Positions 1 to 64,000 of a DNA stretch of 64,000 nt are shown here, piece by piece. The position numbers were made by a program, and so were the translations under genes. Under the pieces are notes generated by a model, which saw only the letters and a list, made by a program, of their open reading frames with translations, was not told the origin of the DNA and made no database searches. Positions within the stretch are counted from its first letter, which is position 1; each line of letters begins with the position of its first letter. The DNA is from Gemmatimonadota bacterium. Lineage in GTDB: Bacteria > Gemmatimonadota > Gemmatimonadetes > Gemmatimonadales > Gemmatimonadaceae. The stretch spans positions 1 through 64,000 of the forward strand of contig JAZJZK010000004.1 of the NCBI GenBank assembly GCA_040389905.1. The letters are read 5' to 3'.

Positions 1-100
1 AGTTCAACTTGAGATTTTACCGCGGCTTCGCGCGGCAAGAATCTCTACTGCGTTACGCAGCTAGATATTCCCGTCACAATTCATGAACACGCAATGATTG

Positions 101-116
101 TGGCCAACCGCTTGCA
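101..116 (+). promoter_or_regulatory. putative sigma-54 (-24/-12) promoter
   Basis: TGGCCAACCGCTTGCA fits TGGC-N7-TTGCA with the exact GG-N10-GC spacing, 32 bp upstream of the ATG at 149. Confidence 0.5.
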
Positions 117-148
117 AGTGGCGATGTTAGCCACCTTCACCAAGCGTC

Positions 149-1117
149 ATGCCCAAGACGGATTCCCAGATCCCCCCACCGCTCGCGAGCGCGCGCCGCC
201 AGAACGCGATGCGAACTCACCCAGTCGAGGGGGCAGTGGACTCGCTCTCAAACATCGAGGAAACGCGCCGCATCCTGGCGGGCATGCGCGACGCGTCCGA
301 GCGGGAGGCGCAGCGCGCTGATCTGGAGCGAGCCAAGGCGGATCTCGAAGCTGCGCTGCGAGGCATGGCCGATCGTGTTCAGGAGCTCGAGGAAGCACGT
401 TCCGCCGCCGATGATGCGAACGCGGCCAAGGACCAATTCCTCCGGACGATGAGCCACGAGCTCCGCACGCCGCTGAACGCCATTGGCGGATTCGCGAACC
501 TGTTGGAGATCGGCATTCACGGGCCGCTCACCAAGGCGCAGCGCGAGGATCTGGCACGCATCCAGTCCGCACAGGTGCGACTGCTGACGCTGGTGAATGA
601 CGTGCTCAACCTATCCAAGCTCGAGCGGGGGCAGGTGCGGTACGACATTCACGATGTCCCGGTGGGAGAGATCGTGGACACGCTGGCGGCCATCGTCGGT
701 CCGCAGGCGGAGGCAAAGAAGATCGACTTCGACTGCGGCCCCAAAGTCGACGGTACCACGGTCCGCGCGGACGCCCAAAAGCTCGAGCAGATCCTGCTCA
801 ACCTACTCGCCAACGCCATCAAGTTTACCCCGGAGGGCGGGCACATCGCCCTTCGTTGCGCGGTCGTCGGACCGACCGTGCAGCTGACCGTCATCGATAC
901 TGGCCCCGGAATTCCAACCGATCGGCAGACGGCGGTATTCGAACCGTTCGTACAGGTGGACTCATCCCTGACGCGCACCCATGAAGGGTCGGGCCTTGGC
1001 CTCTCGATCAGTCGAGAGCTCGCCCAGGGTATGGGAGGCACGATCACGCTGGAGAGCAGGCCCGGCGGTGGATCGGCGTTTACCGTGTCACTTCCCAGAG
1101 GCGAAACGAGCGAGTAG
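149..1117 (+). CDS. histidine kinase (HisKA + HATPase_c) with an N-terminal coiled coil and no obvious sensor or TM domain
   Basis: H-box MSHELRTPLNAI, N-box NLLANAIKFT, G1 DTGPGI, G2 GSGLGLSI. Confidence 0.9.
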   Translation: MPKTDSQIPPPLASARRQNAMRTHPVEGAVDSLSNIEETRRILAGMRDASEREAQRADLERAKADLEAALRGMADRVQELEEARSAADDANAAKDQFLRTMSHELRTPLNAIGGFANLLEIGIHGPLTKAQREDLARIQSAQVRLLTLVNDVLNLSKLERGQVRYDIHDVPVGEIVDTLAAIVGPQAEAKKIDFDCGPKVDGTTVRADAQKLEQILLNLLANAIKFTPEGGHIALRCAVVGPTVQLTVIDTGPGIPTDRQTAVFEPFVQVDSSLTRTHEGSGLGLSISRELAQGMGGTITLESRPGGGSAFTVSLPRGETSE

Positions 1118-1158
1118 CAACTGGCACACGAAGCAAGAACTCCTGCGCGCCGGAACAG

Positions 1159-1325
1159 GAACGCGGATCTCCCGACGATTGAGGCGGATACGATCTGATC
1201 TTTGGCGCCGCATACTTTCGCGTGCGCCATCTAAAGGTGGTCTTCGTCCTTGCATGGTGTAGCGCTTGTCCGAACGCGCACCGGACAAATCCGCGTCATC
1301 CGTTCAATCCGCCCAATCCGCGTTC
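1159..1325. repeat. imperfect intergenic palindrome (CGGAT/ATCCG-unit family)
   Basis: GAACGCGGAT at 1159 pairs with ATCCGCGTTC ending at 1325; repeated ATCCG units in the right arm; lies between convergent genes. Confidence 0.5.
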
Positions 1326-1394
1326 GCCGAAGGCGGTCAGTTGCTGTTCGCACAGGTCGGGACGCCCGCGGACACCAAGGGCGGAACCGAACGC

Positions 1395-2210
1395 TCACAA
1401 CGCCAACGCGTATTGCGACTCGGCGTCAACCCGGGCAGCGCGCGGGTGGAAGGGGCCCACGACTCCATGTTGCATCGACACACTCGTCGTTCCGCGAAAT
1501 CGCGTTCGACGAAGCGTCTCACTCATGACGCGATGCGCGAGTCCGTGGTCGTTGCAGTGCTGGCTCAAGTGCGCGAGCACCACTTGCGTCAAATTGCGAT
1601 TCACCGCACCGGCAACGAGATCCGCACATGCGCGGTTCGACAAGTGCCCGACGCGCGACGCAATGCGCGCACGAACGGACGGAGGGTATGGGCCGTCGCG
1701 CAGCATCCCCTCATCGTAGTTCGACTCGACGACGAGAATGTCGGCATCCTTGCAGATGTTCCGCACGCTTTCGCTCGCGTGGCCGATATCGGTGCACACC
1801 ACGGCGCAGGCGCCGCTCGACGTCGACGTCAGGCGCACACCGATGGGGCTGGTGGCGTCGTGCGGCGTGGCGCAGGTCGTCACGGTCATGCGCGAGAGGA
1901 TGATACTCTCGCCCGACTGTACGCTGGTGCAGTTGGCGGCCTGCAACTCCTCCCACGATGCGATGGTCCCCGGGCTCGCGAACAGCGACCATCCCCATTT
2001 GGCCGCGCCGGCCGCGGCGCCCCGGATGTGATCACCGTGCTCGTGCGTGACGATGCATGCTTCGATCGACCCTGGAGCAATGCCAATCGTCCGAAGCCTG
2101 CCCGCCAACGTCCGCGTTCCAAATCCACAATCAACAAGGACTCGGCTTTCACCGGCCTCGATGAGGACGGCGTTCCCCTCACTCCCGCTTCCGAGTACCC
2201 ACAGCTTCAC
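1395..2210 (-). CDS. MBL-fold metallo-hydrolase (YycJ/WalJ-like)
   Basis: LGSGSEGN, THEHGDH (HxHxDH), TPHD, ESNYD, GHLSN, LAHLS motifs. Confidence 0.85.
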   Translation of the reverse strand: MKLWVLGSGSEGNAVLIEAGESRVLVDCGFGTRTLAGRLRTIGIAPGSIEACIVTHEHGDHIRGAAAGAAKWGWSLFASPGTIASWEELQAANCTSVQSGESIILSRMTVTTCATPHDATSPIGVRLTSTSSGACAVVCTDIGHASESVRNICKDADILVVESNYDEGMLRDGPYPPSVRARIASRVGHLSNRACADLVAGAVNRNLTQVVLAHLSQHCNDHGLAHRVMSETLRRTRFRGTTSVSMQHGVVGPFHPRAARVDAESQYALAL

Positions 2211-3421
2211 TCGGTCACCGTCCAGCGCGCGCCATGCGACGCGGCCAATTGGCGGCGCCCGGTCGCGCTCAAGGTGATGTGCCGTCGAGACATCATCCGC
2301 GCGGCGACGTCAAGGAATTTGTCGAGGCGGTACTCCGAGAATGCACCGGCCTCGCCCCAGGAGAATGGGGCCACAACCTTGGGCGGCATCTCCGATCCGT
2401 AGACGTTCGAGCCGGTCCCGAGCACAGAACCCGTCGTCAGGCGGAGTCCGATACCCGTCTTGGCGTGGTCGCCGAACATGGTGCCCAGAAATTGGAGTCC
2501 GGTGTCGCGGACGCCGTCCGGCGTCCATAGCGTAACCGTTCCATATGTGTTCTTCAGGTTACTCGTGATCGTTCCCGCACCCAGATTGACCCACCTGCCG
2601 AGTATCGAGTGACCGACGAATCCGTCGTGGCCCTTGTTGGCGTGGCCAATGAAGATCGTGTTGCTGAGCTCCCCGTGCACCTTACAGACATCGCCGATTG
2701 ATGACGACGCGATCCGATCGCCCGTGACCGTGCTGTCCTTGCCAACGTGCAACGGGCCGACGAGGCGAGTGAAGGCCTGCACGTGAGAGCCGGCGCGGAG
2801 CAGGACAGGACCCGCCGTGAGGTCGAAGAACACCGACGGTTCCACCACCGCACCTTCCTCGACGTAGAGGGAGTGCTCACCGGTCGCGAACGAGCCCGCT
2901 GGCAGCGCAGAACTCATCGAAGCGCCGAGGATGGGCAGGTCGTGCTGGAGCATCTCGACAAGTTGGCCGACATAGTCCCAGACCTCGCGCATCCACCAGC
3001 CATGCCCCGACGCGACTTCGTGAATCGTCTCCGACCGATACGCAAATGTGCCAATGTTGGCGGTGCCATCGAGGAGGTGCGACACGTCGACATCGTTCGC
3101 CAGCCGCACCGCGACGAGCTTTTCTCCGGCAATCAGTTCATCGGGCTCGCCAACCGGCACGATGGCGGGGGCAAAGCGCGCGTTCGCCAACCAGCTCCCG
3201 CGCGGGATCACCCCGGTGGTAATGACAGGTGCTGATCCTGGCTCCTCGAAGCCGGCCAGGTGCGGTGCGGTAACGTGCCCCGCAACCGGATTCCCGAGCG
3301 CCATTGCCCAGCGTTCGCGCACGAGCAGCGCTCCCGCGCGCATCTCGCCGGCGGGTCGCGTGAGAGCGAACGGCTCGAAGGTGCGGGCGCACGCGTCATC
3401 GTAGAGATAGACCGCGCTCAT
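2207..3421 (-). CDS. GlmU-related sugar nucleotidyltransferase/acyltransferase
   Basis: N-terminal FEPFALTRP...RAG, hexapeptide-repeat C-terminal half with NKGHDGFVGHS and WVNLGAGT. Confidence 0.75.
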   Translation of the reverse strand: MSAVYLYDDACARTFEPFALTRPAGEMRAGALLVRERWAMALGNPVAGHVTAPHLAGFEEPGSAPVITTGVIPRGSWLANARFAPAIVPVGEPDELIAGEKLVAVRLANDVDVSHLLDGTANIGTFAYRSETIHEVASGHGWWMREVWDYVGQLVEMLQHDLPILGASMSSALPAGSFATGEHSLYVEEGAVVEPSVFFDLTAGPVLLRAGSHVQAFTRLVGPLHVGKDSTVTGDRIASSSIGDVCKVHGELSNTIFIGHANKGHDGFVGHSILGRWVNLGAGTITSNLKNTYGTVTLWTPDGVRDTGLQFLGTMFGDHAKTGIGLRLTTGSVLGTGSNVYGSEMPPKVVAPFSWGEAGAFSEYRLDKFLDVAARMMSRRHITLSATGRRQLAASHGARWTVTE

Positions 3422-4455
3422 GGGATGTCACGCACCGTGGCCGGCAAGGCGTCGATCAGGGACTTGAGATCGGTGGCCCGTTCAACCGTCGTTACCAGCG
3501 TGAGTCCGTCATGGACGACCACGACGAGATCGGACACGCCGAACAGCACGACCGTGCCCGCCTCGGCATGCACCACGTTGCCGTTCGATGCCACGACGTG
3601 CACATCGCCGTTGAGCGCGTTGTGGGCGGCGTCGAGCTCGCGAACGCGCCGGACGGCGGCCCAGGTGCCAACGTCATCCCAACCGAAATCACCGGCCAGC
3701 ACCATAACCTTCGTGCTCCGTTCCAGCAGACCGACATCAATGGAAATTGATGTGGGAAGCGCGCCGAAGAAGCCCGGAAGGCTATTCGAATTCGCCACCA
3801 GGTAGGGTGCGACTTCGGGAGTCAGCGCGCTGAGCTCGTCGAGGAAATCGCCGACGCGCCACACGAAGATGCCCGAGTTCCAGAGAAATCCGTCGCGCAC
3901 CATGACTTCGGCGCGCGCGCGATCGGGTTTTTCGATAAAGCGCGCGACCTTCCTGACACCGGGCGATTGTTCCTCACCCGGCTGGATGTAACCCAGACCT
4001 GGGTCAGGGCGAACGGGGACCACGCCGACGGTAACGAGCGCATGGTGCCGCTCGGCGGCGTCGGCGGCGCGGGAGAGCGCGGCGCGGAATCCTTCGGCAT
4101 CCAGTACCGCCCAATCGGCGTGGACGCTGATCATGACCGCGTCAGGGCCACCCCGCAACGCAATTTCGTGTGCCGCCCATGCCAGTGCCGCCGCCGTTCC
4201 CGCCGGACGTGGCTCCGCGATGATATTCTCGCGCGGAATTTCGGGCGCGAGCAGGGAAATCGATTCGACCAGGCTGTCGTTGGTGAGGATCAGCGTTTGC
4301 GACGCCGGCACCAGCGGGCCCAATCGACTGAGTGTGTCCGTCAGTAGGGGATGTGCAGTGGCCAGGGGAAGCAACTGCTTCGGACGGCGCGGCGTGGACA
4401 CCGGCCAGAAGCGCGAGCCCACGCCGCCCGCCAACACGACGGCCCATCTGTTCAT
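3418..4455 (-). CDS. manC: mannose-1-phosphate guanylyltransferase
   Basis: LAGGVGSRFWP..RPKQ, FIEKP, WNSGIF, GWDDVGTW. Confidence 0.85.
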   Translation of the reverse strand: MNRWAVVLAGGVGSRFWPVSTPRRPKQLLPLATAHPLLTDTLSRLGPLVPASQTLILTNDSLVESISLLAPEIPRENIIAEPRPAGTAAALAWAAHEIALRGGPDAVMISVHADWAVLDAEGFRAALSRAADAAERHHALVTVGVVPVRPDPGLGYIQPGEEQSPGVRKVARFIEKPDRARAEVMVRDGFLWNSGIFVWRVGDFLDELSALTPEVAPYLVANSNSLPGFFGALPTSISIDVGLLERSTKVMVLAGDFGWDDVGTWAAVRRVRELDAAHNALNGDVHVVASNGNVVHAEAGTVVLFGVSDLVVVVHDGLTLVTTVERATDLKSLIDALPATVRDIP

Positions 4456-4865
4456 CACGCCTCGGAATTCGGCTCGGTGGCGATGCCGGCGAGTTGCGCA
4501 GCGCGCGCATAGAGTCGCTTCGGACTGAATGGCTTGGTGAGAAATTCACTCGCGCCCAACTCCATCGCTAACCGATGCTGTTGTTCCTGCCCAGCGGCCG
4601 TTAGCACGATGGTCGGCAGAAGTTTGAGCCGCTCATCCTTCTGCATCTCGGCGAGCACGTCGAGTCCACTGAGATACGGCATCATGAGATCGAGCAGCAC
4701 GATCGCGATATCGTGTTCGCGATGGAGCACATCGAGTGCTTCGCGCCCGTCGTACGCAAGCGTCACCCGGAACGGCCCCTGTTCGAGTTTCATCTTGATG
4801 ATGCGGCCGATGTGTGGCTCATCGTCCGCAACGAGCGCATGCTTCACTGCAATATCATCGCTCAC
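4455..4865 (-). CDS. single-domain response regulator (receiver)
   Basis: LVADDE, LLDLMMP, LTA, KPFSP; GTG start chosen at 4865, just after the roadblock gene stop. Confidence 0.85.
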   Translation of the reverse strand: MSDDIAVKHALVADDEPHIGRIIKMKLEQGPFRVTLAYDGREALDVLHREHDIAIVLLDLMMPYLSGLDVLAEMQKDERLKLLPTIVLTAAGQEQQHRLAMELGASEFLTKPFSPKRLYARAAQLAGIATEPNSEA

Positions 4866-4866
4866 G

Positions 4867-5220
4867 TCAAACCAGCGCCGCGATACGTTCACGGTTGCGG
4901 CGGAGTTCGAACAGCAGCTGACCCACGTTCGCGCCCGCCGCGACGAGCACGACGAGAATGGCGTCCGTGTTCAGCACTGAGATGATCGCCAACCCGTGTT
5001 CGTGCTCGAGGACCGCCGTGGTCAGGGGACCACGCGCGATGTTCGCCCCCAGCTCATCGGCCGGGCCGATGATGGCAGGGATCAAAGCGGCTAGACTTTC
5101 GGTATCAACACCCGGGACGCTCTGGCTGTCGATCAAGAGGCCGTCGCGACCGAGCACGACGGCGGCTTCCACTCCCTCCCGCTGTCGAATCGTCCCAACA
5201 AGGTCTCGAATGCTCGGCAT
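4867..5220 (-). CDS. roadblock/LC7 (MglB-like) protein
   Basis: 117 aa; GVEAAVVLGRDGLLI and NVGQLLFELRR are typical of roadblock/LC7 domains. Confidence 0.8.
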   Translation of the reverse strand: MPSIRDLVGTIRQREGVEAAVVLGRDGLLIDSQSVPGVDTESLAALIPAIIGPADELGANIARGPLTTAVLEHEHGLAIISVLNTDAILVVLVAAGANVGQLLFELRRNRERIAALV

Positions 5221-5357
5221 TCCTGCTCCACTCGGAAAGTGCTGCGAAGCTTAAGGGTGAGGTGGGTGAAGTCAAGCTATGACAATCGCTTGAGTTTGAT
5301 CGCACCCACCCCTATTCTCCATACGGACAGACAGTGCATTCCCATTCCTGCCACATC

Positions 5358-5948
5358 ATGCCGCCAACCCGATATGGGCGCGTCGCTGTCGTGGCCTTTG
5401 CCGTCCTCGCGATCGCCTGCGGTGACATTACTCGCGCAAAGGCCACGTACACGAGCGTGCTCGGTTCGTTTGCCCTGTATACGCTGACCAATTCGCCACC
5501 TGCGGTGCCGAATGCGCTGCTCTTTCTCGGCGGTCAGACGCGTGCGACCTCGACCTTTTCCTTTGACGTCGCGTTCGACCTCGACGCCGACGGAAAGCCC
5601 GTGATCTATCCGGTCGCCACCCTCGCGGGCGCGCCGGCGGGCACGCAAAAGCGCATCGGGCTGCAGATCATTCCGGTCACGTTCAACGATCTCCGCGAGG
5701 TGCCGGCGACGGGCTACGACACGGTCAGCGCGAAGTCGGTCCCCGTTGGTGCAACGGTCGCCGTCGAGATGCGCGACCCTGCGGCGTGCTACAGCTCCAA
5801 CATCTACTCGATCACCTCGCAGTTCGTCTATGCGAAGATGGTGATCGACAGCGTGAACTTGTCCACGCGGCGGCTGTTCCTGCGCACGGTCATCGACCCG
5901 AATTGCGGGTATCGTATGGTGGTCCCGGATTCGGTTCCCACGAACTGA
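5358..5948 (+). CDS. hypothetical lipoprotein
   Basis: hydrophobic signal followed by lipobox LAIAC; TGA overlaps the serS ATG. Confidence 0.65.
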   Translation: MPPTRYGRVAVVAFAVLAIACGDITRAKATYTSVLGSFALYTLTNSPPAVPNALLFLGGQTRATSTFSFDVAFDLDADGKPVIYPVATLAGAPAGTQKRIGLQIIPVTFNDLREVPATGYDTVSAKSVPVGATVAVEMRDPAACYSSNIYSITSQFVYAKMVIDSVNLSTRRLFLRTVIDPNCGYRMVVPDSVPTN

Positions 5949-7222
5949 TGCACGACGCACGTGTGGTCCGGGAACGCCTCGACGAGCTGCGCGAGGCGAT
6001 GCGCCGGCGCGGTGCGCTCGGCGCGCTCGCCGGCCAGCTCGAGCGGTGCGATGGTCTTGAAAAGGAGCGTCGCCTCCTCATTCAGGCGGTGGAAGAACGA
6101 AAAGCCGCACGAAACGCCGGCTCACAGGAGGTCGCGCGCCGAAAGAAGGCGGGCGACGACGCGAGTGAACTGATCACGCGCGGCCGCGAGCTGGGCGAGG
6201 AAATCGGGCGGCTCGAGCGCGAACTCGCCGCGGCCGAACAAGCCCTCGACGGTATCCTGATGGAAGTGCCGAACATGACACTGCCCGACGTGCCGGAAGG
6301 CGGTGAGGAGAACAACGTCATCCTGCGGAGTTGGGGCGACCCGCGTCCCTCGGACGGTGTGAAGCCTCATTGGGACATCGGTTCGGCGCTCGGTCTGTTC
6401 GACCTCGAGCGGGCCACGAAGGTGAGCGGATCGGGCTTCACCTTTTATCGTGGCCGCGGGGCACGGCTCGTTCGCGCCCTGATGAACTTCTTCGTAAATA
6501 GTCATGCCGATTCGCATGGCTACGAGGAGATCTGGGCGCCGTCGCTCGTGAATCGCGCCACGATGACCGGCACCGGGCAGCTGCCAAAGTTCGAGGACGA
6601 TGCCTACAAGATCGCGGGCGACGACCTCTTCCTGATCCCTACCGCAGAGGTCCCCGTCACGAATATGTACCGCGACGAGATCCTCGAAGCGGACGCGCTA
6701 CCCATGGCGTTCGTGGCCTATACACCGTGCTTCCGTCGTGAGGCGGGGTCGGCGGGCAAGGACACGCGCGGTATTCAGCGCATGCACCAATTCGACAAGG
6801 TCGAACTCGTGCGCTATAGCAAACAGGACGACAGCGACGCCCAACTCGAGATGCTGCTCGGCCATGCCGAAGCGATGCTGCAGGCGCTCGGCTTGCCGTA
6901 CCGGGTCAAGCTCCTCGCCGCAGGTGACACGGGCTTCTCGAGCGCCAAGACGTATGACCTCGAAGCGTGGGCTCCGGGAATTGGTGCGTGGCTGGAGGTG
7001 AGTTCTGTCAGTACGTTCACGGACTTTCAGGCGCGGCGCGCGAACATTCGGTACCGGCCCGCAAAGGGCGAAAAGCCCAAGTTCGTGCACACGCTCAATG
7101 GGTCGGGGCTCGCGTTCCCTCGGACGATCGCCTGCATTCTCGAGCAGTACCAGCAGGCGGATGGCTCGGTCATCGTTCCGGAAGTGCTGCGGCCGTATGT
7201 AGGGACCGACCGGCTCGGGTAA
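5948..7222 (+). CDS. serS: serine--tRNA ligase
   Basis: N-terminal coiled coil, GTGQLPKF, LIPTAE, FRREAG..G.DTRG, HTLNGSGLA; ATG at 5948 (TGATG overlap). Confidence 0.97.
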   Translation: MHDARVVRERLDELREAMRRRGALGALAGQLERCDGLEKERRLLIQAVEERKAARNAGSQEVARRKKAGDDASELITRGRELGEEIGRLERELAAAEQALDGILMEVPNMTLPDVPEGGEENNVILRSWGDPRPSDGVKPHWDIGSALGLFDLERATKVSGSGFTFYRGRGARLVRALMNFFVNSHADSHGYEEIWAPSLVNRATMTGTGQLPKFEDDAYKIAGDDLFLIPTAEVPVTNMYRDEILEADALPMAFVAYTPCFRREAGSAGKDTRGIQRMHQFDKVELVRYSKQDDSDAQLEMLLGHAEAMLQALGLPYRVKLLAAGDTGFSSAKTYDLEAWAPGIGAWLEVSSVSTFTDFQARRANIRYRPAKGEKPKFVHTLNGSGLAFPRTIACILEQYQQADGSVIVPEVLRPYVGTDRLG

Positions 7223-7225
7223 TTG

Positions 7226-8374
7226 ATGCGCCGCGGCGGCCGCCAGCCGGAGCTGCTCATCGGCCTTCTCCTCGCCATTCTGCTCGCGTCGTTCGTCGTC
7301 TACACACAACGCGTCGTGCACGATCTTCGGCTCGAGGCGAAGCGTTCGAGTCAGATGTATGCGCGAATCTTCAGCGCCCGCAATGACACCAGTGCGGACG
7401 CTGGGATTCTATTGCTCTTTGACCTGACCAGGAGCATTCGCGAACAGGGCATCCCGATGATCGTCACCGACGTGGCGGGAACTCCGGCGTATCACGCCAA
7501 CGTTCCCCCTGCGGATACCGTGGACGACGCGCACCTCCGCGCCTATGTGCGTGTGCTCGACCGCCAGAATCCGCCAGTCGCGGACTCCACCATCGGCCAG
7601 ATCCATTTCGGCAACACGTCGCTGGTCAAATGGCTGCGCATCATTCCCGCACTTCAAGCCGCCAGCGCGTTGATGTTGCTCATCGCCGCCCTGTACATCG
7701 TCCGTACGAGAGGAAACGCGGAGCGCGAACGCGTGTGGGCGGGCATGGCCAGGGAATCCGCGCACCAGCTTGGGACGCCGCTCTCGAGTCTCAGCGGATG
7801 GATCGAGATCATCGAAGACCGCGGAACGGACGCCGCGACGCAATCGGTGGTGGCCAACATGCGTGCGGACATGTTGCGCCTCGATCGCGTCGCGCACCGC
7901 TTCGAACGCATCGGCCGAGAGCCGCGTCGTGACAAGGTCGACGTTCCGGCGCTGGTCAACGTCATCGGCGAGTATTTTCGTGCACGTGTTCCGAAACTCG
8001 CGAACGCCGTGACGATCGACATCCTGGGCCCCGGTGAGCCCGTGAGCGTACTCGGTGACGCAGTTTTGCTCGAATGGGCGATGGAAGTGCTCGTCAAGAA
8101 TGCCGTTGACGCGCTCGCCGGACGTGGGGGAACGATCACGCTGTCGACCGCGCCTCGGCCCGAGGGCGGGGCATCCATTCGCGTGGCGGACGATGGGCCC
8201 GGTATTCCGCGCGAGTTGCGGACCCGGATCTTCGATCCCGGTTTTTCCACCAAGAAGAGCGGGTGGGGCATCGGTCTTTCCCTCGCACGCCGCATCGTGG
8301 AAGAAAACCACGGCGGTACGCTTCGCCTCCTCCCGACGGACCGTGGAGCGGCATTCGAGATTATCTTGCATTGA
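7226..8374 (+). CDS. membrane sensor histidine kinase
   Basis: two TM segments, ESAHQLGTPLSSL H-box, KNAVDA, DDGPGI, GWGIGL. Confidence 0.88.
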   Translation: MRRGGRQPELLIGLLLAILLASFVVYTQRVVHDLRLEAKRSSQMYARIFSARNDTSADAGILLLFDLTRSIREQGIPMIVTDVAGTPAYHANVPPADTVDDAHLRAYVRVLDRQNPPVADSTIGQIHFGNTSLVKWLRIIPALQAASALMLLIAALYIVRTRGNAERERVWAGMARESAHQLGTPLSSLSGWIEIIEDRGTDAATQSVVANMRADMLRLDRVAHRFERIGREPRRDKVDVPALVNVIGEYFRARVPKLANAVTIDILGPGEPVSVLGDAVLLEWAMEVLVKNAVDALAGRGGTITLSTAPRPEGGASIRVADDGPGIPRELRTRIFDPGFSTKKSGWGIGLSLARRIVEENHGGTLRLLPTDRGAAFEIILH

Positions 8375-10716
8375 TGGATATTGCTACTGAAGAAACGCTG
8401 CTCCAGGGACTGAATCCGGCACAGCACGAAGCGGTACTGCACGTCGATGGTCCGCTCCTCGTTCTCGCCGGCGCGGGGTCGGGAAAAACGCGTGTCCTGA
8501 CGATGCGACTGGCACGCCTCATCGACACCCACGGCGTCGATCCGAGCCGGATTCTCGCGGTGACCTTCACGAACAAGGCAGCGGGAGAGATGCGGAACCG
8601 CATCGGCCGGCTCCTCGGCCGCGCGCCCACCGGCATGTGGGTTGGCACCTTCCACGCAATCGGTGCGCGCATGCTCCGCGCTGCACCGCACCTCGTGGGC
8701 CTCAACCAGTCGTTCACGATCTACGATCAGGACGATGCGCAGGGCGTCGTGAAGCGCATCATGGAGCGGCACCGCATCAACCCGAAGAACTTTACGCCGC
8801 GCGGCATTCACGGGAAGATTTCCGACGCGAAGAACGCGTTGGTTTTTCCTGCCGAGTACGAATCGCTGGCGATGGATCCCTTCGCCCGCGCGGTGGCGGT
8901 CGTGTACCGCGACTATGGCGACGAATTGCGGAAGTCGAACGCCGTGGATTTCGACGATCTGCTGCTGCTCCCCGTGCGGATGCTTGCGGAGAATTCCGCA
9001 GAGCTGGACAAGTACCGGCGCAAGTTTCGCTACATCCTGGTGGACGAGTATCAGGACACCAATCGGGCGCAGTACATGTTCGTGAAGCATCTGGCGGGAG
9101 GCCATGGCAACCTGTGCGTCGTCGGTGACGACGATCAATCGATCTACGGGTGGCGCGGCGCGGACATCCGAAACATCCTCGACTTCAAGAAGGATTTTCC
9201 AAACGCGCACGTCGTTCGGCTCGAGGAGAATTATCGCAGTACGCCCGAGGTACTCGAGCTTGCGAACGTCGTCATCAGTGTCAACACGGGGCGCATGGGC
9301 AAGACGCTGCGTCCCACGCGCGCGAGTGGCGAGTTGGTCACGGCGGTCCGCTGTCTCGACGAGCGCGACGAGGCGGATTTCATCGTCGAGGAACTCGTTG
9401 CACGCCGTTCGCAGTCGTCAGGCAGTACGCTGCGCGACTTCGCGGTCGTCTATCGCACCAATTCACAGAGTCGCGCGCTCGAAGAGGCGTTGCGCAAGAA
9501 GGCGATCGCCTATCGTCTTGTCGGCACTGTGCGCTTCTACGACCGACGCGAAGTGCGCGACCTCATGGCGTATCTCAAGCTCATCGCGAATCCAGCGGAT
9601 GATGAAGCATTCCGCCGCGCGGTTGCGGTGCCAAAGCGCGGGCTTGGTGATACCACGATCGAACAAGTCTCCCTCGCGTCGCGCGAGGCGGGTATCTCCA
9701 TGCTCGGCGTCTCCGAGCGCCCCGAACTGCTCGGCGCGATCCGGCCGGCTGCGCGCAATGCCCTGGCTGAGTTTGCGGGGATGATTCGGCGCTTCGGCGA
9801 GTCTGCGCGGGAAGCGGCGGTGGACGAGTTGCTTCGGCAGGTTATCGAAGGCATCCGATACGACGAGTATCTGAAGGGAGAGGGGCCCGAGGGCGCGGAC
9901 CGCATCGAGAACGTTCGCGAATTGGTGACCAGCGCCAAGGAGCAGGTCGTGGACGAGGAGGGTGAGGTTGGACTGACGCCACTCGACCACTTCCTCCAGA
10001 AAGCGATGCTCGTTGCGGAGTTGGACAAATTGGGTCCGGACGCCGACGCCGTGACGCTGATGACGTTACACAATGCCAAGGGGCTCGAGTTTCCGGTCGT
10101 CTTCATTGCCGGACTCGAGGACGGACTCTTTCCGCTCGCCAAGGCATTCGACGACCCGCCACTGATGGAAGAGGAGCGGCGCCTCTTCTACGTCGGCATC
10201 ACGCGCGCGGAACGTAAGTTGTTCTTGACGTACGCGGAGGGGCGCAGGCGCAACGGCGAATTCATGCAGTCGAAGGCCTCCACCTTCCTGCAGGACATTC
10301 CGCCGACGATGCTCGAACAGAAAAAGACGATCAAGGTGCGCAGTTCCGGGCGGTCCTTCATGGGATCACTCAGCGGTGGAAGCCAGTGGGGAAACGCTCG
10401 CGGCCGCGGAGTGGACCATCCTGTGCGGGAAGAGTGGAGCCAGCGCGAGAGCGCCTTTCCGCCGAGCGCGTCGCAGCGCCGTCCGGGCACGCCCGTGACC
10501 CGCTTCGCGTCTCACGATGTCGCGGAAGAGTCGCAGGACGCTGCGGTCATTGCCGTCGGCTCGCGGGTAAAACATCGAAAGTTCGGCAGCGGGAAGATTG
10601 TGGAGCTCGCTGGCGCGGGGCGCGACCTCAAGGCAAAGATTGATTTCGACGACGAGGAGATTGGCCGCAAGACGCTCGTTGTCGCACAGGCGAACCTGGA
10701 GCGGGACATCGAATAG
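8374..10716 (+). CDS. pcrA: UvrD/PcrA ATP-dependent DNA helicase
   Basis: AGAGSGKT, TFTNKAA, LVDEYQD, GDDDQSIY, LEENYRS, EEERRLFYVG, C-terminal Tudor-like HRKFGSG. Confidence 0.93.
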   Translation: MDIATEETLLQGLNPAQHEAVLHVDGPLLVLAGAGSGKTRVLTMRLARLIDTHGVDPSRILAVTFTNKAAGEMRNRIGRLLGRAPTGMWVGTFHAIGARMLRAAPHLVGLNQSFTIYDQDDAQGVVKRIMERHRINPKNFTPRGIHGKISDAKNALVFPAEYESLAMDPFARAVAVVYRDYGDELRKSNAVDFDDLLLLPVRMLAENSAELDKYRRKFRYILVDEYQDTNRAQYMFVKHLAGGHGNLCVVGDDDQSIYGWRGADIRNILDFKKDFPNAHVVRLEENYRSTPEVLELANVVISVNTGRMGKTLRPTRASGELVTAVRCLDERDEADFIVEELVARRSQSSGSTLRDFAVVYRTNSQSRALEEALRKKAIAYRLVGTVRFYDRREVRDLMAYLKLIANPADDEAFRRAVAVPKRGLGDTTIEQVSLASREAGISMLGVSERPELLGAIRPAARNALAEFAGMIRRFGESAREAAVDELLRQVIEGIRYDEYLKGEGPEGADRIENVRELVTSAKEQVVDEEGEVGLTPLDHFLQKAMLVAELDKLGPDADAVTLMTLHNAKGLEFPVVFIAGLEDGLFPLAKAFDDPPLMEEERRLFYVGITRAERKLFLTYAEGRRRNGEFMQSKASTFLQDIPPTMLEQKKTIKVRSSGRSFMGSLSGGSQWGNARGRGVDHPVREEWSQRESAFPPSASQRRPGTPVTRFASHDVAEESQDAAVIAVGSRVKHRKFGSGKIVELAGAGRDLKAKIDFDDEEIGRKTLVVAQANLERDIE

Positions 10717-11024
10717 TGGCCATAACAATCGAAGACGTCCGGCACATCGCGGCGCTCGCTCGCCTCGGGATGACGGACGAGCGCGCGACGGTCATCGTGG
10801 GAGAGCTGAACACGATCCTGAGCCACATGGATGCCCTGTCACAGGTCAAAACCGAGGGGGTGCAGGAGGCCATCGGCGTTGGGGCGCGCGGCCTGCCCAC
10901 GCGCAGCGACAGCGGCCCGCCGATGCCACTCGAGCGTGCGTTGCACACGTTTGCGCCGAGCGTACGCGAGGGATTTCTGCTGGTGCCGCGGTTGTCGACG
11001 CACGAATCGCCGGCGGACGCATGA
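10716..11024 (+). CDS. gatC: Asp/Glu-tRNA amidotransferase subunit C
   Basis: ITIEDVRHIAALARL ... FLLVPR; directly precedes gatA. Confidence 0.9.
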   Translation: MAITIEDVRHIAALARLGMTDERATVIVGELNTILSHMDALSQVKTEGVQEAIGVGARGLPTRSDSGPPMPLERALHTFAPSVREGFLLVPRLSTHESPADA

Positions 11025-12472
11025 GTCAGCCGTCTCCCGCCGCGAAGGCACTGATCGAGGATACGATCGGATTGCGCTGCTCGCCGTCGTCGACCGTCGA
11101 TTGCGCGATTGCACGTGCGGACGCCGTCGGGGCGGGGCAGGAGCACCTCAACATTTTTGTTTCGACCGATACCGCGGATGCGCGACGTCACGCGGCAGCA
11201 ACGGCGGCGATGCTCGGCGATCAGACTCCGGCGTTGCTGTGCGGTGTACCGGTCTCGATCAAGGACAACATCGCCACCACGACGCTCACGACGTCGTGCG
11301 GCTCGCGGATACTTGAAGGGTACGTCAGCCCATACGAAGCCACAGTCGTCACCAAGCTTCGCGCTGCGGGCGCGATTCCGTTCGGAAAGACGAACATGGA
11401 CGAATTCGCGATGGGGTCGTCGACCGAGAACAGCGCATACGGGCCCACGCGCAATCCCCTCGCACACGACCGCGTCCCGGGCGGTTCCTCGGGCGGTTCG
11501 GCGGCAGCCGTTGCGGCCGGCATCGTGCCAATCGCGCTCGGCTCCGAAACGGGCGGCTCGGTAAGGCAGCCTGCGGCATTCTGCGGCATCGTCGGTGTGA
11601 AGCCGACATACGGTCGGGTCAGCAGATTCGGCCTGGTCGCCTTCGCCTCGTCGCTCGACCATATCGGCGTGCTTGGCGCAACGGTGGATGATGCGGCTCG
11701 CGGGCTACACGTCATCGCGGGCCACGATTCACGCGATTCGACGTCGGTCGACTGCGAGGTGCCGGAGTACTACAACGCGCATGCCTTCCCGTTGAAGGGA
11801 ATGGTGGTTGGCCGTCCGAAGGAGTATTTCCCGGAGAACCTGGACGCACGCATCCGCGCCCTCTGCGATGCATCGCTCGAGCGGCTGCGGGGACTCGGCG
11901 CGGAGATTCGTGACGTGTCACTTCCGCATACCGAGCTCGCCATCCCGGTGTACTACATCATCGCACCGGCAGAGGCATCGTCGAATCTCGCGCGTTTTGA
12001 CGGCGTGAGGTATGGCTTGCGCATCGAGGGCGACGGGTTGCGCGGCATGTACGAAGCGACGCGCTCGAACGGCTTTGGCGCCGAGGTGACGCGACGAATC
12101 CTCCTCGGCACGTACGTGCTGAGTGCGGGCTACTACGACGCGTACTATCGCAAGGCGCAGCAGGTTCGCACGCTGATTGCGCGAGACTTCAGCACGGTAT
12201 TCGCCAGCGGCGTTGACGTCCTGTTCACGCCGACGGCACCGACCACGGCATTCAAGATCGGGGCGATCTCGGACCCGTACGAGATGTACATGAGCGACAT
12301 CTTCACGGTCACGGCCAACCTCGCCGGCGTCCCGGCGATGTCACAGCCGATCGGCCGCGTCGACGGGCTTCCGGTGGGCGGGCAATTCATCGCCGCGCAT
12401 TTCAACGAGATGAAGATGTTCACGGCCGCGTATGCGCTCGAGCATGCCCTCGGGAGCGAGGTGCACGTATGA
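11021..12472 (+). CDS. gatA: Asp/Glu-tRNA amidotransferase subunit A
   Basis: KTNMDEFAMGSS, PGGSSGGS, GSETGGSVRQPA, SSNLARFDG. Confidence 0.95.
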   Translation: MSQPSPAAKALIEDTIGLRCSPSSTVDCAIARADAVGAGQEHLNIFVSTDTADARRHAAATAAMLGDQTPALLCGVPVSIKDNIATTTLTTSCGSRILEGYVSPYEATVVTKLRAAGAIPFGKTNMDEFAMGSSTENSAYGPTRNPLAHDRVPGGSSGGSAAAVAAGIVPIALGSETGGSVRQPAAFCGIVGVKPTYGRVSRFGLVAFASSLDHIGVLGATVDDAARGLHVIAGHDSRDSTSVDCEVPEYYNAHAFPLKGMVVGRPKEYFPENLDARIRALCDASLERLRGLGAEIRDVSLPHTELAIPVYYIIAPAEASSNLARFDGVRYGLRIEGDGLRGMYEATRSNGFGAEVTRRILLGTYVLSAGYYDAYYRKAQQVRTLIARDFSTVFASGVDVLFTPTAPTTAFKIGAISDPYEMYMSDIFTVTANLAGVPAMSQPIGRVDGLPVGGQFIAAHFNEMKMFTAAYALEHALGSEVHV

Positions 12473-13923
12473 CGACCGCCCGGATGCTTGACGACTGGGA
12501 GATGGTGGTTGGGCTCGAGGTGCACGTGCAGCTCAAGACGCGCACGAAGATCTTCTGTGCGTGCGCGACGAATTTCGGCGCGGCGCCGAACGTCAACACG
12601 TGTCCCGTCTGTCTCGCTTTGCCGGGCGCGCTGCCGGTCCTCAACGCGCACGCCGTCGAACTCGCGGCGCGCGCGGCACTGGCCATCAACTGCACGGTAA
12701 ATCCCACCTCGGTCTTCGCGCGAAAGAACTACTTCTATCCCGATTCACCGAAGGGCTATCAGATCTCGCAATTCGACAAGCCGCTGGCGACAGGCGGCTT
12801 CATCGACATCGGACACCGCGCCGATGGATCGCCCATTCGTATCTGCGTAACGCGCGTGCACATGGAGGAGGACGCCGGCAAGTCCATCCATGACCGGTTC
12901 GCTGAGGTGAGTGCGATCGATCTCAATCGCTCGGGGACGCCGCTGATCGAAATCGTCAGCGAACCCGACATTCGGTCGGCGGAGGAAGCGGGCGCGTATC
13001 TGCGTGTCCTCAAGCAAATCCTCGAGTACATCGAGGTCAGCGACGTCAACATGGAGGAAGGAAGCCTTCGCGTCGATGCAAATGTCTCTGCGCGCCGCCG
13101 TGGCGAAACGACGCTCGGCACGAAGGCGGAAGTGAAGAACCTGAACTCATTCTCTGGCGTCGAGCGGGCGCTTGAGGTCGAGTTCAGCCGCCAGGTCGCG
13201 CTATTGAGCGCCGGCGGAAGAGTCGAGCAGCAGACGATGCTCTGGGACGAGCGGGCGAACGAGGTTCGACCGAGCCGGACCAAGGAGGGCAGTCACGACT
13301 ACCGCTACTTCCCCGAGCCAGACTTGCCGGCGCTCATTCTCTCGACCGACTGGATCAACAAGCAGCGGGACGACCTTCCCGAATTGCCGGCACAGCGCCG
13401 CGCGCGTTTCGCCAGCGAATACGGGTTGGGAGCGTACGACATCGACGTCCTCACGGCTGGCCCTCGTCTCGCCGAATACTTCGAGGCGGTCGCGCGGGCG
13501 CACGGAGACCCCAAGGTCGCGGCAAACTGGGTCATGGGTGAGGTACTCGGCCAGCTCAAGGCCACCGGTCAGGGGCTCGACAGCTTCAACGTTCGGCCAG
13601 CGGATCTTGCCCAATTGCTCGATCTCGTGCGCGACGGTGTCGTCAGCCACACGGCCGGGAAGCAAATCTTCAATCACATGCTCGCAACGGGTGGCCTGCC
13701 CTCCGAGATCGCGGTACGCGAAGGACTGATCAAGGTCGACGATGACGCGCAACTCGCAGCGTGGCTTGACGAAGTCCTCGCCGAGCTACCGGCTGAAGCG
13801 AAGCGCTTTCGAAAGGGGGAGACGAAGCTCCAGGGCGTCCTCATCGGCGCAACGATGAAGAAGTCCAAGGGTCGCGCCGATCCGAAGAAGCTTGCTCAGT
13901 TGTTGGGGAAGTTGGCCGAGTAG
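12469..13923 (+). CDS. gatB: Asp/Glu-tRNA amidotransferase subunit B
   Basis: GLEVHVQL, RKNYFYPD.PKGYQISQ, HMEEDAGKS, DYRYFPEPDL. Confidence 0.97.
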   Translation: MTTARMLDDWEMVVGLEVHVQLKTRTKIFCACATNFGAAPNVNTCPVCLALPGALPVLNAHAVELAARAALAINCTVNPTSVFARKNYFYPDSPKGYQISQFDKPLATGGFIDIGHRADGSPIRICVTRVHMEEDAGKSIHDRFAEVSAIDLNRSGTPLIEIVSEPDIRSAEEAGAYLRVLKQILEYIEVSDVNMEEGSLRVDANVSARRRGETTLGTKAEVKNLNSFSGVERALEVEFSRQVALLSAGGRVEQQTMLWDERANEVRPSRTKEGSHDYRYFPEPDLPALILSTDWINKQRDDLPELPAQRRARFASEYGLGAYDIDVLTAGPRLAEYFEAVARAHGDPKVAANWVMGEVLGQLKATGQGLDSFNVRPADLAQLLDLVRDGVVSHTAGKQIFNHMLATGGLPSEIAVREGLIKVDDDAQLAAWLDEVLAELPAEAKRFRKGETKLQGVLIGATMKKSKGRADPKKLAQLLGKLAE

Positions 13924-14825
13924 ATGGGCTTGTCGAGGCGTTCCACGTAACCGAGTCCGGTTGCGGGCAATCCGAAGTGCCGCTCTGCCTCCGCGAGTAC
14001 TTTCACCGCGCCGCCGGCACGCATCGCTTCACGACGGACCTGCTTGGCTCGCCGCAGTGCTTCGTCGCCGGAGGGATCGAGCTTGTACGGTGACGAATGC
14101 TCGAAATGGATGAGGAAGTCGATGACGTAGTCGTAGGAACAGGCGACGTAGCGCGCGACCTCAGCATCCGCGAGGTCCCAGCGGCTGTTCTCCATCATCA
14201 GTCCGAAAATTTTCTGCCAGCCATCGCTGTCGGCGGCATGGACCATTCCGCGAAACAGGCGCCGGTTCGTCTGCGTGCTGAAGATGGTGGGGCTGAGAAT
14301 CCGATCGAGCAGTCCGTCGGCGCGAGAGTGGTCGAGCAGAATGAGGTCACGCGCTTGTCGCGCACAGGCCGGCCCGAGGTGTGTCTCGAAACGACTTTCC
14401 CAATAGCTGTGACCGAGTGACGACGTGCTGGCGGTGACCGCGAGTTGTTTGGGCACGAAGTGGTTGTGCGCGATCGAGTCTGCGGCGAGATGCGCGAGAT
14501 ACCCAAGCGCAAAGGCGCGCAGGGGTTCGTCGGGCGCCGCCGCGTGAATCTCGAGGCCGATGTTCCAGGAATGGCAGTGACGTCCGGTGGGGACGTATTT
14601 CTTTGCCATGCTGGTGTCGGCGGCAATCGAGCCATAGAGAAACTGGTGCGGAAAGGCGCGCAACAGGTCGGCGATCGAGCCAGGAAGAAAATGCAGGGAG
14701 CGCAGCACCGCGTCACCGAGGAACACGTGCGTTCCTGGCGTCCAGGCGTAGGCGGGGTGGGGGAAGAGCGCGACGACACACAGCGCGACGGCGGTCAGTC
14801 CGCCGAGTCGCGCCAGTGTCGTCAG
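13896..14825 (-). CDS. zinc-dependent phospholipase C family protein (start uncertain)
   Basis: signal peptide ending AYA-W, W..GTH N-terminus, GYLAHLAADSIAH, H.YWE motifs; 3' end overlaps gatB by 28 bp. Confidence 0.7.
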   Translation of the reverse strand: MTTLARLGGLTAVALCVVALFPHPAYAWTPGTHVFLGDAVLRSLHFLPGSIADLLRAFPHQFLYGSIAADTSMAKKYVPTGRHCHSWNIGLEIHAAAPDEPLRAFALGYLAHLAADSIAHNHFVPKQLAVTASTSSLGHSYWESRFETHLGPACARQARDLILLDHSRADGLLDRILSPTIFSTQTNRRLFRGMVHAADSDGWQKIFGLMMENSRWDLADAEVARYVACSYDYVIDFLIHFEHSSPYKLDPSGDEALRRAKQVRREAMRAGGAVKVLAEAERHFGLPATGLGYVERLDKPIYSANFPNN

Positions 14826-14841
14826 CCAGCGGCGTGAACGA

Positions 14842-15264
14842 TCAGATGCCGAAGTTCTTTCGCTGGCGGCGGAGCGCGCGCCGGAGGTCGCGCAGTTCGT
14901 TCCGCATGAAGCCATCGATGCGGTCGCGCGCCGCGCCGACCGTTTCGCGAACATTGCTCTCGATTTCATCGGCGGGGATGCGATCGATGAGCTCACCACC
15001 ATGCTCGCGCGCCCACGCGGCTCCCGCCGCGCCGGCCCGAAACGCCGACTTGCCCGCTCGCCCGGCTCCGCGGAGGACGGGCAACAGCGGACGCTCGCCC
15101 GAGGGCCCGCGCCTGATGAGCAGTGTTGCGGTTGCGCCGATCGCTGCCCCGATGAGTGCTGCGGTGAGCAGGTCGTACTGCGCTTCACGCGTGTCCCCGC
15201 CTTCGCGGGCGGACTCGCGGACGCGTGGTCCCCGCTTGGGCCGAATCGGGATCGTCGTAGCCAT
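14842..15264 (-). CDS. small membrane protein (YtxH-like)
   Basis: LIGAAIGATATLL hydrophobic stretch followed by an amphipathic helix. Confidence 0.5.
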   Translation of the reverse strand: MATTIPIRPKRGPRVRESAREGGDTREAQYDLLTAALIGAAIGATATLLIRRGPSGERPLLPVLRGAGRAGKSAFRAGAAGAAWAREHGGELIDRIPADEIESNVRETVGAARDRIDGFMRNELRDLRRALRRQRKNFGI

Positions 15265-15832
15265 CTTCGAGCTCCTCTGACGTCGGGAGGCCCGCGTCGA
15301 ACGCGTCCTCCTCATCGTCTTCATTGTGAAGCGACGCGGCTCCCATGCGCACCCCGCGCACTGTTGACGCTGTCGCGACGAACACTCCTTCTGCTTCCTG
15401 TTGCACCACCTCGAGCAGCGCGTTGAACTCGTTCAGCCGCCGTTCCGTCAGTGCCACGGCCTGCTGCAGACGCTCATTGGCCGCCGCGATCGTGAGGTGG
15501 ACCTGCTGCACGTCCGTTCGAACCGAGGTCGTGATGTAGTTCACGTTGTCGGCAATCGCGCTGGCGTGCCGCACGATCGGATTGATGTCGCCGTAAATCC
15601 GGTCGAGCAATTCGCTGGTCTTCTTGTAGCTCTTCCTGAAATTCCACGCGGCAGGGGTCAATACGATTGCCAGCACGAGCAATGCAATGGACATCAATGC
15701 GCTCGTGACCGCTGCCGTCTTCTCGAACCATCCCGACTCCTGTCCGACCTGCCGCATCAGCACGGTGTCGGCATGCGCCGCCTGCACCAGTAGCCACGTA
15801 CCAGCGCGAACGAACGAAACGATCATCGGCAA
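15185..15832 (-). CDS. DUF948-like membrane-anchored coiled-coil protein
   Basis: single TM followed by long helical repeats and an acidic tail. Confidence 0.55.
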   Translation of the reverse strand: MPMIVSFVRAGTWLLVQAAHADTVLMRQVGQESGWFEKTAAVTSALMSIALLVLAIVLTPAAWNFRKSYKKTSELLDRIYGDINPIVRHASAIADNVNYITTSVRTDVQQVHLTIAAANERLQQAVALTERRLNEFNALLEVVQQEAEGVFVATASTVRGVRMGAASLHNEDDEEDAFDAGLPTSEELEDGYDDPDSAQAGTTRPRVRPRRRGHA

Positions 15833-16044
15833 CCTGAGCTAGAGAACCGCCGGCTTCGCGATGTGCAAGGGCGGGGCCATGGCGAGACGATAGTGGATGT
15901 GGGGAAGATATGGAACAGGGACCAGGTGCTGGTGCTAGCAACTGCGCTTGACCTAGCTCCTAGTCCCTTACTTGCATCTACGCACTATCTTCCGGCCGTT
16001 CACCGCCGCGTCAGAACAGCGGCTCGACCCATCGCACGCACCAC

Positions 16045-17343
16045 ATGCCAGCCATGCAGTATGTCGTCCAGGGCGGAAACACCCTCGCGGGACGCATTCG
16101 CCCGTCCGGGAACAAGAACGCCGCGCTCCCCATTGTCGCGGCGGCGCTGCTGTGCGACGAGCCGGTGCACCTCAAGAATGTCCCGAGGATCAAGGACGTC
16201 GAAACGCTCGTCCTTCTCCTCAAATCGGTCGGCGCCACCGCCGAATGGACCGCGCGCAACGAACTGACCATTCACGCGCAGACGGTGCGTGCCGCCGAAC
16301 TCGATCCTGAGCTCTGCCGGAAGATCCGGGCCTCGATTCTTCTCGCGGGCCCGCTCCTCGCCCGCTGTGGGGAAATCGTCCTGCCTCCACCTGGCGGAGA
16401 TGTCATCGGCCGGCGACGCGTCGACACGCACTTTCTCGCGCTCCAACAGCTTGGTGCCTCGTTCGAGATGGACGAGGCCTTCATCCTGCGCGCTGACAAG
16501 ATGAAGGGCGCGGATGTGTTTCTCGATGAGCCCAGCGTCACGGCGACGGAGAACGCGCTCGCGGCGGCCACGGCGGCAGAGGGAACGACGGTTCTGCGCA
16601 ATGCGGCCAGCGAGCCCCACGTCCAGGATCTCGCTCGCTTCCTGGTGGCGATGGGCGCCAGCATCGAGGGCATCGGCACCAATACGATCACCATCCACGG
16701 GGGCCGGCCGCTTCACGGATGCACCCACGAGATCGGACCCGACCACATCGAGGTGGGGTCCTTCATCGGGCTGGCTGCCGTCACGCGTTCCGAGATCACG
16801 ATCGAGCAGGCCGGTGTCGAACACCTTCGTTCGACGCTGATGGGTTTCGAGCGGCTCGGCGTTGTATGTCGTGTCGAAGGGAAGGACCTCATCGTGCCGG
16901 GCAATCAGGAGATGGTCATTCGGAGCGACCTCGGCGGCGCCGTCCCGAAGCTGGAAGATCAGCCGTGGCCGGCGTTCCCCGCGGATACGATGTCGATTGC
17001 GCTCGTCACGGCGACGCAGTGTAGCGGCGTGATCGTCATTCACGAAAAGATGTTCGAATCGCGCCTGTTTTTCGTGGACAAACTCATCGGCATGGGCGCG
17101 CGCATCGTGCTGTGCGATCCACATCGGGCGGTCGTCGTCGGGCCCAACAAGCTGCACGGCGGTCGGGTGGAGTCTCCCGACATTCGCGCCGGTATGGCCA
17201 TGCTCCTCGCGGCGCTGTGCGCCGACGGCGAGAGCATCATCGACAACGTCGGACAGATCGAGCGGGGCTATGAGCGAATCGACGAGCGGCTCCGCGCGCT
17301 CGGGGCGGCAGTCGAGCGCGTCGAGGATCGTCGAACGAAGTGA
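16045..17343 (+). CDS. murA: UDP-N-acetylglucosamine 1-carboxyvinyltransferase
   Basis: SGNKNAALP, RASILLAGP, SVTATEN, NAASEPHV, PDIRAG, IERGYE. Confidence 0.95.
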   Translation: MPAMQYVVQGGNTLAGRIRPSGNKNAALPIVAAALLCDEPVHLKNVPRIKDVETLVLLLKSVGATAEWTARNELTIHAQTVRAAELDPELCRKIRASILLAGPLLARCGEIVLPPPGGDVIGRRRVDTHFLALQQLGASFEMDEAFILRADKMKGADVFLDEPSVTATENALAAATAAEGTTVLRNAASEPHVQDLARFLVAMGASIEGIGTNTITIHGGRPLHGCTHEIGPDHIEVGSFIGLAAVTRSEITIEQAGVEHLRSTLMGFERLGVVCRVEGKDLIVPGNQEMVIRSDLGGAVPKLEDQPWPAFPADTMSIALVTATQCSGVIVIHEKMFESRLFFVDKLIGMGARIVLCDPHRAVVVGPNKLHGGRVESPDIRAGMAMLLAALCADGESIIDNVGQIERGYERIDERLRALGAAVERVEDRRTK

Positions 17344-18056
17344 CGGCGGTGGATGTACGAGAGGGAGGCGAGGTCGTCGATTCCTTTGCGGAACTCGGCG
17401 TTCTCGCTTTTACCACAAGCCGGACTGTCGGGTCGTTCGGTACGCTCACGAGCGACCCGGTGCGTGAGGTCACCGCACGGTGGAGTGCTCTTCGGACGCT
17501 CATCGGCGGGAACGACGCGCAGTTGGCGACGTCTGCCCAGGTGCACGGGGCCGCGATCCTGAACCACGAGCGTAGCTGGCAGGGCTGGCTCCGCGGCCCG
17601 AACGCCGATGGGCACCTGGCGTGGGAGCGCGGAATCGCCATGGCCGTCACGGTTGCGGACTGCGTGCCGGTATTCATCGCGCATGCGAGTGGCGCGGTGG
17701 CCGCGTTGCACTCCGGTTGGCGGGGAACAGCGGCGCGCATCACCGAGAAGGCCATCGCGAGATTCGCGTCCGGCGGATGTGCTCCCGCCGAGCTGGTTCT
17801 GCACTGCGGACCGGCAATTTGCGGTGACTGCTACGAGGTGAGCGGAGACGTCTATGCGCAGCTCACCGGTACCGACCCCGGAAAGCCAACGCGCGTCGAC
17901 TTGCGTTCGCTCATTGCCGACCATGCGCGCGCCGCAGGGGTGCGGAGGATTTCGATCAGCCCGTTCTGCACGAAGTGCGATAACGACCGGTTTTATTCGC
18001 ACCGCGCGGGAGATGAGGGGAGGCAGCTTGGGGTGATTCAGGCGCGGACGGAGTGA
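17340..18056 (+). CDS. pgeF: peptidoglycan editing factor / YfiH multicopper oxidase-like protein
   Basis: QVHG, TVADCVP, HSGWRG, GPAIC..CYEV, FYSHR. Confidence 0.85.
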   Translation: MTAVDVREGGEVVDSFAELGVLAFTTSRTVGSFGTLTSDPVREVTARWSALRTLIGGNDAQLATSAQVHGAAILNHERSWQGWLRGPNADGHLAWERGIAMAVTVADCVPVFIAHASGAVAALHSGWRGTAARITEKAIARFASGGCAPAELVLHCGPAICGDCYEVSGDVYAQLTGTDPGKPTRVDLRSLIADHARAAGVRRISISPFCTKCDNDRFYSHRAGDEGRQLGVIQARTE

Positions 18057-18121
18057 GGGGCAGGCCTTCGCTTCGCTCCTCGATGGCTGGCGACAAAACG
18101 AGCGTGAGTCGCAGCTGAGTT

Positions 18122-18196
18122 AGGAACGGATGATTCCGATGCGACGGAAACAGCCGGATCAGGCAGTTTCCGTCGCATCCGTTCGAATCCGTTCCT
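18122..18196. repeat. intergenic palindrome (CGGAT/ATCCG-unit family)
   Basis: AGGAACGGAT..GATGCGACGGAAAC pairs with GTTTCCGTCGCATC..ATCCGTTCCT. Confidence 0.7.
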
Positions 18197-18297
18197 CAAT
18201 CTGTGGAATGCCTGGATATGCGATTTCGGTTGCACGGCGAAACCGAACCGAACGCTCTGAACGGCTGGCGGTCTGTGTGATCGTCGATTAACTTGAC

Positions 18298-18313
18298 TGG
18301 CGTGAAAGTTGCA
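18298..18313 (+). promoter_or_regulatory. putative sigma-54 (-24/-12) promoter upstream of the kdsB...rpoN operon
   Basis: TGGCGTGAAAGTTGCA = TGGC-N7-TTGCA, 17 bp before the kdsB GTG. Confidence 0.55.
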
Positions 18314-18330
18314 TCGCGCCGCCGCCCCGA

Positions 18331-20765
<2,435 letters not shown>

Positions 20766-20799
20766 GACTCGGTGTTACGGAAAGGGCATTTATCATTTC

Positions 20800-20896
20800 A
20801 CCGCAGAGGACGCAGAGGAGCAGAGGAACGCAGAGGACAACGTCACAGCAGTCGGTTTTCCTCTGCGCACCTCTGCTCCTCTGCGTCCTCTGCGGT
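20800..20896. repeat. 38-bp inverted repeat built from GCAGAGG units (REP-like palindrome)
   Basis: left arm 20800-20837 ACCGCAGAGGACGCAGAGGAGCAGAGGAACGCAGAGGA; right arm 20859-20896 is its reverse complement with 2 mismatches. Confidence 0.85.
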
Positions 20897-20943
20897 TCAA
20901 AGAAAAGGTTGAATGCCGGCAACTCTTTGAGTGGGCGCGCCCA

Positions 20944-21768
20944 ATGAGCTCTACTCGTTTCCACCGCGATAGACTGTTCCTCATCGCCGGCCCATGTGTC
21001 CTCGAGGACGATGCGTTAAACCTGCGCGTCGGTGAGCACCTCGCGCGTCTCGCGGAACTTGTGCCAGGCGGCATCATCTTCAAGGCGAGCTTCGACAAGG
21101 CCAACCGGTCGAACGCAGGCGCCTTTCGCGGACCAGGTCTAGACGAAGGACTTGCCGCCCTTGATCGCGTTCGGCAGGCAACGGGGCTTCCTGTTCTTAC
21201 GGATGTCCACCTGCCGGAGCAGTGCAAAGCCGCGGGGCAGGTCGCCGACGTCCTCCAGATTCCTGCGTTCCTCTGCCGACAGACCGATCTGCTCCTCGCA
21301 GCCGGAGCCACAGGCAAGCCAATCAACGTCAAGAAAGGACAATGGATGCACCCCGAGGGTATGCGTGGTGCACTCGCCAAGGTTCGCGATGGGTTCTCGC
21401 AGCACCATGCCGGCGATGCCGAAGTGGCGGCCACTGAACGCGGGAGCTTCTTCGGGTATGGGGATCTCGTCGTTGATTTCCGCGCGCTGCCTCGCATGCG
21501 CGCAGCGTGCGACGCCCCCGTCATCTTCGACGCAACGCATAGCGTGCAGCAACCGGGACGCGGAGAAGGAGGAGCGAGTGGCGGTGCGCGCGAGTTCATT
21601 CCGCCGCTCACCATGGCTGCGTGCGCGATCGGCGTGGATGGACTTTTCATGGAGACACACCCCGATCCCGCGAACGCGCCGAGTGACGGGCCCAACATGA
21701 TTCCGCTCGACCAGCTCGACGATCTGATTCGGCGAGCGGTCGACGTATGGGCGTACGCGCGCACGTGA
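20944..21768 (+). CDS. kdsA: KDO8P synthase
   Basis: [47 protein letters not shown]. Confidence 0.95.
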
Positions 21769-22331
21769 TCGACCCCGTACTGGCGCGCGCCATTCGTCTC
21801 GTCGTGCTGGACGTCGACGGCGTTCTCACGGATGGCGGTGTCTATCTCGGCGCCGTCTCCGGTCAGCCCATGGAATTCAAGCGATACGATATCCAGGACG
21901 GGCTCGGCGTGCTCTTCATGCAGATGGCCGGCCTCCGCGTCGCGATCATCACCGGGCGCGTTTCGGACAGCGTCCGCCTTCGCGCCGCAGAATTGAACGT
22001 CGAAGACCTCGCGCAGGATCCCAATGCGCAGAAACTGCCGGCCTTCCTCCAGATACTCGAGCGACACGGCGTCGCGCCGTCTGAAGCGGCATTTATCGGC
22101 GACGATTTTCCAGACGTGGCGGTGTTGCGGCTCGTTGGGTTGCCGGTTGCCGTCGGAAATGCAGTGCCCGAAGTGAAGCGCATCTGCGCCACGCAGCTCA
22201 CGCGCACCGGTGGGCGCGGTGCCGTGCGGGAGTTTTCCGAGTTGCTCCTGAGCGCGCGCGGTGAATGGGAAACGGTCACTGACCGCTATGTCGCCGAGCG
22301 CTCACAGACTCCTAAGGAGCGCGGGTCATGA
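21765..22331 (+). CDS. kdsC: KDO8P phosphatase (HAD)
   Basis: [28 protein letters not shown]. Confidence 0.9.
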
Positions 22332-23293
22332 ACGCCGCCGAGATCATCGACCGGGGCCGGCGCGTCTTGCGTCTCGAGCGTGAGGCGCTGACGGCTGTCG
22401 AAGATCGGTTGAACGAGTCCTTTGCGATCGCCGTCACGATGATCGCCGAGTCGCGGGGCAGAGTCATTGTCACCGGTGTGGGGAAATCGGGGCTGATCGG
22501 CCGGAAGATCGCGGCGACGCTGACGTCCACGGGAACGCCCGCCATCTTCCTGCATCCCCTCGACAGCGTGCACGGCGATCTCGGCATCGTCGGCAAGGAC
22601 GATGTGGGGATTCTCCTCTCCAAGTCTGGGGAATCGGACGAGCTTCTGGGGTTGCTCGAACATCTACAAGGTCTCGGTGTACGGACGGTCGCCATTACCG
22701 GCGAGAAGGAGTCGGCACTGGCGCGTTTGTCCACCGTGTCACTCGACGCGTGGGTCCGTGAAGAGGCGTGCCCGCACGATCTTGCTCCAACGACCAGCAC
22801 GACGGCAGCGCTCGCGCTCGGTGACGCGCTCGCCGTTGCGTTGCTCGAGTACAAGGGATTTCGCCGCGAAGATTTCGCGCGGCTGCATCCTGCCGGGGCG
22901 TTGGGGCGTCGACTCGTCACGCGCGTTGAAGAAGTGATGGTGAGCGAGCCACTTCCCCTGCTGGCGCTGGGGAGCACGATTCGCCAGGCAGTGGTGTTGC
23001 TCGCGTCGCAGCGCGGCATTGTGCTGGTCGCGGACACGGAGCGGCACCTGCTCGGCGTACTCACAGCTGGAGACCTGACGAGATTGATGGAACGCGAAGC
23101 TGACGTCCTACCGGAACCTGTCGAACGGATCATGACGCGCACGCCGAAGGTTGCGCACGTCGGCGAGCTGGCGAGTGCCATCGCGTTCCGCATGGAAACG
23201 CATGGCATCATGGCGATGCCCGTCCTTGGGCATGACGAGGGAATTGCCGGCGTCGTGCACTTGCACGACCTGCTGCGGGCGCGCGTCGCATGA
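22328..23293 (+). CDS. kdsD: arabinose-5-phosphate isomerase (KpsF/GutQ, SIS + CBS)
   Basis: GVGKSGLIG, STGTP, HGDLG, APTTST, HPAGALG, CBS pair. Confidence 0.92.
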   Translation: MNAAEIIDRGRRVLRLEREALTAVEDRLNESFAIAVTMIAESRGRVIVTGVGKSGLIGRKIAATLTSTGTPAIFLHPLDSVHGDLGIVGKDDVGILLSKSGESDELLGLLEHLQGLGVRTVAITGEKESALARLSTVSLDAWVREEACPHDLAPTTSTTAALALGDALAVALLEYKGFRREDFARLHPAGALGRRLVTRVEEVMVSEPLPLLALGSTIRQAVVLLASQRGIVLVADTERHLLGVLTAGDLTRLMEREADVLPEPVERIMTRTPKVAHVGELASAIAFRMETHGIMAMPVLGHDEGIAGVVHLHDLLRARVA

Positions 23294-23832
23294 GGCGGCG
23301 ACTCGCAGTCGCCGTTGCGCTGATCGCCGCGATCGGCTGCACGAAGAAGGGTGATGCGCCTCCTGTCGCGCAGGCGACCATGGCCGACAGTGCGGAGCAG
23401 GTGCTCTTCAATGTGCGCACGTTGCTCACGAACGGCGGCGTCCAGCGCGGGGAGCTCTTCGCCGACACGATGTACGTCTTCGATGGCAATTCCCGCTTCG
23501 AGCTCCGCAGGGTGCGCGCATCCTTCAATACCGCCACTGGCGTGAGGGACGGTGTGCTAAGCGCGGACCGGGGAACCTACAACTTGGCGCAACAGACGCT
23601 CGAAGGCTTCGGTAACGTCGTGATCGTCACGAATGACGGCAAGCGGTTGACGTCGCCGCAGCTCAAGTACATGCAGGGCCTGAATGAAGTCTCGAGCGAT
23701 ACGAACTTCACCTTCGTGCGCCCCGGCAACACGATGTCTGGTGTCGGGTTCCGGTCCGATCCACAGTTGACGCACTTCTCGATCAAGAAGGGAATGAAGG
23801 CAAGCGGGTCTTTCTCGTTGCCGGGCCAATGA
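23290..23832 (+). CDS. lptC: LPS export periplasmic protein LptC-like (lipobox AAIGC)
   Basis: position between kdsD and lptA/lptB; beta-jellyroll-like GNVVIVT..GKRL pattern. Confidence 0.7.
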   Translation: MRRRLAVAVALIAAIGCTKKGDAPPVAQATMADSAEQVLFNVRTLLTNGGVQRGELFADTMYVFDGNSRFELRRVRASFNTATGVRDGVLSADRGTYNLAQQTLEGFGNVVIVTNDGKRLTSPQLKYMQGLNEVSSDTNFTFVRPGNTMSGVGFRSDPQLTHFSIKKGMKASGSFSLPGQ

Positions 23833-25268
23833 ACATGCGCGCTCTTGCAATCCTCGCCACGGTTTGTGTAACCAGCTCCGCGTTTGCTCAGGGCGCCGCA
23901 GCGCCAAAGGGACGGTGCAAGTTCATCTTCGAGAACACGCCGACGACGACGCTGCAAACCTTTCAACTGCCGAGCAAGCAGTACAACTCGTTTATTGGAC
24001 AGGGCGTTATCGCACGCTGCCCGTCGCAAGGCCTAGTGCTCAAGTCCGACAGCCTCGAAGTCTATGGCGACGACGGCCGCTACTTCTTTATCGGTCATGT
24101 CGACTATAAGGATGCAAAACGCATCACGTTGAAGTCCGACTTTCTCACGTATTTCCAGCGTGAAGAGCGACTGCTCGCAATCGGCCAGGCCGTCGAAGCA
24201 ACCATGCCGACGGGCTCCACCATGAAGGGCACGTCGCTCGAATACTTCCGCGTCATTCCCAAGGTCCGTCTGCAACCGAAAGTAATCGCCATCACCCGGC
24301 CGACGATCACGCTCGTCGAGAAGGACGCCCAAGGGAAAGCGCAACCGCCCGTCACAGTCACCGCCAACACCGTCGTCATGGAAGGCGACAGCCTCGTGTC
24401 GGCCGTCGGTAACGTCATCGTTGTTCGGCCGGAACTCACCGCAACGGGCGACTCACTCTATCTCGACAGCGGCAAGGGCATGCTCCGTATCATGCGAAAC
24501 CCGAAGATCGTTGGAACCAAGGGGCGTCCGTTCACGCTCGTCGGCGAAACGATCGACCTGCTCTCGCGACAGAAGAAGCTCGAGCGCGTCCTCGCGAAGT
24601 CGAAGGCCGAGGCCGAGAGCGAGGACCTCAAGCTCAAGTCCGACACGATCGACATGCGCGTCACGAATGATTTGCTCCAGCGCGCCATCGCCTGGGGAAA
24701 GAACCGAGCGACCGCGACATCGCAATCGCAAACGGTCGTCAGCGACTCGATCGACGTCGTCATGCCGGGGCAACGCATGAAGGAAATGCACGCCATCCGA
24801 AAGGCGTCCGCCGAGGGCATGCCGGATACCACGAAGTTCAAGACGAAGGAGCGCGACCGGTTGCTGGGCGACACAATTCACGCCGTCTTCGAGACGCTCG
24901 CTGCGGGCGACTCGGCAAAGCCACGCATCAAGTCGCTTCTCGCCATCGGCGACGCATCGTCCCTCCAACATCTCGCGCCGCGCGATACTGCGTGCCACCT
25001 CCCTGCGATCAACTACGTGAAGGGTCGAACGATCGAAGTGGCCTTCGAAGCCGCGGTCATCAGCAAAGTCGTGATCAAGGACACCGCTGCTGCGACTGGC
25101 ACCATGATTCAGCCCGATTCCACCTGCAACGGCACGCTCGGTAAGGACGCCAAGGCGGCACCGCCACCCGCTCCAGCAGGCACGACGCCACCGCGGAGTC
25201 CGGCGGCCACGAGCACGCCTCCGGTGGCGAAACCCGAGGATACCATCGTCCACGCGAGGCCGTCGTGA
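23829..25268 (+). CDS. large LptA/OstA-like periplasmic protein
   Basis: signal peptide, repeated beta-strand motifs (L.SDSL, GNVIV, GDSLY), canonical lptA position. Confidence 0.6.
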   Translation: MNMRALAILATVCVTSSAFAQGAAAPKGRCKFIFENTPTTTLQTFQLPSKQYNSFIGQGVIARCPSQGLVLKSDSLEVYGDDGRYFFIGHVDYKDAKRITLKSDFLTYFQREERLLAIGQAVEATMPTGSTMKGTSLEYFRVIPKVRLQPKVIAITRPTITLVEKDAQGKAQPPVTVTANTVVMEGDSLVSAVGNVIVVRPELTATGDSLYLDSGKGMLRIMRNPKIVGTKGRPFTLVGETIDLLSRQKKLERVLAKSKAEAESEDLKLKSDTIDMRVTNDLLQRAIAWGKNRATATSQSQTVVSDSIDVVMPGQRMKEMHAIRKASAEGMPDTTKFKTKERDRLLGDTIHAVFETLAAGDSAKPRIKSLLAIGDASSLQHLAPRDTACHLPAINYVKGRTIEVAFEAAVISKVVIKDTAAATGTMIQPDSTCNGTLGKDAKAAPPPAPAGTTPPRSPAATSTPPVAKPEDTIVHARPS

Positions 25269-26803
25269 CGGGTCCGATCATCCCGGCGGGCCTCCAGACG
25301 CTCGTCGATCAGGCAAGTCGCGGCGACCGCTCCACAGCGCTTGCGATCCACGCCCTGATCAGTGCCACCGACGAAACAGGTCATGCGCGTTTCGATGACG
25401 TCGCGTTCGCCTACCGGCGCGATCATCTCGACGCGCAGCGCGCCGCGGGGCGCGATGCCGAGCGCGAAGCGGGCGAGTTGAGCATGGACCAGGTCCGCGC
25501 GCACCTGATGTCCTCCGTCATGCCGCGTCTCGTCTCCGAAGGTGTGGTCGAACTACCAGACGCGCCCCTCGAGCCCGATTCGCGGATTCGCATTTCGCCG
25601 GCGCTGTGGGCCGAAGTCAGTGGCGCACGCGCCGACGTCGCCGACGCCATTCGGAACACAGGAGAATTGGGCCCCGTCCGGGAGGTGCGTCCAGTCGTGG
25701 CGCCGCCGATCACCGGGGAAGGGAGCTTCCTCGAAGCGCAGGGGCTCTCCAAGATGTACCGGCGGCGAAAGGTCGTGAATGACGTGGCCCTTCGCTTGCA
25801 ACAGGGAGAGATCGTCGGACTGCTGGGTCCGAATGGAGCGGGCAAGACGACCACCTTCTATATGATCGTGGGACTCATTCAACCGCTCCACGGTCGCATC
25901 CTGCTGGACGGCGCGGACATTACGTCCATGCCCATGTATCAGCGGTCGAGGAAGGGGATCGGGTACCTCTCCCAGGAACCGTCCATCTTCCGGAAGTTGT
26001 CCGTGGAGGACAACATCGTTGCGATCCTGGAGACGTTGCCGCTGTCCAAGGAGCAGCGGTCAGCCAGGTTGGAGAAGTTGCTGGACGAATTGAGCATCAA
26101 GCATCTGCGGCATAGCAAGGCGTATCAGCTGTCCGGTGGCGAGCGGCGTCGATTGGAAATCACGCGCGCGCTCGTGACGGAGCCGAAGTTCATGATGCTC
26201 GACGAGCCGTTTGCGGGAGTCGATCCCATCGCAGTGCATGACATTCAAACCATCGTCGCCAACCTGCGGACGCGCGGAATTGGCGTCCTGATCAGCGATC
26301 ACAACGTGGAGCAAACCCTGGACATCGTCGACCGCGCCTACATCATGTTCGATGGCAAGGTCATCGTATCGGGAACGGTACGGGAACTCGTGTTCGACGA
26401 AACCGTGGCAGAGAGCTACCTCGGACCGACCTTGACGGCGCGTCTCCGCGCCCGGTTCACGGCCGAGATGGAGCAGGGGCACGTGGCCCCGGAGACGGCT
26501 GCGGAAGTCCGAGTTGCGACGGACCCGCTGATGCAAGAACCAGTGCTGGAGGAGCCAGTGCCGCAGGAGCAAGTGCTCCACGAGCCAGCGGTGCAAGAGA
26601 TAGTAGCCCCGAAGGTCGTAGCGTCGGAGGTTGAAGTGCCGGACGCAGTGGCGCCCGAGGTTGAAATGCCGGATGCAGTAGCGCCAGAGATTGAAGTGCC
26701 GGTGGCAGTAACGCCAGAGGCAGCCCCCGAGGCCGTTGCGCCGGAGTCAGTAGCGCCGGAGACATTTGCGGCGCCAGAACACCCAGAGGGGAGCGGCCAA
26801 TGA
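25265..26803 (+). CDS. lptB: LPS export ABC ATPase with N- and C-terminal extensions
   Basis: GLLGPNGAGKTT, GYLSQEPSIFRKL, LSGGERRR, LDEPFAGVDP, SDHNV; adjacent to rpoN. Confidence 0.9.
   Translation: MTGPIIPAGLQTLVDQASRGDRSTALAIHALISATDETGHARFDDVAFAYRRDHLDAQRAAGRDAEREAGELSMDQVRAHLMSSVMPRLVSEGVVELPDAPLEPDSRIRISPALWAEVSGARADVADAIRNTGELGPVREVRPVVAPPITGEGSFLEAQGLSKMYRRRKVVNDVALRLQQGEIVGLLGPNGAGKTTTFYMIVGLIQPLHGRILLDGADITSMPMYQRSRKGIGYLSQEPSIFRKLSVEDNIVAILETLPLSKEQRSARLEKLLDELSIKHLRHSKAYQLSGGERRRLEITRALVTEPKFMMLDEPFAGVDPIAVHDIQTIVANLRTRGIGVLISDHNVEQTLDIVDRAYIMFDGKVIVSGTVRELVFDETVAESYLGPTLTARLRARFTAEMEQGHVAPETAAEVRVATDPLMQEPVLEEPVPQEQVLHEPAVQEIVAPKVVASEVEVPDAVAPEVEMPDAVAPEIEVPVAVTPEAAPEAVAPESVAPETFAAPEHPEGSGQ
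26618..26719 (+). repeat. in-frame 30-bp tandem repeat (VAPEVEVPDA-like) in the lptB tail
   Basis: units start at 26618, 26648, 26678 and 26708 (the last is partial). Confidence 0.75.
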
Positions 26804-28272
26804 GACCAGGTCTCGGGCAGCATACGCAGCTCAAGCAGGAGCTCAAGATCAATCCACGCCTGTATCAGGCGATGGATCTCCTGTACATGCCGTTGCTCGA
26901 CTTGCAGAATCACCTGAAGCAGGAGCTGCTCAACAATCCGTTCCTCGACATGGTCGAGCCGGAAGACGAGGACGAGGACGACGAGGGGCTCGAGCCCCTC
27001 GAAGAGCAGACTGCGGAGAAAACCGCCGAGGAGGACGAGAAGGGCGAGATCGATTGGGAAGAGATTCTGCTCGACGGCTTCGATGCGGGCGGGCGGCGCG
27101 AGGAGCACGAGGAGCGGGAGTACTACGAACCCGTCACCGTCGATACGCGCGACCTCGCGGACCACCTGCGCGATCAGGTGTCGCTCCTGGACCTCGACGG
27201 CCGGCAGATGTTCCTTGCCGACGAATTCATCGGCAACATCAACGAGGACGGCTATCTCGCGTGCGGCCTCGAAAAGATCGTCGAGGGCGTGAACGAGACC
27301 GTCGAGAAGGCCGTGGACGAGACGGATCGCGACCTGGGAGACCTTCCGCTCTACACCGTCGCCGAAGCCGAGGACATGCTCTCGGTCATTCAGAGCCTCG
27401 ATCCACCGGGGGTAGGTGCGCGCGACCTTCGCGAATGTCTCATGCTGCAGCTTCGCGAAGCAGGGCTGGAACACTCGGTGCCGTTTCGCCTCGTACGCGA
27501 TTGCTTCGATGAGTTGATCGCCCACCGTTGGAGCGAAATCTCGAAGCGCTTCGGCATCAGCCCGAACGATGTGCAGAAGGCCGCGGACGAGATTGCGAAG
27601 CTCGATCCCAAGCCGGGGCTCGTCTACAGTGACGCCAGCGACAATTACATCATTCCCGACCTGATCGTCGACAAGATCGACGGCAAGTACCACGTCTTCC
27701 TGAACGACGCCAACCTGCCGCGGCTCAAGCTGAGCAAGGCCTACCAGGAGATCGCGCGCGACAAGAAGAAGTTCGACGGCGAGAACAAGGAGTTCATCTC
27801 CAACAAGCTGAACTCCGCCAACTGGATGATCCAGGCCATCGAGCAGCGTCGGCAAACGATGCTCAAGGTGATGAACTACATCGTCGAGCGGCAGCGCGAG
27901 TTCTTCGAGAAGGGCGTACAGTTCCTCAAGCCGCTGACGTTACGTGAAGTCGCGGAGGTCATCAGCATGCACGAGAGCACCGTGAGTCGTGTGACGAACG
28001 AGAAGTTCGTCCAGACGCCGCGCGGTGTGCTGCCACTCAAGTTCTTCTTTTCATCCGGCCTTTCGACGACCGCTGGCGAGGACGTTTCGGCGCGCGGCAT
28101 CAAGGCACAGATCGAGAAGCTCGTGTCCGACGAGAACCCAAAGCATCCGCTCACCGACCAGGCGATCGTCAATATCCTCAAGGAAACCGGCGTCCAGATC
28201 GCGCGCCGCACCGTGGCGAAGTATCGTGATCAGCTGGGCGTGCTGTCTGCACGGATGCGCAAGCGGGTATGA
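26800..28272 (+). CDS. rpoN: RNA polymerase sigma-54 factor
   Basis: Gln/Leu-rich region I, HESTVSR, RpoN box ARRTVAKYR. Confidence 0.98.
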   Translation: MRPGLGQHTQLKQELKINPRLYQAMDLLYMPLLDLQNHLKQELLNNPFLDMVEPEDEDEDDEGLEPLEEQTAEKTAEEDEKGEIDWEEILLDGFDAGGRREEHEEREYYEPVTVDTRDLADHLRDQVSLLDLDGRQMFLADEFIGNINEDGYLACGLEKIVEGVNETVEKAVDETDRDLGDLPLYTVAEAEDMLSVIQSLDPPGVGARDLRECLMLQLREAGLEHSVPFRLVRDCFDELIAHRWSEISKRFGISPNDVQKAADEIAKLDPKPGLVYSDASDNYIIPDLIVDKIDGKYHVFLNDANLPRLKLSKAYQEIARDKKKFDGENKEFISNKLNSANWMIQAIEQRRQTMLKVMNYIVERQREFFEKGVQFLKPLTLREVAEVISMHESTVSRVTNEKFVQTPRGVLPLKFFFSSGLSTTAGEDVSARGIKAQIEKLVSDENPKHPLTDQAIVNILKETGVQIARRTVAKYRDQLGVLSARMRKRV

Positions 28273-29267
28273 TGTCGGAGCAAGTCCCGCGGTACGCGCC
28301 ACCACACGTTGGTGCGCCGGTACAGCAAGCCGACGTGTCCGTACTCGTACCCGCCAAGGATGAAGCGGAGAATCTTCCGCTCTTCATGCAGCTTGCCGCT
28401 GAAACGTTCGCGGCGCACCCGGAAACACGCTACGAAGTTGTCGTCATCGACGATGGTTCCGCAGATGACAGCTGGCGCGTGCTCAAGGGGCTTGAGAGCG
28501 AATACTCGTTCCTCACCGCGGTTCGCCACCGCTCCAGGCGCGGCATCGCCGACGCGCTGCGCACGGGTTACCTGAATTCCAGCGGACGGATCCTCGTCTT
28601 CTATCCTGCCGATCTCCAATTCAAGCCGGAAGATATTCCACGCCTGGTCGAACCGATTCTCGCGAATCGCGCGGACATGGTGACGGGATTCAAGGAAGGG
28701 AAATACGAGAAGGCGTTCGTCTCGAAGATCTACAACGGGTTGAGCCGCGTGCTGTTCGATATTCCGGTCAAGGACCTCAATTCGGTGAAGGCGTACCGGC
28801 GCGAGATCATGGACGGACTTCCCGTTCGTCCTGACTGGCACCGCTTCATGATCGTCATCGCGGCGGAGCAGGGCTTCACCGTTTCCGAGATTCCCGTTCC
28901 ACTGTATCCGCGGAACGCCGGCCGTTCGAAGTTCGGGCTCTCGCGTATTCCCGTTGGCGTCCTGGACATGCTGTCGGTGTGGTTCGAGCTGAAGTTCGGC
29001 AAGAAGCCACTGCTCCTATTCGGAATGCTCGGCGCTGGGCTTTTTCTCGTCGGGGTTCTCGCCGGCGTCTTCGCGCTCGGAGTGCTCGTGCTTACCCACG
29101 TCGGACAACGCTGGGCGTGGACCGTCATCACGACCTGCCTCATTCTCGGCAGCATTCTCTTCGCCACCGGGTTGCTCGGCGAACAGATCGCGGGGTTACG
29201 CGCAGAGTTGCGGGAGATGCGACGCCAGCTCGACGAGGCGCGCGCTGAACGCGTGCGAGAGAAGTAG
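28269..29267 (+). CDS. glycosyltransferase family 2 (ArnC/DPM-like, two C-terminal TMs)
   Basis: VLVPAKDE, IDDGSAD, SKFG, C-terminal hydrophobic helices. Confidence 0.85.
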   Translation: MMSEQVPRYAPPHVGAPVQQADVSVLVPAKDEAENLPLFMQLAAETFAAHPETRYEVVVIDDGSADDSWRVLKGLESEYSFLTAVRHRSRRGIADALRTGYLNSSGRILVFYPADLQFKPEDIPRLVEPILANRADMVTGFKEGKYEKAFVSKIYNGLSRVLFDIPVKDLNSVKAYRREIMDGLPVRPDWHRFMIVIAAEQGFTVSEIPVPLYPRNAGRSKFGLSRIPVGVLDMLSVWFELKFGKKPLLLFGMLGAGLFLVGVLAGVFALGVLVLTHVGQRWAWTVITTCLILGSILFATGLLGEQIAGLRAELREMRRQLDEARAERVREK

Positions 29268-29270
29268 CGG

Positions 29271-30437
29271 ATGAAAGTACTGTTTTTCACGCACTCGTAT
29301 CCGCGCAACGACGGTGATGCGGCGGGCTCCTTCGTGCTGCGGCTTGCCGTGGCGCTCGCGAAGGAGGGGGTTGGCGTGCGCGTCGTGGCGCCCGGCGCCG
29401 ATGGACTCGCGTCGCACGAGGACCTCGGCGGCATTCCGGTCGACCGTTTTCGGTACGCACCGCGTCGCTACGAGACGCTCGCCTATGGCGGGAACATGGC
29501 GGCGCAGGTGCGCGACTCATGGTCCGCCCGTTTTACCCTCGTTGGCTTTCTCGGTGCGGAGTTTCAGTGCGGCGTCAAAGCGCGCCGAGCACAGCAGCCA
29601 GATCTCGTGCATGCACACTGGTGGTTCCCCAATGGCGTCGCTGCGCGGTGGGTCGCCAAACTTGGCGGCATTCCACTCGTGACGACGATGCACGGCACGG
29701 ACGTCCGCATGGCGCGCAACATCTCCATGTCGCGTCCCGCGTTCCGGAGTGTGCTTCAGCACTCGGCCGCGGTCACGACCGTTTCGCGCTGGCTCGCCGA
29801 CGAAGCACAATCGATCGTGAGCACCAAACGTCCGATCGTGGCACCGATGCCCGTGGCCACCGAGCTGTTCGACGTCAGCAACACCCAGCGTTCGACTCGG
29901 CTGCTGTTCATCGGGCGTTTGATGGCGCAGAAGGGGCTCGACCTGCTGCTCGATGCGCTCGCGCAACTGCCCGCGGAGATCGAGTTGGACGTGGTGGGCG
30001 ATGGTCCCGAACGCGCGGCGCTCCAGGCTCGGGCAGCGTCACTCGGCGTGTCTGCGAGAGTGGCGTGGCACGCTCCGGTGAAGCAGTTCGAATTGCCCCG
30101 GTTCTATCAGAGCGCATTGGCCTTGGTCGTTCCATCGGCACTCGAGGGGCTGGGACTCGTTGGCGTCGAGGCCCAGTTGTGCGAAACGCCAGTCATCGCC
30201 TTCGACTCTGGCGGCCTGGCGGACGTTGTGCAGCACGATCGCACCGGCCTGCTCGTCCATTCGCGCGACGCTGCATCGCTCGCGACGGCGATCGCGGCTC
30301 TCTATTCGAGAGCCGACCGCGGCGCGAGCCTCGGCCAGGCCGGGCGACTGCACGCACTCGCGACCTTTGCTCCGGAGTCCGTGGCCAAGCGGTACATCAG
30401 CATCTACGAATCGGCGCTTGGACGCGGTACGTCGTAA
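29271..30437 (+). CDS. glycosyltransferase family 4
   Basis: VHAHWW.P, HGTD, GRL..QKG, EGLGLV..EA. Confidence 0.88.
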   Translation: MKVLFFTHSYPRNDGDAAGSFVLRLAVALAKEGVGVRVVAPGADGLASHEDLGGIPVDRFRYAPRRYETLAYGGNMAAQVRDSWSARFTLVGFLGAEFQCGVKARRAQQPDLVHAHWWFPNGVAARWVAKLGGIPLVTTMHGTDVRMARNISMSRPAFRSVLQHSAAVTTVSRWLADEAQSIVSTKRPIVAPMPVATELFDVSNTQRSTRLLFIGRLMAQKGLDLLLDALAQLPAEIELDVVGDGPERAALQARAASLGVSARVAWHAPVKQFELPRFYQSALALVVPSALEGLGLVGVEAQLCETPVIAFDSGGLADVVQHDRTGLLVHSRDAASLATAIAALYSRADRGASLGQAGRLHALATFAPESVAKRYISIYESALGRGTS

Positions 30438-31368
30438 GCATCTACTGCGGATTGCGGGTTGGGTCGCGGCGACCGTCGTCGTTATTTACGTCGCGAGAAG
30501 TCTCGCCGAAGGTTTGCGCCAGCTCGCCACGCAACCGATGCCGTCGCGGCCCGGATGGGGCAACATCGCCGCATCCGGTGTCCTGTTCCTGTGCGCGCAC
30601 GCCGTGCTCGTTCAGACCTGGCGAAGCGTTCTTTCCTGTTGGGACCAGCGGCTCCCGTTCTGGGGCGCCGCGCGGATCTGGAGCGTATCGAACCTCGGCA
30701 AGTATGTGCCGGGGAAGGTGTGGCAGATCGGCGCCATGAGCGCCATGTCGCGCGGCCTCGGCGTCTCACCCATTGCGGCCTCGGCGGCCGCAATCCTTGG
30801 CGCTATCGTCAACGTCATCGCCGGGTTTGTGATTTCTCTGGCGTGCGGGCGAGTTCTATTGGAGAAGACGCATCCCGGTTGGAGTTCGGCTGCGACGCTG
30901 ATCGTGAGCGTGTCACTCACGGGCCTTCTGCTCGCGCCGGTTCTCGTCCCACGCCTGGCCCCAGTGCTGGCGCGGCTCGTGGGGCGCAGGCTCGACACAA
31001 CCCTTCCGGTGCGTGCCGTTGTCTATTCTCTCATTGGAAACGTGATTGCGTGGCTGATCTACGGTGCAGCATTTCAGCTGTTGATGATCGGGCTGCTCGG
31101 CAGCGCCACCGGTGATTACGCGGCATACCTCGCGGCGTATACGATCTCCTATCTCGGTGGTTATCTTGCGTTCTTCGCGCCCGCGGGTGTTGGGGTACGC
31201 GAGTATTTGATGGGCAGGGTGATCGAGGCGGCGATGCTCGGCACGGCGCCTCAGGCAGCGTTGATTATGATCGTTTCACGCGTCTGGCTGACGCTTCTCG
31301 AGGTCACGCCAGCGTTTATCTTCTGGACGCACCATCGCTTACAGCCGAGCCCGACGACCATCGACTAA
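30418..31368 (+). CDS. lysylphosphatidylglycerol synthase TM / flippase-like membrane protein (start approximate)
   Basis: LGKYVPGKVW and PAGVGVRE motifs, multiple TMs. Confidence 0.75.
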   Translation: MDAVRRKHLLRIAGWVAATVVVIYVARSLAEGLRQLATQPMPSRPGWGNIAASGVLFLCAHAVLVQTWRSVLSCWDQRLPFWGAARIWSVSNLGKYVPGKVWQIGAMSAMSRGLGVSPIAASAAAILGAIVNVIAGFVISLACGRVLLEKTHPGWSSAATLIVSVSLTGLLLAPVLVPRLAPVLARLVGRRLDTTLPVRAVVYSLIGNVIAWLIYGAAFQLLMIGLLGSATGDYAAYLAAYTISYLGGYLAFFAPAGVGVREYLMGRVIEAAMLGTAPQAALIMIVSRVWLTLLEVTPAFIFWTHHRLQPSPTTID

Positions 31369-31388
31369 ATGCTGGATGCACCGAATTG

Positions 31389-32111
31389 ATGCCTGAGCGC
31401 GCGCTGGTCATCGTCCCGACGTATAACGAACGGGAAAACATCGAACGGCTGATCGAGCGGGTCCTTCAGCAGGACGGACGCATCGAGATGCTGATCGTCG
31501 ATGACGGGTCTCCGGACGGCACCGGTGCGACGGTGGATGCGGTCGCGCTGGTCAATCCCCGCGTGCACATCCTGCATCGCGAGAAGAAGATGGGCCTGGG
31601 ACGGGCCTATCTGGCAGGCTTCGCCTGGGCACTGGAGCGCGACTACCAGTATGTCCTGGAGATGGATGCTGACTTCTCACATGATCCCATCCACCTCCCG
31701 CAGTTTCTCGACGCCATCAAAAACGCCGATCTCGTCCTCGGCTCACGCTACCAGCAGGGCCGAGTCACCGTTGTGAACTGGCCGATCGGCCGCCTGCTGC
31801 TCAGCTATTGCGCGAACATCTTCGCGCGAAAGGTGACGGGCCTGCCACTCTGGGATGCCACGGGGGGGTTCAAGTGCTTTCGCAGGTCGGTGCTCGAGGC
31901 CATCGACCTTCAGGGCGTCCGTTCCAATGGCTACGCCTTCCAGATCGAAATGAGCTTCCGGGCGTGGAAAAAGCGCTTCCGGATTGCGGAGATTCCGATT
32001 GTCTTTGTGGATCGTTCCGAAGGAACGAGCAAGATGTCCCGGAACATCCAGATCGAGGCGTTCTGGATGGTGTGGCGCCTGCGGTGGTGGGCGCTGACCG
32101 GCGCCGTCTAG
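31389..32111 (+). CDS. polyprenol monophosphomannose synthase (GT2)
   Basis: VPTYNERENI, DDGSPDGT, GLGRAY, EMDADFSHDP, SNGYAFQIEM. Confidence 0.88.
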   Translation: MPERALVIVPTYNERENIERLIERVLQQDGRIEMLIVDDGSPDGTGATVDAVALVNPRVHILHREKKMGLGRAYLAGFAWALERDYQYVLEMDADFSHDPIHLPQFLDAIKNADLVLGSRYQQGRVTVVNWPIGRLLLSYCANIFARKVTGLPLWDATGGFKCFRRSVLEAIDLQGVRSNGYAFQIEMSFRAWKKRFRIAEIPIVFVDRSEGTSKMSRNIQIEAFWMVWRLRWWALTGAV

Positions 32112-32135
32112 ACCGAGCTCCAACCAAGCACACCG

Positions 32136-32954
32136 ATGCTTCCCAGTGGGCGGGCGTTCTTCAAGATGAGCGGATCCGGAAACGACTTCATCGTCGTGGA
32201 CGCGATGCGCGAACCGCCGGGCTCGCTCGGCGAGCCCGAGACGATTCAGGCGCTCTGCGCTCGCGCGACCGGCATCGGCGCCGATGGCATCGTCTTTCTC
32301 GAACCATCCGGCGTTGCGGACTTCAGGATGACGTACCTGAACAGCGACGGCTCGCCAGCGGACCTCTGTGGAAACGCCTCACTGTGCTCGACGCGGCTTG
32401 CCGTCGAGCTCGGTATTGTGACGGGAAGGGAATTCCGCATGGAGACCGACGCGGGCATTCTCTCGACGCGCCTGATGGAGTTGGCCCCTGAAGTCGATCT
32501 CGAAGCGGTGTCCGACGTCCGTCCGAGGCTGCCAATTCGGCTGGACCCTGGAGAGCACTGGATCGGCTTCGCGCTTGCGGGCGTGCCGCATCTCGTGGTC
32601 CGCGTGGATGACGTGGCGGCGGTAGAGGTCGTCGGTCGCGGCCGTCCGCTGCGACATCACGAGTCGCTGGCCACCGGAGCGAATGTGAATTTCGTGTCGC
32701 CAGCAGCTGGCGGCGGCTGGCACATCCGGACGTACGAGCGCGGGGTCGAGGGCGAAACGCTGGCCTGCGGAACGGGCTCCGTTGCGACGGCCATCCTTTT
32801 GGCGGACGCCGGCGAAGCGGCGGATCGCGTCGCCATGACGACCAGGTCCGGTCGCGTGTTGAGCGTCCGCCTGGCACGCGAAGGGGCCGCGTGGCGTCCG
32901 TCGCTGTCGGGGGAGGCCCGAATCGTGTTCCTCGGGCAGTTCGGCGAGGGCTGA
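32136..32954 (+). CDS. dapF: diaminopimelate epimerase
   Basis: KMSGSGNDF, GIGADG, CGN, NVNF, RTYERGVE.ETLACGTG. Confidence 0.93.
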   Translation: MLPSGRAFFKMSGSGNDFIVVDAMREPPGSLGEPETIQALCARATGIGADGIVFLEPSGVADFRMTYLNSDGSPADLCGNASLCSTRLAVELGIVTGREFRMETDAGILSTRLMELAPEVDLEAVSDVRPRLPIRLDPGEHWIGFALAGVPHLVVRVDDVAAVEVVGRGRPLRHHESLATGANVNFVSPAAGGGWHIRTYERGVEGETLACGTGSVATAILLADAGEAADRVAMTTRSGRVLSVRLAREGAAWRPSLSGEARIVFLGQFGEG

Positions 32955-33110
32955 TCGCGCCAGCGAATGCGACAGCAGCTGATCGGTAGGAGTCGTCTGT
33001 TGAAATTCTCCCCGAACGTACATTCCGGCAGCGAAAGTACTTCACATCGCGATGCTAAGTAGCGTAAGCATGGAGCGTTACATCGGCAGCGGTTGGCTGA
33101 GTGGGATCAG

Positions 33111-33129
33111 TTCTCCACAGTTATCCACG
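33111..33129 (+). promoter_or_regulatory. two tandem DnaA-box-like 9-mers
   Basis: TTCTCCACA (33111) and TTATCCACG (33121), each one mismatch from TTATCCACA. Confidence 0.45.
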
Positions 33130-33135
33130 GCCGCT

Positions 33136-33163
33136 AGTTTACATAATACATCTTATACGTACT
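33136..33163 (-). other. dif: dif site (XerC/XerD chromosome dimer resolution)
   Basis: minus strand AGTACGTATAA-GATGTA-TTATGTAAACT: 11-6-11 layout matching E. coli GGTGCGCATAA-TGTATA-TTATGTTAAAT; AT-rich intergenic region at the gene-orientation switch. Confidence 0.85.
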
Positions 33164-33233
33164 ATTCCCAACGTCTTCTTATCGCTGCTGGCAGTATGCT
33201 GGCAGCCCCCGCTCCACAGTAATCTGCTTATGT

Positions 33234-33270
33234 AAAGCAAACGGGCGGACGCCGTTCGTGGCGCCCGCCC
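33234..33270 (-). terminator. rho-independent terminator of the TPR gene
   Basis: 11-bp GC stem (33243-33270, one G-U pair on the minus strand) followed by TTTGCTTT on the minus strand. Confidence 0.65.
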
Positions 33271-33294
33271 AATGTCTTCAGAACTGAAAGAGTG

Positions 33295-33951
33295 CTACGC
33301 TTTGTTGCCGGCGGCGAGTTCACCGAGCCGCACGCGCGCTTCCGTGGCGAGCGCCGGGTTATCCGACTGATTCGCCAATCCCTCGAACACCTTCTGCGCC
33401 TCGGCACGCTTTCCCGCCGCCAGGTAGGCTCGACCGGCCTTCGACAGGAGGAAGGTCTTTTCGTTCGTCAGCTTCGTGAGACCGGCCGCCTTTTCATACT
33501 GCGCAGCGGCCTCAGCCGTTTTGCCAAGCTGTTCGAGGGCGTCTCCGAGTAACCCGCCAACCGACGCGGCCGCCGGACCATCCCCCACCTTCGACGCCAT
33601 CGCCTGCAAGAATGTCAGTGCGCCCTGGTTGTCGCCCTTCTCCAACCGGAGCTGCCCGATCAGCAAACCGGCCTCTGCGCCCGCCGGCTTGCTCCCGTAC
33701 TTGTCGTACACCTTCTTCAGATCGGCCTCCGCCAACGGCGCATTCCCGGAACTCAGCGACTGCTTGGCCACGAGAAGCTGCTTGTCCGAATTGATCGTCT
33801 CGTTCATGGCGGTGCGCTGCATGAACCAGAACACGAACGCGGCGACGACGACCACTCCGCCTCCGATCGTGACTATCCGGGAGTTGACGTGGAACCAGTC
33901 GATGAAACTCTCAGCTTTTGGCTGGTCGGGATCGTGAATCGGGCTCGTCAT
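33295..33951 (-). CDS. membrane-anchored TPR protein (YfgM-like)
   Basis: single N-terminal TM followed by TPR-like helices (LGDALEQLGK..EA...YEKA). Confidence 0.75.
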   Translation of the reverse strand: MTSPIHDPDQPKAESFIDWFHVNSRIVTIGGGVVVVAAFVFWFMQRTAMNETINSDKQLLVAKQSLSSGNAPLAEADLKKVYDKYGSKPAGAEAGLLIGQLRLEKGDNQGALTFLQAMASKVGDGPAAASVGGLLGDALEQLGKTAEAAAQYEKAAGLTKLTNEKTFLLSKAGRAYLAAGKRAEAQKVFEGLANQSDNPALATEARVRLGELAAGNKA

Positions 33952-34062
33952 TATTGAGGCGTCTCAAGTGCGCGCAGTTGGCGCCGTAGGCGGCGGGATG
34001 GAGGCGGATGTGAAGCCATGAAATGTAATCGGATCGAGGCGCGAGCGCATTCCCGCGCTGCT

Positions 34063-35190
34063 CTAGGTGGTACCGCCCTCAAGTGAGGAAACCCCGTTCG
34101 CCGTCGAGCGGACCCATTGGGTGCCCGCTCCGATGTAGCCTTTTGCGCGAAGCGGCCGCTGCGGTTCGTAGACAACCTTGATATGGTGAAGCGAGAGAAA
34201 GATCGTACTGAGCGAGCGCCGATTGAGGACCGCCGATGCCCGAAGCAGTGCGTCCGGCCAGACATCTCGGTGGTTCACCTCGTCCATCCACCCGTTGAAC
34301 GCGGCGAGCGCCCTGCGCTTTTCAGGAAGGCACAGACCGTCGCGTTCGAGCTCGGCAAGCCAGACCGGCCAGCGCGGCTCCCGGAAATACGGTGTGGAGA
34401 ACATCCCTTCGATCCCGATTCGGACAGCGACCTCCTCGCCGACATCGAGGTCGAGAAGGAGGACGTCCGGAAGCTGAAAATGACGCTGGATAACCGCCCC
34501 CACCGCCGCAAGCGAACCGCGCCAGCCGATCCGCGCGAGATACGGGACGATGTCCTCCGCCTTGATGTAGCTCACGACCAACCGCAATGCCGATGATGGC
34601 CGCTGCAGCATGGCGCCGACGTGCGTCACACTGGTTCCCGGAGGCTGTTCTGCGACGCACTTCTCGATCGTCGCGCGAGCCCGCGGTGACAAGCGCGCGC
34701 CGAGCAGAACGGGAAGCGCATCCTCAGTCAGCCATGGTCCGAAGGAACTCCCGCCGTCGATTCCCTCTGTCGGCCCAATGAAGACATTGGGTTCCGTTGG
34801 CAACTCCGAATCGGACCCATCATCCACGTCGAACTCCAGCCACATATTGCTCATGGTGCGCTCCAGGGCTGAGCCGGGCGACAACCAGCCGGCCGCGAGT
34901 GACTGGATACGTCCCCACGTCGAAGCTCCGCCGCCGGCTGGAGCGAAGGGATACGCCAGATTCTGTCCCGCGAGTGTTTCGCGCTCGCTCCCCTCCCCTC
35001 GAATCAGCACCAGCAAATCGGCGCGCGGCTCGGGCGAACCCAGCGGGCACTCGAAGCCGACTCGCGCGCTCAGCGTCCCAGGCATGTGGCGACAGATTCC
35101 CAATATCCTCGCCATGTTCTCGTGCGAGATGAGCGCTGGCTGAATTCGGCCCACCACCGGCCGAAGCATCTGATCGAGTGTCCAGCTCAC
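34063..35190 (-). CDS. uncharacterised RiPP-cluster protein; putative prenyltransferase (ABBA-like, inferred)
   Basis: GTG start overlaps the cyclase stop (GTGA); soluble ~375 aa with GFECPL, MWLEFD, IGIE, HHIKVVY...AKGY motifs; function inferred from context. Confidence 0.5.
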   Translation of the reverse strand: MSWTLDQMLRPVVGRIQPALISHENMARILGICRHMPGTLSARVGFECPLGSPEPRADLLVLIRGEGSERETLAGQNLAYPFAPAGGGASTWGRIQSLAAGWLSPGSALERTMSNMWLEFDVDDGSDSELPTEPNVFIGPTEGIDGGSSFGPWLTEDALPVLLGARLSPRARATIEKCVAEQPPGTSVTHVGAMLQRPSSALRLVVSYIKAEDIVPYLARIGWRGSLAAVGAVIQRHFQLPDVLLLDLDVGEEVAVRIGIEGMFSTPYFREPRWPVWLAELERDGLCLPEKRRALAAFNGWMDEVNHRDVWPDALLRASAVLNRRSLSTIFLSLHHIKVVYEPQRPLRAKGYIGAGTQWVRSTANGVSSLEGGTT

Positions 35191-36167
35191 GTCTGCATCG
35201 GTTCGGCAACGAAGCGACCGAGCACCGTCGCAATGGCCTGCGCGCAAACGACGGTGGTGAATACGCGAGCGCCGTAGAATTCAGGCAACATGTCGCGAAA
35301 AAAAGTCCCCGTCGCCCAGCCGCCGTCCGGCTGCTGCCGAGCGAGAAGCCAGTCAGCCGACTCCTCATCGCGCGGCCCTTCCGCGCCGGCGGAGAGCAGC
35401 GTCATGACCGCAAGCGCTGTTTCGAGATCACTTCCCCACCCGCCATCCGCATGTTGGGTGTGTCGCAGCCATGCGATAATCGGGTTCATTGTGCCTTCCA
35501 ACTCGGTGACTGCACCTCGCGCGAAGGCACGAGCGATCAGGTACGGCACCGCGAAGCGAGCAACGCCCCAACGATTGAGGATGTGGTAGGTCGAGCGTGT
35601 TGCAATGTGGTGAAAGAACGCGATCAACCGTGGATCAGGCCGCTTGAGGAGCCCCTGTAGCAGGAGCACGTTGGCATTGACCATGGAGTCCGGCAGTTCG
35701 AAGTCATGGGCGTTGATCTCCGGATCTCGCCACGTCTTGAATAACCCACATTCGGCGCGCAGGGGCTCGAGCGAGTCGAGCCACGCGTTGGCTTGCGTCG
35801 CAATCCTTTCGTCACCTGGATTCGCGACAAGACGCGCGGCGTAGGAGACGGACGTCGTATCGAGATCCGGGAGACGCTCTGGAAAGGCTGGTCCGAAAAA
35901 GCGCCACCATCCATCGGACTCCTGCGTTCGAGCGAGGTAGGCGTCGGCGCGTCGGAGCATCGGCGTCGCCGCGGGCGCCCGTGGTTCCATCGCCGCGAGT
36001 GCATCGGCAACGATCGCGTGAAGGTAGGGAGACTCGATGCGGCGCGCGCCAACCAGTCGCGGCGCGCTCGACACCTCGGTACGGAAGCCACCATCGGTCG
36101 ACTGCGCATTCGCGAGAAAGGACAACGCGCGATCCATTGCATCCGTCAGCTTCGAATGACTCGGCAA
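35187..36167 (-). CDS. class II terpene cyclase-like protein (prenyltransferase/squalene oxidase QW repeats)
   Basis: four QW-type repeats (LANAQSTDGGF, LARTQESDGWW, LRHTQHADGGWG, LLARQQPDGGW) and PDLDTT, resembling the DxDD(T) acid motif; AGGAG RBS before the TTG start. Confidence 0.75.
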   Translation of the reverse strand: MPSHSKLTDAMDRALSFLANAQSTDGGFRTEVSSAPRLVGARRIESPYLHAIVADALAAMEPRAPAATPMLRRADAYLARTQESDGWWRFFGPAFPERLPDLDTTSVSYAARLVANPGDERIATQANAWLDSLEPLRAECGLFKTWRDPEINAHDFELPDSMVNANVLLLQGLLKRPDPRLIAFFHHIATRSTYHILNRWGVARFAVPYLIARAFARGAVTELEGTMNPIIAWLRHTQHADGGWGSDLETALAVMTLLSAGAEGPRDEESADWLLARQQPDGGWATGTFFRDMLPEFYGARVFTTVVCAQAIATVLGRFVAEPMQT

Positions 36168-36293
36168 TCTCGACTCCTGACTCGCGCGCTGTGCACGCGG
36201 TGTGATCTACTACATTGAATTGTCGCGAATGGCGAACTAACGTTGGCCCGACAGAAACGAACGTCAAGCCGCCATAAGCTCTGAGGTACAGTC

Positions 36294-36614
36294 ATGGACG
36301 ACAAGGTACAATCGCGGAAAGATCTGGAAGCGAAACTCGTCGAGCTCGCACAAAAGGACGAGCAGTTCGCAGAAGCCCTTCGTCGCAATCCTCGCGCGGC
36401 GATCGAAAAGGAAATCGGCGCGCTACCCGAAGGCATGAACGTGAAGGTCATCGAAGAAGACGCAAACACCTTCTACCTGATCCTCCCACCGGCGGAGCAG
36501 ACCGGCGACTTCGCCCTCTCCGAGGAAGATCTCGCTTCGGTCGCGGGTGGATTGGGTGGACATACGGCAACGTGCTGTGGGTGCGTCGGCACGAACTGGC
36601 CGAAGTCAAAGTAA
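36294..36614 (+). CDS. NHLP-leader RiPP precursor A1 (core LGGHTATCCGCVGTNWPKSK)
   Basis: nitrile-hydratase-like leader (KDEQF...NPRAAIE...VIEE..NTFYLILP), LSEEDLASVAGG double-Gly site, GAGG RBS. Confidence 0.92.
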   Translation: MDDKVQSRKDLEAKLVELAQKDEQFAEALRRNPRAAIEKEIGALPEGMNVKVIEEDANTFYLILPPAEQTGDFALSEEDLASVAGGLGGHTATCCGCVGTNWPKSK

Positions 36615-36624
36615 CTGGCTCGCG

Positions 36625-36661
36625 CGAACGCTCCCCAAATCGGGGGCGCGCTCGTTTTTTT
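36625..36661 (+). terminator. terminator-like hairpin between the two precursors
   Basis: imperfect GC stem followed by TTTTTTT. Confidence 0.6.
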
Positions 36662-36714
36662 CTCGGCGTCGTATTCGCGCTCGCGCGCCGCCCCACACCT
36701 TCAGAGGCACAGTC

Positions 36715-37029
36715 ATGGACGAAAAAGTACAGTCGAGAAAGGATCTGGAAGCGAAACTCGTCGAGCTCGCACAGAAGGACGAGCAGTTCGCGGAAGCCCT
36801 TCGCCGCAATCCTCGCGCTGCGATCGAGAAGGAGATCGGCGCGCTACCCGAAGGCATGAACGTCAAGGTCATCGAGGAAGACGCCAACACCTTCTATCTC
36901 ATTCTTCCGCCCTCCGAGGAAACGGGCGACTTTGCGCTCTCAGAGGAAGATCTCGCCTCGGTCGCAGGTGGTGCACACACGGCAAGCTGCTGTGGCTGCA
37001 CCGGCACGAACTGGCCGCAGTCGAAGTAA
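36715..37029 (+). CDS. NHLP-leader RiPP precursor A2 (core AHTASCCGCTGTNWPQSK)
   Basis: leader identical to A1 at 83 of 86 residues, same GAGG.ACAGTCATG start context. Confidence 0.92.
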   Translation: MDEKVQSRKDLEAKLVELAQKDEQFAEALRRNPRAAIEKEIGALPEGMNVKVIEEDANTFYLILPPSEETGDFALSEEDLASVAGGAHTASCCGCTGTNWPQSK

Positions 37030-37050
37030 CCGACTCTCATGCCGATGGTG

Positions 37051-37089
37051 CGGGCGCGCTCCCACAGCGGGGGCGCGCCCGTTGCTTTT
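37051..37089 (+). terminator. rho-independent terminator after precursor A2
   Basis: CGGGCGCGCTCCC-loop-GGGGGCGCGCCCG followed by TTGCTTTT; lies between the convergent A2 and lanM genes. Confidence 0.7.
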
Positions 37090-37097
37090 CGCCGCCG

Positions 37098-40000
37098 TCA
37101 GCGACGCCACGCGAGGACGCATGGAAGGCGTCCCGGGAACGCCTGACGAAGCAGCGCGTAGCCAACGCCGGCACTGCCCTGAAAGAAACCGGGAAAGAGG
37201 GCTTCCCGCGGCAATCCTGGCAACAGCTCATAGCTGCCGGCGTCCGCCTTTTCGAGAACGCGACTTGTCAGCTCCCGAGCCTCCGCCGCGAGATCCGCGC
37301 GCCCGAGATCGACCGCTGCTTCGAGGAGAATGTCCGCCCTCCCCATGTTCCCGCAACACAGTTGGTCTACGCCTTCAAGTCCGTGGGCGCGCGTCGTGGA
37401 CAGTGCAATGTCCAAGTCTTCACGCACTGCTGCGGTGTCGAGCGCGTGGAGTCCCACAAGACGCCCGAGTGCGATGCCGGGAGCGCCATGACACCACGAC
37501 GTCCAGATCGAGGGACCTCCATCCGGCGCTGATTCGCCGAGTCGCGGCCAGTTGCCGTGGGCGGTCAGGAACAGCGTGCGCTCGTACGCTACGGCCTGCT
37601 CGGCTGCCGTGACCAGCGTCTCATCCGGCCCGAGGGCGTGCACTCGCAACAGCGCTGCGGCAATGCCAGCCGCCCCGTGTGAAAAGCCGGCGAACGGAAG
37701 GTCACGGATCGTATTCCACGCACGTAGTCCCTGCCCCGGAACGACGCTTTTCGCAACGAGGTGACGAGCACACAGCTGCGCGCGCGCGAGGGCGTTCACG
37801 TCCCCGGATGCCTCGTAGAGCGCAAGCAATCCGAGCGCCGCGCCCGCACTTCCGGCAATCACATCGAGCTGTGTGTCGGCCGCGACGATCGTCTCGTCAA
37901 TGAGCGTTGCCGCCGTACGTGCCGCGTTCAACAGCAATGGTTCACCCAGCCACTCGCCAACCAGGGTAAGAACGTAGATCGTGGAGCCAATGCCATCTGC
38001 TCCGCCAATCCCTACGGCTGAGCGAAGACGTTGGGGCTGGCGATGCAACTCCTCACGAAGCGGTTGAAGTGCCTCCAATGCCCACGTTCGCCATTCCTCC
38101 GACGCCGTGATGCGCCACAACGCCGCGAAGAAGAGTCCCACACCGGCACATCCGCTGTAGAGACCGTAACCCAGCGGATGCATTTCGTAACGCCCTGCCT
38201 GCGGGAAAAACTGCACGGCGATCCACGATGCGCCGCCGTGCGGTGCACGCACGGCGTTGTTGACCAGCTCGCGAGCGATGGCAACCGCGCGAGCCACGAG
38301 CATCTCCGGCTCGAGCGTTCCAGAGGGTCGTGCTGCAACGGCGGGCGAAGCGACGGTATCACTCGGGCGCGGCTCCCGCGCCACGCGAAGGTGCAGTGTC
38401 GCACGAATGAACGAGACTTGGCGCTCGCAGTCCTCGAGGCTCAGCGCCGCGATTCTCGCCCGTGCGCGCGCTGCAGGTGAGACCCCGAAGCAGTCTGGCA
38501 CTTCCCCATGTTCGCCCAGCGGAAGCGACCTGGAACCAGCATTCGCGACGAAGAGCGGAATATCCGCGCGCTCGAGTGCCTCGGCCTCGGCTTTCCGCAC
38601 GGGCCAGAAAGCGTGCAGTGACGGATTCTCAACGAGGATTCTGCTCGGCGCATCGATCGCCGTGGATCGATCGACACCATCGCGAAGCAACGTCCGATTG
38701 TAGGATGCGTTCAGGTTGAGGAAGTACTCGCGCGTCGCCCGGAACAGGAAACGCACCCGCTCACTCTCGAGCCCTTCCAATGGGCCACCGCGATCGAGAA
38801 GCGCGTCGCGATTACGCAGCAACAATTGGTAAAGCCCGCGGAAACCTTTGACGAGAGAGTCGGCATAGTCCACCGGTGACAACGCGCGGTCGTCCAGGAT
38901 GACAACGTTTTGCTGCGGCTGTGCATCCACGTGTTCACGGACGAGACGCATGTCGTCGGTGTTTGGATGTTGCCACGTGGCCATCCGATCGAGCGTCTTC
39001 TGATCGCCGCCACCCCCGAGGGCGCTGATGTCTTGACTGCTTCCATCTGGTCCGAATACCCAGCGCGGGAGCAGGCCGACTGACAGCACCGTGTCTGCGA
39101 GCATTCGGTCGGCGACGACGAATGCCGTGGGCTCCTGCTCAGCCCCACCATTGAGCGGACGCTCTTCGTGCGAGACCAGCATCTCGAGGTCAATGAGCAT
39201 CGGTTGCTCGCCGCTCGCCACGAGGTTCTGGTCGTGGAGGTCCGTTGTGCCAAGCGCATGCATGAGCGCGAGGATCATTCCGGCGCGCTCATAGTATCGT
39301 TCCGCCTCGGCGACGTCAGCACAGGCGCGCTGTTCGGCGAACTCCACCCAGCCGTGGGTTGGCCTGGCGAGAACCTTGAGTGGCCGAAGCGGCGGCGACG
39401 CACCGCGATCATTGGCCCACTGCAGCAACCGGAACCAGCGGGACTCCAACGCCAAATCGCGCGGTTTGTAAACGACACGCAACCCAGAAGCAAATGTCAC
39501 AATTGCCACAGTACGCCCGCCGCTGTGCGCATCGGAAAGTCCAGCGTTCGCCGACACGACGCCGCCAATGTCCACCCCGTCGGCGAAGAGCGCTTGAATA
39601 TCGTTCTTATCTGCAACGAGCCGATCGATTGTCTCCTGTGTCACGTCAATCCACTGATCAGTCACCGTGGCGGTGAGGCGCGCGGCAACGGGAAAGCGTC
39701 TGAAGAATTCGGTCAGCCCTCCGGTGCGCATCCGCTCCAACCAACGCCTGTAGAGGTGCTGCGGCGGGGTGCGCTTCCCCGCGAGTCCGCGCTCGAGGGG
39801 TGATTGCTGCGCCGCGCGAAATGCGAAGAACTCCTGGACGAGCGCGTTGGCGCAGATGCTCGAGATCGAGCGTAGCAGGTCCTGCTCGAAGGCGGCGAGC
39901 GCGACGTCCGACATGGTGCTCGCCCTGGTGCGTGCTGCGAGGCGAGTCCGTGCGAAACGCACGAACGGGAGAAGCGCCTCCTCCATCGGGACCGGGCGCA

Positions 40001-40331
40001 GCGGATCCATACTGCGGTCCGTTTCTACCCATGACTCGTCGGATAGCACGGCAGCGAGTGTCGCGGTCCACGCGGGGAGCGGCGTGTCCGCTGGAAGACG
40101 CACCTTGCCGAAGAGTCGGCGCGCGTCGGCGGGTGTCAAACCATCCATCGCCAGACGGCGCTCGAACAGGGCTTGGTCTCCACCGGCAACGAAGCGACGC
40201 CACCGTTCGAATCGCGAGTCGACGTCGGCCGCACGCGCTGGCTCGTCTTCGAGAATGGTGCCAACGGCGAGCCGCTCCGTGAGAGAAGTAGCGCGCGCGA
40301 CTATCTCCCTCAGCTCCGCATCGGACAACAT
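37098..40331 (-). CDS. lanM: class II lanthipeptide synthetase
   Basis: 1077 aa; dehydratase motifs VVYKPR, TDLHDQN, IDLE, FRAT.EY; LanC-like cyclase motifs FSHGAAG, WCHGAPG, LCCGNMG. Confidence 0.93.
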   Translation of the reverse strand: MLSDAELREIVARATSLTERLAVGTILEDEPARAADVDSRFERWRRFVAGGDQALFERRLAMDGLTPADARRLFGKVRLPADTPLPAWTATLAAVLSDESWVETDRSMDPLRPVPMEEALLPFVRFARTRLAARTRASTMSDVALAAFEQDLLRSISSICANALVQEFFAFRAAQQSPLERGLAGKRTPPQHLYRRWLERMRTGGLTEFFRRFPVAARLTATVTDQWIDVTQETIDRLVADKNDIQALFADGVDIGGVVSANAGLSDAHSGGRTVAIVTFASGLRVVYKPRDLALESRWFRLLQWANDRGASPPLRPLKVLARPTHGWVEFAEQRACADVAEAERYYERAGMILALMHALGTTDLHDQNLVASGEQPMLIDLEMLVSHEERPLNGGAEQEPTAFVVADRMLADTVLSVGLLPRWVFGPDGSSQDISALGGGGDQKTLDRMATWQHPNTDDMRLVREHVDAQPQQNVVILDDRALSPVDYADSLVKGFRGLYQLLLRNRDALLDRGGPLEGLESERVRFLFRATREYFLNLNASYNRTLLRDGVDRSTAIDAPSRILVENPSLHAFWPVRKAEAEALERADIPLFVANAGSRSLPLGEHGEVPDCFGVSPAARARARIAALSLEDCERQVSFIRATLHLRVAREPRPSDTVASPAVAARPSGTLEPEMLVARAVAIARELVNNAVRAPHGGASWIAVQFFPQAGRYEMHPLGYGLYSGCAGVGLFFAALWRITASEEWRTWALEALQPLREELHRQPQRLRSAVGIGGADGIGSTIYVLTLVGEWLGEPLLLNAARTAATLIDETIVAADTQLDVIAGSAGAALGLLALYEASGDVNALARAQLCARHLVAKSVVPGQGLRAWNTIRDLPFAGFSHGAAGIAAALLRVHALGPDETLVTAAEQAVAYERTLFLTAHGNWPRLGESAPDGGPSIWTSWCHGAPGIALGRLVGLHALDTAAVREDLDIALSTTRAHGLEGVDQLCCGNMGRADILLEAAVDLGRADLAAEARELTSRVLEKADAGSYELLPGLPREALFPGFFQGSAGVGYALLRQAFPGRLPCVLAWRR

Positions 40332-40340
40332 CGCGTGGTC

Positions 40341-41816
40341 CTAGGGATTCGTGTAAGCGCGGACCGACTGGCCCGTGTCTGCTCGATAGCGCACCACGGC
40401 ATTCACGAGGTCGAACCACGCGCGCGCCTCCTCGAACTCTGCCTGTGACTCTTGCTCCTCGTACTGAAGAAGGCGGAAGATATCCGAAAGTCCCAGAGCG
40501 AGTCGCTCGCGCTCCCCCTCATACTGCTCCCGCGCGAGCCGCATTGCCTCGGTACTGCGGGTCAACCGCTGGCGTCCAATCGTGATGCCGCGATACGCGG
40601 ACCGAACTTCCACGCGGGTGGCATTCTCTGCCTGCAGGAGCGCCAACGAAGCGCCTTTCGCAATGGCATCCGCGCGCTCGGCTTCTGCCTTGGCCGCATG
40701 GTTCCCGATTGGGTACGTGACGAGAAGTCCCGCGCGCCAGTCGGTCAACCGTGCCTCATTCGCATCACGCGCCGAGAATCCGGCGGCGTCTCTCGTGAAC
40801 GCGAGCGTGGAAAACCCTGCGGCCAGCCCAACGGACGGCCGAAGGTTGTCGCGTGCGAGGTCCAGCAACACGCGGCTTTGATCCAACTCGCTTCGCGCCA
40901 CGGCGATATCCGGCCGCTCGGTCAGCGCGGCGCTCACCGTCGTACCAAGTGGAGGCAATTCGGGAATGACGACTGCCGTATCGACCGCGAGCAGAAACTC
41001 GTCGTCCTTGAGCAATTCTGCGGGCGCGTTCTCTCCATACACCGCAAAGACCAGCGCATCCTGTGCATCATGCCGTGCCTGCATGAGCCTCAACAGCGCC
41101 GCCTGGCGAGAGGTAACGCCAAGTCGAGCGGTCGTGAGGTCGATCTCCGTGATCCGGCCGATGCGACGCAGTTCGAGGTTCGCCACGAGCAGATCCTCAG
41201 CCCGTTTGAGCGAGCGTTCTTCTACGGCCTGCGCCCGTTCCTGCTCGACGAGTAGGTAATACGCCGCTTCGATACGCGCTACCGTCTCGTTCTGGATTTG
41301 CGCCAGGCGGGCGCGCGCGGCATCGACGCCGAATTCCGCGGCGCGCGTCGGAGCCGTGGTCGCTCGGCTGCGGAATCCGCGCAGCAGCGGCTGCACCACG
41401 CTGGCCGAGAAAGTGTTCTGGGCGAGCGGTTCTCCGGGGAGCGCAGACTGGAAGCCCGTGCCGACCTGATAGGTAGTGCCGGTGCGCAACGCACCCTGCA
41501 CCGCTCCCGTGTAAAGCCGACTCGCCAACTCGGAGCTTTGGCCGGCCAGCACGCGTCCATTGGAGGTGTAGGTCGGTCCAATCTGAATGGCCGGATCGAA
41601 CGCCGATTGCGCGGCAAGGACGGCACTCGATGACGCACGCGCGCTGACGCCCGCCTGACGAACATCGAGGTTTCGCTGCAGCGCGATGCGCACCATGTCT
41701 GCGAGACGAATGCGGAGCGTGTCGTCGTGCACCGATTCGTCATGCGCCGGTTGAGCCATCGCGCGACTGGCCAGGAGCGACGCGAGAAGAATCGCGGCAG
41801 CGTGTCGTCGCGTCAT
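40341..41816 (-). CDS. TolC family outer membrane efflux protein
   Basis: signal peptide, ALQRN.D, AFDP, QPLLRG, RPD, two helical efflux repeats. Confidence 0.88.
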   Translation of the reverse strand: MTRRHAAAILLASLLASRAMAQPAHDESVHDDTLRIRLADMVRIALQRNLDVRQAGVSARASSSAVLAAQSAFDPAIQIGPTYTSNGRVLAGQSSELASRLYTGAVQGALRTGTTYQVGTGFQSALPGEPLAQNTFSASVVQPLLRGFRSRATTAPTRAAEFGVDAARARLAQIQNETVARIEAAYYLLVEQERAQAVEERSLKRAEDLLVANLELRRIGRITEIDLTTARLGVTSRQAALLRLMQARHDAQDALVFAVYGENAPAELLKDDEFLLAVDTAVVIPELPPLGTTVSAALTERPDIAVARSELDQSRVLLDLARDNLRPSVGLAAGFSTLAFTRDAAGFSARDANEARLTDWRAGLLVTYPIGNHAAKAEAERADAIAKGASLALLQAENATRVEVRSAYRGITIGRQRLTRSTEAMRLAREQYEGERERLALGLSDIFRLLQYEEQESQAEFEEARAWFDLVNAVVRYRADTGQSVRAYTNP

Positions 41817-44722
41817 GTGGTCTGCCGAGCCGCCAGCTTGGCGAACAGACCATCGCGCGCCACGAGGTCTTCGTAACGACCCTCCTCCACAATGCGGCCT
41901 TCGTGCATGCTGAAGATGCGATCGGCGTTCCTGATGGTGGAGAGACGATGCGCGATCACCACGCGAGTCGCCTGAAGCCGCTCGAGACTCTTGCTCACGG
42001 TTTCCTGCGTCCGGTTGTCGAGGGCACTTGTTGCTTCGTCGAAGAAGATGATACGCGGCTTCTTCACGAGGGCTCGCGCGATCAGCAGCCGCTGACGCTG
42101 GCCACCCGACAACGCCGTCGCGCCCTCACTGAGCACCGTATGCATTCCCATTGGCATGAGCCGAATGTCATTCGCAAGTCCCGCCATCTCCGCCGCCTCC
42201 CACACGTCGTCCAGACTCAGCGGAGCCGCGCCCGCGATGTTGGTGAAGATGTCACCGGCGAGGATGCGACTCTGCTGTAACACAACGGCACATTGGCTGC
42301 GGACCGCTGAGACGTCCACGGAGGAAAGGTCCTGCCCGTCAAAGATGACGGCTCCACGCTCGGGACGTTCGAAGCCTAGGAGGAGCCGCAGGATGGTGGA
42401 CTTCCCTGCCCCTGATGCGCCAACGAATGCCACGAATTCGCCTGGCCGTATCTGGAATGAGACGTCCGAGAGGATGGGCGGCCCGTCGGCGAGATAGCGG
42501 AACGTGACGTGTGATACCTCGATCCGTCCGGTCAAGAGGCCCGGGTCGGGCTTGAGCTCGTCCACCTCGGGCGGCGTGACCAGGATCGGCCGTGCGCGCT
42601 CCAACATCGGAATGATGTTCAGCAGACTGACGGCTGTGGTACTCATCTGCGTGCCAGCGGTCAGGAACGCACCGAACGCCGCATAGAACGCCATGAAGTC
42701 TCCGGTCGAAAGCGTCTGGCCGGCCCCGGCGTCCGAGCCGGAGATGAACACGAGAAAGAGGACGATCGCCGCGACCGTCGGAAGCGTTTCGTTGAACACG
42801 GTGACGGCCGCCTGACTGAGCCCCATGCGGTAGGACACCGCCTTCTGGTCGCGGAAGATGGCGCCCCACACGGCAAAGGCACGACGCTCAGCGGCCGCGA
42901 CGCGAAGCTTCGCGATGCCGCCGAGGATCTGGAAAAGCAGCGCGCCCACTCGTCCCTGTATTTCCTGCCGTTGTCGCTCGAGCCGGAGGGTGTGCACACC
43001 TAACGCGCCAGTGACGAGGACAGAGACGACGAACACGCCAAGTGCGACGAGCGCCAACTTGCCGCTGTACTTGATCATCAGAAACAGGTTTGCCACTACG
43101 AGCATGCCGCCGAGCAACGCAGTGATGGCGGCGCCGCTGAGGAGTTCTCGCACGCCGTTGATGGCCCCCGCACGAAGCGACAGATCGCCGACGCTGAAGC
43201 GCCGGAAGAATGGGACCGGAAGCGCGAACAACCGATCCACGAGTGCGGCTTGGAGCGTCGCGTTGGAACGTCCTTCGAAGCGCACGAGCGCCATCGCGCG
43301 CGCGAGATCCACCAGGCCGCCGCCAATCGCCATACCAGCCAGTGCGCCAAACAACGCGAGCGCATTGCTGATCTGCGCACTCGGAATGACGGCGTCGAAA
43401 ATCTTCTGCGTGGAGATCGGAAGCGCGAGACTCAGGAGGCTCGATGCCACCGCAAACAGCAGAACGCGTCGAAGATCGATCCATGCCTCGATGCCCGCCA
43501 CGCGGGCAAGCACTTTGAGATCGATCGGTCCACTCGGCGCGGGGCGGTAGAACATGTATCCCACCGCCTCGAGCGTGCCGGCCACTTCCTTCGTCACGAT
43601 TTCACTCGTTCCGGTGGCTGGGTCGCGGAGCGTGTAGATCCCTTCGACCGAGGAGAGCAGCGCGACGGGAGCATTCCCTTCCGAACGGTAAGCGAGGAGG
43701 GGCCCGCAATCCGTGCTCCACCACTCGCCGCGCAGGACCACCCGCCGATGGCGGACGCGCGAAGCCCGACAGATCGCGCCGAGGCGGTCGCGCCAACGTC
43801 CGCTCTCCTCCCAGCTTGGCGGCGCCCGGAAAACGATGCGTGCGGAATCACCAACAAGCCGACACGCCGCGAGCAGCGGATCCGACGTTTCGAGCAACGG
43901 TGGAGCAGCGCCGCGGGAGGTGCCGAGGACACTCGCGAGGCCAGTCATGCTCAGCGCCTCGAGTTCTCGCTCCTGATCCGCCTTCCGTCGCAGCCGCTCG
44001 CGATCGGCCTGCATCGCGCTCGCGGTACCTTTCGCCGCCCAGGAGAGAAACGCGCCGCGGACGATCTTCAGCGCCGGCCGCACATTGCCGTGTGCCAAGG
44101 CGTTTTCGGTGCTCACCGCGGTGAGCGTGGCCTTGGCAGACGTGACGGAGTACCACATGCCGCGCGCCAACGGCAGCGCGGCGCTAGCCTCCAGAGGCAC
44201 ATCATTGGCGAAGGCAAGCTCGCCGTCGCTGGCAGAAATCCAGCACACTGCGCGCGGCGCTCCAACCGACGCAGCGCGTTGGAGGCTGAGCGGTTCCGCG
44301 TCGAGTTCGATATCCACCACTGGTCCGTGCGACGTGGCCGCCATCGCGCGGGCGAACGTTTCAGCGACTCGCTCGGCAAGCGGTGCCGACCAGCCGCTGT
44401 GATCGTCGAGCGCCGATTCCGGAACCGCACGGATCCGAGCCGCGCCGGCCGCAACAGCGATCAGCGTCGCGGTGCCGTCTGTGGTGCCTCCGCCGAGGAC
44501 CACCTCGTTCGCCCAGAGCGTCGTGAGAAAGTGGAGCGGCCCGAATTCGCCGTCCGGCCTCTTTTCCGCGAAAAAGATGTCGACTTCACCCTTGAGCACG
44601 ACCCAGAGTGTGTCCGGATCATCGAGTGGGAGTGGCGTGTTCCCGGGTAGCGTGCGCACTGCCCCCGGCAATGCCGCGTCGCTCAGTTGCGGCTGGATGA
44701 GGTCTGACCTCGCTTGGCGCAC
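41813..44722 (-). CDS. NHLP bacteriocin export ABC transporter permease/ATPase (no peptidase domain)
   Basis: N-terminal cNMP-binding-like segment, TM domain, GASGAGKS, LSGGQRQR, FDEATSALD; GTG start chosen at 44722. Confidence 0.88.
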   Translation of the reverse strand: MRQARSDLIQPQLSDAALPGAVRTLPGNTPLPLDDPDTLWVVLKGEVDIFFAEKRPDGEFGPLHFLTTLWANEVVLGGGTTDGTATLIAVAAGAARIRAVPESALDDHSGWSAPLAERVAETFARAMAATSHGPVVDIELDAEPLSLQRAASVGAPRAVCWISASDGELAFANDVPLEASAALPLARGMWYSVTSAKATLTAVSTENALAHGNVRPALKIVRGAFLSWAAKGTASAMQADRERLRRKADQERELEALSMTGLASVLGTSRGAAPPLLETSDPLLAACRLVGDSARIVFRAPPSWEESGRWRDRLGAICRASRVRHRRVVLRGEWWSTDCGPLLAYRSEGNAPVALLSSVEGIYTLRDPATGTSEIVTKEVAGTLEAVGYMFYRPAPSGPIDLKVLARVAGIEAWIDLRRVLLFAVASSLLSLALPISTQKIFDAVIPSAQISNALALFGALAGMAIGGGLVDLARAMALVRFEGRSNATLQAALVDRLFALPVPFFRRFSVGDLSLRAGAINGVRELLSGAAITALLGGMLVVANLFLMIKYSGKLALVALGVFVVSVLVTGALGVHTLRLERQRQEIQGRVGALLFQILGGIAKLRVAAAERRAFAVWGAIFRDQKAVSYRMGLSQAAVTVFNETLPTVAAIVLFLVFISGSDAGAGQTLSTGDFMAFYAAFGAFLTAGTQMSTTAVSLLNIIPMLERARPILVTPPEVDELKPDPGLLTGRIEVSHVTFRYLADGPPILSDVSFQIRPGEFVAFVGASGAGKSTILRLLLGFERPERGAVIFDGQDLSSVDVSAVRSQCAVVLQQSRILAGDIFTNIAGAAPLSLDDVWEAAEMAGLANDIRLMPMGMHTVLSEGATALSGGQRQRLLIARALVKKPRIIFFDEATSALDNRTQETVSKSLERLQATRVVIAHRLSTIRNADRIFSMHEGRIVEEGRYEDLVARDGLFAKLAARQTT

Positions 44723-44723
44723 G

Positions 44724-46922
44724 CTAGCTCTCCCGGGCGAGCGTGGCATACAGGCCGTCCGGATCACGCATCAGCGTGTCGTGCGTGCCTCGCTGTACCA
44801 CAGCACCTTCCTTGAGCACAACGATTTCGTCGGCATCGCGGATCGTCGACAGCCGGTGCGCGATGATGACGCATGTGCAGCCGCGCCGACGCAAGCTCCT
44901 GTCGATTTTGTGCTCGGTGACCGAGTCGAGCGCGCTCGTGGCTTCGTCCAGCACCAGCAGCCGAGGAGAAAGCACCAACGCGCGTGCAATTTCCAGCCGT
45001 TGCCGCTGGCCGCCGCTGAAGTTGGCTCCGGCTTCCTCGACCTGGCTCTCGTACGCGCCCGGCCGAGACATGATGTCGTCGTGAATCGACGCATCGCGGC
45101 AGGCCTGCATGAGCACCGCCTCGGGAACCGTCGAGTCCCAGAGGGTCAGGTTCTCGCGGATGGTCCCGGCAAACAGCGAAATCTCCTGGTCCACCAGCGC
45201 GACAGAATTCGCGAGCACGCGTCGCGGCCACGCCGTACGCGCCTTGCCGTCGAACAGCACGTCCCCTTCCCACGGGTCGTAGAGACCCGTAGCCAGTCGT
45301 GCCACTGTGCTCTTTCCGCAGCCCGACGGGCCAACGAGCGCAACACGACGCCCCGACCGCATGCGTAAATCAAAGTTCTTGAGCAGCGGCGCCGCCTGCC
45401 TCGAATAACCGAAGGTGACACTGCGGAGCTCGAATGCCCCTTCGAGCCGGTCTTCCGCGCCTTCCTGATCCTCTGCCGCGGTGAGCCCAATCCGGCTGTC
45501 CGCCGGGTATTCCAACACGTCCTGCACTCGTTCCATGTTGCCGTGCATTTCCTGGACGGAGCTCGCGAGCTGCACGAACGACGCGACGGGTTGAAGGAAG
45601 CTGGCCATCAAGCTCTGAAACGCGACGAGCATTCCAATGGTGAGATCACCCTCGATGACGCGATACGCGCCGAACGTGAGGACGATCGCATTGGTCATGG
45701 TGATCGTGAACGCCGGCACCACGAGGAAGGATTGCGTGACACGCGCCAACGACTGTTGCGCCATGAGATACTTCGCCTGATAGCCGGCCCATCGCGCGAA
45801 CACGTCACTTTCCGAAGCGCCGGCCTTGAGCGTCTCGATCGCGCTGAGTCCTGCCATCAGTGTTCCCGTGGACTTTCCTGCCTCCTGCAGCACGCGGCGA
45901 TTGCCGTCGACTCTGCGCCGGTTGACGACGACCGTCGATCCCGCCAGCACGGCGACCGCCAGCACGCCGAACAGGGTGAGCAGCGGATCGTACGCCAACA
46001 TCAAGGCGGCGTAAAACACGACGAGCAGGGCGTCGATCGCCGTCGAGGCCAGCTTGCGCGACACGAATTCCGAGATGGTGTCGTTGATCGCCACACGCGA
46101 GCTGATCTCGCCGCTGTAGCGTTGCGCATAGAACTCGACAGGAAGCCGGAGCAGATGCGAGAGGAAGCGACTCGAGGAGCTGATGGAAAGCTTCGTATCG
46201 AGCCGCAACAGGTAGTAGTGTTGCAGCCACCCGAGGGCCGCGCGCACGACGGCGGTCAGCCCCATGCCCAGCAGCAGCGGACGGAGCCAGTCGCGCAGGT
46301 TATGCACGAGCACCTGATCGACGAACACCTGCGTGAATGCAGGAAGCGCGAGTCCCGGTACGACCAGCGCGAGGCCGGCAAGCAGCGCAAACGTCAGGGC
46401 ATTCTCGGAACCGCGGACACGCTCGCGCAGGAGCGCGACGAGATTTGGCGGCGCGCCACCCGGCGTGAATTCGGATGTGCGCGCGAACTCGAGGACGACT
46501 CCAGTGAAGCCCTGATCGAACTCGTCCTTCGTGATGCTATAGGGGCCCTGCGCCGGGTCGTTGAGGTAGTAGCGATCGTCGAGGACGCCCTCGAGGACGA
46601 GAAAGTGATTGAAGTTCCAGAAGACGATGGCTGGAAATACGGTGCGGCCCATGTCCTTCAGCTCGCGCCGGAACCCCTTCGCCTCCAGTCCGTAACTTCG
46701 TGCAGCTCGCAAAAGAACCGCGGCGTTCGAGCCGTCGCGCGAAACACCGCAGGCAATGCGCAACTCCTCGAGTGGCACGCGACGTCCGTGAAACGCGAGC
46801 ACCATTGCGAGTGAGGCTGCACCGCACTCGACCGCCTCCATTTGGAGGATGGTCGGCGTTCTGACACGCGTACCTTCTGGGCGGCGGGGGAAAAACGCCC
46901 GCAGCCGCTGCAGCCTAGACAC
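44724..46922 (-). CDS. NHLP bacteriocin export ABC transporter with C39 peptidase domain (LanT-type)
   Basis: QMEAVECGAASL (catalytic Cys), WNFNHF (His), NDPA; GPSGCGKS, FSGGQRQR. Confidence 0.92.
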   Translation of the reverse strand: MSRLQRLRAFFPRRPEGTRVRTPTILQMEAVECGAASLAMVLAFHGRRVPLEELRIACGVSRDGSNAAVLLRAARSYGLEAKGFRRELKDMGRTVFPAIVFWNFNHFLVLEGVLDDRYYLNDPAQGPYSITKDEFDQGFTGVVLEFARTSEFTPGGAPPNLVALLRERVRGSENALTFALLAGLALVVPGLALPAFTQVFVDQVLVHNLRDWLRPLLLGMGLTAVVRAALGWLQHYYLLRLDTKLSISSSSRFLSHLLRLPVEFYAQRYSGEISSRVAINDTISEFVSRKLASTAIDALLVVFYAALMLAYDPLLTLFGVLAVAVLAGSTVVVNRRRVDGNRRVLQEAGKSTGTLMAGLSAIETLKAGASESDVFARWAGYQAKYLMAQQSLARVTQSFLVVPAFTITMTNAIVLTFGAYRVIEGDLTIGMLVAFQSLMASFLQPVASFVQLASSVQEMHGNMERVQDVLEYPADSRIGLTAAEDQEGAEDRLEGAFELRSVTFGYSRQAAPLLKNFDLRMRSGRRVALVGPSGCGKSTVARLATGLYDPWEGDVLFDGKARTAWPRRVLANSVALVDQEISLFAGTIRENLTLWDSTVPEAVLMQACRDASIHDDIMSRPGAYESQVEEAGANFSGGQRQRLEIARALVLSPRLLVLDEATSALDSVTEHKIDRSLRRRGCTCVIIAHRLSTIRDADEIVVLKEGAVVQRGTHDTLMRDPDGLYATLARES

Positions 46923-48171
46923 CAAGCCACCTGCGCAGCGCTGGGATGACCAGCGCAATCGGCGCTCGGCGTTGAATCACGATCTTTCCGTCCAGAAGCG
47001 TTCCACTGCCGAAGGTCATCGGTGGTCCGTCGCCGGTCGTCCACGCGAACCCACTTGGCGTCGCTGGATTTCGGTCTACCGTCACGTCCACGAGGTATGC
47101 GCCGCCGCGCGACGTGAACTGGTTGACCAACACGTCATTCTTCAGGTAGCGATGAAGCGCCGTGCCGCTGATCGGTGCCAACGAGACGGAATGGACGGTT
47201 CCCAGGAAGTAACCGCTTTCCTCTGGCTTGACGCCGCCAGGAACCATTTCGACGCGCATCCCCGGACGTATCCGCTTCCCTTCCAGCGGAATAAAGAGCG
47301 AGACCTGAATGGGTACCGTCGACGACTCCAGCGTGACGATCGGTGTGTGGCTGGAAATTGCCTGACCGGCATCGACGAGTTGCTCCACCACGACGCCGTC
47401 GTAGGCGCTGGTTACGTTGGCCGCCGCCGCGAACTGTTCCTTCTGCGCCGCCAACCGGTGCTCCGCCTCCCAGATCTGCTGGTCGAGCGTGAAGACCGTT
47501 TGACTGCTCTGGCTCGTCAGTTGAGAGACTCTGGCGGCGAGTTCCTGCTTCCGCGCCAACGCCCCCATGAGTTGTTGCTCGGATTCACCGCGCTGTGCGA
47601 TGGTGCCCTGCGCCGCATCGGGCGTCAACAGTCCGCGCTTGAGCGCTTGTGCCTCCAGCGCGATCCGATCATCCAGGTACTTCACCCGGTCGCGAGCGGC
47701 GACGATTGTCGCGTCCGCCTGCTTTTGCTGCTGGTCGATCGACGCGAGCTCGAGGCGCTTGCTGGACTGGACGAAGGGCACCGTCGCGGCGCGGTTTCGG
47801 CGCAGCTGTTCGAGGGTGACCTCTGTCTGCGCCACGGCGGTTTGCAACTCGGGCTGTGCGAGGATCGCGACCACCTCCCCTTTGTGCACTGGCGTGCCGG
47901 GCCGCGCGACCATCTGTTCGATCTGCCCGGCGCCATTGGATTGGACCCGGAACAATCCGCCTTCACGAATCATCAGGCCGGATCCGGCGATGGCCTCGGG
48001 GATTCGCCCGAACACTCCCCAACTCAGGGCCCCAACGACCACAGCACCAAGCGCTGCCAGTGCCATCCAGCCCTTGAGGGTAGTGACCTCCATGAGCGTG
48101 TCCAACCGCTCCGGGCTGGACAGTCGCTCGAGCGCCACAGCGCGAAAGAGGCGGCGCGGGTTGCCAGCCAT
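46915..48171 (-). CDS. NHLP bacteriocin system secretion protein (HlyD family)
   Basis: FRAVALERLSSPERLD N-terminus, one TM, coiled coil, beta-barrel C-terminus. Confidence 0.9.
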   Translation of the reverse strand: MAGNPRRLFRAVALERLSSPERLDTLMEVTTLKGWMALAALGAVVVGALSWGVFGRIPEAIAGSGLMIREGGLFRVQSNGAGQIEQMVARPGTPVHKGEVVAILAQPELQTAVAQTEVTLEQLRRNRAATVPFVQSSKRLELASIDQQQKQADATIVAARDRVKYLDDRIALEAQALKRGLLTPDAAQGTIAQRGESEQQLMGALARKQELAARVSQLTSQSSQTVFTLDQQIWEAEHRLAAQKEQFAAAANVTSAYDGVVVEQLVDAGQAISSHTPIVTLESSTVPIQVSLFIPLEGKRIRPGMRVEMVPGGVKPEESGYFLGTVHSVSLAPISGTALHRYLKNDVLVNQFTSRGGAYLVDVTVDRNPATPSGFAWTTGDGPPMTFGSGTLLDGKIVIQRRAPIALVIPALRRWLGV

Positions 48172-48273
48172 GATGGAGGTTTCCGGGCTCCGCAGGCGAG
48201 GCCTCGGAGCGTGCTAGAGACGAATGCTGTCGTTGGGAGAGATGGAAACCGACGACGTCGTGCGGATAGGAAA

Positions 48274-48347
48274 TACCCTCGGGCGGACTCGAACCGCCGG
48301 CCAACGGTTTAGGAAACCGCTGCTCTATCCACCTGAGCTACGAGGGC
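48274..48347 (-). tRNA. tRNA-Arg(CCT), CCA not encoded
   Basis: GCCCTCG acceptor stem, TAGCTCAGGTGGATAGAGC D-arm, GCGGT-TTCCTAA-ACCGT anticodon arm, GGTTCGAGTCC T-arm. Confidence 0.95.
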
Positions 48348-48420
48348 AACGACTTCCCTCAAACTAGCAAGAGCGTTCGCCGCGCGGAACACTCGTTTGT
48401 GATGCGAGAACCTCGAGTCA

Positions 48421-48975
48421 TCAGACCGAGTAGAGGGACGTGCACCGGCGTGCTCCCAGTCGGTTCATTCCCTCGAGAAAAGCGATGTCGAGAAGAAAGG
48501 AACACCCGACCACGGTGCCGCCGCCCCGTTCAACGAGCTGGCACGCCGCCGCGGCGGTACCTCCAGTGGCAAGCACGTCGTCGACCACGAGCACCCGCGC
48601 CGGCGCGGCGCACGCGTCATCATGCATCGCGAGGCGGTCGGTTCCATACTCGAGGGCGTATTCCACTTCCGTCACGCGCCACGGCAGCTTCCCCGGTTTC
48701 CTGATCGGCACGAAGCCTACACCAAGCTCGATCGCCACCGGCGCGCCAAGGATGAAGCCGCGGCTCTCGATACCCGCGACATGCGTGACGCCCGATGCAC
48801 GCCACGGCGCCGCCATGGCGCGCGCGACGTCGCTCAACAGTTCACCGTTACCGAGCACCGGCGTGATGTCCTTGAACAGGATGCCCGGTTTGGGAAAGTC
48901 AGGTACATCGCGCAAAGTGGCGCGGAGTCGCTCAACGAGCGCCGCATCTCCGGATGACTCCAGCTCTGTTTTCAT
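48421..48975 (-). CDS. apt: adenine phosphoribosyltransferase
   Basis: PDFPKPGILFKDIT, ESRGF, RKPGKLP, YALEYG, VDDVLATGGT. Confidence 0.95.
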   Translation of the reverse strand: MKTELESSGDAALVERLRATLRDVPDFPKPGILFKDITPVLGNGELLSDVARAMAAPWRASGVTHVAGIESRGFILGAPVAIELGVGFVPIRKPGKLPWRVTEVEYALEYGTDRLAMHDDACAAPARVLVVDDVLATGGTAAAACQLVERGGGTVVGCSFLLDIAFLEGMNRLGARRCTSLYSV

Positions 48976-49247
48976 CGGCGTATGGCGAAAGGGTACGGCA
49001 GCGAGCCGTCGAGCTCGCCTTCGATGTTCTCGACAATCGTCACGCTCGCACCGGTAGGACCGACGCCAAGCGCGATACGCAACCGCTCCAGTGATGCCGC
49101 CTCGCCTCCCGCGGCAAGCTCCACCTCGCCCGTGGCGAGATTGGTCACCCAGCCGCTCAGCCCGAGGCGACGCGCCTCCTCGCGCGCGAACCACCGGAAA
49201 CCAACGCCCTGCACCTTCCCACCAATCCGGAGGTGTATGCGGTGCAT
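48972..49247 (-). CDS. acyP: acylphosphatase
   Basis: GKVQGVGFR, GWVTN..G.VE. Confidence 0.9.
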   Translation of the reverse strand: MHRIHLRIGGKVQGVGFRWFAREEARRLGLSGWVTNLATGEVELAAGGEAASLERLRIALGVGPTGASVTIVENIEGELDGSLPYPFAIRR

Positions 49248-49249
49248 CC

Positions 49250-49909
49250 TTATTGCTGCTCCCAACCCTGGGTTCCGAACAATGGGACGAAGCGAACGGG
49301 AGCGACGTTGCGCTCCGTCACTTTCCCTCCCTGCTTCGTGACCATGACGAGCGTCTGCTCCTCCTTCGATCCCACCGGGACGATCATTCGTCCGCCATCC
49401 GCAAGCTGATCCACCAGCGCCGGCGGCACGCTTGGCCCGCCTGCGCTCACGAGAATCGCGTCGTACGGTGCGTATTCTCGCCAGCCGACGGTACCGTCAC
49501 CGAGTAGCATCGACACGTTCGTCGCGCCCGCCCTGTTGATGGCGTCACGTGCCGACGTATAGAGCGCAGCGATCCGCTCGATCGTGAAGACCTGGGCAAC
49601 AAGGTGCGACAGGAGGACGGTTTGGTAGCCGGAACCGGTACCGATTTCGAGGACCCGCTCGCTTCCCTTCAAGCCGAGAAGCTCGAGGTAGCGCGCGTGA
49701 ATGCTCGGTTGCGAAATCGTCTGGCCACTCCCGATGGGAAGTGGCGCGTCTTCGTACGCGCGATGCCTGACGCCAGTGGGCACGAAGGCATGCCGCGGTG
49801 TCATATCGAACGCGCGAAGAACGGCGAGATCGCGCACGCCCTTTTCCCGAAGTGTCTCGACGAGCCGGCGGCGTGCGCCGCCCATTTGCCCGTCTACAGA
49901 TCCCGCCAC
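49250..49909 (-). CDS. pcm: protein-L-isoaspartate O-methyltransferase
   Basis: PRHAF, AYED.PLPIG.GQTISQP, LEIGTGSGYQ, APYDAI, FVPL; follows surE. Confidence 0.93.
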   Translation of the reverse strand: MAGSVDGQMGGARRRLVETLREKGVRDLAVLRAFDMTPRHAFVPTGVRHRAYEDAPLPIGSGQTISQPSIHARYLELLGLKGSERVLEIGTGSGYQTVLLSHLVAQVFTIERIAALYTSARDAINRAGATNVSMLLGDGTVGWREYAPYDAILVSAGGPSVPPALVDQLADGGRMIVPVGSKEEQTLVMVTKQGGKVTERNVAPVRFVPLFGTQGWEQQ

Positions 49910-50655
49910 CAACTCCCCGATGATTCCAACATGCTGTAGTGCGTAAGGTCCAGGTGAAGTGGCGTGATGGAGATGAACCCATCCTGAATGGCGCGAAAAT
50001 CCGAGTCCGGTTCGCCCGTCCAGGTAATCGAACCGCCACCGATCCAGAAGATGTCGCGATCCCACGGATCACGCATCGGCTTGAGTGAACCGGAATACAC
50101 TCGGCTCCCCAACCGCGTCAAGCGAGCACCCCTCACGCCTTCGACTGGCACGGGGGGAAGGTTCACGTTGAGCAGCGTGTTCGCGGGAAAGCTCGGCAGT
50201 GACGTGAGGTGCGCGATCAACGGCGTCAGCACCTTCACCTGTTGCTTGAGGTACGTGAGGTCCGCCCGGAGATCTCCACCCGCGAAGGAAAACGCGATGG
50301 ACGGAATGCCGAGCGCCAATCCTTCCATGGCTGCAGCAACGGTGCCCGAGTACAGGACATCCTCACCCATGTTCTGGCCATGATTGATGCCGCTGAGGAT
50401 GAAGTCAGGGCGCTCCTCCATGAGCGCTTCGACCGCGATCATCACACAGTCAGTCGGCGTGCCGTCGATCTGCCAGCGGTTGTCTGCCCGCTTCACGGGC
50501 CGCAGAGGATGGTGCAGGGTCAGCGAGTGGCTCGTGGCGCTTTGCTCCCGATCCGGGGCAACCACCGTCACGTCTCCCAGCGGCTCGGCCGCCTCGATCA
50601 GACACTCGATGCCGTGCGCGAGAATACCGTCATCGTTGGTAATAAGAAATCTCAT
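49894..50655 (-). CDS. surE: 5'/3'-nucleotidase SurE
   Basis: LITNDDG, VAPDREQS, GTPTDC, SGINHG.N.G.DV.YSGT. Confidence 0.95.
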   Translation of the reverse strand: MRFLITNDDGILAHGIECLIEAAEPLGDVTVVAPDREQSATSHSLTLHHPLRPVKRADNRWQIDGTPTDCVMIAVEALMEERPDFILSGINHGQNMGEDVLYSGTVAAAMEGLALGIPSIAFSFAGGDLRADLTYLKQQVKVLTPLIAHLTSLPSFPANTLLNVNLPPVPVEGVRGARLTRLGSRVYSGSLKPMRDPWDRDIFWIGGGSITWTGEPDSDFRAIQDGFISITPLHLDLTHYSMLESSGSWWRDL

Positions 50656-50704
50656 TCTACTCGCGTGCGCACGGTGGCCCGATCGTCATCCCCGAGACAA
50701 ACTA

Positions 50705-51061
50705 TCACGTATCCGCCGAGAGAAAGCGGATGAGCTCCTTGAGATCGGTCTCGAGTGACTCGAGCGTCTGCACGGTGAGCGCCGAGCGAGCGGCTCCACG
50801 AAGTTCGCCGCCTTTGCGATGCTCATCCACTTTCTGACGCGCGCCCTCGATCGTGTATTTCTCCGTGTACAAAAGGTGCTTCACAAGGAGGATGAGCTCG
50901 ATCTCGCGGCGCTGGTAGACCCGGTTTCCTGACCGGTTCTTCGCCGGGTTGAGAAAGCGGAACTGGCTCTCCCAATAGCGGAGCACATGCGGCTTGAGAT
51001 CGGTGAGCTCACACACCTCGCCGATGCTGAAGAATTCCTGGACGGGCTCGGCGGCGCTCAT
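50705..51061 (-). CDS. MerR family HTH transcriptional regulator
   Basis: FSIGEV...LKPHVLRYWE.F..L.P.K...NR.Y, YTIEGA. Confidence 0.88.
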   Translation of the reverse strand: MSAAEPVQEFFSIGEVCELTDLKPHVLRYWESQFRFLNPAKNRSGNRVYQRREIELILLVKHLLYTEKYTIEGARQKVDEHRKGGELRGAARSALTVQTLESLETDLKELIRFLSADT

Positions 51062-52056
51062 GCGTCCTGCTCCGAGCGTAGTTCTCGCGACATCAGTTCT
51101 GTGAGCGCCTCTGGAGCCGGATAGCCGTCGAACAGAATGCGATGCACCATGGTGACGATTGGCATTTCGACGCCTTCGCGCCGGGCAAGCTCGAACGCGC
51201 TGCGCGTCGTTGCCACACCCTCGGCGACGGTTTCCTTTCCGGCAAGCGCCTCATCGAGCGTGGCACCTCGCCCAACCTCGAGGCCAACCGCCCGGTTGCG
51301 GCTCAACGAGCCGGTGCACGTGAGGACGAGGTCGCCAATTCCAGCGAGCCCTGCGAACGTCGCAGGCTGTGCACCAAGCGCGCTACCGAGCCGTGTCATT
51401 TCGGCGAGCCCGCGAGTGATGAGCGCCGCGCGCGAATTGGCCCCAAGCCCAGTCCCCTCCGCGATTCCCGCGGCAACAGCCATCACATTCTTCAACGCGC
51501 CGCCAAGTTCCACGCCGATGACGTCGTCGAGCGTGTAAACGCGCAGGTGCGAATTGCTGAGTGCGTCCTGAACGGCCTCCGCGGCGAGAACATTCTTCGA
51601 CGCTGCGACGATCGCGGTCGGCTGGCTGGCGGCGACTTCCGCGGCGAAACTCGGGCCCGAGAGGGCAATGACCGAATGGTGCGGTGCCTCCTCCTCGGCG
51701 ATGTCGCTCATGAGCTCGAGGGTCGTCTGTTCGATGCCCTTCGATGCCATGCACAGCGATGCCTCGCGCCCGAGCCCCGACGCAGCGGAACGGAGCACGG
51801 CGCGCACATGCTGTGACGGAACTGCGACGCACACGAGCGACGCACCACCGGTCGCTTCCGCGAGGGACGCCGTCGCGCGCAGGCGGGCGTTCAGACGCAC
51901 GCCATTTAGGAAGCGCGCGTTCTCGTGGCGCTCATTCACGCTGGACACGACATCGGGCTCGAGCGCCCACAGCACCACGTCGTGCCCATTACCGGCGAGC
52001 ACGTTCGCCAGTGCAGTGCCCCACGCGCCGGCGCCGATCACCGCGCACTGCGTCAT
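51058..52056 (-). CDS. gpsA: NAD(P)H-dependent glycerol-3-phosphate dehydrogenase
   Basis: GAGAWGTALA, SKGIE, LSGPSFA, GGALKNV, GDLVLTC..SRN. Confidence 0.95.
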   Translation of the reverse strand: MTQCAVIGAGAWGTALANVLAGNGHDVVLWALEPDVVSSVNERHENARFLNGVRLNARLRATASLAEATGGASLVCVAVPSQHVRAVLRSAASGLGREASLCMASKGIEQTTLELMSDIAEEEAPHHSVIALSGPSFAAEVAASQPTAIVAASKNVLAAEAVQDALSNSHLRVYTLDDVIGVELGGALKNVMAVAAGIAEGTGLGANSRAALITRGLAEMTRLGSALGAQPATFAGLAGIGDLVLTCTGSLSRNRAVGLEVGRGATLDEALAGKETVAEGVATTRSAFELARREGVEMPIVTMVHRILFDGYPAPEALTELMSRELRSEQDA

Positions 52057-52664
52057 GCCTGGCTCCGTTTGCCGAAGCGGTGCTCCTCACCCCGCCGGAG
52101 CCGGCCGATGTTCGCGCGATGCGTCCAGAACACGAACGCGCCGATGACTGCGCTGATGATGAACAGTGGAGAATCGACGCCGCGCGTAACCGCGAGCAGC
52201 GTCGGCAGCAGGATCGCCGACGCAAGGCTCCCGAGCGAGACGTACCCGAAACCCAGGACGAGCGCAACGAAGACGCCGAAGGTGATGAGCATCGGCAAAG
52301 GCGCGAGGGCGAAGAACACGCCGGCCGATGTTGCAACCCCCTTCCCTCCCTTTCCGAACTTCAGAAACAGCGGACGAACGTGGCCGGCAATCGCCGCGAC
52401 GCCAACGGCGATCGCCCAGATCGCCGGGTCACGTGGGCTCTCGATCCGCGAAGGGAGCAACAGTACGGGAATCGCGCCCTTCAATGCGTCGGCGAGGAAC
52501 ACGGCTACGCCGATCTTCCAGCCGAGCACGCGGAACACATTGGTTGCGCCAAGGTTTCCCGAGCCCTGCTTTCGCAGGTCCACGCTCTTCGCCTTTCCGG
52601 CGAGATGCGCAAACGGGATGGAGCCCGACGCGTACGCCATTGCGAGCGCGACCGCTGGATGCAC
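52053..52664 (-). CDS. plsY: glycerol-3-phosphate acyltransferase
   Basis: GSIPF, GSGNLGATN, D.LKG, GGKGVAT, HRANI.RL. Confidence 0.95.
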   Translation of the reverse strand: MHPAVALAMAYASGSIPFAHLAGKAKSVDLRKQGSGNLGATNVFRVLGWKIGVAVFLADALKGAIPVLLLPSRIESPRDPAIWAIAVGVAAIAGHVRPLFLKFGKGGKGVATSAGVFFALAPLPMLITFGVFVALVLGFGYVSLGSLASAILLPTLLAVTRGVDSPLFIISAVIGAFVFWTHRANIGRLRRGEEHRFGKRSQA

Positions 52665-52666
52665 GA

Positions 52667-53992
52667 TTACGCTTCCGTCTTGGCGCCGCTCTTCCGGCGC
52701 ATGAGGATACGCAGCGGATTCCCCGTGAACGGATACGTCTCGCGGAAGCCATTGTGGAGGAATCGAATGTAGTGCTCCTCCACGAGGTCTGGATGATTGC
52801 CGAAAAAGGCAATTGTCGGCGGAGAGACGCTGACCTGCGTTGCATAATTGAGCTTCACTTCGCGGCCCGCCGCCTGGTTGGGCTGGCGGCGCGCGAGCAA
52901 CTCGGCGAGCCGCTCGTTCACCAGTGATGTGGAGATGCGCACCTTCGACTGTTCATCCACAAGCTGGATGACATCGAGGATCTTGCTGACGCGCTGGCCG
53001 GTGAGCGCTGACGTGAAGAGAAACGGAACGTGCTTGAGGAACGGCGCCTTCTCCCCAGCTTTCTTCTCGAACTTGTGCGTCGCCTTGTCGTCCTTCTCCA
53101 CCAGGTCCCACTTGTTGACGACGACGATCAATCCGCGGCCAGCTTCCCACGCGAGATGGGCGATGGAGAGGTCCTGGTTGTGGAACTCGCCTTCGGTCGC
53201 GTCGATGACGAGGATGCAGATGTTCGCTCGCTCGATCGCGCGCCGAGCACGTAGCGAGGAGTAGAACTCGATGCCGTCGTCGATCTTCGACTGGCGGCGG
53301 AGCCCCGCCGTGTCGACGAAGATCAACTTCCGTCCGTGATACGTCATCGGCGTGTCGATCGCGTCGCGCGTCGTTCCGGAGATGTCGCTCACGACGAGAC
53401 GCTCCTCACCGAGCAACCGGTTCACGAACGACGACTTGCCCACATTCGGGCGGCCGACAACCGCGATGCGAAGCGCCTCTTCGTCTTCCGGAATCGACTC
53501 TGGCAGACGTTCGACGATGGCGTCGAGGAGATCACCCGAGTTCTTGCCGTTCTGCGCGGAAACGGGAAAGGGATCCCCGGCGCCGAGCCGATAGAACTCG
53601 TAGTAATCCGTGCGGCTCGGGTCGTCCACCTTGTTCGCGACGAGCAGAATCGGCTTGCCCGAGGTCCGAAGCATTTCGCCAACGCGGGAATCGCTGGGGT
53701 GCACACCGATCTGTGCGTCCACCACAAAGAGAAACAGGTCGGCCTCCTCGATCGCCGTGGCCACTTGCCGCCGGATCTCGAGGTCCATGGGCAGGTGCGG
53801 ATCGTCAGACAGCCCACCGGTGTCCACCAACCAGAAGGCGCGACCATTCCACTCGGCTTTCGAGAAGTGGCGGTCACGCGTGGTTCCCGCCTCCTCGGAG
53901 ACGATGGCCTCGTCCTCACCGATGATACGGTTGAACAGTGCGGACTTGCCGACGTTCGGGCGTCCAATCAGGGCGACGACGGGGACACTCAT
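52667..53992 (-). CDS. der: ribosome biogenesis GTPase Der
   Basis: two GTPase domains (GRPNVGKS, GTTRD, DTGG/DTAG, NKVD/NKWD) plus KH-like C-terminus. Confidence 0.97.
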   Translation of the reverse strand: MSVPVVALIGRPNVGKSALFNRIIGEDEAIVSEEAGTTRDRHFSKAEWNGRAFWLVDTGGLSDDPHLPMDLEIRRQVATAIEEADLFLFVVDAQIGVHPSDSRVGEMLRTSGKPILLVANKVDDPSRTDYYEFYRLGAGDPFPVSAQNGKNSGDLLDAIVERLPESIPEDEEALRIAVVGRPNVGKSSFVNRLLGEERLVVSDISGTTRDAIDTPMTYHGRKLIFVDTAGLRRQSKIDDGIEFYSSLRARRAIERANICILVIDATEGEFHNQDLSIAHLAWEAGRGLIVVVNKWDLVEKDDKATHKFEKKAGEKAPFLKHVPFLFTSALTGQRVSKILDVIQLVDEQSKVRISTSLVNERLAELLARRQPNQAAGREVKLNYATQVSVSPPTIAFFGNHPDLVEEHYIRFLHNGFRETYPFTGNPLRILMRRKSGAKTEA

Positions 53993-55290
53993 GCTGCGCG
54001 CTGCCCGGGAATACTGGGCTCGCCTTCAAGGGTCAATACGTCGATGAAGTCGTACGAGGGATATACCGGCATCGGAAGCGTCTCACGGAGCGCTACGAAG
54101 CGCTCCTCGTCGAGGAAAAGTCCATCATCATTGATCGTCTCGGCGGGAATGAGCGCGAGATCGAGGTCGTGCCTGTCTGCGAGAGCGCGCCTGATGTCTG
54201 CGCCAACGAGCAGTCCTGCCGTCGTGGTGGTGGGGCCAAAGAGGGAGTTCTCCATCACGATCAGGGAGAATACAGCACCCGTCTGCTCGGTCAGCGCGTC
54301 GAGCAGCTCGGGCATGAGCGCCGCCATGGAAACACCGGTAACGACGCCGATGCGCTTGCCGTCGAGGCGAGGGAGGTCGCCGAGGCCGGCGCGCACACGC
54401 TGGCGGAGCGACGTCACTGCTCCCACACCGTTCTCGATTTGCGAGAAGTCGCCATAGTGCTCGGCGTCGGGCAGCTCGCGGCCGGCGAGAAGATACAGCT
54501 CGTCGGATCCAAACACCCACCGGTCCCCGCGCTCCGCGAGCGCGCGCTCTTCCCAACGTTCGACAGCGGCGAGGATGCGATTCGAGTTATCCGCATCCAT
54601 CGGCTTGCCATCGTAGAGATGAGAAAACTGCGTGACACCAACCGGCACCAGCGCGACGCTCAGCACCGCATCGCCGAGGTTCCAGAGATCCGTGAGCGAT
54701 GCTTCGAGCACGTCGCCGTCGTTGAGGCCCGGGACAATGACCATCTGCCCGTGAAACTGAATTCCGCCTTCTGCCAACCGCGTCAACTGCTCGACGATAT
54801 TGGGAACGCGTGGGTTGTTGAGCAGGACCTTCCGGGCCTCCCACGGCGTGGCGTGCACGGACACATACAGCGGCGAGAGACGATACTCGAGAATGCGCTG
54901 GATGTCCTTTTCCTTCACGTTGGACAGTGTCGCGAAATTCCCGTACGCGAACGACAGCCGGTAGTCGTCGTCGCGAACATAGAGCGTTTTCCGGAGCCCC
55001 TTCGGCAGGCCCTCGATGAAGCAGAACTCGCACCGGTTGGCGCAGCGACGAACGTTGGGCGGCTCGAGCTCAACGCCAAGCGCTTCGCCCTCGGGCCGCT
55101 CGACTTCGTAGACGATTTCCTCGCCGTCCGGAAGGCGGGCCTCGATGATCAGCTCCTCGTCGGCGGTCAGGAATTCCCAATCGAGGAAATCGGCCAGCTC
55201 GCGCCCATTCACCGTCAGGAGCTCCGTTCCGCGAACGACACCCATCTCTTCGCAGATGCTGCCCGGGAGAACTCGACTGACACGAACCAT
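53989..55290 (-). CDS. PDZ + DUF512 radical-SAM-like Fe-S protein
   Basis: N-terminal PDZ-like segment, CANRCEFC (CX3CX2C), DDDYRLSF.YGNF, QIENGVG. Confidence 0.8.
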   Translation of the reverse strand: MVRVSRVLPGSICEEMGVVRGTELLTVNGRELADFLDWEFLTADEELIIEARLPDGEEIVYEVERPEGEALGVELEPPNVRRCANRCEFCFIEGLPKGLRKTLYVRDDDYRLSFAYGNFATLSNVKEKDIQRILEYRLSPLYVSVHATPWEARKVLLNNPRVPNIVEQLTRLAEGGIQFHGQMVIVPGLNDGDVLEASLTDLWNLGDAVLSVALVPVGVTQFSHLYDGKPMDADNSNRILAAVERWEERALAERGDRWVFGSDELYLLAGRELPDAEHYGDFSQIENGVGAVTSLRQRVRAGLGDLPRLDGKRIGVVTGVSMAALMPELLDALTEQTGAVFSLIVMENSLFGPTTTTAGLLVGADIRRALADRHDLDLALIPAETINDDGLFLDEERFVALRETLPMPVYPSYDFIDVLTLEGEPSIPGQRAA

Positions 55291-55481
55291 AGCGCGAACG
55301 ACCTCCACCGAAGCGACGGGGGAAGATCGCCAAGACTGCACGATGCTTCCCCCTGCACAGACGTCTCGGGAGCACCTGTCGCGCTCCCTCATGCAAGCTA
55401 GGAACTACAGAGGCGGAAGTCAAGAAGAATCCAGTACTTCGGGCCTCTCGCCTAGTCTTCTTTATCACGCATATAGGCAAC

Positions 55482-55511
55482 AAAAAAGCGCCCGCCATGA
55501 GGCGAGCGCTT
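55482..55511 (-). terminator. rho-independent terminator
   Basis: AAGCGCCCGCC-ATGA-GGCGAGCGCTT stem with an A6 tract on + (U-tract on -), downstream of the 55528..57162 gene. Confidence 0.7.
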
Positions 55512-55527
55512 CGTGTGGAGCAAGGAA

Positions 55528-57162
55528 TCAGCCGTCGATCGTGTACTTGTAGGCGACGACGTTTGCGCCCGTAATCTTGAAGCGGAATTTGGCGGACTGG
55601 CCGGGCGCGAGGGCTTCCGTTGTCACCGTCTGCGTTCCAACGGCGGCGCCGGATTTGTCGATGCCGGTGAACGTCAGGGTGACCGCCTTCGGCGGGAACG
55701 TCTTCGGCGGCGGCGGCGCGGGAGCAGCCGCCTTCGCCGGAGCCTTTCCTTTGGCGCCCTTGGCGGGCGCTGGTGCCGGCGCCGGCGTGTTGCTCTTCTC
55801 GTTCTCGTCCGCCTTGTCGCGGCGGTCCATCACCGTGCCGGCAATCGTGGCATCCTTCTCGTTCGGCGAGAACTCCTGAAATGTCACTTCGACAGGAAGC
55901 TTGTTGCCGGTGGAATACCACGTCAGCGTCGTGTCGTTCAAGGCAGCTGCGATAGGCGTCTTCTTCGCCTTCTCCGCTACCTTCGCCAACGACAGATACG
56001 CACGCGCAGCCAGGAAATAGTTCTCCGGATTGCCGGTATCTACGGCGACCAGACGCTTGACGATCGGCCCGACCTTCTCGTTCTGCTCCATTGTCAGATA
56101 CGTGACTGCCACGTTGTACAGCGCATCGCGGCTGTATGGGTTCTGGGCAAGCGTCGCTTCGAAGAGCTTTCCCGCATCGCCCGACCGGTTGGCGCGAGCC
56201 GCGTTGACCGCCGAGTTGAGCAGATCCTGGTATTCGTACGCCGACGGGTTCGCGATGAGTGCTTCCCAGCTCTTGGCGGCACCAGCCGTGTCGCCGATCG
56301 ACAGGAGGAGGGTCTGGAGCTGCTGCCGGCTCATGCTCACGTATGATCCCTTCGTGCCGGGCACGGCGAGCAACTGCTCGAAAGACGCGGCTCCCTTCTT
56401 GGCAGCGTCGACCTTTGCCGCCCCGGTGGCCGTCATCGCGATGTTGGAATACGCCTGGCCGATGTTCGACAACATCTGCCGGCGTACGTCGCGGTAGCTC
56501 GTATCCTTTGCCGCGAGATCAGCGGAAAGCGTCCAATACTCGATCGCCTTGGCCTCGTTGTTCCGCTTACTCATGACGCCACCCAGAATCATGTTGCCGT
56601 AGGGGGACGGCGGGTAGAGCGTGTTCGCCTGCTTCGCATAGTAGTCGGCGGAGTCGAGTTTGTCCGCGTTCATCGCGTTGATCGCGCCATTCACGACGTC
56701 GAGATAGAACTTCTGGCCGGCGCGCCAGTATGCGGTGTAGTCGGCGCACAGCGGCTTCGCCGTCTCGACGATCTTGAACAGCGAGTCGAGCGTAGATGGG
56801 ATGTCGAGCTTTTCCGTCGGGCGGGCGACGAACCCAACCGCGCCACGCGTAGGCGTGAGCCCAATGCCTGGCTGATTGGCAAAGAGACTCAGCGCCGTAC
56901 CAAGGGTGTAGGCGTTCACGACCGGATCGTCGCCTTTCTCCGTGGTCTCGACGAGCTTGACGGCGTTCTTGAGGTTCGAGGCCGCCACCGCTGGCGAGGC
57001 GGCCTCGCGAGCAAGGTTGACGCTGAGTGTGGCACGGGCAGCGTTGCCCTTGGCCGATTCACCGACGTCACACGACGGCTTCGCGGGCGCAGCCTGCGCA
57101 CCGAGCGCAGCCGACACGAACAACGAGGCCGCAGCGAGATACTTCGTACCGTGCAGAGCCAT
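55528..57162 (-). CDS. secreted TPR-repeat protein with Pro/Ala/Lys linker
   Basis: signal peptide, TPR-like helices (NPYSRDALYNVA), PAPAPAP linker, small C-terminal beta domain. Confidence 0.7.
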   Translation of the reverse strand: MALHGTKYLAAASLFVSAALGAQAAPAKPSCDVGESAKGNAARATLSVNLAREAASPAVAASNLKNAVKLVETTEKGDDPVVNAYTLGTALSLFANQPGIGLTPTRGAVGFVARPTEKLDIPSTLDSLFKIVETAKPLCADYTAYWRAGQKFYLDVVNGAINAMNADKLDSADYYAKQANTLYPPSPYGNMILGGVMSKRNNEAKAIEYWTLSADLAAKDTSYRDVRRQMLSNIGQAYSNIAMTATGAAKVDAAKKGAASFEQLLAVPGTKGSYVSMSRQQLQTLLLSIGDTAGAAKSWEALIANPSAYEYQDLLNSAVNAARANRSGDAGKLFEATLAQNPYSRDALYNVAVTYLTMEQNEKVGPIVKRLVAVDTGNPENYFLAARAYLSLAKVAEKAKKTPIAAALNDTTLTWYSTGNKLPVEVTFQEFSPNEKDATIAGTVMDRRDKADENEKSNTPAPAPAPAKGAKGKAPAKAAAPAPPPPKTFPPKAVTLTFTGIDKSGAAVGTQTVTTEALAPGQSAKFRFKITGANVVAYKYTIDG

Positions 57163-57196
57163 CAGAAATCTCCTGAAGAATTCGGGCAGAATCCGG

Positions 57197-58411
57197 TCAA
57201 TTGACCGGGTCGTTCACGTTACCCCTCGCGGCGCGTTGCCGTTCCGCATTCGCGAGCGCAAGCTGGTAAATATCGGCTGGCCGGCGTCCGCTCGCCAGTG
57301 CAACGCGCTGGACGTCATCGAACTCCGGTTTGGAGCGCTCGGAGCCATCCGGGAGCACGACGATCTTGACTCGAACCGACTCGCCAAGAACGTGCACCGT
57401 CACCTCCAAGCGTGCCAGAGCCCGCCTCGTGACTCTCGTGCTCCGTACACCGATCGTCGTCGTTTCCAGCAATAGAAAACGCTCGAAATGCATCGCCTCC
57501 CCCACACCACAGAGCAGCTCCACCCGCGTACCCGGCCTGCCCTTCTTCATAGCCGTGTGAATCAGCACCACGTCCAGGGCACCATCGGAACGTGCGCGCT
57601 CTGCTGCCGCGGCGAGGTACTCTGCGGACATATCGTCGATGTCGCACGCGAGGAGCATCAGCTCATCGGCATCGCTCTCGACCGCAGCTGCCGACTCCGT
57701 CTCAGCCAGAATGATCCGCAGTGCATTCGCGCGACCCTTGAAATCCTTGGTCCCCGCTCCGAAGCCGCTCTTGATTGGGATGTACTCCGCGGGCGGCATC
57801 CCGCTGGACAGCGCGCGAACCAGTGCGGCGCCCGTCGGCGTGACAAGTTCACCTGACCCCTCCGGCCCCGGACTCACCCGGTAGCCTTCGAGCAGCTTGA
57901 GTGTTGCTGGCGCCGGAACGGGCAACAGGCCATGCGCGGCCTGCACCGTTCCGTCGCCCGTTCTGATCAGCCCGCAGTACACGGCCTCCACGCCAAGCTC
58001 GTCGAGCCCCCAGATGGCCCCCACAACATCGAGAATCGCGTCCACCGCGCCAACCTCGTGCAGGTGAACCTTCTCGGGGGCCTGGCCGTGAATTTCTCCT
58101 TCGGCTTCGGCAATACTGAAGAAAGCGCCATCCGCCTTGCGTCGGACATGTTCCGGTGCGCTGGACTCCGCCACCAGCTTCCTGATCTGGTGGATATGCC
58201 GCCCATGCGGCTGCGGCGGTATCTGAAAATCGACCTTCCAGCACATGAGGTCGCCACGCTTCACATTCGTGATGTCGACAGTGACCCCATCCAGGTTGAG
58301 ACGGCCAGGAAGTGCGCGAAGCCATTCCGGATCGAGCCCGACGCCGAGCAACGCGCCGAGCGTCATGTCGCCGGAAATCCCGCTGAATGGATCGAGTATC
58401 GCGATGCGCAT
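57197..58411 (-). CDS. larC: nickel pincer cofactor biosynthesis protein LarC
   Basis: DPFSGISGDM.LGAL, AE..IHG...VHLHEVGA.D, HG.LPVPAPAT, ELVTPTG, MKKGRPG, TTIGVR, KPEFDD. Confidence 0.9.
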   Translation of the reverse strand: MRIAILDPFSGISGDMTLGALLGVGLDPEWLRALPGRLNLDGVTVDITNVKRGDLMCWKVDFQIPPQPHGRHIHQIRKLVAESSAPEHVRRKADGAFFSIAEAEGEIHGQAPEKVHLHEVGAVDAILDVVGAIWGLDELGVEAVYCGLIRTGDGTVQAAHGLLPVPAPATLKLLEGYRVSPGPEGSGELVTPTGAALVRALSSGMPPAEYIPIKSGFGAGTKDFKGRANALRIILAETESAAAVESDADELMLLACDIDDMSAEYLAAAAERARSDGALDVVLIHTAMKKGRPGTRVELLCGVGEAMHFERFLLLETTTIGVRSTRVTRRALARLEVTVHVLGESVRVKIVVLPDGSERSKPEFDDVQRVALASGRRPADIYQLALANAERQRAARGNVNDPVN

Positions 58412-58447
58412 GAACTAGCGGTGGAAGGGTCTACAGCAGCACCATCT

Positions 58448-58617
58448 CGCCGGCACCTTGAACGCCGATTGAACGGATGGAAAGGAAAAACAATGATCAA
58501 GCATGAAACACGAAATTCGTTTTCTTGAAGGTTCAGAGCGAGATGCTGTCGCCGCTCACTTTAGAATCAGTGTTTTTGCTGTTCAAATCCGCTCAATCCG
58601 CGTTCAATGTGCCGGCG
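58448..58617. repeat. MITE/REP-like element with 31-bp inverted termini (CGGAT/ATCCG family)
   Basis: 58448-58478 versus the reverse complement of 58587-58617: 28/31 identical; AT-rich interior. Confidence 0.7.
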
Positions 58618-58627
58618 CATTATGTGG

Positions 58628-59773
58628 CTAGAAGCGGTACGACGCGCCGGAGCCCGTGTTGAAGAGCACGACTTCCGCGTCTGCGGGAATTCGCTGCTCG
58701 CGCACCAGCCGTTCGAGAACACCAAGGGCACAGCCGCCTTCCGGCGCCGTGTCGATCCCTGAGGCGCGACTCAGGCGAAGAGTCTGGGCGCGTATGGTGT
58801 CTTCGTCCACCGACGCAGCATCGCCATCACTCTCGTAGAGCGCGCGCAAGATGAGCCGGTCGCCAAGAGGCCCCGGGACCCGCAGGCCGCTCGCGTGCGT
58901 TTCCGGGTTTTCCCAGGGCACCGCACGATCGGATTTGGCGTGGAAGGCGCGCACCATCGGTGCGCAGCCGTCCGCCTGCGCGACAACCATCCGCGGCATC
59001 GCCACATCGCTCGGGAGCCAGCCGCCATCGCGCATCTCGGCGAACACCTTCCACATGCCGATCAAGCCGGTGCCGCCACCCGTCGGATAGATGATGTGCG
59101 TTGGTAGCCGCCAGCCTAGCTGCTCCGCGAGTTCGATTCCCATTGTCTTCTTGCCTTCGATGCGGTAGGGCTCGCGCAGTGTCGATGTGTCGAAGAACCC
59201 GTGCTCCGCCGCGAACGCGCGCGAGAGTTTGCCGGCATCGCCGATGTGTCCGTCGACGAGCTGAAGATCGGCACCGAGCGCGCGGATGGTCGCAAGAATC
59301 GGTGATGGCGTGCTCGCGGGTGCGTAGACGCGCACCGGCAAACGCGCGGCGGCGGCGTAGGCCGCGAGTGCGGCGCCGGCGTTGCCTGCCGTCGGTACGA
59401 CGAAGCCCGGGACACCAAGCGCCGCAGCCCGCGTGACCGCCGCACTCATTCCACGCGCCTTGAACGACGCCGTCGGATTGAGTCCTTCGTCCTTCACCCA
59501 CAGGCGCGCGATACCGAGTTCCTTTGCCACGTGCGGCAACTCGTGCATCGGTGTTCCCCCCTCGCCGAGAGAGATCGGGGTTTCGCCGTCGGCCAGCGGT
59601 AACACAGACGCATAGCGCCACATGTCCCACCGCGGGAGAATCGCGCCGCGTTCGGGCCAGGCTGAGTCGTAGCCGACGAGAAGCGGCTGTCCGCACGCCG
59701 GACATACCGAGGCGATCGTATCTCCGGCCTGGGTATGATCGCACGCAGAACAGTCGAGGTGCCAGAGGCTCAC
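58628..59773 (-). CDS. thrC: threonine synthase (PLP fold II)
   Basis: N-terminal CxxC..CPAC, LGEGGTP, NPTASFKARG, GNAG, EGKKT, PTGGG. Confidence 0.8.
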   Translation of the reverse strand: MSLWHLDCSACDHTQAGDTIASVCPACGQPLLVGYDSAWPERGAILPRWDMWRYASVLPLADGETPISLGEGGTPMHELPHVAKELGIARLWVKDEGLNPTASFKARGMSAAVTRAAALGVPGFVVPTAGNAGAALAAYAAAARLPVRVYAPASTPSPILATIRALGADLQLVDGHIGDAGKLSRAFAAEHGFFDTSTLREPYRIEGKKTMGIELAEQLGWRLPTHIIYPTGGGTGLIGMWKVFAEMRDGGWLPSDVAMPRMVVAQADGCAPMVRAFHAKSDRAVPWENPETHASGLRVPGPLGDRLILRALYESDGDAASVDEDTIRAQTLRLSRASGIDTAPEGGCALGVLERLVREQRIPADAEVVLFNTGSGASYRF

Positions 59774-61680
59774 GGGGATGCGGTGTCGTGGGTGACGGGA
59801 AGGTTGGACTCTGGCAAGCTCGATGGCTCGCTAAGCACGGGAGGAACCGGCGCACCGGGAGCAAGTGCATCGCTGGCGCGCAGTGCATCGAGAATACGCT
59901 GCGCGCTCTTCACCGAGAAGCCCGGAACCTCCGCAATCTGTTCGGGCGAGGCCTCGCGGATGGCCTGGACACTGCCGAACGCAGTCAACAACGCGCGGCG
60001 CTTGTTGTCTCCCACGCCGGGAATCTTGAGGAGTTCCGACGTGATCGTGCGAACGGAGCGACGCTTTCGCTGGAACGTGATCGCGAAGCGATGGGCCTCA
60101 TCGCGGGCCTGCTGAAGCATCCGCAACGCGGGCGAGCGCCGAGGCAGCCGCAAGGATTCACTCCGTCCGAGCAGAAAGATTTCTTCTTCCCGCTTGGCGA
60201 GGCTTGCGAGTGGCATGGCGGCGAGGCCGAGCGGCTCGAGCGCTGCCGCCGCGGCGCTGAGTTGGCCCTTTCCTCCATCGATGAGGACAAGGTCGGGAAG
60301 CGGCCGGTCCTCTTCCAGTCGACGCGTGAAATAGCGGGCTACCACCTCGCGCATCGATGCAAAATCATCGATGCCGTCCACCGTTTTTACCTTGAATTTC
60401 CGATACTCGGCACGATACGGCCGGCCGTTCTGAAACCAGACGCACGACGCAACGGTATCCGTGCCCTGTGCATGCGAAATGTCGAAGCACACGAATGAGC
60501 GTGGCACCTTCTGAAGGCCAAGCTGGCGCTGCAGCTCGTAGACAGGATCTCCCGCGCGTTCCTCGGTCGGTTCGTCGCCGGTGAGGCGCGCCTCCTCGAG
60601 CAGATGTCGTGCGTTCTGTTGTGCGAGGTCGATCAGCTCGCGTCGCGGCCCGCGTTGCGGCACGTGAATCTTCGTGCGCTCCAGCGATTCCTCCACGACG
60701 CCGCGGTCGCACACGTCGAACGGGATGACGAGCTCCGGTGCACGCTCCTCGAGGAGACGATACGGCCCCGCGAGATACGTCTCCAGAATGTCGGCGTCGT
60801 TCTCGCCCTCGAGGTTCGCGACGAACTGGTGGTCCCGCGCCAGCAGCTTGCCACCGCGAATGCGCATGAGCGCAATCACGGCGTCGTCCCCATCGCGGGC
60901 ATAGCCGACGACATCCTGGTCGCCCCCTTCGGTCTTGAGCACGATTGTGGGCTCTTCCATCTGCTCCAGATGCGCCAGGACGTCGCGCAACTGCGCCGCA
61001 CGCTCGAAGTCCAGCGACTCGGCGGCAAGCGCCATGCGCTCCTTCACCATGCGCACGACTTCCTCCGGCTTTCCCGCGAGAAAGTCGACCACTTCGTCGA
61101 TCATCGCGCCGTATTCGCCCTGCGTCTGCGCGAGAATGCACGGCGCCTTGCAGCGGCCGATGTGATAGTCCAGACATGGGCGCTCGGGCATCTGCGCCGG
61201 CATGTCGTAGTTGCATGAGCGCACCGTGAAGAGCCGTTTCACGACTTCGAGCGAGCGCCGCATGATGCCGACGTCTGTATAAGGCCCGAAGTATCGTGCG
61301 CCGTCGTTGACCAGGCGCCGCGTCACCCAGACGCGCGGAAACGGTTCCTGCACGGTGACCTTGATGTACGGATACGACTTGTCATCTCGCAGCGCGATGT
61401 TGAAGCGCGGCTTGTACTCCTTGATGAGGTTCGCTTCCAGAATGAGCGCATGCGCTTCGCTCGGCACCACGATCGTGTCGAGCGCGCGGACCTGTTGCAT
61501 CAGGTGCCACGTCTTCACGCTGTCGCGCTGGTCGGTCGCGACGTAGTTGCGGACGCGTGACCGCAGCCGCTTCGCCTTGCCGACGTAGAGCACCTTGCCG
61601 TCCGCGTCCTTCCAGAGATAGACGCCTGGCGACTCGGGAAGATGGGGAATCCTATCGAGGATCGCAGCCGGGACAGTCAT
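59770..61680 (-). CDS. uvrC: excinuclease ABC subunit C
   Basis: PGVY..YVGKA..LR.R (GIY-YIG), DDKSYPY, FDISH, IDGGKGQL, RDEAHRFAI, HhH. Confidence 0.97.
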   Translation of the reverse strand: MTVPAAILDRIPHLPESPGVYLWKDADGKVLYVGKAKRLRSRVRNYVATDQRDSVKTWHLMQQVRALDTIVVPSEAHALILEANLIKEYKPRFNIALRDDKSYPYIKVTVQEPFPRVWVTRRLVNDGARYFGPYTDVGIMRRSLEVVKRLFTVRSCNYDMPAQMPERPCLDYHIGRCKAPCILAQTQGEYGAMIDEVVDFLAGKPEEVVRMVKERMALAAESLDFERAAQLRDVLAHLEQMEEPTIVLKTEGGDQDVVGYARDGDDAVIALMRIRGGKLLARDHQFVANLEGENDADILETYLAGPYRLLEERAPELVIPFDVCDRGVVEESLERTKIHVPQRGPRRELIDLAQQNARHLLEEARLTGDEPTEERAGDPVYELQRQLGLQKVPRSFVCFDISHAQGTDTVASCVWFQNGRPYRAEYRKFKVKTVDGIDDFASMREVVARYFTRRLEEDRPLPDLVLIDGGKGQLSAAAAALEPLGLAAMPLASLAKREEEIFLLGRSESLRLPRRSPALRMLQQARDEAHRFAITFQRKRRSVRTITSELLKIPGVGDNKRRALLTAFGSVQAIREASPEQIAEVPGFSVKSAQRILDALRASDALAPGAPVPPVLSEPSSLPESNLPVTHDTASP

Positions 61681-61738
61681 GACGAAATATAGCTTTGCCG
61701 CGAAACTGCCGATTCCTCGAGTGGCGGTGCCGCCGGCC

Positions 61739-61879
61739 TCAGATGTGACAGGTGCTCAGAAGGCAGCCGCAGCTTACAGAGCGACAGGGGGTGAGGCGAT
61801 CAGGGCGCGATGCACCCTTGCGCCACACCCCCTGAAATCTGTTGGCTGCGGCTGATCACTGAGCACCTGTCACATCTGA
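61739..61879. repeat. 141-bp long hairpin / MITE-like element with perfect 21-bp terminal inverted repeats
   Basis: TCAGATGTGACAGGTGCTCAG ... CTGAGCACCTGTCACATCTGA, with nested pairing (CAGCCGCAGC/GCTGCGGCTG, CAGGGGGTG/CACCCCCTG). Confidence 0.85.
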
Positions 61880-61910
61880 TTACGGTGCATCGATGACATG
61901 CGCGCTACCG

Positions 61911-63509
61911 TTAGCGCCGCCGAAGCCCCGGTATCCGCGCCGCCAGCGTGCGCGCCTCGGGAATGCTGAGCGCAAGCGTCGCCGCCGCGTAGACCGCCCC
62001 GAATACACACAGCGATACCACCCCCCGCAACATGTGACCCGCGTTGTTCAGTGCGGATAGCGCCGCGAATCCCACGCCGCCTGCAAGCAGTGACGCGCCC
62101 CAGAGGCGAATCAACCGCCCTTCGGGCAAGGAGGTCCTGCCGATGCGCTCGGTGATGATCCGTCGAAGCAGATAGAACTCCACCCAGCCGGCAATACCGG
62201 CGGACGCGGTCAGGCCGGCGGCACCTGTCCACGCCGGCAATCCTAATAGCCGCGGCAACGGAAACGCGAACAGGTAGCCCAGGGTTCCCGTGAGCACTAC
62301 GCGGACGATCGCGAAGGCGAGCGGCGTCTTGGTATCGCGCAACGCGTAAAAGGTCGACGAGTAGAGGCGGCCGAGACCGCTCGCGACAAGCCCCACTGCG
62401 GAACCCGCGAGGATGGCCCAACTGCGGACGCTCATCTCCTCGGTGAACCTCCCACCCTCGAGCAACACTCCGGTTATCGCTCGACCAAGTACCAGGAATC
62501 CCACCGCCGACGGCACGATGAAAAAGGCCACGCGGGGAAGCGCGGCATTGAGACGCGCCCGCAGACGACCGAACGCCACCTCGTCTCCGCCGGAGTCGCG
62601 CGCCAACTCCGGCAATTCCGCGGCGGACACCGCCATCGCAAAAAGGCTGATCGGCAACATGTAGATGGTGGACGCATTCTGAAGCAGCGTCACCACGCCG
62701 TTGTCCGCGATGTAGCTCGCGATCCGCATGTCGATCGTGATGCTGATTTGCACGACACCACGCGAGATGAACGCCGGGATGAAATTGCGAACCACCTCCC
62801 GAACCGGGGCGAATGCTGAATCGATCCGCGGTCTGAACTGGCCGACCAGCGAGAACACCGTCGGTAATTGCACGGAAAACTGGAGCGCGGCCCCGATGAC
62901 GGACGCCCAGGAGAGGGCCACCGAAAGATCGACCTCACCGACCCTCCGTCCATAAAAGAGGGCAGCCCCGATCATCGCGAGATTCCAGAAGACTGGCGCG
63001 ACGTACGAGAGAAAGAAGCGCCGATGGCTATTGAGAATCCCCAGACACCACGCGCCCATGACGAACAGCCCGGCGCCCGGGAAGAGAACCCGCGTCAGGC
63101 GGACCGCGAGTTCCCGCTTCTCTCCCAGAAACCCACCGGCGACCAGGGTCACGAACTGCGGTGCAAGCAAAATCCCGACGACCACGAGCAGGGAGACCGC
63201 GAGCGCCAGGATCGCTGCCACCGCACTCGCGATGCGGTCGGCATCCTCTCCCCTTCCCTCCTCGAGCGCCTTCGAGTACACCGGAATGAACGATGCCGAA
63301 AGAACGCCTTCGCCGAAGAGATTCTGGATGAAGTTGGTCAGTCGAAGCGCGCCATTGAACGCATCCGCGACCCACCCCGCGCCGAGATAGTACGCGATCA
63401 GCTTCTGGCGTACCAGGCCAAGCAGCCGCGAGAGGAGAATTCCGATTCCGATGAGTGCGGAATTCTGACCAGAGGTGCGAGCCGCGGGCGCGGGGGCGAC
63501 TTCGCTCAC
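61911..63509 (-). CDS. murJ: lipid II flippase MurJ
   Basis: SRLLGLVRQ, ADAF, FGEGVLSASFIP, FYALRDTKTP, many TMs. Confidence 0.93.
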   Translation of the reverse strand: MSEVAPAPAARTSGQNSALIGIGILLSRLLGLVRQKLIAYYLGAGWVADAFNGALRLTNFIQNLFGEGVLSASFIPVYSKALEEGRGEDADRIASAVAAILALAVSLLVVVGILLAPQFVTLVAGGFLGEKRELAVRLTRVLFPGAGLFVMGAWCLGILNSHRRFFLSYVAPVFWNLAMIGAALFYGRRVGEVDLSVALSWASVIGAALQFSVQLPTVFSLVGQFRPRIDSAFAPVREVVRNFIPAFISRGVVQISITIDMRIASYIADNGVVTLLQNASTIYMLPISLFAMAVSAAELPELARDSGGDEVAFGRLRARLNAALPRVAFFIVPSAVGFLVLGRAITGVLLEGGRFTEEMSVRSWAILAGSAVGLVASGLGRLYSSTFYALRDTKTPLAFAIVRVVLTGTLGYLFAFPLPRLLGLPAWTGAAGLTASAGIAGWVEFYLLRRIITERIGRTSLPEGRLIRLWGASLLAGGVGFAALSALNNAGHMLRGVVSLCVFGAVYAAATLALSIPEARTLAARIPGLRRR

Positions 63510-64000
63510 CCGTGGGCAACCAATGCGCCAGCGTGCGCTCCGGCGGCATCGCGCATTTCGTCGAGCAGGTCGAGGCCGTGACGGGAGAGCATCGGGATCA
63601 AATTGAGGGCGCGCTCCTGCCGCGTCCCCAACGGGTACAGTGCAGCGCGGAGCGTCCCCACATCCTGAAGCAATGACTGTTCCCGTCGCTTGATCCCAGC
63701 GACGAGCCGTCGCTCGAGTCGATCCACGCGGTGTTGGAGGGAGTGTCGTGCGCCTTCAACCGCCTTGTCGAGTCCGAGCGGAGTCGCTTCGCCACTCAAG
63801 TCTGCGGTCAAGCCATTGATTGCCTCCCGAAGGCCACCAATCGCCGCCGCCGAGCGTTCGGACATCGCCTTTCGGGCGACGGCCCCCTCGAGCGCGTCAC
63901 GCTGGGCCAGCGCCTCGTACCCCACACCAAATGCGTCCAGCAATCGCTGGACGTGCGGTTCGATCAGCGTACACGACCAGCGCGGGAGCGCCAACGGACG
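63506..64000 (-). CDS. bshC: bacillithiol biosynthesis protein BshC, C-terminal part (5' end outside the window)
   Basis: PR.S.TLIE motif, coiled coil, LYP.GT.QER..N motif near the C-terminus. Confidence 0.7.
   Translation of the reverse strand, partial: RPLALPRWSCTLIEPHVQRLLDAFGVGYEALAQRDALEGAVARKAMSERSAAAIGGLREAINGLTADLSGEATPLGLDKAVEGARHSLQHRVDRLERRLVAGIKRREQSLLQDVGTLRAALYPLGTRQERALNLIPMLSRHGLDLLDEMRDAAGAHAGALVAHG

Follow-up and report, generated by a model that had tools for sequence, protein, structure and literature searches.

A single-domain class II terpene cyclase gene overlapping a predicted peptide prenyltransferase gene in a lanthipeptide cluster of a Gemmatimonadota bacterium

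What does a small class II terpene cyclase do among the genes for a lanthipeptide? The question is raised by a 64,000-nucleotide stretch of a Gemmatimonadota genome (contig JAZJZK010000004.1; this whole stretch is called the window), in which a cyclase gene overlaps a gene for a predicted ABBA-fold peptide prenyltransferase. We consider it probable that the cyclase closes rings in a prenyl chain that this transferase has first attached to the single Trp of the lanthipeptide.

A cyclase gene in an inserted lanthipeptide cluster

The cyclase gene (Table 1) has a TTG start with AGGAG 6 nt upstream. The public gene call (P0003) starts 10 codons later, at an ATG at position 36137, and gives 316 aa; residues are numbered here by the 326-aa form. 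QxxDGx[WF] repeats are located at residues 22, 82, 238 and 278. Two or more such repeats occurred in none of 20,000 shuffles (63 had one), and among the 5,678 stop-to-stop frames of at least 250 aa in the genome, four repeats were found only in the cyclase frame and two repeats in 2 frames. The frame scan, the shuffles and the genome-wide control thus confirmed the length, the four repeats and the DLDTT acid motif described in an earlier sequence-only reading. That reading set the motif against the DxDD of squalene-hopene-type cyclases; DLDTT is no oddity, as DxDTT is a known variant of the DxDD acid motif (PMC9128629). Over 33500-36350, which takes in the cyclase frame and the point where it meets the downstream gene, there were 0 differences from a contig of run X1, which is possibly the source DNA and is not an independent comparison.

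The GTG start of the transferase gene overlaps the cyclase stop (GTGA). The two genes occupy separate frames, cyclase first, with no fusion. Divergent from the cyclase gene is that of the first of two NHLP precursors, with a core of 20 residues containing 3 Cys, 4 Ser/Thr and one Trp; the core of the second has 18 residues with 3 Cys, 5 Ser/Thr and one Trp, and the cores contain CCGC. The leaders are nearly identical and the precursors differ mainly in the core, and their genes (36294-37029) oppose the orientation of the rest of the cluster. The long leader has an L(X)4L motif and a LanM partner is present at the locus, in which a motif scan found the motifs that we take to mark the LanM kinase and cyclase. 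Of 36 genomes of the same genus, at least 26 have the TPR gene and the tRNA gene on either side of the cluster about 320 bp apart or less; the cluster between them is an inserted block.

Table 1. Features of the inserted block and its boundaries, in window coordinates
Feature	Position	Strand	Basis or remark
TPR gene, boundary of inserted block	33295-33951
Predicted ABBA-fold peptide prenyltransferase, 375 aa	34063..35190	-	predicted fold of neighbour gene
Class II terpene cyclase of 326 aa, one domain, AstC/drimenol-synthase beta-domain type	35187..36167	-	single open frame
DLDTT acid motif, residues 101-105	35853..35867	-	D103 = predicted general acid
NHLP precursor 1, 106 aa	36294..36614	+	TIGR03793 71.3 bits, cut-off 50.9
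NHLP precursor 2, 104 aa	36715..37029	+	TIGR03793 71.7 bits
GC-rich terminator-like hairpin, 14-pair stem, between convergent precursor 2 and lanM	37050..37082	.	consensus match only
Class II lanthipeptide synthetase LanM, 1077 aa	37098..40331	-	TIGR03897 819.5 bits, cut-off 304
TolC-like outer-membrane efflux protein	40341..41816	-	PF02321
NHLP export ABC transporter, subunit 2	41813..44767	-	TIGR03797 875 bits, above cut-off
C39 peptidase-ABC transporter (leader removal, export); start approximate	44724..46958	-	TIGR03796 1044 bits, above cut-off
NHLP HlyD adaptor	46915..48171	-	TIGR03794 283.7 bits
tRNA-Arg(CCT), other boundary of inserted block	48273..48348	-	ARAGORN

Predicted fold and active site of the cyclase

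The predicted structure of the cyclase (pLDDT 95.6, pTM 0.93) forms one alpha/alpha-toroid domain of the kind seen in class II cyclases. Among the best 50 entries listed by a structure search, the top 31 were class II cyclases or close homologues, and the beta-domain match spanned the whole length of the protein; a match to FTase/GGTase beta is covered only among these 50, and families beyond them are possible. Model and search thus support the class II fold proposed from the sequence. The likeness to MstE drawn at the same time holds in that the protein is a stand-alone beta-domain, but among solved relatives the beta-domain of drimenol synthase/AstC comes closest. A squalene-hopene cyclase was considered and rejected: the protein has 326 aa against about 630 aa for the two-domain beta-gamma enzyme, and TIGR01507 scored 44.6 bits against a cut-off of 431.

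D103 lies in profile column 117, the same column as D323 of AsDMS, which is the general acid of that enzyme (PMC12232559), and the column holds Asp in 95% of the cyclase relatives. At the fourth motif position the cyclase has T, as seen in 6 of 155 aligned sequences, whereas 113 have DxDDT. The 18 invariant or near-invariant residues of the family, which define the fold and the acid, are largely kept. By profile alignment only, the AsDMS pocket aromatics F271, F308 and Y417 correspond to Y48, F90 and G201. Y417 is a cation-pi aromatic kept as Tyr in most relatives, and a Gly in its place may reflect a pocket that is either larger or damaged.

In AsDMS the substrate phosphate is held by R368, R370, R415, Y416 and probably R503 (PMC12232559). 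These correspond to F156, L158, R199, W200 and L294 in a profile alignment that superposes no side chains, so that one of the four clamp Arg is kept and three are hydrophobic residues; by this mapping the mouth of the cyclase is mostly hydrophobic. Across the family as a whole the Arg/Tyr clamp is poorly conserved, and R199 and R291 could act as stand-ins. Judged by the missing HAD domain and, in the profile alignment, the missing full clamp, the protein is not a drimenol synthase.

Relatives of the transferase and of the cyclase

We examined 37 transferase loci (18 regions chosen from 30 other genomes and all 19 of a second set), and then 8 same-genus loci. Trp was present in 31 of 35 parsed cores against 9.3 expected, a count from which unparsed or truncated precursors were dropped and in which related genomes are not independent; by locus, 19 of 22 had a Trp core. 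A strong cyclase-family match was found in 7 of the 37 loci. L062 and L064 have a stand-alone cyclase and a radical SAM gene, with no LanM seen around either. Five srp-like clusters have an NHLP-leader-fused cyclase: in L036:5233-6534, L037:5226-6554, L046, L047 and L049 a cyclase with DxDST carries an N-terminal NHLP-leader-like domain within YcaO clusters that include the transferase, and one of these clusters has an LCCCW core and matches the srp sponge clusters. At one further locus, L035:7027-10943, a transferase-cyclase fusion of 721 aa adjoins genes for PqqD-like and HPr-kinase-like proteins and a small ORF, a set reminiscent of a lasso-peptide cluster.

LanM was present in 12 of the 37 loci and in 7 of the 8 same-genus loci. 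The cyclase type was absent from the stretch around each of these 19 LanM-plus-transferase loci, so the trio of LanM, transferase and cyclase rests on one genome. In a draw of 401 genomes from the phylum, the transferase occurred in 31, the cyclase in 19 and both in 17. With G000 excluded, 16 genomes have both, from two families and with one cluster type, and in 15 of them the two genes are about 10 kb apart or less.

Other partners of the transferase were also seen. At L039, L041 and L048 it lies beside precursors with Trp-free, Cys-rich five-residue cores, with no cyclase in the stretch around the locus. At L050, L053, L055, L057, L059, L060, L061 and L068 it lies beside a conserved protein of 400-617 aa, often together with LanM. 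This protein matched none of the Pfam and NCBIfam families scanned and gave a weak cyclase-profile match, the four sequences that we read having no clear DxDD; it is possibly another tailoring enzyme. Among 54 same-genus genomes, 8 have NHLP or LanM clusters with the transferase and varied cores (L108-L116), which are candidates for prenylated lanthipeptides.

The AstC/drimenol-synthase beta-domain family comprised 727 representatives at E 1e-30 or better, and in a quick tree the window's cyclase fell in a clade of 10 (SH-aLRT 100). Four of the 10 are full fusions to an isoprenoid-synthase-like domain and 2 are fragments of such fusions; P0042, P0043, P0046, P0054, P0056 and P0088 have this domain, which gave no Pfam hit, fused to the cyclase. 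In 6 of 7 fusion partners the Gln before the second Asp-rich motif is missing. In the accessible part of PMC13290415 this Gln marks Trp transferases such as ChrP, and the nearest relatives are therefore no independent pointer to a peptide substrate. A 43%-identical clade member is directly downstream of a Trp_DMAT gene; the closest stand-alone relative with context (L088:84-3920, 43%) follows radical SAM and Trp_DMAT genes on a 4.9-kb contig in which no precursor was seen.

The cyclases linked to RiPPs at L062, at L064 and in the srp-like clusters take other positions in the tree, as does P0180, which has both families fused in one chain and is 26% identical to the window's transferase over 357 aa. 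From these positions, the cyclase domain appears to have been repeatedly re-paired with different transferases. UbiA was found in 4 of 18 long cyclase matches scanned. P0136, P0137, P0153 and P0162 are large multidomain proteins combining UbiA and cyclase with PhyH and/or TPR, suggesting one-chain meroterpenoid synthases.

Order of transfer and cyclisation, and known systems

In the pathway that we favour, LanM would form at most three (methyl)lanthionine rings within the cores, which contain CCGC, and the ABBA transferase, probably engaging the NHLP leader, would move a farnesyl or geranylgeranyl group to the Trp indole. D103 would protonate the distal double bond of this chain and a cation cascade would close a decalin or a larger ring system, and the C39-ABC/HlyD/TolC machine would strip the leader and export the product. 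That an acid-type cyclase works on a prenyl chain bound to the peptide had been proposed from the sequence, and is supported by the predicted ABBA partner, the Trp-bearing cores and a published fused precedent. However, the monodomain build of the cyclase, from which an acceptor-bound substrate had been argued, does not alone imply one, because AsDMS and AstC, the closest solved relatives, cyclise free farnesyl diphosphate. Further points against the favoured pathway are the trio of LanM, transferase and cyclase being seen in one genome; the clamp mapping, which depends on a profile alignment in a family that keeps the clamp poorly and may be offset by R199 and R291; Gly201 and the uncommon T of the acid motif; the nearest clade, made up mostly of fusions without the Gln marker; and the Trp-free cores in 3 of 22 loci.

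The cyclase could instead have come into the island recently as a passenger, either inactive or with another substrate, in a cluster making a linear-prenyl lanthipeptide of the MppC type. The 8 same-genus genomes with NHLP or LanM clusters and the transferase have no such cyclase in the stretch around each locus, the nearest relatives of the cyclase have other partners, and Y417-to-G and D-to-T depart from the family consensus. We consider this rather unlikely, as the frame is intact and has a ribosome-binding site, the 18 family residues are largely kept, translation is coupled to the transferase, and split pairs of transferase and cyclase are found again at L062, at L064 and in the srp-like clusters.

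Cyclisation could also come first, with a free prenyl diphosphate converted to a cyclic diphosphate and the cyclic unit then moved to the peptide by the ABBA enzyme. We regard this order as unlikely. It gains from the closest solved relatives, which use free FPP and share the DLDTT motif, from R199, which corresponds to AsDMS R415, from an invariant Arg near the mouth loop in the nearest clade, and from the fusion of that clade to an isoprenoid-synthase-like domain. However, hydrophobic residues stand in the place of three of the four clamp Arg, and transfer precedes cyclisation in both characterised RiPP systems. The FPP version is chemically unlikely, because ionisation of drimenyl diphosphate gives a highly unstable primary cation (PMC12232559). 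The route would need GGPP, which leads to an allylic copalyl-type diphosphate. Such a novel form, in which free GGPP becomes a bicyclic labdane-type diphosphate that is then grafted onto the lanthipeptide Trp, would reverse the order of NctPC and ChrPC and is no less doubtful; our literature searches found no report of cyclisation followed by transfer on a ribosomal peptide. The mostly hydrophobic mouth and the primary cation that drimenyl diphosphate transfer needs are what lead us to favour transfer first.

The same pair might act on an acceptor other than Trp (Cys, His, Ser/Thr or the N-terminus). Several residue types are modified by ABBA peptide transferases, according to the available text of PMC12715784; Cys is somewhat enriched in the cores (12 against 6.6 expected), and cores at 3 loci are Trp-free. 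We hold this to be improbable, since the enrichment of Trp is much stronger (31 against 9.3) and the Cys of both precursor cores are expected LanM substrates. The zinc ligands of protein-prenyltransferase beta-subunits follow a DxC...H pattern. That the cyclase is itself such an enzyme, transferring prenyl to Cys, was an earlier alternative that we now find very improbable: the alpha/alpha-toroid fold is shared and nothing more (accessible text of PMC12324236), there is no PF00432 hit, no DxC pair, only 2 Cys in the protein and no alpha-subunit gene in the inserted block, the acid motif is in register with that of AsDMS, and a separate transferase adjoins.

According to the accessible part of PMC13290415, only two characterised enzymes, both fused, are known to give ribosomal peptides cyclic terpene groups. 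A natural split would let transferase and cyclase be assayed apart, for the order of steps and for any need of the cyclase for the leader, and could show whether the AstC/drimenol-synthase beta-domain family mostly uses acceptor-bound prenyl chains. A free-standing peptide-terpene cyclase might also serve lipopeptide engineering in combination with other Trp transferases.

The closest solved relative of the cyclase is the beta-domain of AsDMS (PDB 9MHS, 9M7D-F)/AstC, with which it shares the DxDTT motif. Unlike these enzymes, it has no HAD phosphatase domain, is 18% identical, sits in a RiPP cluster, keeps one of four phosphate-clamp Arg and has Gly for Y417. With the merosterolic acid synthase MstE (PDB 6SBB) it shares the stand-alone beta-domain and a predicted acceptor-bound prenyl substrate. 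NctPC and ChrPC are fused prenyltransferase-cyclase RiPP maturases, reportedly the subject of Hubrich et al., Chem 2024. As described in the accessible part of PMC13290415, NctPC joins an ABBA transferase to an MstE-like cyclase, geranylgeranylating Trp first and cyclising afterwards, and ChrPC is its trans-IDS-like counterpart; the chemistry of peptide prenylation and cyclisation is thus already described for both.

MppC carries out leader-dependent geranylation of Trp in a LanM product (available text of PMC12715784), and with MppM/MppE it shares with the present cluster the ABBA transferase, the class II LanM, the long leader with L(X)4L and the core Trp. Compared by that description, the mpp cluster differs in having no described cyclase and a Nif11-like leader, against NHLP here. 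In our searches, most subscription papers lying outside them, no stand-alone cyclase of the AstC type was reported from a lanthipeptide cluster; Hubrich 2024, the MstE paper and the MppC supplement may list split clusters. Set beside NctPC, the present locus has the same combination of ABBA transferase, monodomain class II cyclase and Trp core, and transfer followed by cyclisation would be the NctPC order. It differs from that enzyme, which we compared by description, in having two unfused genes with the cyclase first, and a cyclase closer to AsDMS/AstC than to MstE, the domain of NctPC being MstE-like in the accessible part of PMC13290415. By its lack of fusion the cyclase is not a member of the NctPC type; its mode of action is likely that of the NctPC C domain, and the transferase-cyclase pair is likely a two-gene variant of the recently described fused enzyme.

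Follow-up and report, generated by a model that had tools for sequence, protein, structure and literature searches.

Peptides that carry cyclised terpenes, a chemistry known from cyanobacteria, have been described only recently, and the enzymes characterised for them are fusions. One of these, NctPC (Hubrich et al. 2024, Chem), joins an ABBA prenyltransferase to an MstE-like cyclase; as described in the review PMC13290415, it geranylgeranylates a Trp and then cyclises the chain, with lanthipeptide macrocyclisation reported as the first step of its pathway. According to the same review, ChrPC too combines a prenyltransferase and a cyclase on an internal Trp, its prenyltransferase having a trans-IDS fold. 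For the mpp cluster (MppE, MppM, MppC, MppD; PMC11791876, PMC12715784, bioRxiv 10.64898/2026.10.04.756588), it is already in the literature that the prenyltransferase and the terpene synthase are encoded by two distinct genes next to LanM (PMC11791876): MppC geranylates a Trp of a macrocyclised lanthipeptide, requires the leader, rejects free Trp and favours GPP (C10) as its donor (PMC12715784), and the terpene synthase has been reported without an assigned function.

We analysed a window of 64,000 nucleotides from a Gemmatimonadota bacterium (GenBank assembly GCA_040389905.1, contig JAZJZK010000004.1, positions 1 to 64,000), in which a first-pass annotation had described two precursors, a LanM, an exporter and a cyclase–prenyltransferase pair; all of these genes were recovered with the same coordinates, and by its sequence the locus is a class II lanthipeptide (NHLP/LanM) cluster. 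The NHLP precursors A1 (36294..36614, forward strand, 106 aa) and A2 (36715..37029, forward strand, 104 aa) reach 71.3 and 71.7 bits, respectively, against TIGR03793 (cut-off 50.9 bits), A2 being a tandem duplicate of A1 (a 271-nt repeat of 88% identity). The A1 core, LGGHTATCCGCVGTNWPKSK, contains 4 Ser/Thr, 3 Cys and 1 Trp, and the A2 core, AHTASCCGCTGTNWPQSK, contains 5 Ser/Thr, 3 Cys and 1 Trp. The core length of 17-20 residues proposed earlier is corrected here to 20 aa (A1) and 18 aa (A2) following the first double-Gly, or 17 aa for A1 if this is cut at the second GG. The unmodified cores have monoisotopic masses of 2018.91 (A1) and 1850.75 (A2). The LanM (37098..40331, reverse strand, 1077 aa; TIGR03897 819.5 bits, cut-off 304 bits) is full length, with the dehydratase and LanC-like domains (PF13575 and PF05147) and the motifs YKPR, DLHDQN, IDLE, RFLFRAT, FSHG, WCHG and CCG. 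The genes of the complete NHLP exporter lie on the reverse strand and comprise a TolC-type outer membrane efflux protein (40341..41816; PF02321 (OEP) 123 bits, the TIGR01844 threshold not being reached), an NHLP export ABC transporter permease/ATPase (ABC2; 41813..44767; TIGR03797 875 bits), a C39 peptidase-ABC transporter (44724..46958; TIGR03796 1044 bits; PF03412 116 bits) and an NHLP-system HlyD membrane fusion protein (46915..48171; TIGR03794 284 bits). The last three are all above their family cut-offs, the start codons of the two ABC genes being uncertain, and the C39 protein is the predicted protease for leader cleavage at the double-Gly. The cluster has in common with mpp a long-leader Trp precursor, a class II LanM, a stand-alone prenyltransferase of the same ABBA family and a separate terpene synthase gene; it differs in having an NHLP rather than a Nif11 leader and a core of 17-20 rather than 7 residues, whereas mpp has additional halogenase, oxygenase and arginase-like genes.

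The first gene of the divergent pair (35187..36167, reverse strand, 326 aa) codes for a stand-alone monodomain class II terpene cyclase (PF13243, SQHop_cyclase_C, 49.9 bits, cut-off 26.1 bits) and starts with a TTG codon that has an AGGAG 6 nt upstream. Sequence, structure model and fold search agree with the terpene cyclase that had been guessed here: the model (pLDDT 91.4) has a single alpha6-alpha6 beta domain, and the top 10 rows of a VIA fold search are class II terpene cyclases with Z 23.5-33.7, other helical barrels reaching Z 21.8. The QW repeats of the first-pass annotation are present as four QW-like repeats, but the DLDTT motif (D101-L-D103-T-T, with D101, D103 and T105 conserved), likened there to DxDD, is of the DxDT type; the DxD and DXDT motifs of class II cyclases are described in PMC12414744 and PMC12232559. 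The protein stands outside the canonical DxDD/SHC-like class, having the motif DLDT, one domain instead of the beta-gamma didomain, and 48 bits against TIGR01507, whose cut-off is 431. The DLDTT aligns with the catalytic D-A-D109-T-T of MstE, and we rejected the notion that it marks a dead enzyme because the motif matches that of MstE.

Like MstE (PDB 6SBB; Z 28.3), the cyclase is a single beta-domain barrel with a DxDTT acid motif; it probably differs in clade, shares 20% identity with MstE, and MstE acts on geranylgeranyl-dihydroxybenzoate, not on a peptide. Direct sequence similarity between the two is negligible (E 0.086), a strong profile match to MstE having come from an alignment that contained MstE-like rows. 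The best structural match is the cyclase domain of the drimenol synthase AsDMS (PDB 9MHS; Z 33.7), with which the DXDT motif is shared; AsDMS, however, is fused to a HAD phosphatase, uses free FPP and is 18% identical to the cluster cyclase. A profile search for homologues was swamped by squalene-hopene cyclases, since its alignment contained such rows. In a quick tree, from which rows L049 and L071 were left out as they had no profile hit and in which MstE is not a row, the cyclase sits on a long branch together with 23 DxDDT/DxDST rows (SH-aLRT 97) and away from the DADS/TT group. In that tree its company is DxDDT monodomain cyclases, and the fusion domains of MstE type identified in this analysis fall elsewhere. 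Within its own subfamily it departs at T104 (Asp in 8 and Ser in 2 of the other 10 rows) and in a C-terminal motif, and it retains the catalytic Asp together with the conserved W88, F143, W146, N164, N166, Y209 and G299.

The second gene of the pair (34063..35190, reverse strand, 375 aa) begins with a GTG codon that overlaps the TGA stop of the cyclase (GTGA). A contig of run X1 covers this junction without differences, but the window may itself derive from that run, so the agreement does not independently rule out a frameshift; run X2 contributes a small share, all of it scattered short pieces. Sequence searches of the 375-aa protein against Pfam, NCBIfam and PDB gave nothing usable, and its assignment therefore comes from a fold search: with an AlphaFold model of pLDDT 93.7, VIA-align returned Z of at least 8 for 19 of 48,161 chains, all of them ABBA prenyltransferases, the next row standing at Z 6.2. 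The solved structures nearest to it are the small-molecule indole prenyltransferases MpnD, CymD and DMATS. The cyanobactin F-family (PagF, PatF, DciF), which also uses an ABBA barrel on peptides, is a weaker structural match (Z 10.6-12.1), and its members are leader-independent, about 300 aa long and without detectable sequence similarity to the cluster protein. A genome scan with the single cluster protein yielded 71 pattern matches, 0 of them confirmed, and relatives were found with a narrower alignment. Among these is an MppC-type protein of genome G444, with 123 of 358 columns identical (34%; E 2.3e-51) and the same family indicated by profile (E 5.9e-133); it adjoins an ACWRWSG precursor and carries W336/F340 as published for MppC. 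What had been called a putative prenyltransferase is, on model and sequence, best regarded as a predicted ABBA-fold (PT-barrel) peptide prenyltransferase of the MppC family. It keeps the family-invariant E119, D121 and R203 and the near-invariant E47, D58, R197, D249, E261, H336, K338, K350 and Y352, and departs from the family at L332 (Arg in 102 of 121), V205 (Cys in 96), G262 (Cys in 93) and T357 (His in 73). The position of the leader-binding Phe340 of MppC is occupied by Val321, in a family column with Leu 49, Phe 28 and Val 7 of 121.

Homologues of the prenyltransferase are linked to RiPP genes in other genomes, as the first-pass annotation had supposed: LanM, a C39 exporter or a precursor occurs at 62 of 80 related loci, and LanM together with a separate cyclase-like gene at 27 of the 80, for which reason we rejected the view that the split form is rare. 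Trp is found in 81/99 cores linked to this prenyltransferase family, as against 6/17 and 10/24 in controls. In the phylum sample, an NHLP match is present in 29 of 31 genomes with the prenyltransferase versus 23 of 370 without it, counts in which kin are not independent. A cyclase-like domain is detected in 12 of 160 prenyltransferase homologues, and in one of these 12, P0096, the domain is of the cluster cyclase's own subfamily. In the mpp-type cluster of G444, a 726-aa protein combines an amine-oxidase domain with the cyclase-like one, whose motif is ADDS and which belongs to another clade. The subfamily of the cluster cyclase also occurs outside RiPP loci, and we rejected its being RiPP-specific: at 19 metagenome loci it was never beside this prenyltransferase family (0/19), which counts against our preferred explanation, and UbiA prenyltransferases adjoin 3 of the 19.

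From the genes, folds, motifs, family membership and linkage observed here we infer each reaction of a pathway whose product is probably, by analogy with characterised systems, a lanthipeptide whose Trp bears a cyclised terpene, made by the prenyltransferase and then the cyclase. LanM, going by its family, would dehydrate Ser/Thr and join them to the three Cys of the T-A-(T/S)-C-C-G-C-x-G-T segment in at most three thioether rings. The prenyltransferase would then engage the leader and move a prenyl chain of C10-C20 onto the Trp of the N-W-P tail, as suggested by MppC and the Trp enrichment. The chain would be supplied by housekeeping metabolism: as had been noted, a prenyl-diphosphate synthase is absent from the cluster, and two are located elsewhere in the genome, among whose genes no clear GGPP synthase candidate was identified. 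On the precedent of MstE and NctPC, Asp103 of the cyclase would protonate the terminal alkene, whereupon the chain would close into rings with no change in mass, and the C39-ABC/ABC/HlyD/TolC machinery would strip the leader and export an amphiphilic lipopeptide of 17-20 residues. As in NctPC, an ABBA prenyltransferase and a class II cyclase are predicted to act in the order of Trp prenylation and then cyclisation; NctPC is one polypeptide, whereas here there are two ORFs, cyclase first, whose products would work in an NctPC-like manner. The internal Trp as target would likewise match ChrPC, whose prenyltransferase differs in having the trans-IDS fold instead of the ABBA barrel (PMC13290415).

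Certain observations count against this sequence of prenylation followed by cyclisation, namely the long branches of both the prenyltransferase (1.22) and the cyclase (end branch 1.46), the departures of both enzymes from common residues of their families, the negligible direct sequence similarity of the cyclase to MstE, the lack of a clear GGPP synthase among the genes of the genome, and the preference of MppC for C10 GPP, with which at most one ring would be possible. In a less likely interpretation, the prenyltransferase alone is active and the prenyl chain attached to Trp stays linear, as known for MppC, with the cyclase decayed or idle. The GPP preference of MppC fits such a product, as do related LanM loci that have the prenyltransferase with no cyclase detected within 10 kb, among them that of L087, the nearest relative by tree path; the branch length of the cyclase and its several departures from the subfamily are likewise in line with decay. 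Against decay speak the full-length open frame with its ribosome-binding site and translational coupling, the confident model, and the retention of the catalytic Asp and conserved residues. The pair might alternatively work in the reverse order, the cyclase acting on a free prenyl diphosphate (e.g., converting GGPP into an allylic diphosphate of the copalyl type) and the prenyltransferase transferring the rings to Trp, which we regard as improbable. The top structural match to a free-FPP cyclase with a DXDT motif, drimenol synthase (rmsd 2.2 over 292), with MstE ranking below it (rmsd 3.0 over 294), accords with this order, as do the placement of the cyclase, in the quick tree, outside the DADS/TT clade that contains the MstE-like fusions and the smaller residues at several conserved prenyltransferase positions; but the characterised fusions, as described in the review PMC13290415, prenylate and then cyclise, and proteins of the cyclase subfamily carry NHLP-like domains in the same polypeptide or have UbiA prenyltransferases as neighbours, associations that are consistent with a prenylated acceptor as the substrate.

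That the pair is unrelated to peptides, and instead prenylates and then cyclises an indole or phenol to give a free meroterpenoid, is very unlikely. Its location in a separate divergent operon, the action of the closest solved prenyltransferase structures on small-molecule indoles, and the presence of the cyclase subfamily beside UbiA genes with no detected RiPP genes are all compatible with such a product. Yet RiPP genes accompany the prenyltransferase family at the 62 of 80 loci given above, the NHLP co-occurrence across the phylum sample (with its related genomes) points the same way, MppC does not accept free Trp (PMC12715784), and the pair shares one insertion with the RiPP genes.

The high novelty that the first-pass annotation attached to this locus is not borne out, as split genes are in print for mpp (PMC11791876), fusions such as NctPC are published, and split pairs are common; to a specialist the cluster would come as no surprise, being the kind of relative that known systems lead one to expect. 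The novelty that is left lies in a minimal split system whose cyclase apparently belongs to another clade, and for which the literature consulted gives no characterisation. With two near-identical one-Trp precursors, LanM, prenyltransferase and cyclase, and no other tailoring genes, the cluster offers a minimal test case that could reveal whether a free monodomain cyclase takes a prenylated peptide, and in which order the steps occur; the different clade might also give a different ring system, and a separable cyclase would serve peptide lipidation. There is also a modest chance of a more far-reaching case. A free-standing monodomain class II cyclase, phylogenetically distinct from the domains in MstE-like fusions, might work in trans, either on the lanthipeptide once it is prenylated or beforehand on the free prenyl diphosphate, and give a terpene-Trp ring skeleton that has yet to be described; cyclases of this clade, joined to an NHLP domain that resembles a leader, would also equip LCCCW (srp-type) YcaO clusters. 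If true, terpene-peptide hybrids would have a second route that is widespread, and the cyclase would be a portable enzyme for peptide-bound terpenes.

The cluster is placed between a tRNA-Arg and a TPR gene, at a site that in relatives is vacant or has other content: where the 14.5-kb block stands, 17 of 39 relatives have a gap of <500 bp. The bordering tRNA-Arg(CCT) (48273..48348, reverse strand), omitted from the first-pass annotation, is a core gene of this apt-tRNA-TPR site, and the same tRNA lies directly ahead of the TPR gene in genomes G077 and G251. The GC content is level across the block, no integrase is present among the cluster's genes, and the repeats listed include no duplicated tRNA end. 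Within the block, the cyclase–prenyltransferase pair is oriented divergently from the precursors, and LanM and the exporter are convergent on them. A search for sigma-70 promoters gave 0 matches, and terminator-like sites (4 observed) are not above chance (3.0 +/- 1.7 in shuffles). A terminator-like 14-bp hairpin, a consensus match only, lies between the convergent ends of A2 and lanM (37050..37088, forward strand). A hairpin with a T-run follows A1 (36629..36661, forward strand; repeat family D13), and a related 28-nt copy of it sits after A2.

The gene inventory of the first-pass annotation, which had read this locus as a lanthipeptide cluster with a split pair of terpenoid-forming genes, was recovered in full in the ORF list and translations, and its reading of the cluster is real and right in outline. 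The minus strand codes for an HlyD protein (46915-48171), a C39-ABC transporter (44724-46958), a second ABC protein, ABC2 (41813-44767), a TolC protein (40341-41816) and a LanM (37098-40331). HlyD (with its NHLP-system model), C39-ABC, ABC2 and LanM exceed curated cut-offs; for TolC, Pfam OEP is the only model passed. Convergent with lanM are two plus-strand precursor genes (36294-36614 and 36715-37029; NHLP model above curated cut-off), a tandem duplication (271 nt, 88% identity) with the cores LGGHTATCCGCVGTNWPKSK and AHTASCCGCTGTNWPQSK, each bearing three Cys and one Trp. The divergent pair, also on the minus strand, comprises a cyclase gene (35187-36167) followed by a prenyltransferase gene (34063-35190), coupled through a GTGA overlap. 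The LanM displays a CCG motif at its zinc site, which we take to be the three-Cys type, as in the substrate-tolerant ProcM.

The prenyltransferase lacks a Pfam, NCBIfam or usable PDB sequence match and has 2,588 homologues at E <= 0.001. The top structural matches of a model built from 121 sequences (pLDDT 93.7) are all ABBA prenyltransferases: 19 of 48,161 chains reach Z >= 8, headed by MpnD (Z 16.7, rmsd 4.5, 300 aligned) and then CymD, with the first row below them at Z 6.2, and Foldseek agrees with this fold. For kinship with MppC, the Trp prenyltransferase of the published mpp lanthipeptide cluster, 52 genomes were searched for the mpp core, which was present in 2. Besides LanM and a Nif11 precursor, the mpp-type cluster of genome G444 has two UPF0489 genes and a halogenase; its prenyltransferase, if a GTG is taken as the start, shows the same W336 and F340 as MppC, matches the family profile at E 5.9e-133 and is identical to the window enzyme in 123 of 358 columns. 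The window enzyme retains the invariant residues of the family but departs from it at L332, V205, G262 and T357; where MppC has F340, it carries Val. In two family members (P0004, P0006) a 2OG-Fe(II) oxygenase domain is part of the same protein, and the Atlas offers, as leads only, similar folds combined with radical SAM, nitroreductase or halogenase domains.

The ten best structural matches of the cyclase model (pLDDT 91.4) are all class II cyclases, including drimenol synthase (Z 33.7), a monodomain myxobacterial cyclase (29.9) and the monodomain meroterpenoid cyclase MstE (28.3); unrelated helical barrels score up to Z 21.8. On its own, the window cyclase finds MstE at E 0.086; in a profile that included MstE-like rows, its DLDTT is aligned with the DADTT of MstE, whose second Asp is the residue changed in the D109N structure. 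The MstE motif is described as DxD (PMC12414744) and the acid motif of drimenol synthase as DXDT (PMC12232559); hence, DLDTT is compatible with activity. In a quick tree covering 47 domains, the window cyclase, itself a long branch, groups with monodomain cyclases of the DxDDT type; the DADS/TT group and the mpp-type domain fall elsewhere. The mpp-type terpene-synthase gene of G444 (L131:4121-6301) codes for a fusion of a flavin amine-oxidase domain and a cyclase-like one whose motif is ADDS.

Among the best 80 of 92 prenyltransferase-family loci, found by patterns from 8 central members and many on short contigs, 62 have at least one of LanM (42), a C39 domain (25) or a precursor (49). A separate cyclase-like gene occurs in 49 of these 80, 27 of them also with LanM, and a fusion in one; the separate gene bears a DxD(D/S/T)T motif in 15, of which 10 have LanM, two of these as a cyclase-LanM fusion. 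A cyclase-like domain lies within the protein in 12 of the 160 top prenyltransferase homologues. In a phylum sample of 401 genomes, whose denominators count G157 as non-matching, 29 of the 31 prenyltransferase-bearing genomes have an NHLP match, versus 23 of the 370 others. Of the 18 matches to the cyclase subfamily, 16 are <=10 kb from the prenyltransferase, mostly in one clade present in the query alignment. None of 19 strong metagenome matches of the cyclase subfamily, nine of them on less than 3 kb, adjoins the prenyltransferase family, one adjoins an NHLP leader, and three stand beside UbiA genes among 19 neighbours scanned. These metagenome counts tell against the linkage. The subfamily is convergent with UbiA prenyltransferases in L218, L219 and L221, with glycosyltransferases near in L221; these loci are probably meroterpenoid clusters.

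We consider it reasonably likely that the LanM would form thioether rings, the prenyltransferase would put a prenyl chain on the tail Trp, the cyclase would close this chain, and the C39 system would then cleave and export the peptide. MppC geranylates the indole C5 of Trp on the macrocyclised peptide, requires the whole leader and does not accept free Trp (PMC12715784). That the window pair would perform linear prenylation only appears unlikely. NctPC, an ABBA-plus-MstE-like fusion, geranylgeranylates Trp and then cyclises, according to the review PMC13290415, which describes ChrPC alongside it; for lanthipeptide macrocyclisation ahead of prenylation, PMC12715784 cites a report by the same authors. 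Prior cyclisation of the free diphosphate would be a rather improbable route here. Still less probable is a separate meroterpenoid made by the pair.

For Trp as the predicted acceptor, the residue is present in 81 of 99 distinct prenyltransferase-linked cores (96 loci) versus 6 of 17 control cores from enzyme-free genomes and 10 of 24 lying >15 kb away, these being automatically parsed cores with a few evident errors and non-independent kin. Precursors adjoining the prenyltransferase in L137, L138, L141, L142, L144 and L148 have Trp-free cores (LCCCG, LSCCA), which this reading does not explain. As first proposed, the cluster lacks a prenyl-diphosphate synthase; in the genome, which is 84.6% complete, there are two polyprenyl synthases, one nearest FPP synthase and the other nearest long-chain synthases, both below curated NCBIfam cut-offs in the part scanned, and one phytoene/squalene synthase family gene.

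The apt-tRNA-Arg(CCT)-TPR interval (33951-48424; tRNA at 48273-48348) is an insertion hot spot. Among 60 genomes sampled from the family (G473 excluded from the count), 39 keep apt and the TPR gene in order on one contig, with gaps of <500 bp in 17, 0.5-6 kb in 19 and 15-25 kb in 3; in the window the gap is 14,472 bp. Neither of the two same-genus genomes searched yielded the prenyltransferase. Therefore, the cyclase-prenyltransferase pair and the RiPP genes are a single block in a variable site. In G077 this interval contains an 841-aa ORF upstream of the tRNA, presumably subtilisin-like by its sequence motifs.

The high novelty initially accorded to the cluster does not hold: the chemistry class is already published and the split layout widespread. 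The abstract of Hubrich et al. 2024 reportedly describes fused architectures as common, and therefore suggests that split forms were noticed there; our literature search, whose scope did not extend to that paper, found no characterised stand-alone monodomain cyclase acting on a prenylated lanthipeptide. The cluster offers a clean, minimal setting for studying what free cyclases do in such loci.

Related loci display further architectures. In eight from same-class genomes (L037:5803-7134, L038:5623-7065, L040, L041, L042, L043:3126-4475, L044, L045:5651-7054), a DLDST class II cyclase carries an in-frame N-terminal NHLP-like domain, and the clusters combine the prenyltransferase family with LCCCW or LCCCG precursors, a C39-ABC exporter (7 of 8), YcaO (all 3 scanned) and, in L043, a Trp halogenase. 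LCCCW is the published SrpE core (PMC10858898); within a literature search whose scope did not include the original srp paper, no paper reported srp clusters with a prenyltransferase or with a cyclase fused to a leader. Two Actinomycetota loci (L106:5304-9839, L107:10963-15417) have a DADST-type cyclase and LanM in a single open frame, ~1,500 aa between stop codons, that immediately follows the prenyltransferase and an NHLP precursor. In a mostly cyanobacterial set (L048-L072, L077-L079, L091, L100, L103; e.g., L049:9953-11815), the prenyltransferase is followed by a ~600-aa protein whose C-terminal part is weakly cyclase-like and lacks DxD(D/S/T)T; the one scanned (L049) is without a Pfam match, and cores at these loci often end in KW or GW.

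Follow-up and report, generated by a model that had tools for sequence, protein, structure and literature searches.

What is encoded by a reading frame that begins on the stop codon of a terpene cyclase gene, within a cluster for a ribosomal peptide, and what would its product do to that peptide? The locus lies in a stretch of 64,000 nucleotides from a Gemmatimonadota bacterium (contig JAZJZK010000004.1, positions 1–64,000), which is called the window below. The original prediction took the product to be a candidate new RiPP prenyltransferase (PT), translationally coupled to the cyclase.

The gene and its cluster

The open reading frame (ORF) of about 375 amino acids is real: it comprises 375 codons plus a stop on the minus strand, a strand that had not been named before, and runs from a GTG at 35190 to a TAG at 34063, the plus frame of the same segment being riddled with stops. 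The GTG overlaps the end of the upstream cyclase gene as had been described, sharing the tetranucleotide GTGA with its TGA (a 4-nt overlap). The two genes are separate ORFs in different frames and are also two separate proteins in the protein database. An alternative TTG start at 35247 would give a protein of 394 amino acids, and the database record, with 368 amino acids, fits an ATG at 35169; because homology starts at residue 3, the GTG (or the upstream TTG) is preferred over this ATG. No Shine–Dalgarno sequence was found before the GTG, and the TTG of the upstream cyclase gene is preceded by AGGAG. We infer that translation of the PT is coupled to that of the cyclase, which the missing Shine–Dalgarno sequence would fit.

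The surrounding genes form a compact cluster with two NHLP precursors, a LanM, and an exporter (Table 1). The precursors are 93% identical and occupy the strand opposite to all of the enzymes (36294–37082, +), having arisen by a recent tandem duplication. Both predicted cores contain three Cys, several Ser/Thr, a His, and a single Trp near the end. A GAGG site lies upstream of each precursor and a GC-rich hairpin past each stop; the terminator-like hairpins after the precursors were not in excess over shuffled sequences (2 vs. 3.2), and a sigma-70 promoter was not detected. Across the genome (84.6% complete), the two precursors were the only NHLP genes found, the PT was found in a single copy, and two polyprenyl synthases were located on other contigs. 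The cluster is island-like in that it adjoins a tRNA-Arg(CCT) gene about 100 nt upstream, its genes have a GC3 (0.68–0.79) slightly under that of the flanking genes (0.75–0.84), and the PT was absent from both of the sampled genomes of the same genus. No attachment repeat was detected: at the far border of the cluster, the search for a duplicated tRNA 3' end turned up just a 10-mer from the tRNA interior, judged to be a chance match.

Table 1. Genes in and beside the cluster, with their positions in the window and the evidence for each assignment
Feature	Coordinates	Strand	Evidence
PT, predicted ABBA (PT-barrel)	34063..35190	-	Fold model, structural matches, 32% identical to the PT part of a PT–MstE-like fusion
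Class II terpene cyclase-like protein; single domain, alpha6/alpha6, D101-L-D103-T	35187..36167	-	Pfam SQHop_cyclase_C 3e-13; profile vs. AsDMS E 7e-20
NHLP precursor 1; predicted 20-aa core after Gly-Gly, 3 Cys, Thr/Ser, one Trp near the C-terminus	36294..36614	+	TIGR03793 71.3 bits, cut-off 50.9
NHLP precursor 2; predicted 18-aa core, 3 Cys, one Trp	36715..37029	+	TIGR03793 71.7 bits
LanM, class II lanthipeptide synthetase	37098..40331	-	TIGR03897 819.5 bits, cut-off 304
TolC-like outer-membrane efflux protein	40341..41816	-	Pfam OEP 1.4e-35
NHLP export ABC transporter permease/ATPase	41813..44767	-	TIGR03797 875 bits, cut-off 709
NHLP export ABC transporter with peptidase domain (likely leader removal)	44724..46958	-	TIGR03796 1044 bits, cut-off 853
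NHLP secretion adaptor (HlyD)	46915..48171	-	TIGR03794 283.7 bits, cut-off 156
tRNA-Arg(CCT)	48273..48348	-	

Predicted fold and relatives of the probable prenyltransferase

In terms of sequence, the seven short motifs with charged or aromatic residues that had been read as hydrophobic strands were all present, at residues 44, 116, 135, 244, 257, 335, and 349, and each falls on a predicted beta-strand. The protein also has no transmembrane helix, as had been proposed, its highest 19-residue Kyte–Doolittle mean being 1.07. Every one of the 32 sequences in an alignment, which are 22–37% identical to the query, has the same ten residues (E47, E119, D121, F137, R197, R203, H336, K338, K350, and Y352), and the motifs are thus not due to chance. 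No Pfam or NCBIfam family matched any of these 32 members at E 0.01, the profiles of the cyanobactin F-family and of DMATS/NphB in these libraries included, which means that standard annotation misses the family. Sequence searches of the PDB with two profiles (A1 and A3) likewise gave no matches besides one chance match at E = 2.

The structure predicted with AlphaFold2 from an alignment of 13 sequences (pLDDT 88.6, pTM 0.90) is a PT-barrel with ten main strands arranged in helix–strand–strand–helix repeats. When the model was compared with 48,161 chains using VIA, ranks 1–19 were all ABBA PTs, with Z 10.6–16.7 and about 255–303 residues aligned, and the next chain scored 6.3. The best match was CymD (Z 16.7, rmsd 4.1, 299 residues aligned), and other scores were 16.6 for MpnD, 13.9 for the NphB type, 12.5 for PatF, and 11.7 for PagF. 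With Foldseek, aromatic PTs accounted for 38 of 38 among the matches listed (best E 6e-5; TM by query 0.35–0.52), and the identity to any solved PT was only 6–16%. In the Atlas, the cyanobactin F-family and the DMATS/NphB families came up only as leads under its 0.9 bar, and the PT matched, at TM 0.83, a 686-aa cluster in which 22% of the members have a squalene-cyclase domain. The resemblance to ABBA enzymes, for which the fold had been set as a refuting test, is therefore upheld by the predicted structure and by its VIA neighbors. In the model, R197, R203, H336, K338, K350, and Y352 are located within barrel strands or at strand ends, and these six invariant Arg, His, Lys, and Tyr residues would bind the diphosphate.

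A protein search with the PT returned 13 matches, i.e., the protein itself and 12 others at 26–37% identity, and a genome scan identified 19 PT relatives among 30 pattern matches. An NHLP precursor, a LanM, or an NHLP exporter was found at 17 of these 19 loci and a kinase–LanC synthetase at one more; the remaining locus, on a contig of 8.7 kb, contained no lanthipeptide or NHLP gene. All 13 homologue loci with a parsed core had a core with Trp. Counted by core, 24 of the 26 parsed cores contained Trp, against 6.7 expected at a Trp frequency of 1.3%, a baseline that is assumed and not drawn from matched cores, with related genomes that are not independent. Within the phylum, the PT occurred in 20 of 301 genomes and an NHLP gene above the cut-off in 22 of 301; the two were shared by 18 genomes, many of them kin. 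Thus, an above-cut-off NHLP gene was present in 18 of the 20 genomes with the PT and in 4 of the 281 without it. The PT was also found in 22 of 401 cyanobacterial genomes. This RiPP context and the Trp bias of the homologous cores support the reading as a RiPP PT, and together with the predicted fold they make it very probable that the gene encodes a RiPP prenyltransferase of the ABBA fold.

In a quick version of the family tree with 81 rows, three short rows being dropped and four duplicates omitted (L040, L054, L018, and L080), the PT of the window fell in an open group of 39 rows with a support of 90, together with the MstE-fused PT and the PTs of srp-like clusters; no sister is claimed, and the PT of the window sits on a long branch (1.38). 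Some PT homologues (L091, L092, L096, L076, and L082) were located beside parsed cores without Trp (LCCCG, LSCCA, and Tyr-containing cores), and these may use another acceptor or be leftovers. At eight of the 19 loci (L001 3389–5215, L004, L008, L009, L010, L011, L012, and L019), an ORF of approximately 580–620 amino acids was encoded next to or near the PT. None of the six such ORFs scanned had a Pfam match, and they may represent an unrecognised RiPP tailoring enzyme.

The neighboring cyclase and the order of the steps

The cyclase consists of 326 amino acids in a single domain, with no HAD phosphatase domain. Its profile matched the drimenol synthase AsDMS over the length of the cyclase domain (E 7e-20), followed by AstC (1e-11) and MstE (3e-4); the total score with squalene-hopene cyclase was higher (1.5e-23), but it was made up of six short repeats. 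With phmmer, the match to MstE had an E-value of 0.08. The best match to the MstE-like fusion P0017 (see below) covered 28 residues (E 4e-5). For the predicted structure (pLDDT 85.0), the top ten VIA rows were class II cyclases, with AsDMS (9mhs) the best (Z 31.8, rmsd 2.4, 292 residues aligned) and MstE at Z 27.7. In Foldseek, a monodomain myxobacterial cyclase (8pak) tied with AsDMS on the E-value, and the TM-score was higher for AsDMS. On the profiles and the model, the cyclase is thus closest to the AsDMS/AstC beta-domain lineage, not to MstE.

The active-site residues give a divided picture. D101-L-D103-T aligns with D321-L-D323-T of AsDMS, such that D103 corresponds to the general acid D323, and D101, D103, and N166 (AsDMS D321, D323, and N378) were kept in all 18 aligned cyclase sequences. 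For the diphosphate-binding and active-site residues given for AsDMS in PMC12232559, the profile alignment puts F156 and L158 at R368 and R370, a retained Arg (R199) at R415, and G201 at Y417; furthermore, R291 lies near the R503 loop, the mapping of which is uncertain. The three closest relatives (41–43% identity) have F/L at R368/R370, G/A at Y417, and Leu at R415. This partial loss of the arginine site favors a substrate without a diphosphate, although, with R199 matching R415 and R291 close to the R503 loop, the cyclase may yet bind a diphosphate. The original prediction assumed that a class II cyclase must work on a prenylated substrate. This does not strictly hold, given that free FPP is cyclised by both AsDMS and AstC, the solved enzymes closest to the cyclase, neither of which uses a gamma domain (PMC12232559 and PMC13244436, in excerpt), and the order of the steps is consequently something that we infer.

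We favor, with slightly better than even confidence, a route in which LanM would first dehydrate Ser/Thr and close the thioether rings. The PT would then bind the NHLP leader, ionise a prenyl diphosphate via R197, R203, H336, K338, K350, and Y352 with E47, E119, and D121, and alkylate an indole carbon of the single Trp in both of the precursors targeted by LanM; because a ring cascade follows, the donor would probably be C15 or C20. Subsequently, Asp103 of the cyclase would protonate the terminal alkene, and the chain would be closed into rings before export, with the peptidase-ABC, HlyD, and TolC proteins taking off the leader and exporting the product. The replacement of R368 and R370 by F156 and L158, with F/L also in the three closest relatives, supports prenylation before cyclisation. 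Against the full route stands Gly201 at AsDMS Y417, whose AstC counterpart is a Tyr that helps to activate the acid (PMC13244436).

The pairing of a PT with a cyclase is found in several forms. A cyanobacterial fusion protein (P0017) has a PT domain that is 32% identical to the PT of the window over 364 columns (E 3e-44) and a C-terminal domain that matches MstE (E 1e-115); its gene (L061) is flanked by a LanM and by an NHLP precursor whose core contains Trp, a layout like that given for NctPC in PMC13290415. Across such fusions (P0006, P0008, L056, L057, L063 = P0016, P0011, and L061 = P0017), PT domains are joined to a 2OG-Fe(II) oxygenase, a SAM methyltransferase, or an MstE-like cyclase. 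The N-terminal extension of P0011 looks like a cyclase fragment by eye and had no Pfam match. With alignment A1, a search confined to proteins of 1090–3110 amino acids gave no fused forms of greater length; the fusion P0017 came from the cyanobacterial genomes. At another cyanobacterial locus (L067 395–1477, minus strand), the gene after that of the PT homologue encodes an MstE-like cyclase on its own (E 1e-79), and split pairs of the PT and MstE type therefore exist too.

Full-length cyclases of the AsDMS lineage were found at only two of the 19 PT loci (L013 and L015), with weak matches at two more, and thus the PT family does not need a cyclase. Such a cyclase occurred in 14 of the 301 genomes of the phylum, and 13 of these 14, the genome of the window included, have the PT. 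In the other 12 genomes, the PT is 3.3–10.1 kb from the cyclase; their clusters are srp-like and form a single lineage, spread over two families. Among 29 metagenome cyclase loci, a PT was present at 10, all of which belong to the 15 whose cyclase is fused to an NHLP-like domain, and at none of the 14 with an unfused cyclase within the stretch covered, many of these contigs being short.

These counts bear on a reading in which the PT, like MppC, attaches nothing more than a linear prenyl group, and the cyclase is inactive or acts on another substrate. We regard this as unlikely. The many PT loci without a cyclase and the unfused cyclase relatives that often have no PT nearby would suit it, as would the Gly at the Y417 position and the preference of MppC for GPP (PMC12715784, in part). 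However, that Gly is not a sign of recent decay, since Gly or Ala is common to the three closest relatives, and a cyclase with its D101, D103, and N166 counterparts kept throughout the 18 sequences, encoded by a gene that overlaps the PT gene by 4 nt, is at odds with an idle or unrelated enzyme. Furthermore, a PT and a cyclase co-occur in unrelated settings, namely at L013 and L015, in srp-like clusters, and in the fusion P0017.

The main rival reverses the order: the cyclase would make a drimenyl- or copalyl-type diphosphate from free FPP or GGPP, and the PT would transfer the pre-cyclised terpene to Trp. We consider this rather improbable. The replaced R368 and R370 argue against a cyclase that handles a diphosphate, and although R199 stands at the R415 position, the three closest relatives have Leu there. 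The primary diphosphate left after cyclisation is non-allylic, which would make it a poor donor in the dissociative mechanism of ABBA enzymes. The precedents NctPC and ChrPC prenylate first (PMC13290415). What keeps this order in view is that the AsDMS beta domain ranks first for the cyclase in both structural and full-length profile comparisons, that AsDMS and AstC act on free FPP with no gamma domain, and that the cyclase gene comes first and encodes no HAD phosphatase to break down the diphosphate.

It is quite improbable that, instead of Trp, the PT modifies a His, Ser, Thr, or Cys of the core or a small molecule. Both cores of the window do contain His, some homologues stand beside Trp-free cores, and among the solved structures nearest in fold are enzymes that act on free Trp, cyclic dipeptides, or His; nevertheless, the prevalence of Trp in the homologous cores and the tight link of the PT to NHLP genes point to a Trp in a peptide, and MppC refuses free Trp (PMC12715784, in part). 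Finally, a PT-barrel that transfers nothing and partners the cyclase as a leader-binding protein or scaffold is very improbable, for although a shared fold is no proof of function and the PT has a long branch, its reading frame is intact and all ten invariant charged or aromatic residues are kept.

The srp-like clusters (L085 6233–7534, L086 14786–16087, L042–L053, L134–L147, and L150) have short CCC cores (e.g., LCCCW), a YcaO, and sometimes a Trp halogenase, together with a cyclase homologue bearing an N-terminal domain like an NHLP leader and, in most cases, a PT homologue within about 10 kb. This fused domain may serve to bring the cyclase to enzymes that bind the leader. The accessible srp literature mentions only the YcaO and the brominase; the peptides of srp-like clusters may be prenylated as well, and if the pairing is read correctly, those of the brominase clusters would also carry a terpene.

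Comparison with known systems

Prenylated and terpene-cyclised RiPPs have been described only recently, and few of their enzymes have been characterized. In NctPC, an ABBA PT is fused to an MstE-like cyclase, and the protein geranylgeranylates Trp and cyclises the chain (Hubrich et al. 2024, Chem, as reviewed in PMC13290415); the same source states that prenylation precedes cyclisation in NctPC and ChrPC and that the PT of NctPC has low similarity to cyanobactin PTs. MppC is a stand-alone, leader-dependent ABBA lanthipeptide PT that prefers the macrocycle and geranylates Trp at C5, with GPP as the preferred donor and free Trp not accepted (PMC12715784, in excerpt). In the mpp cluster, a distinct gene, mppD, carries a terpene synthase annotation (PMC11791876, in excerpt). 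A search for mppC and mppD in the Org Lett supplement gave no match, and no passage on prenylation was found in the ACS Chem Biol 2025 paper or in two Nat Commun papers. Within our literature search, no RiPP PT paired with a cyclase of the drimenol-synthase type was found; such clusters may be listed in Hubrich 2024 (paper and supplement), in the supplement on MppC, or in the first srp paper, all of which lie outside that search.

We tentatively raise the possibility of a third way to cyclic terpenes on ribosomal peptides, in which an ABBA PT and a stand-alone cyclase of the drimenol-synthase lineage would yield a lanthipeptide with drimane- or labdane-like rings on Trp. In the boldest form of this proposal, the cyclase would make the cyclic diphosphate first, and the barrel would transfer the pre-cyclised terpene to the peptide. 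If, on the other hand, the cyclase acts on the peptide-bound chain, a domain of the drimenol-synthase type would have been repurposed for peptides and would offer a modular tool for lipidation and cyclisation. The cluster is compact and complete, with two precursors, a LanM, the PT, the cyclase, and an exporter, and is thus directly testable in E. coli.

Among the characterized enzymes, in so far as the published descriptions available cover them, NctPC shares with the window an ABBA PT, a class II cyclase of one domain, and Trp as the acceptor, which is predicted here. It differs in being one fused chain, whereas the window has two genes with the cyclase first, and in its MstE-like cyclase, whereas that of the window is of the AsDMS lineage. 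With MppC, the PT of the window shares a stand-alone soluble ABBA form, a LanM, and a long-leader precursor with Trp; in contrast, the leader is of the NHLP type in the window and Nif11-like in mpp, and MppC adds C10 to the indole C5. That the PT works like NctP and MppC is well supported. It is probably a member of the NctP/MppC family, with the sequence of P0017 as the proxy for that of NctPC. The bacterial and fungal DMATS-type indole PTs (CymD, MpnD, FgaPT2, PriB, and IptA) are the best structural matches (Z 14.9–16.7), but their identity is 7–16%, none of the 32 members of the PT family has a Pfam match, and their substrates are small molecules. The cyanobactin F-family has the ABBA barrel and acts on ribosomal peptides, but its Z scores are lower (PatF 12.5, PagF 11.7), its members are shorter and leader-independent (PMC12715784, in excerpt), and the cluster of the window is of the LanM/NHLP type. 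The cyclase resembles AsDMS and AstC in its single beta-domain fold, its DxDT motif, and the conserved positions F271, F308, and N378, and differs from them in having no HAD phosphatase domain, in the replacement of R368, R370, and Y417, and in its location in a RiPP cluster. The original prediction of a new kind of RiPP PT does not hold in this respect, since ABBA PTs for lanthipeptides and proteusins have been published (MppC and NctPC). The enzyme type and the general chemistry are thus already in the literature, and what sets the window apart from these systems is the split partner, a separate cyclase of the drimenol-synthase lineage.
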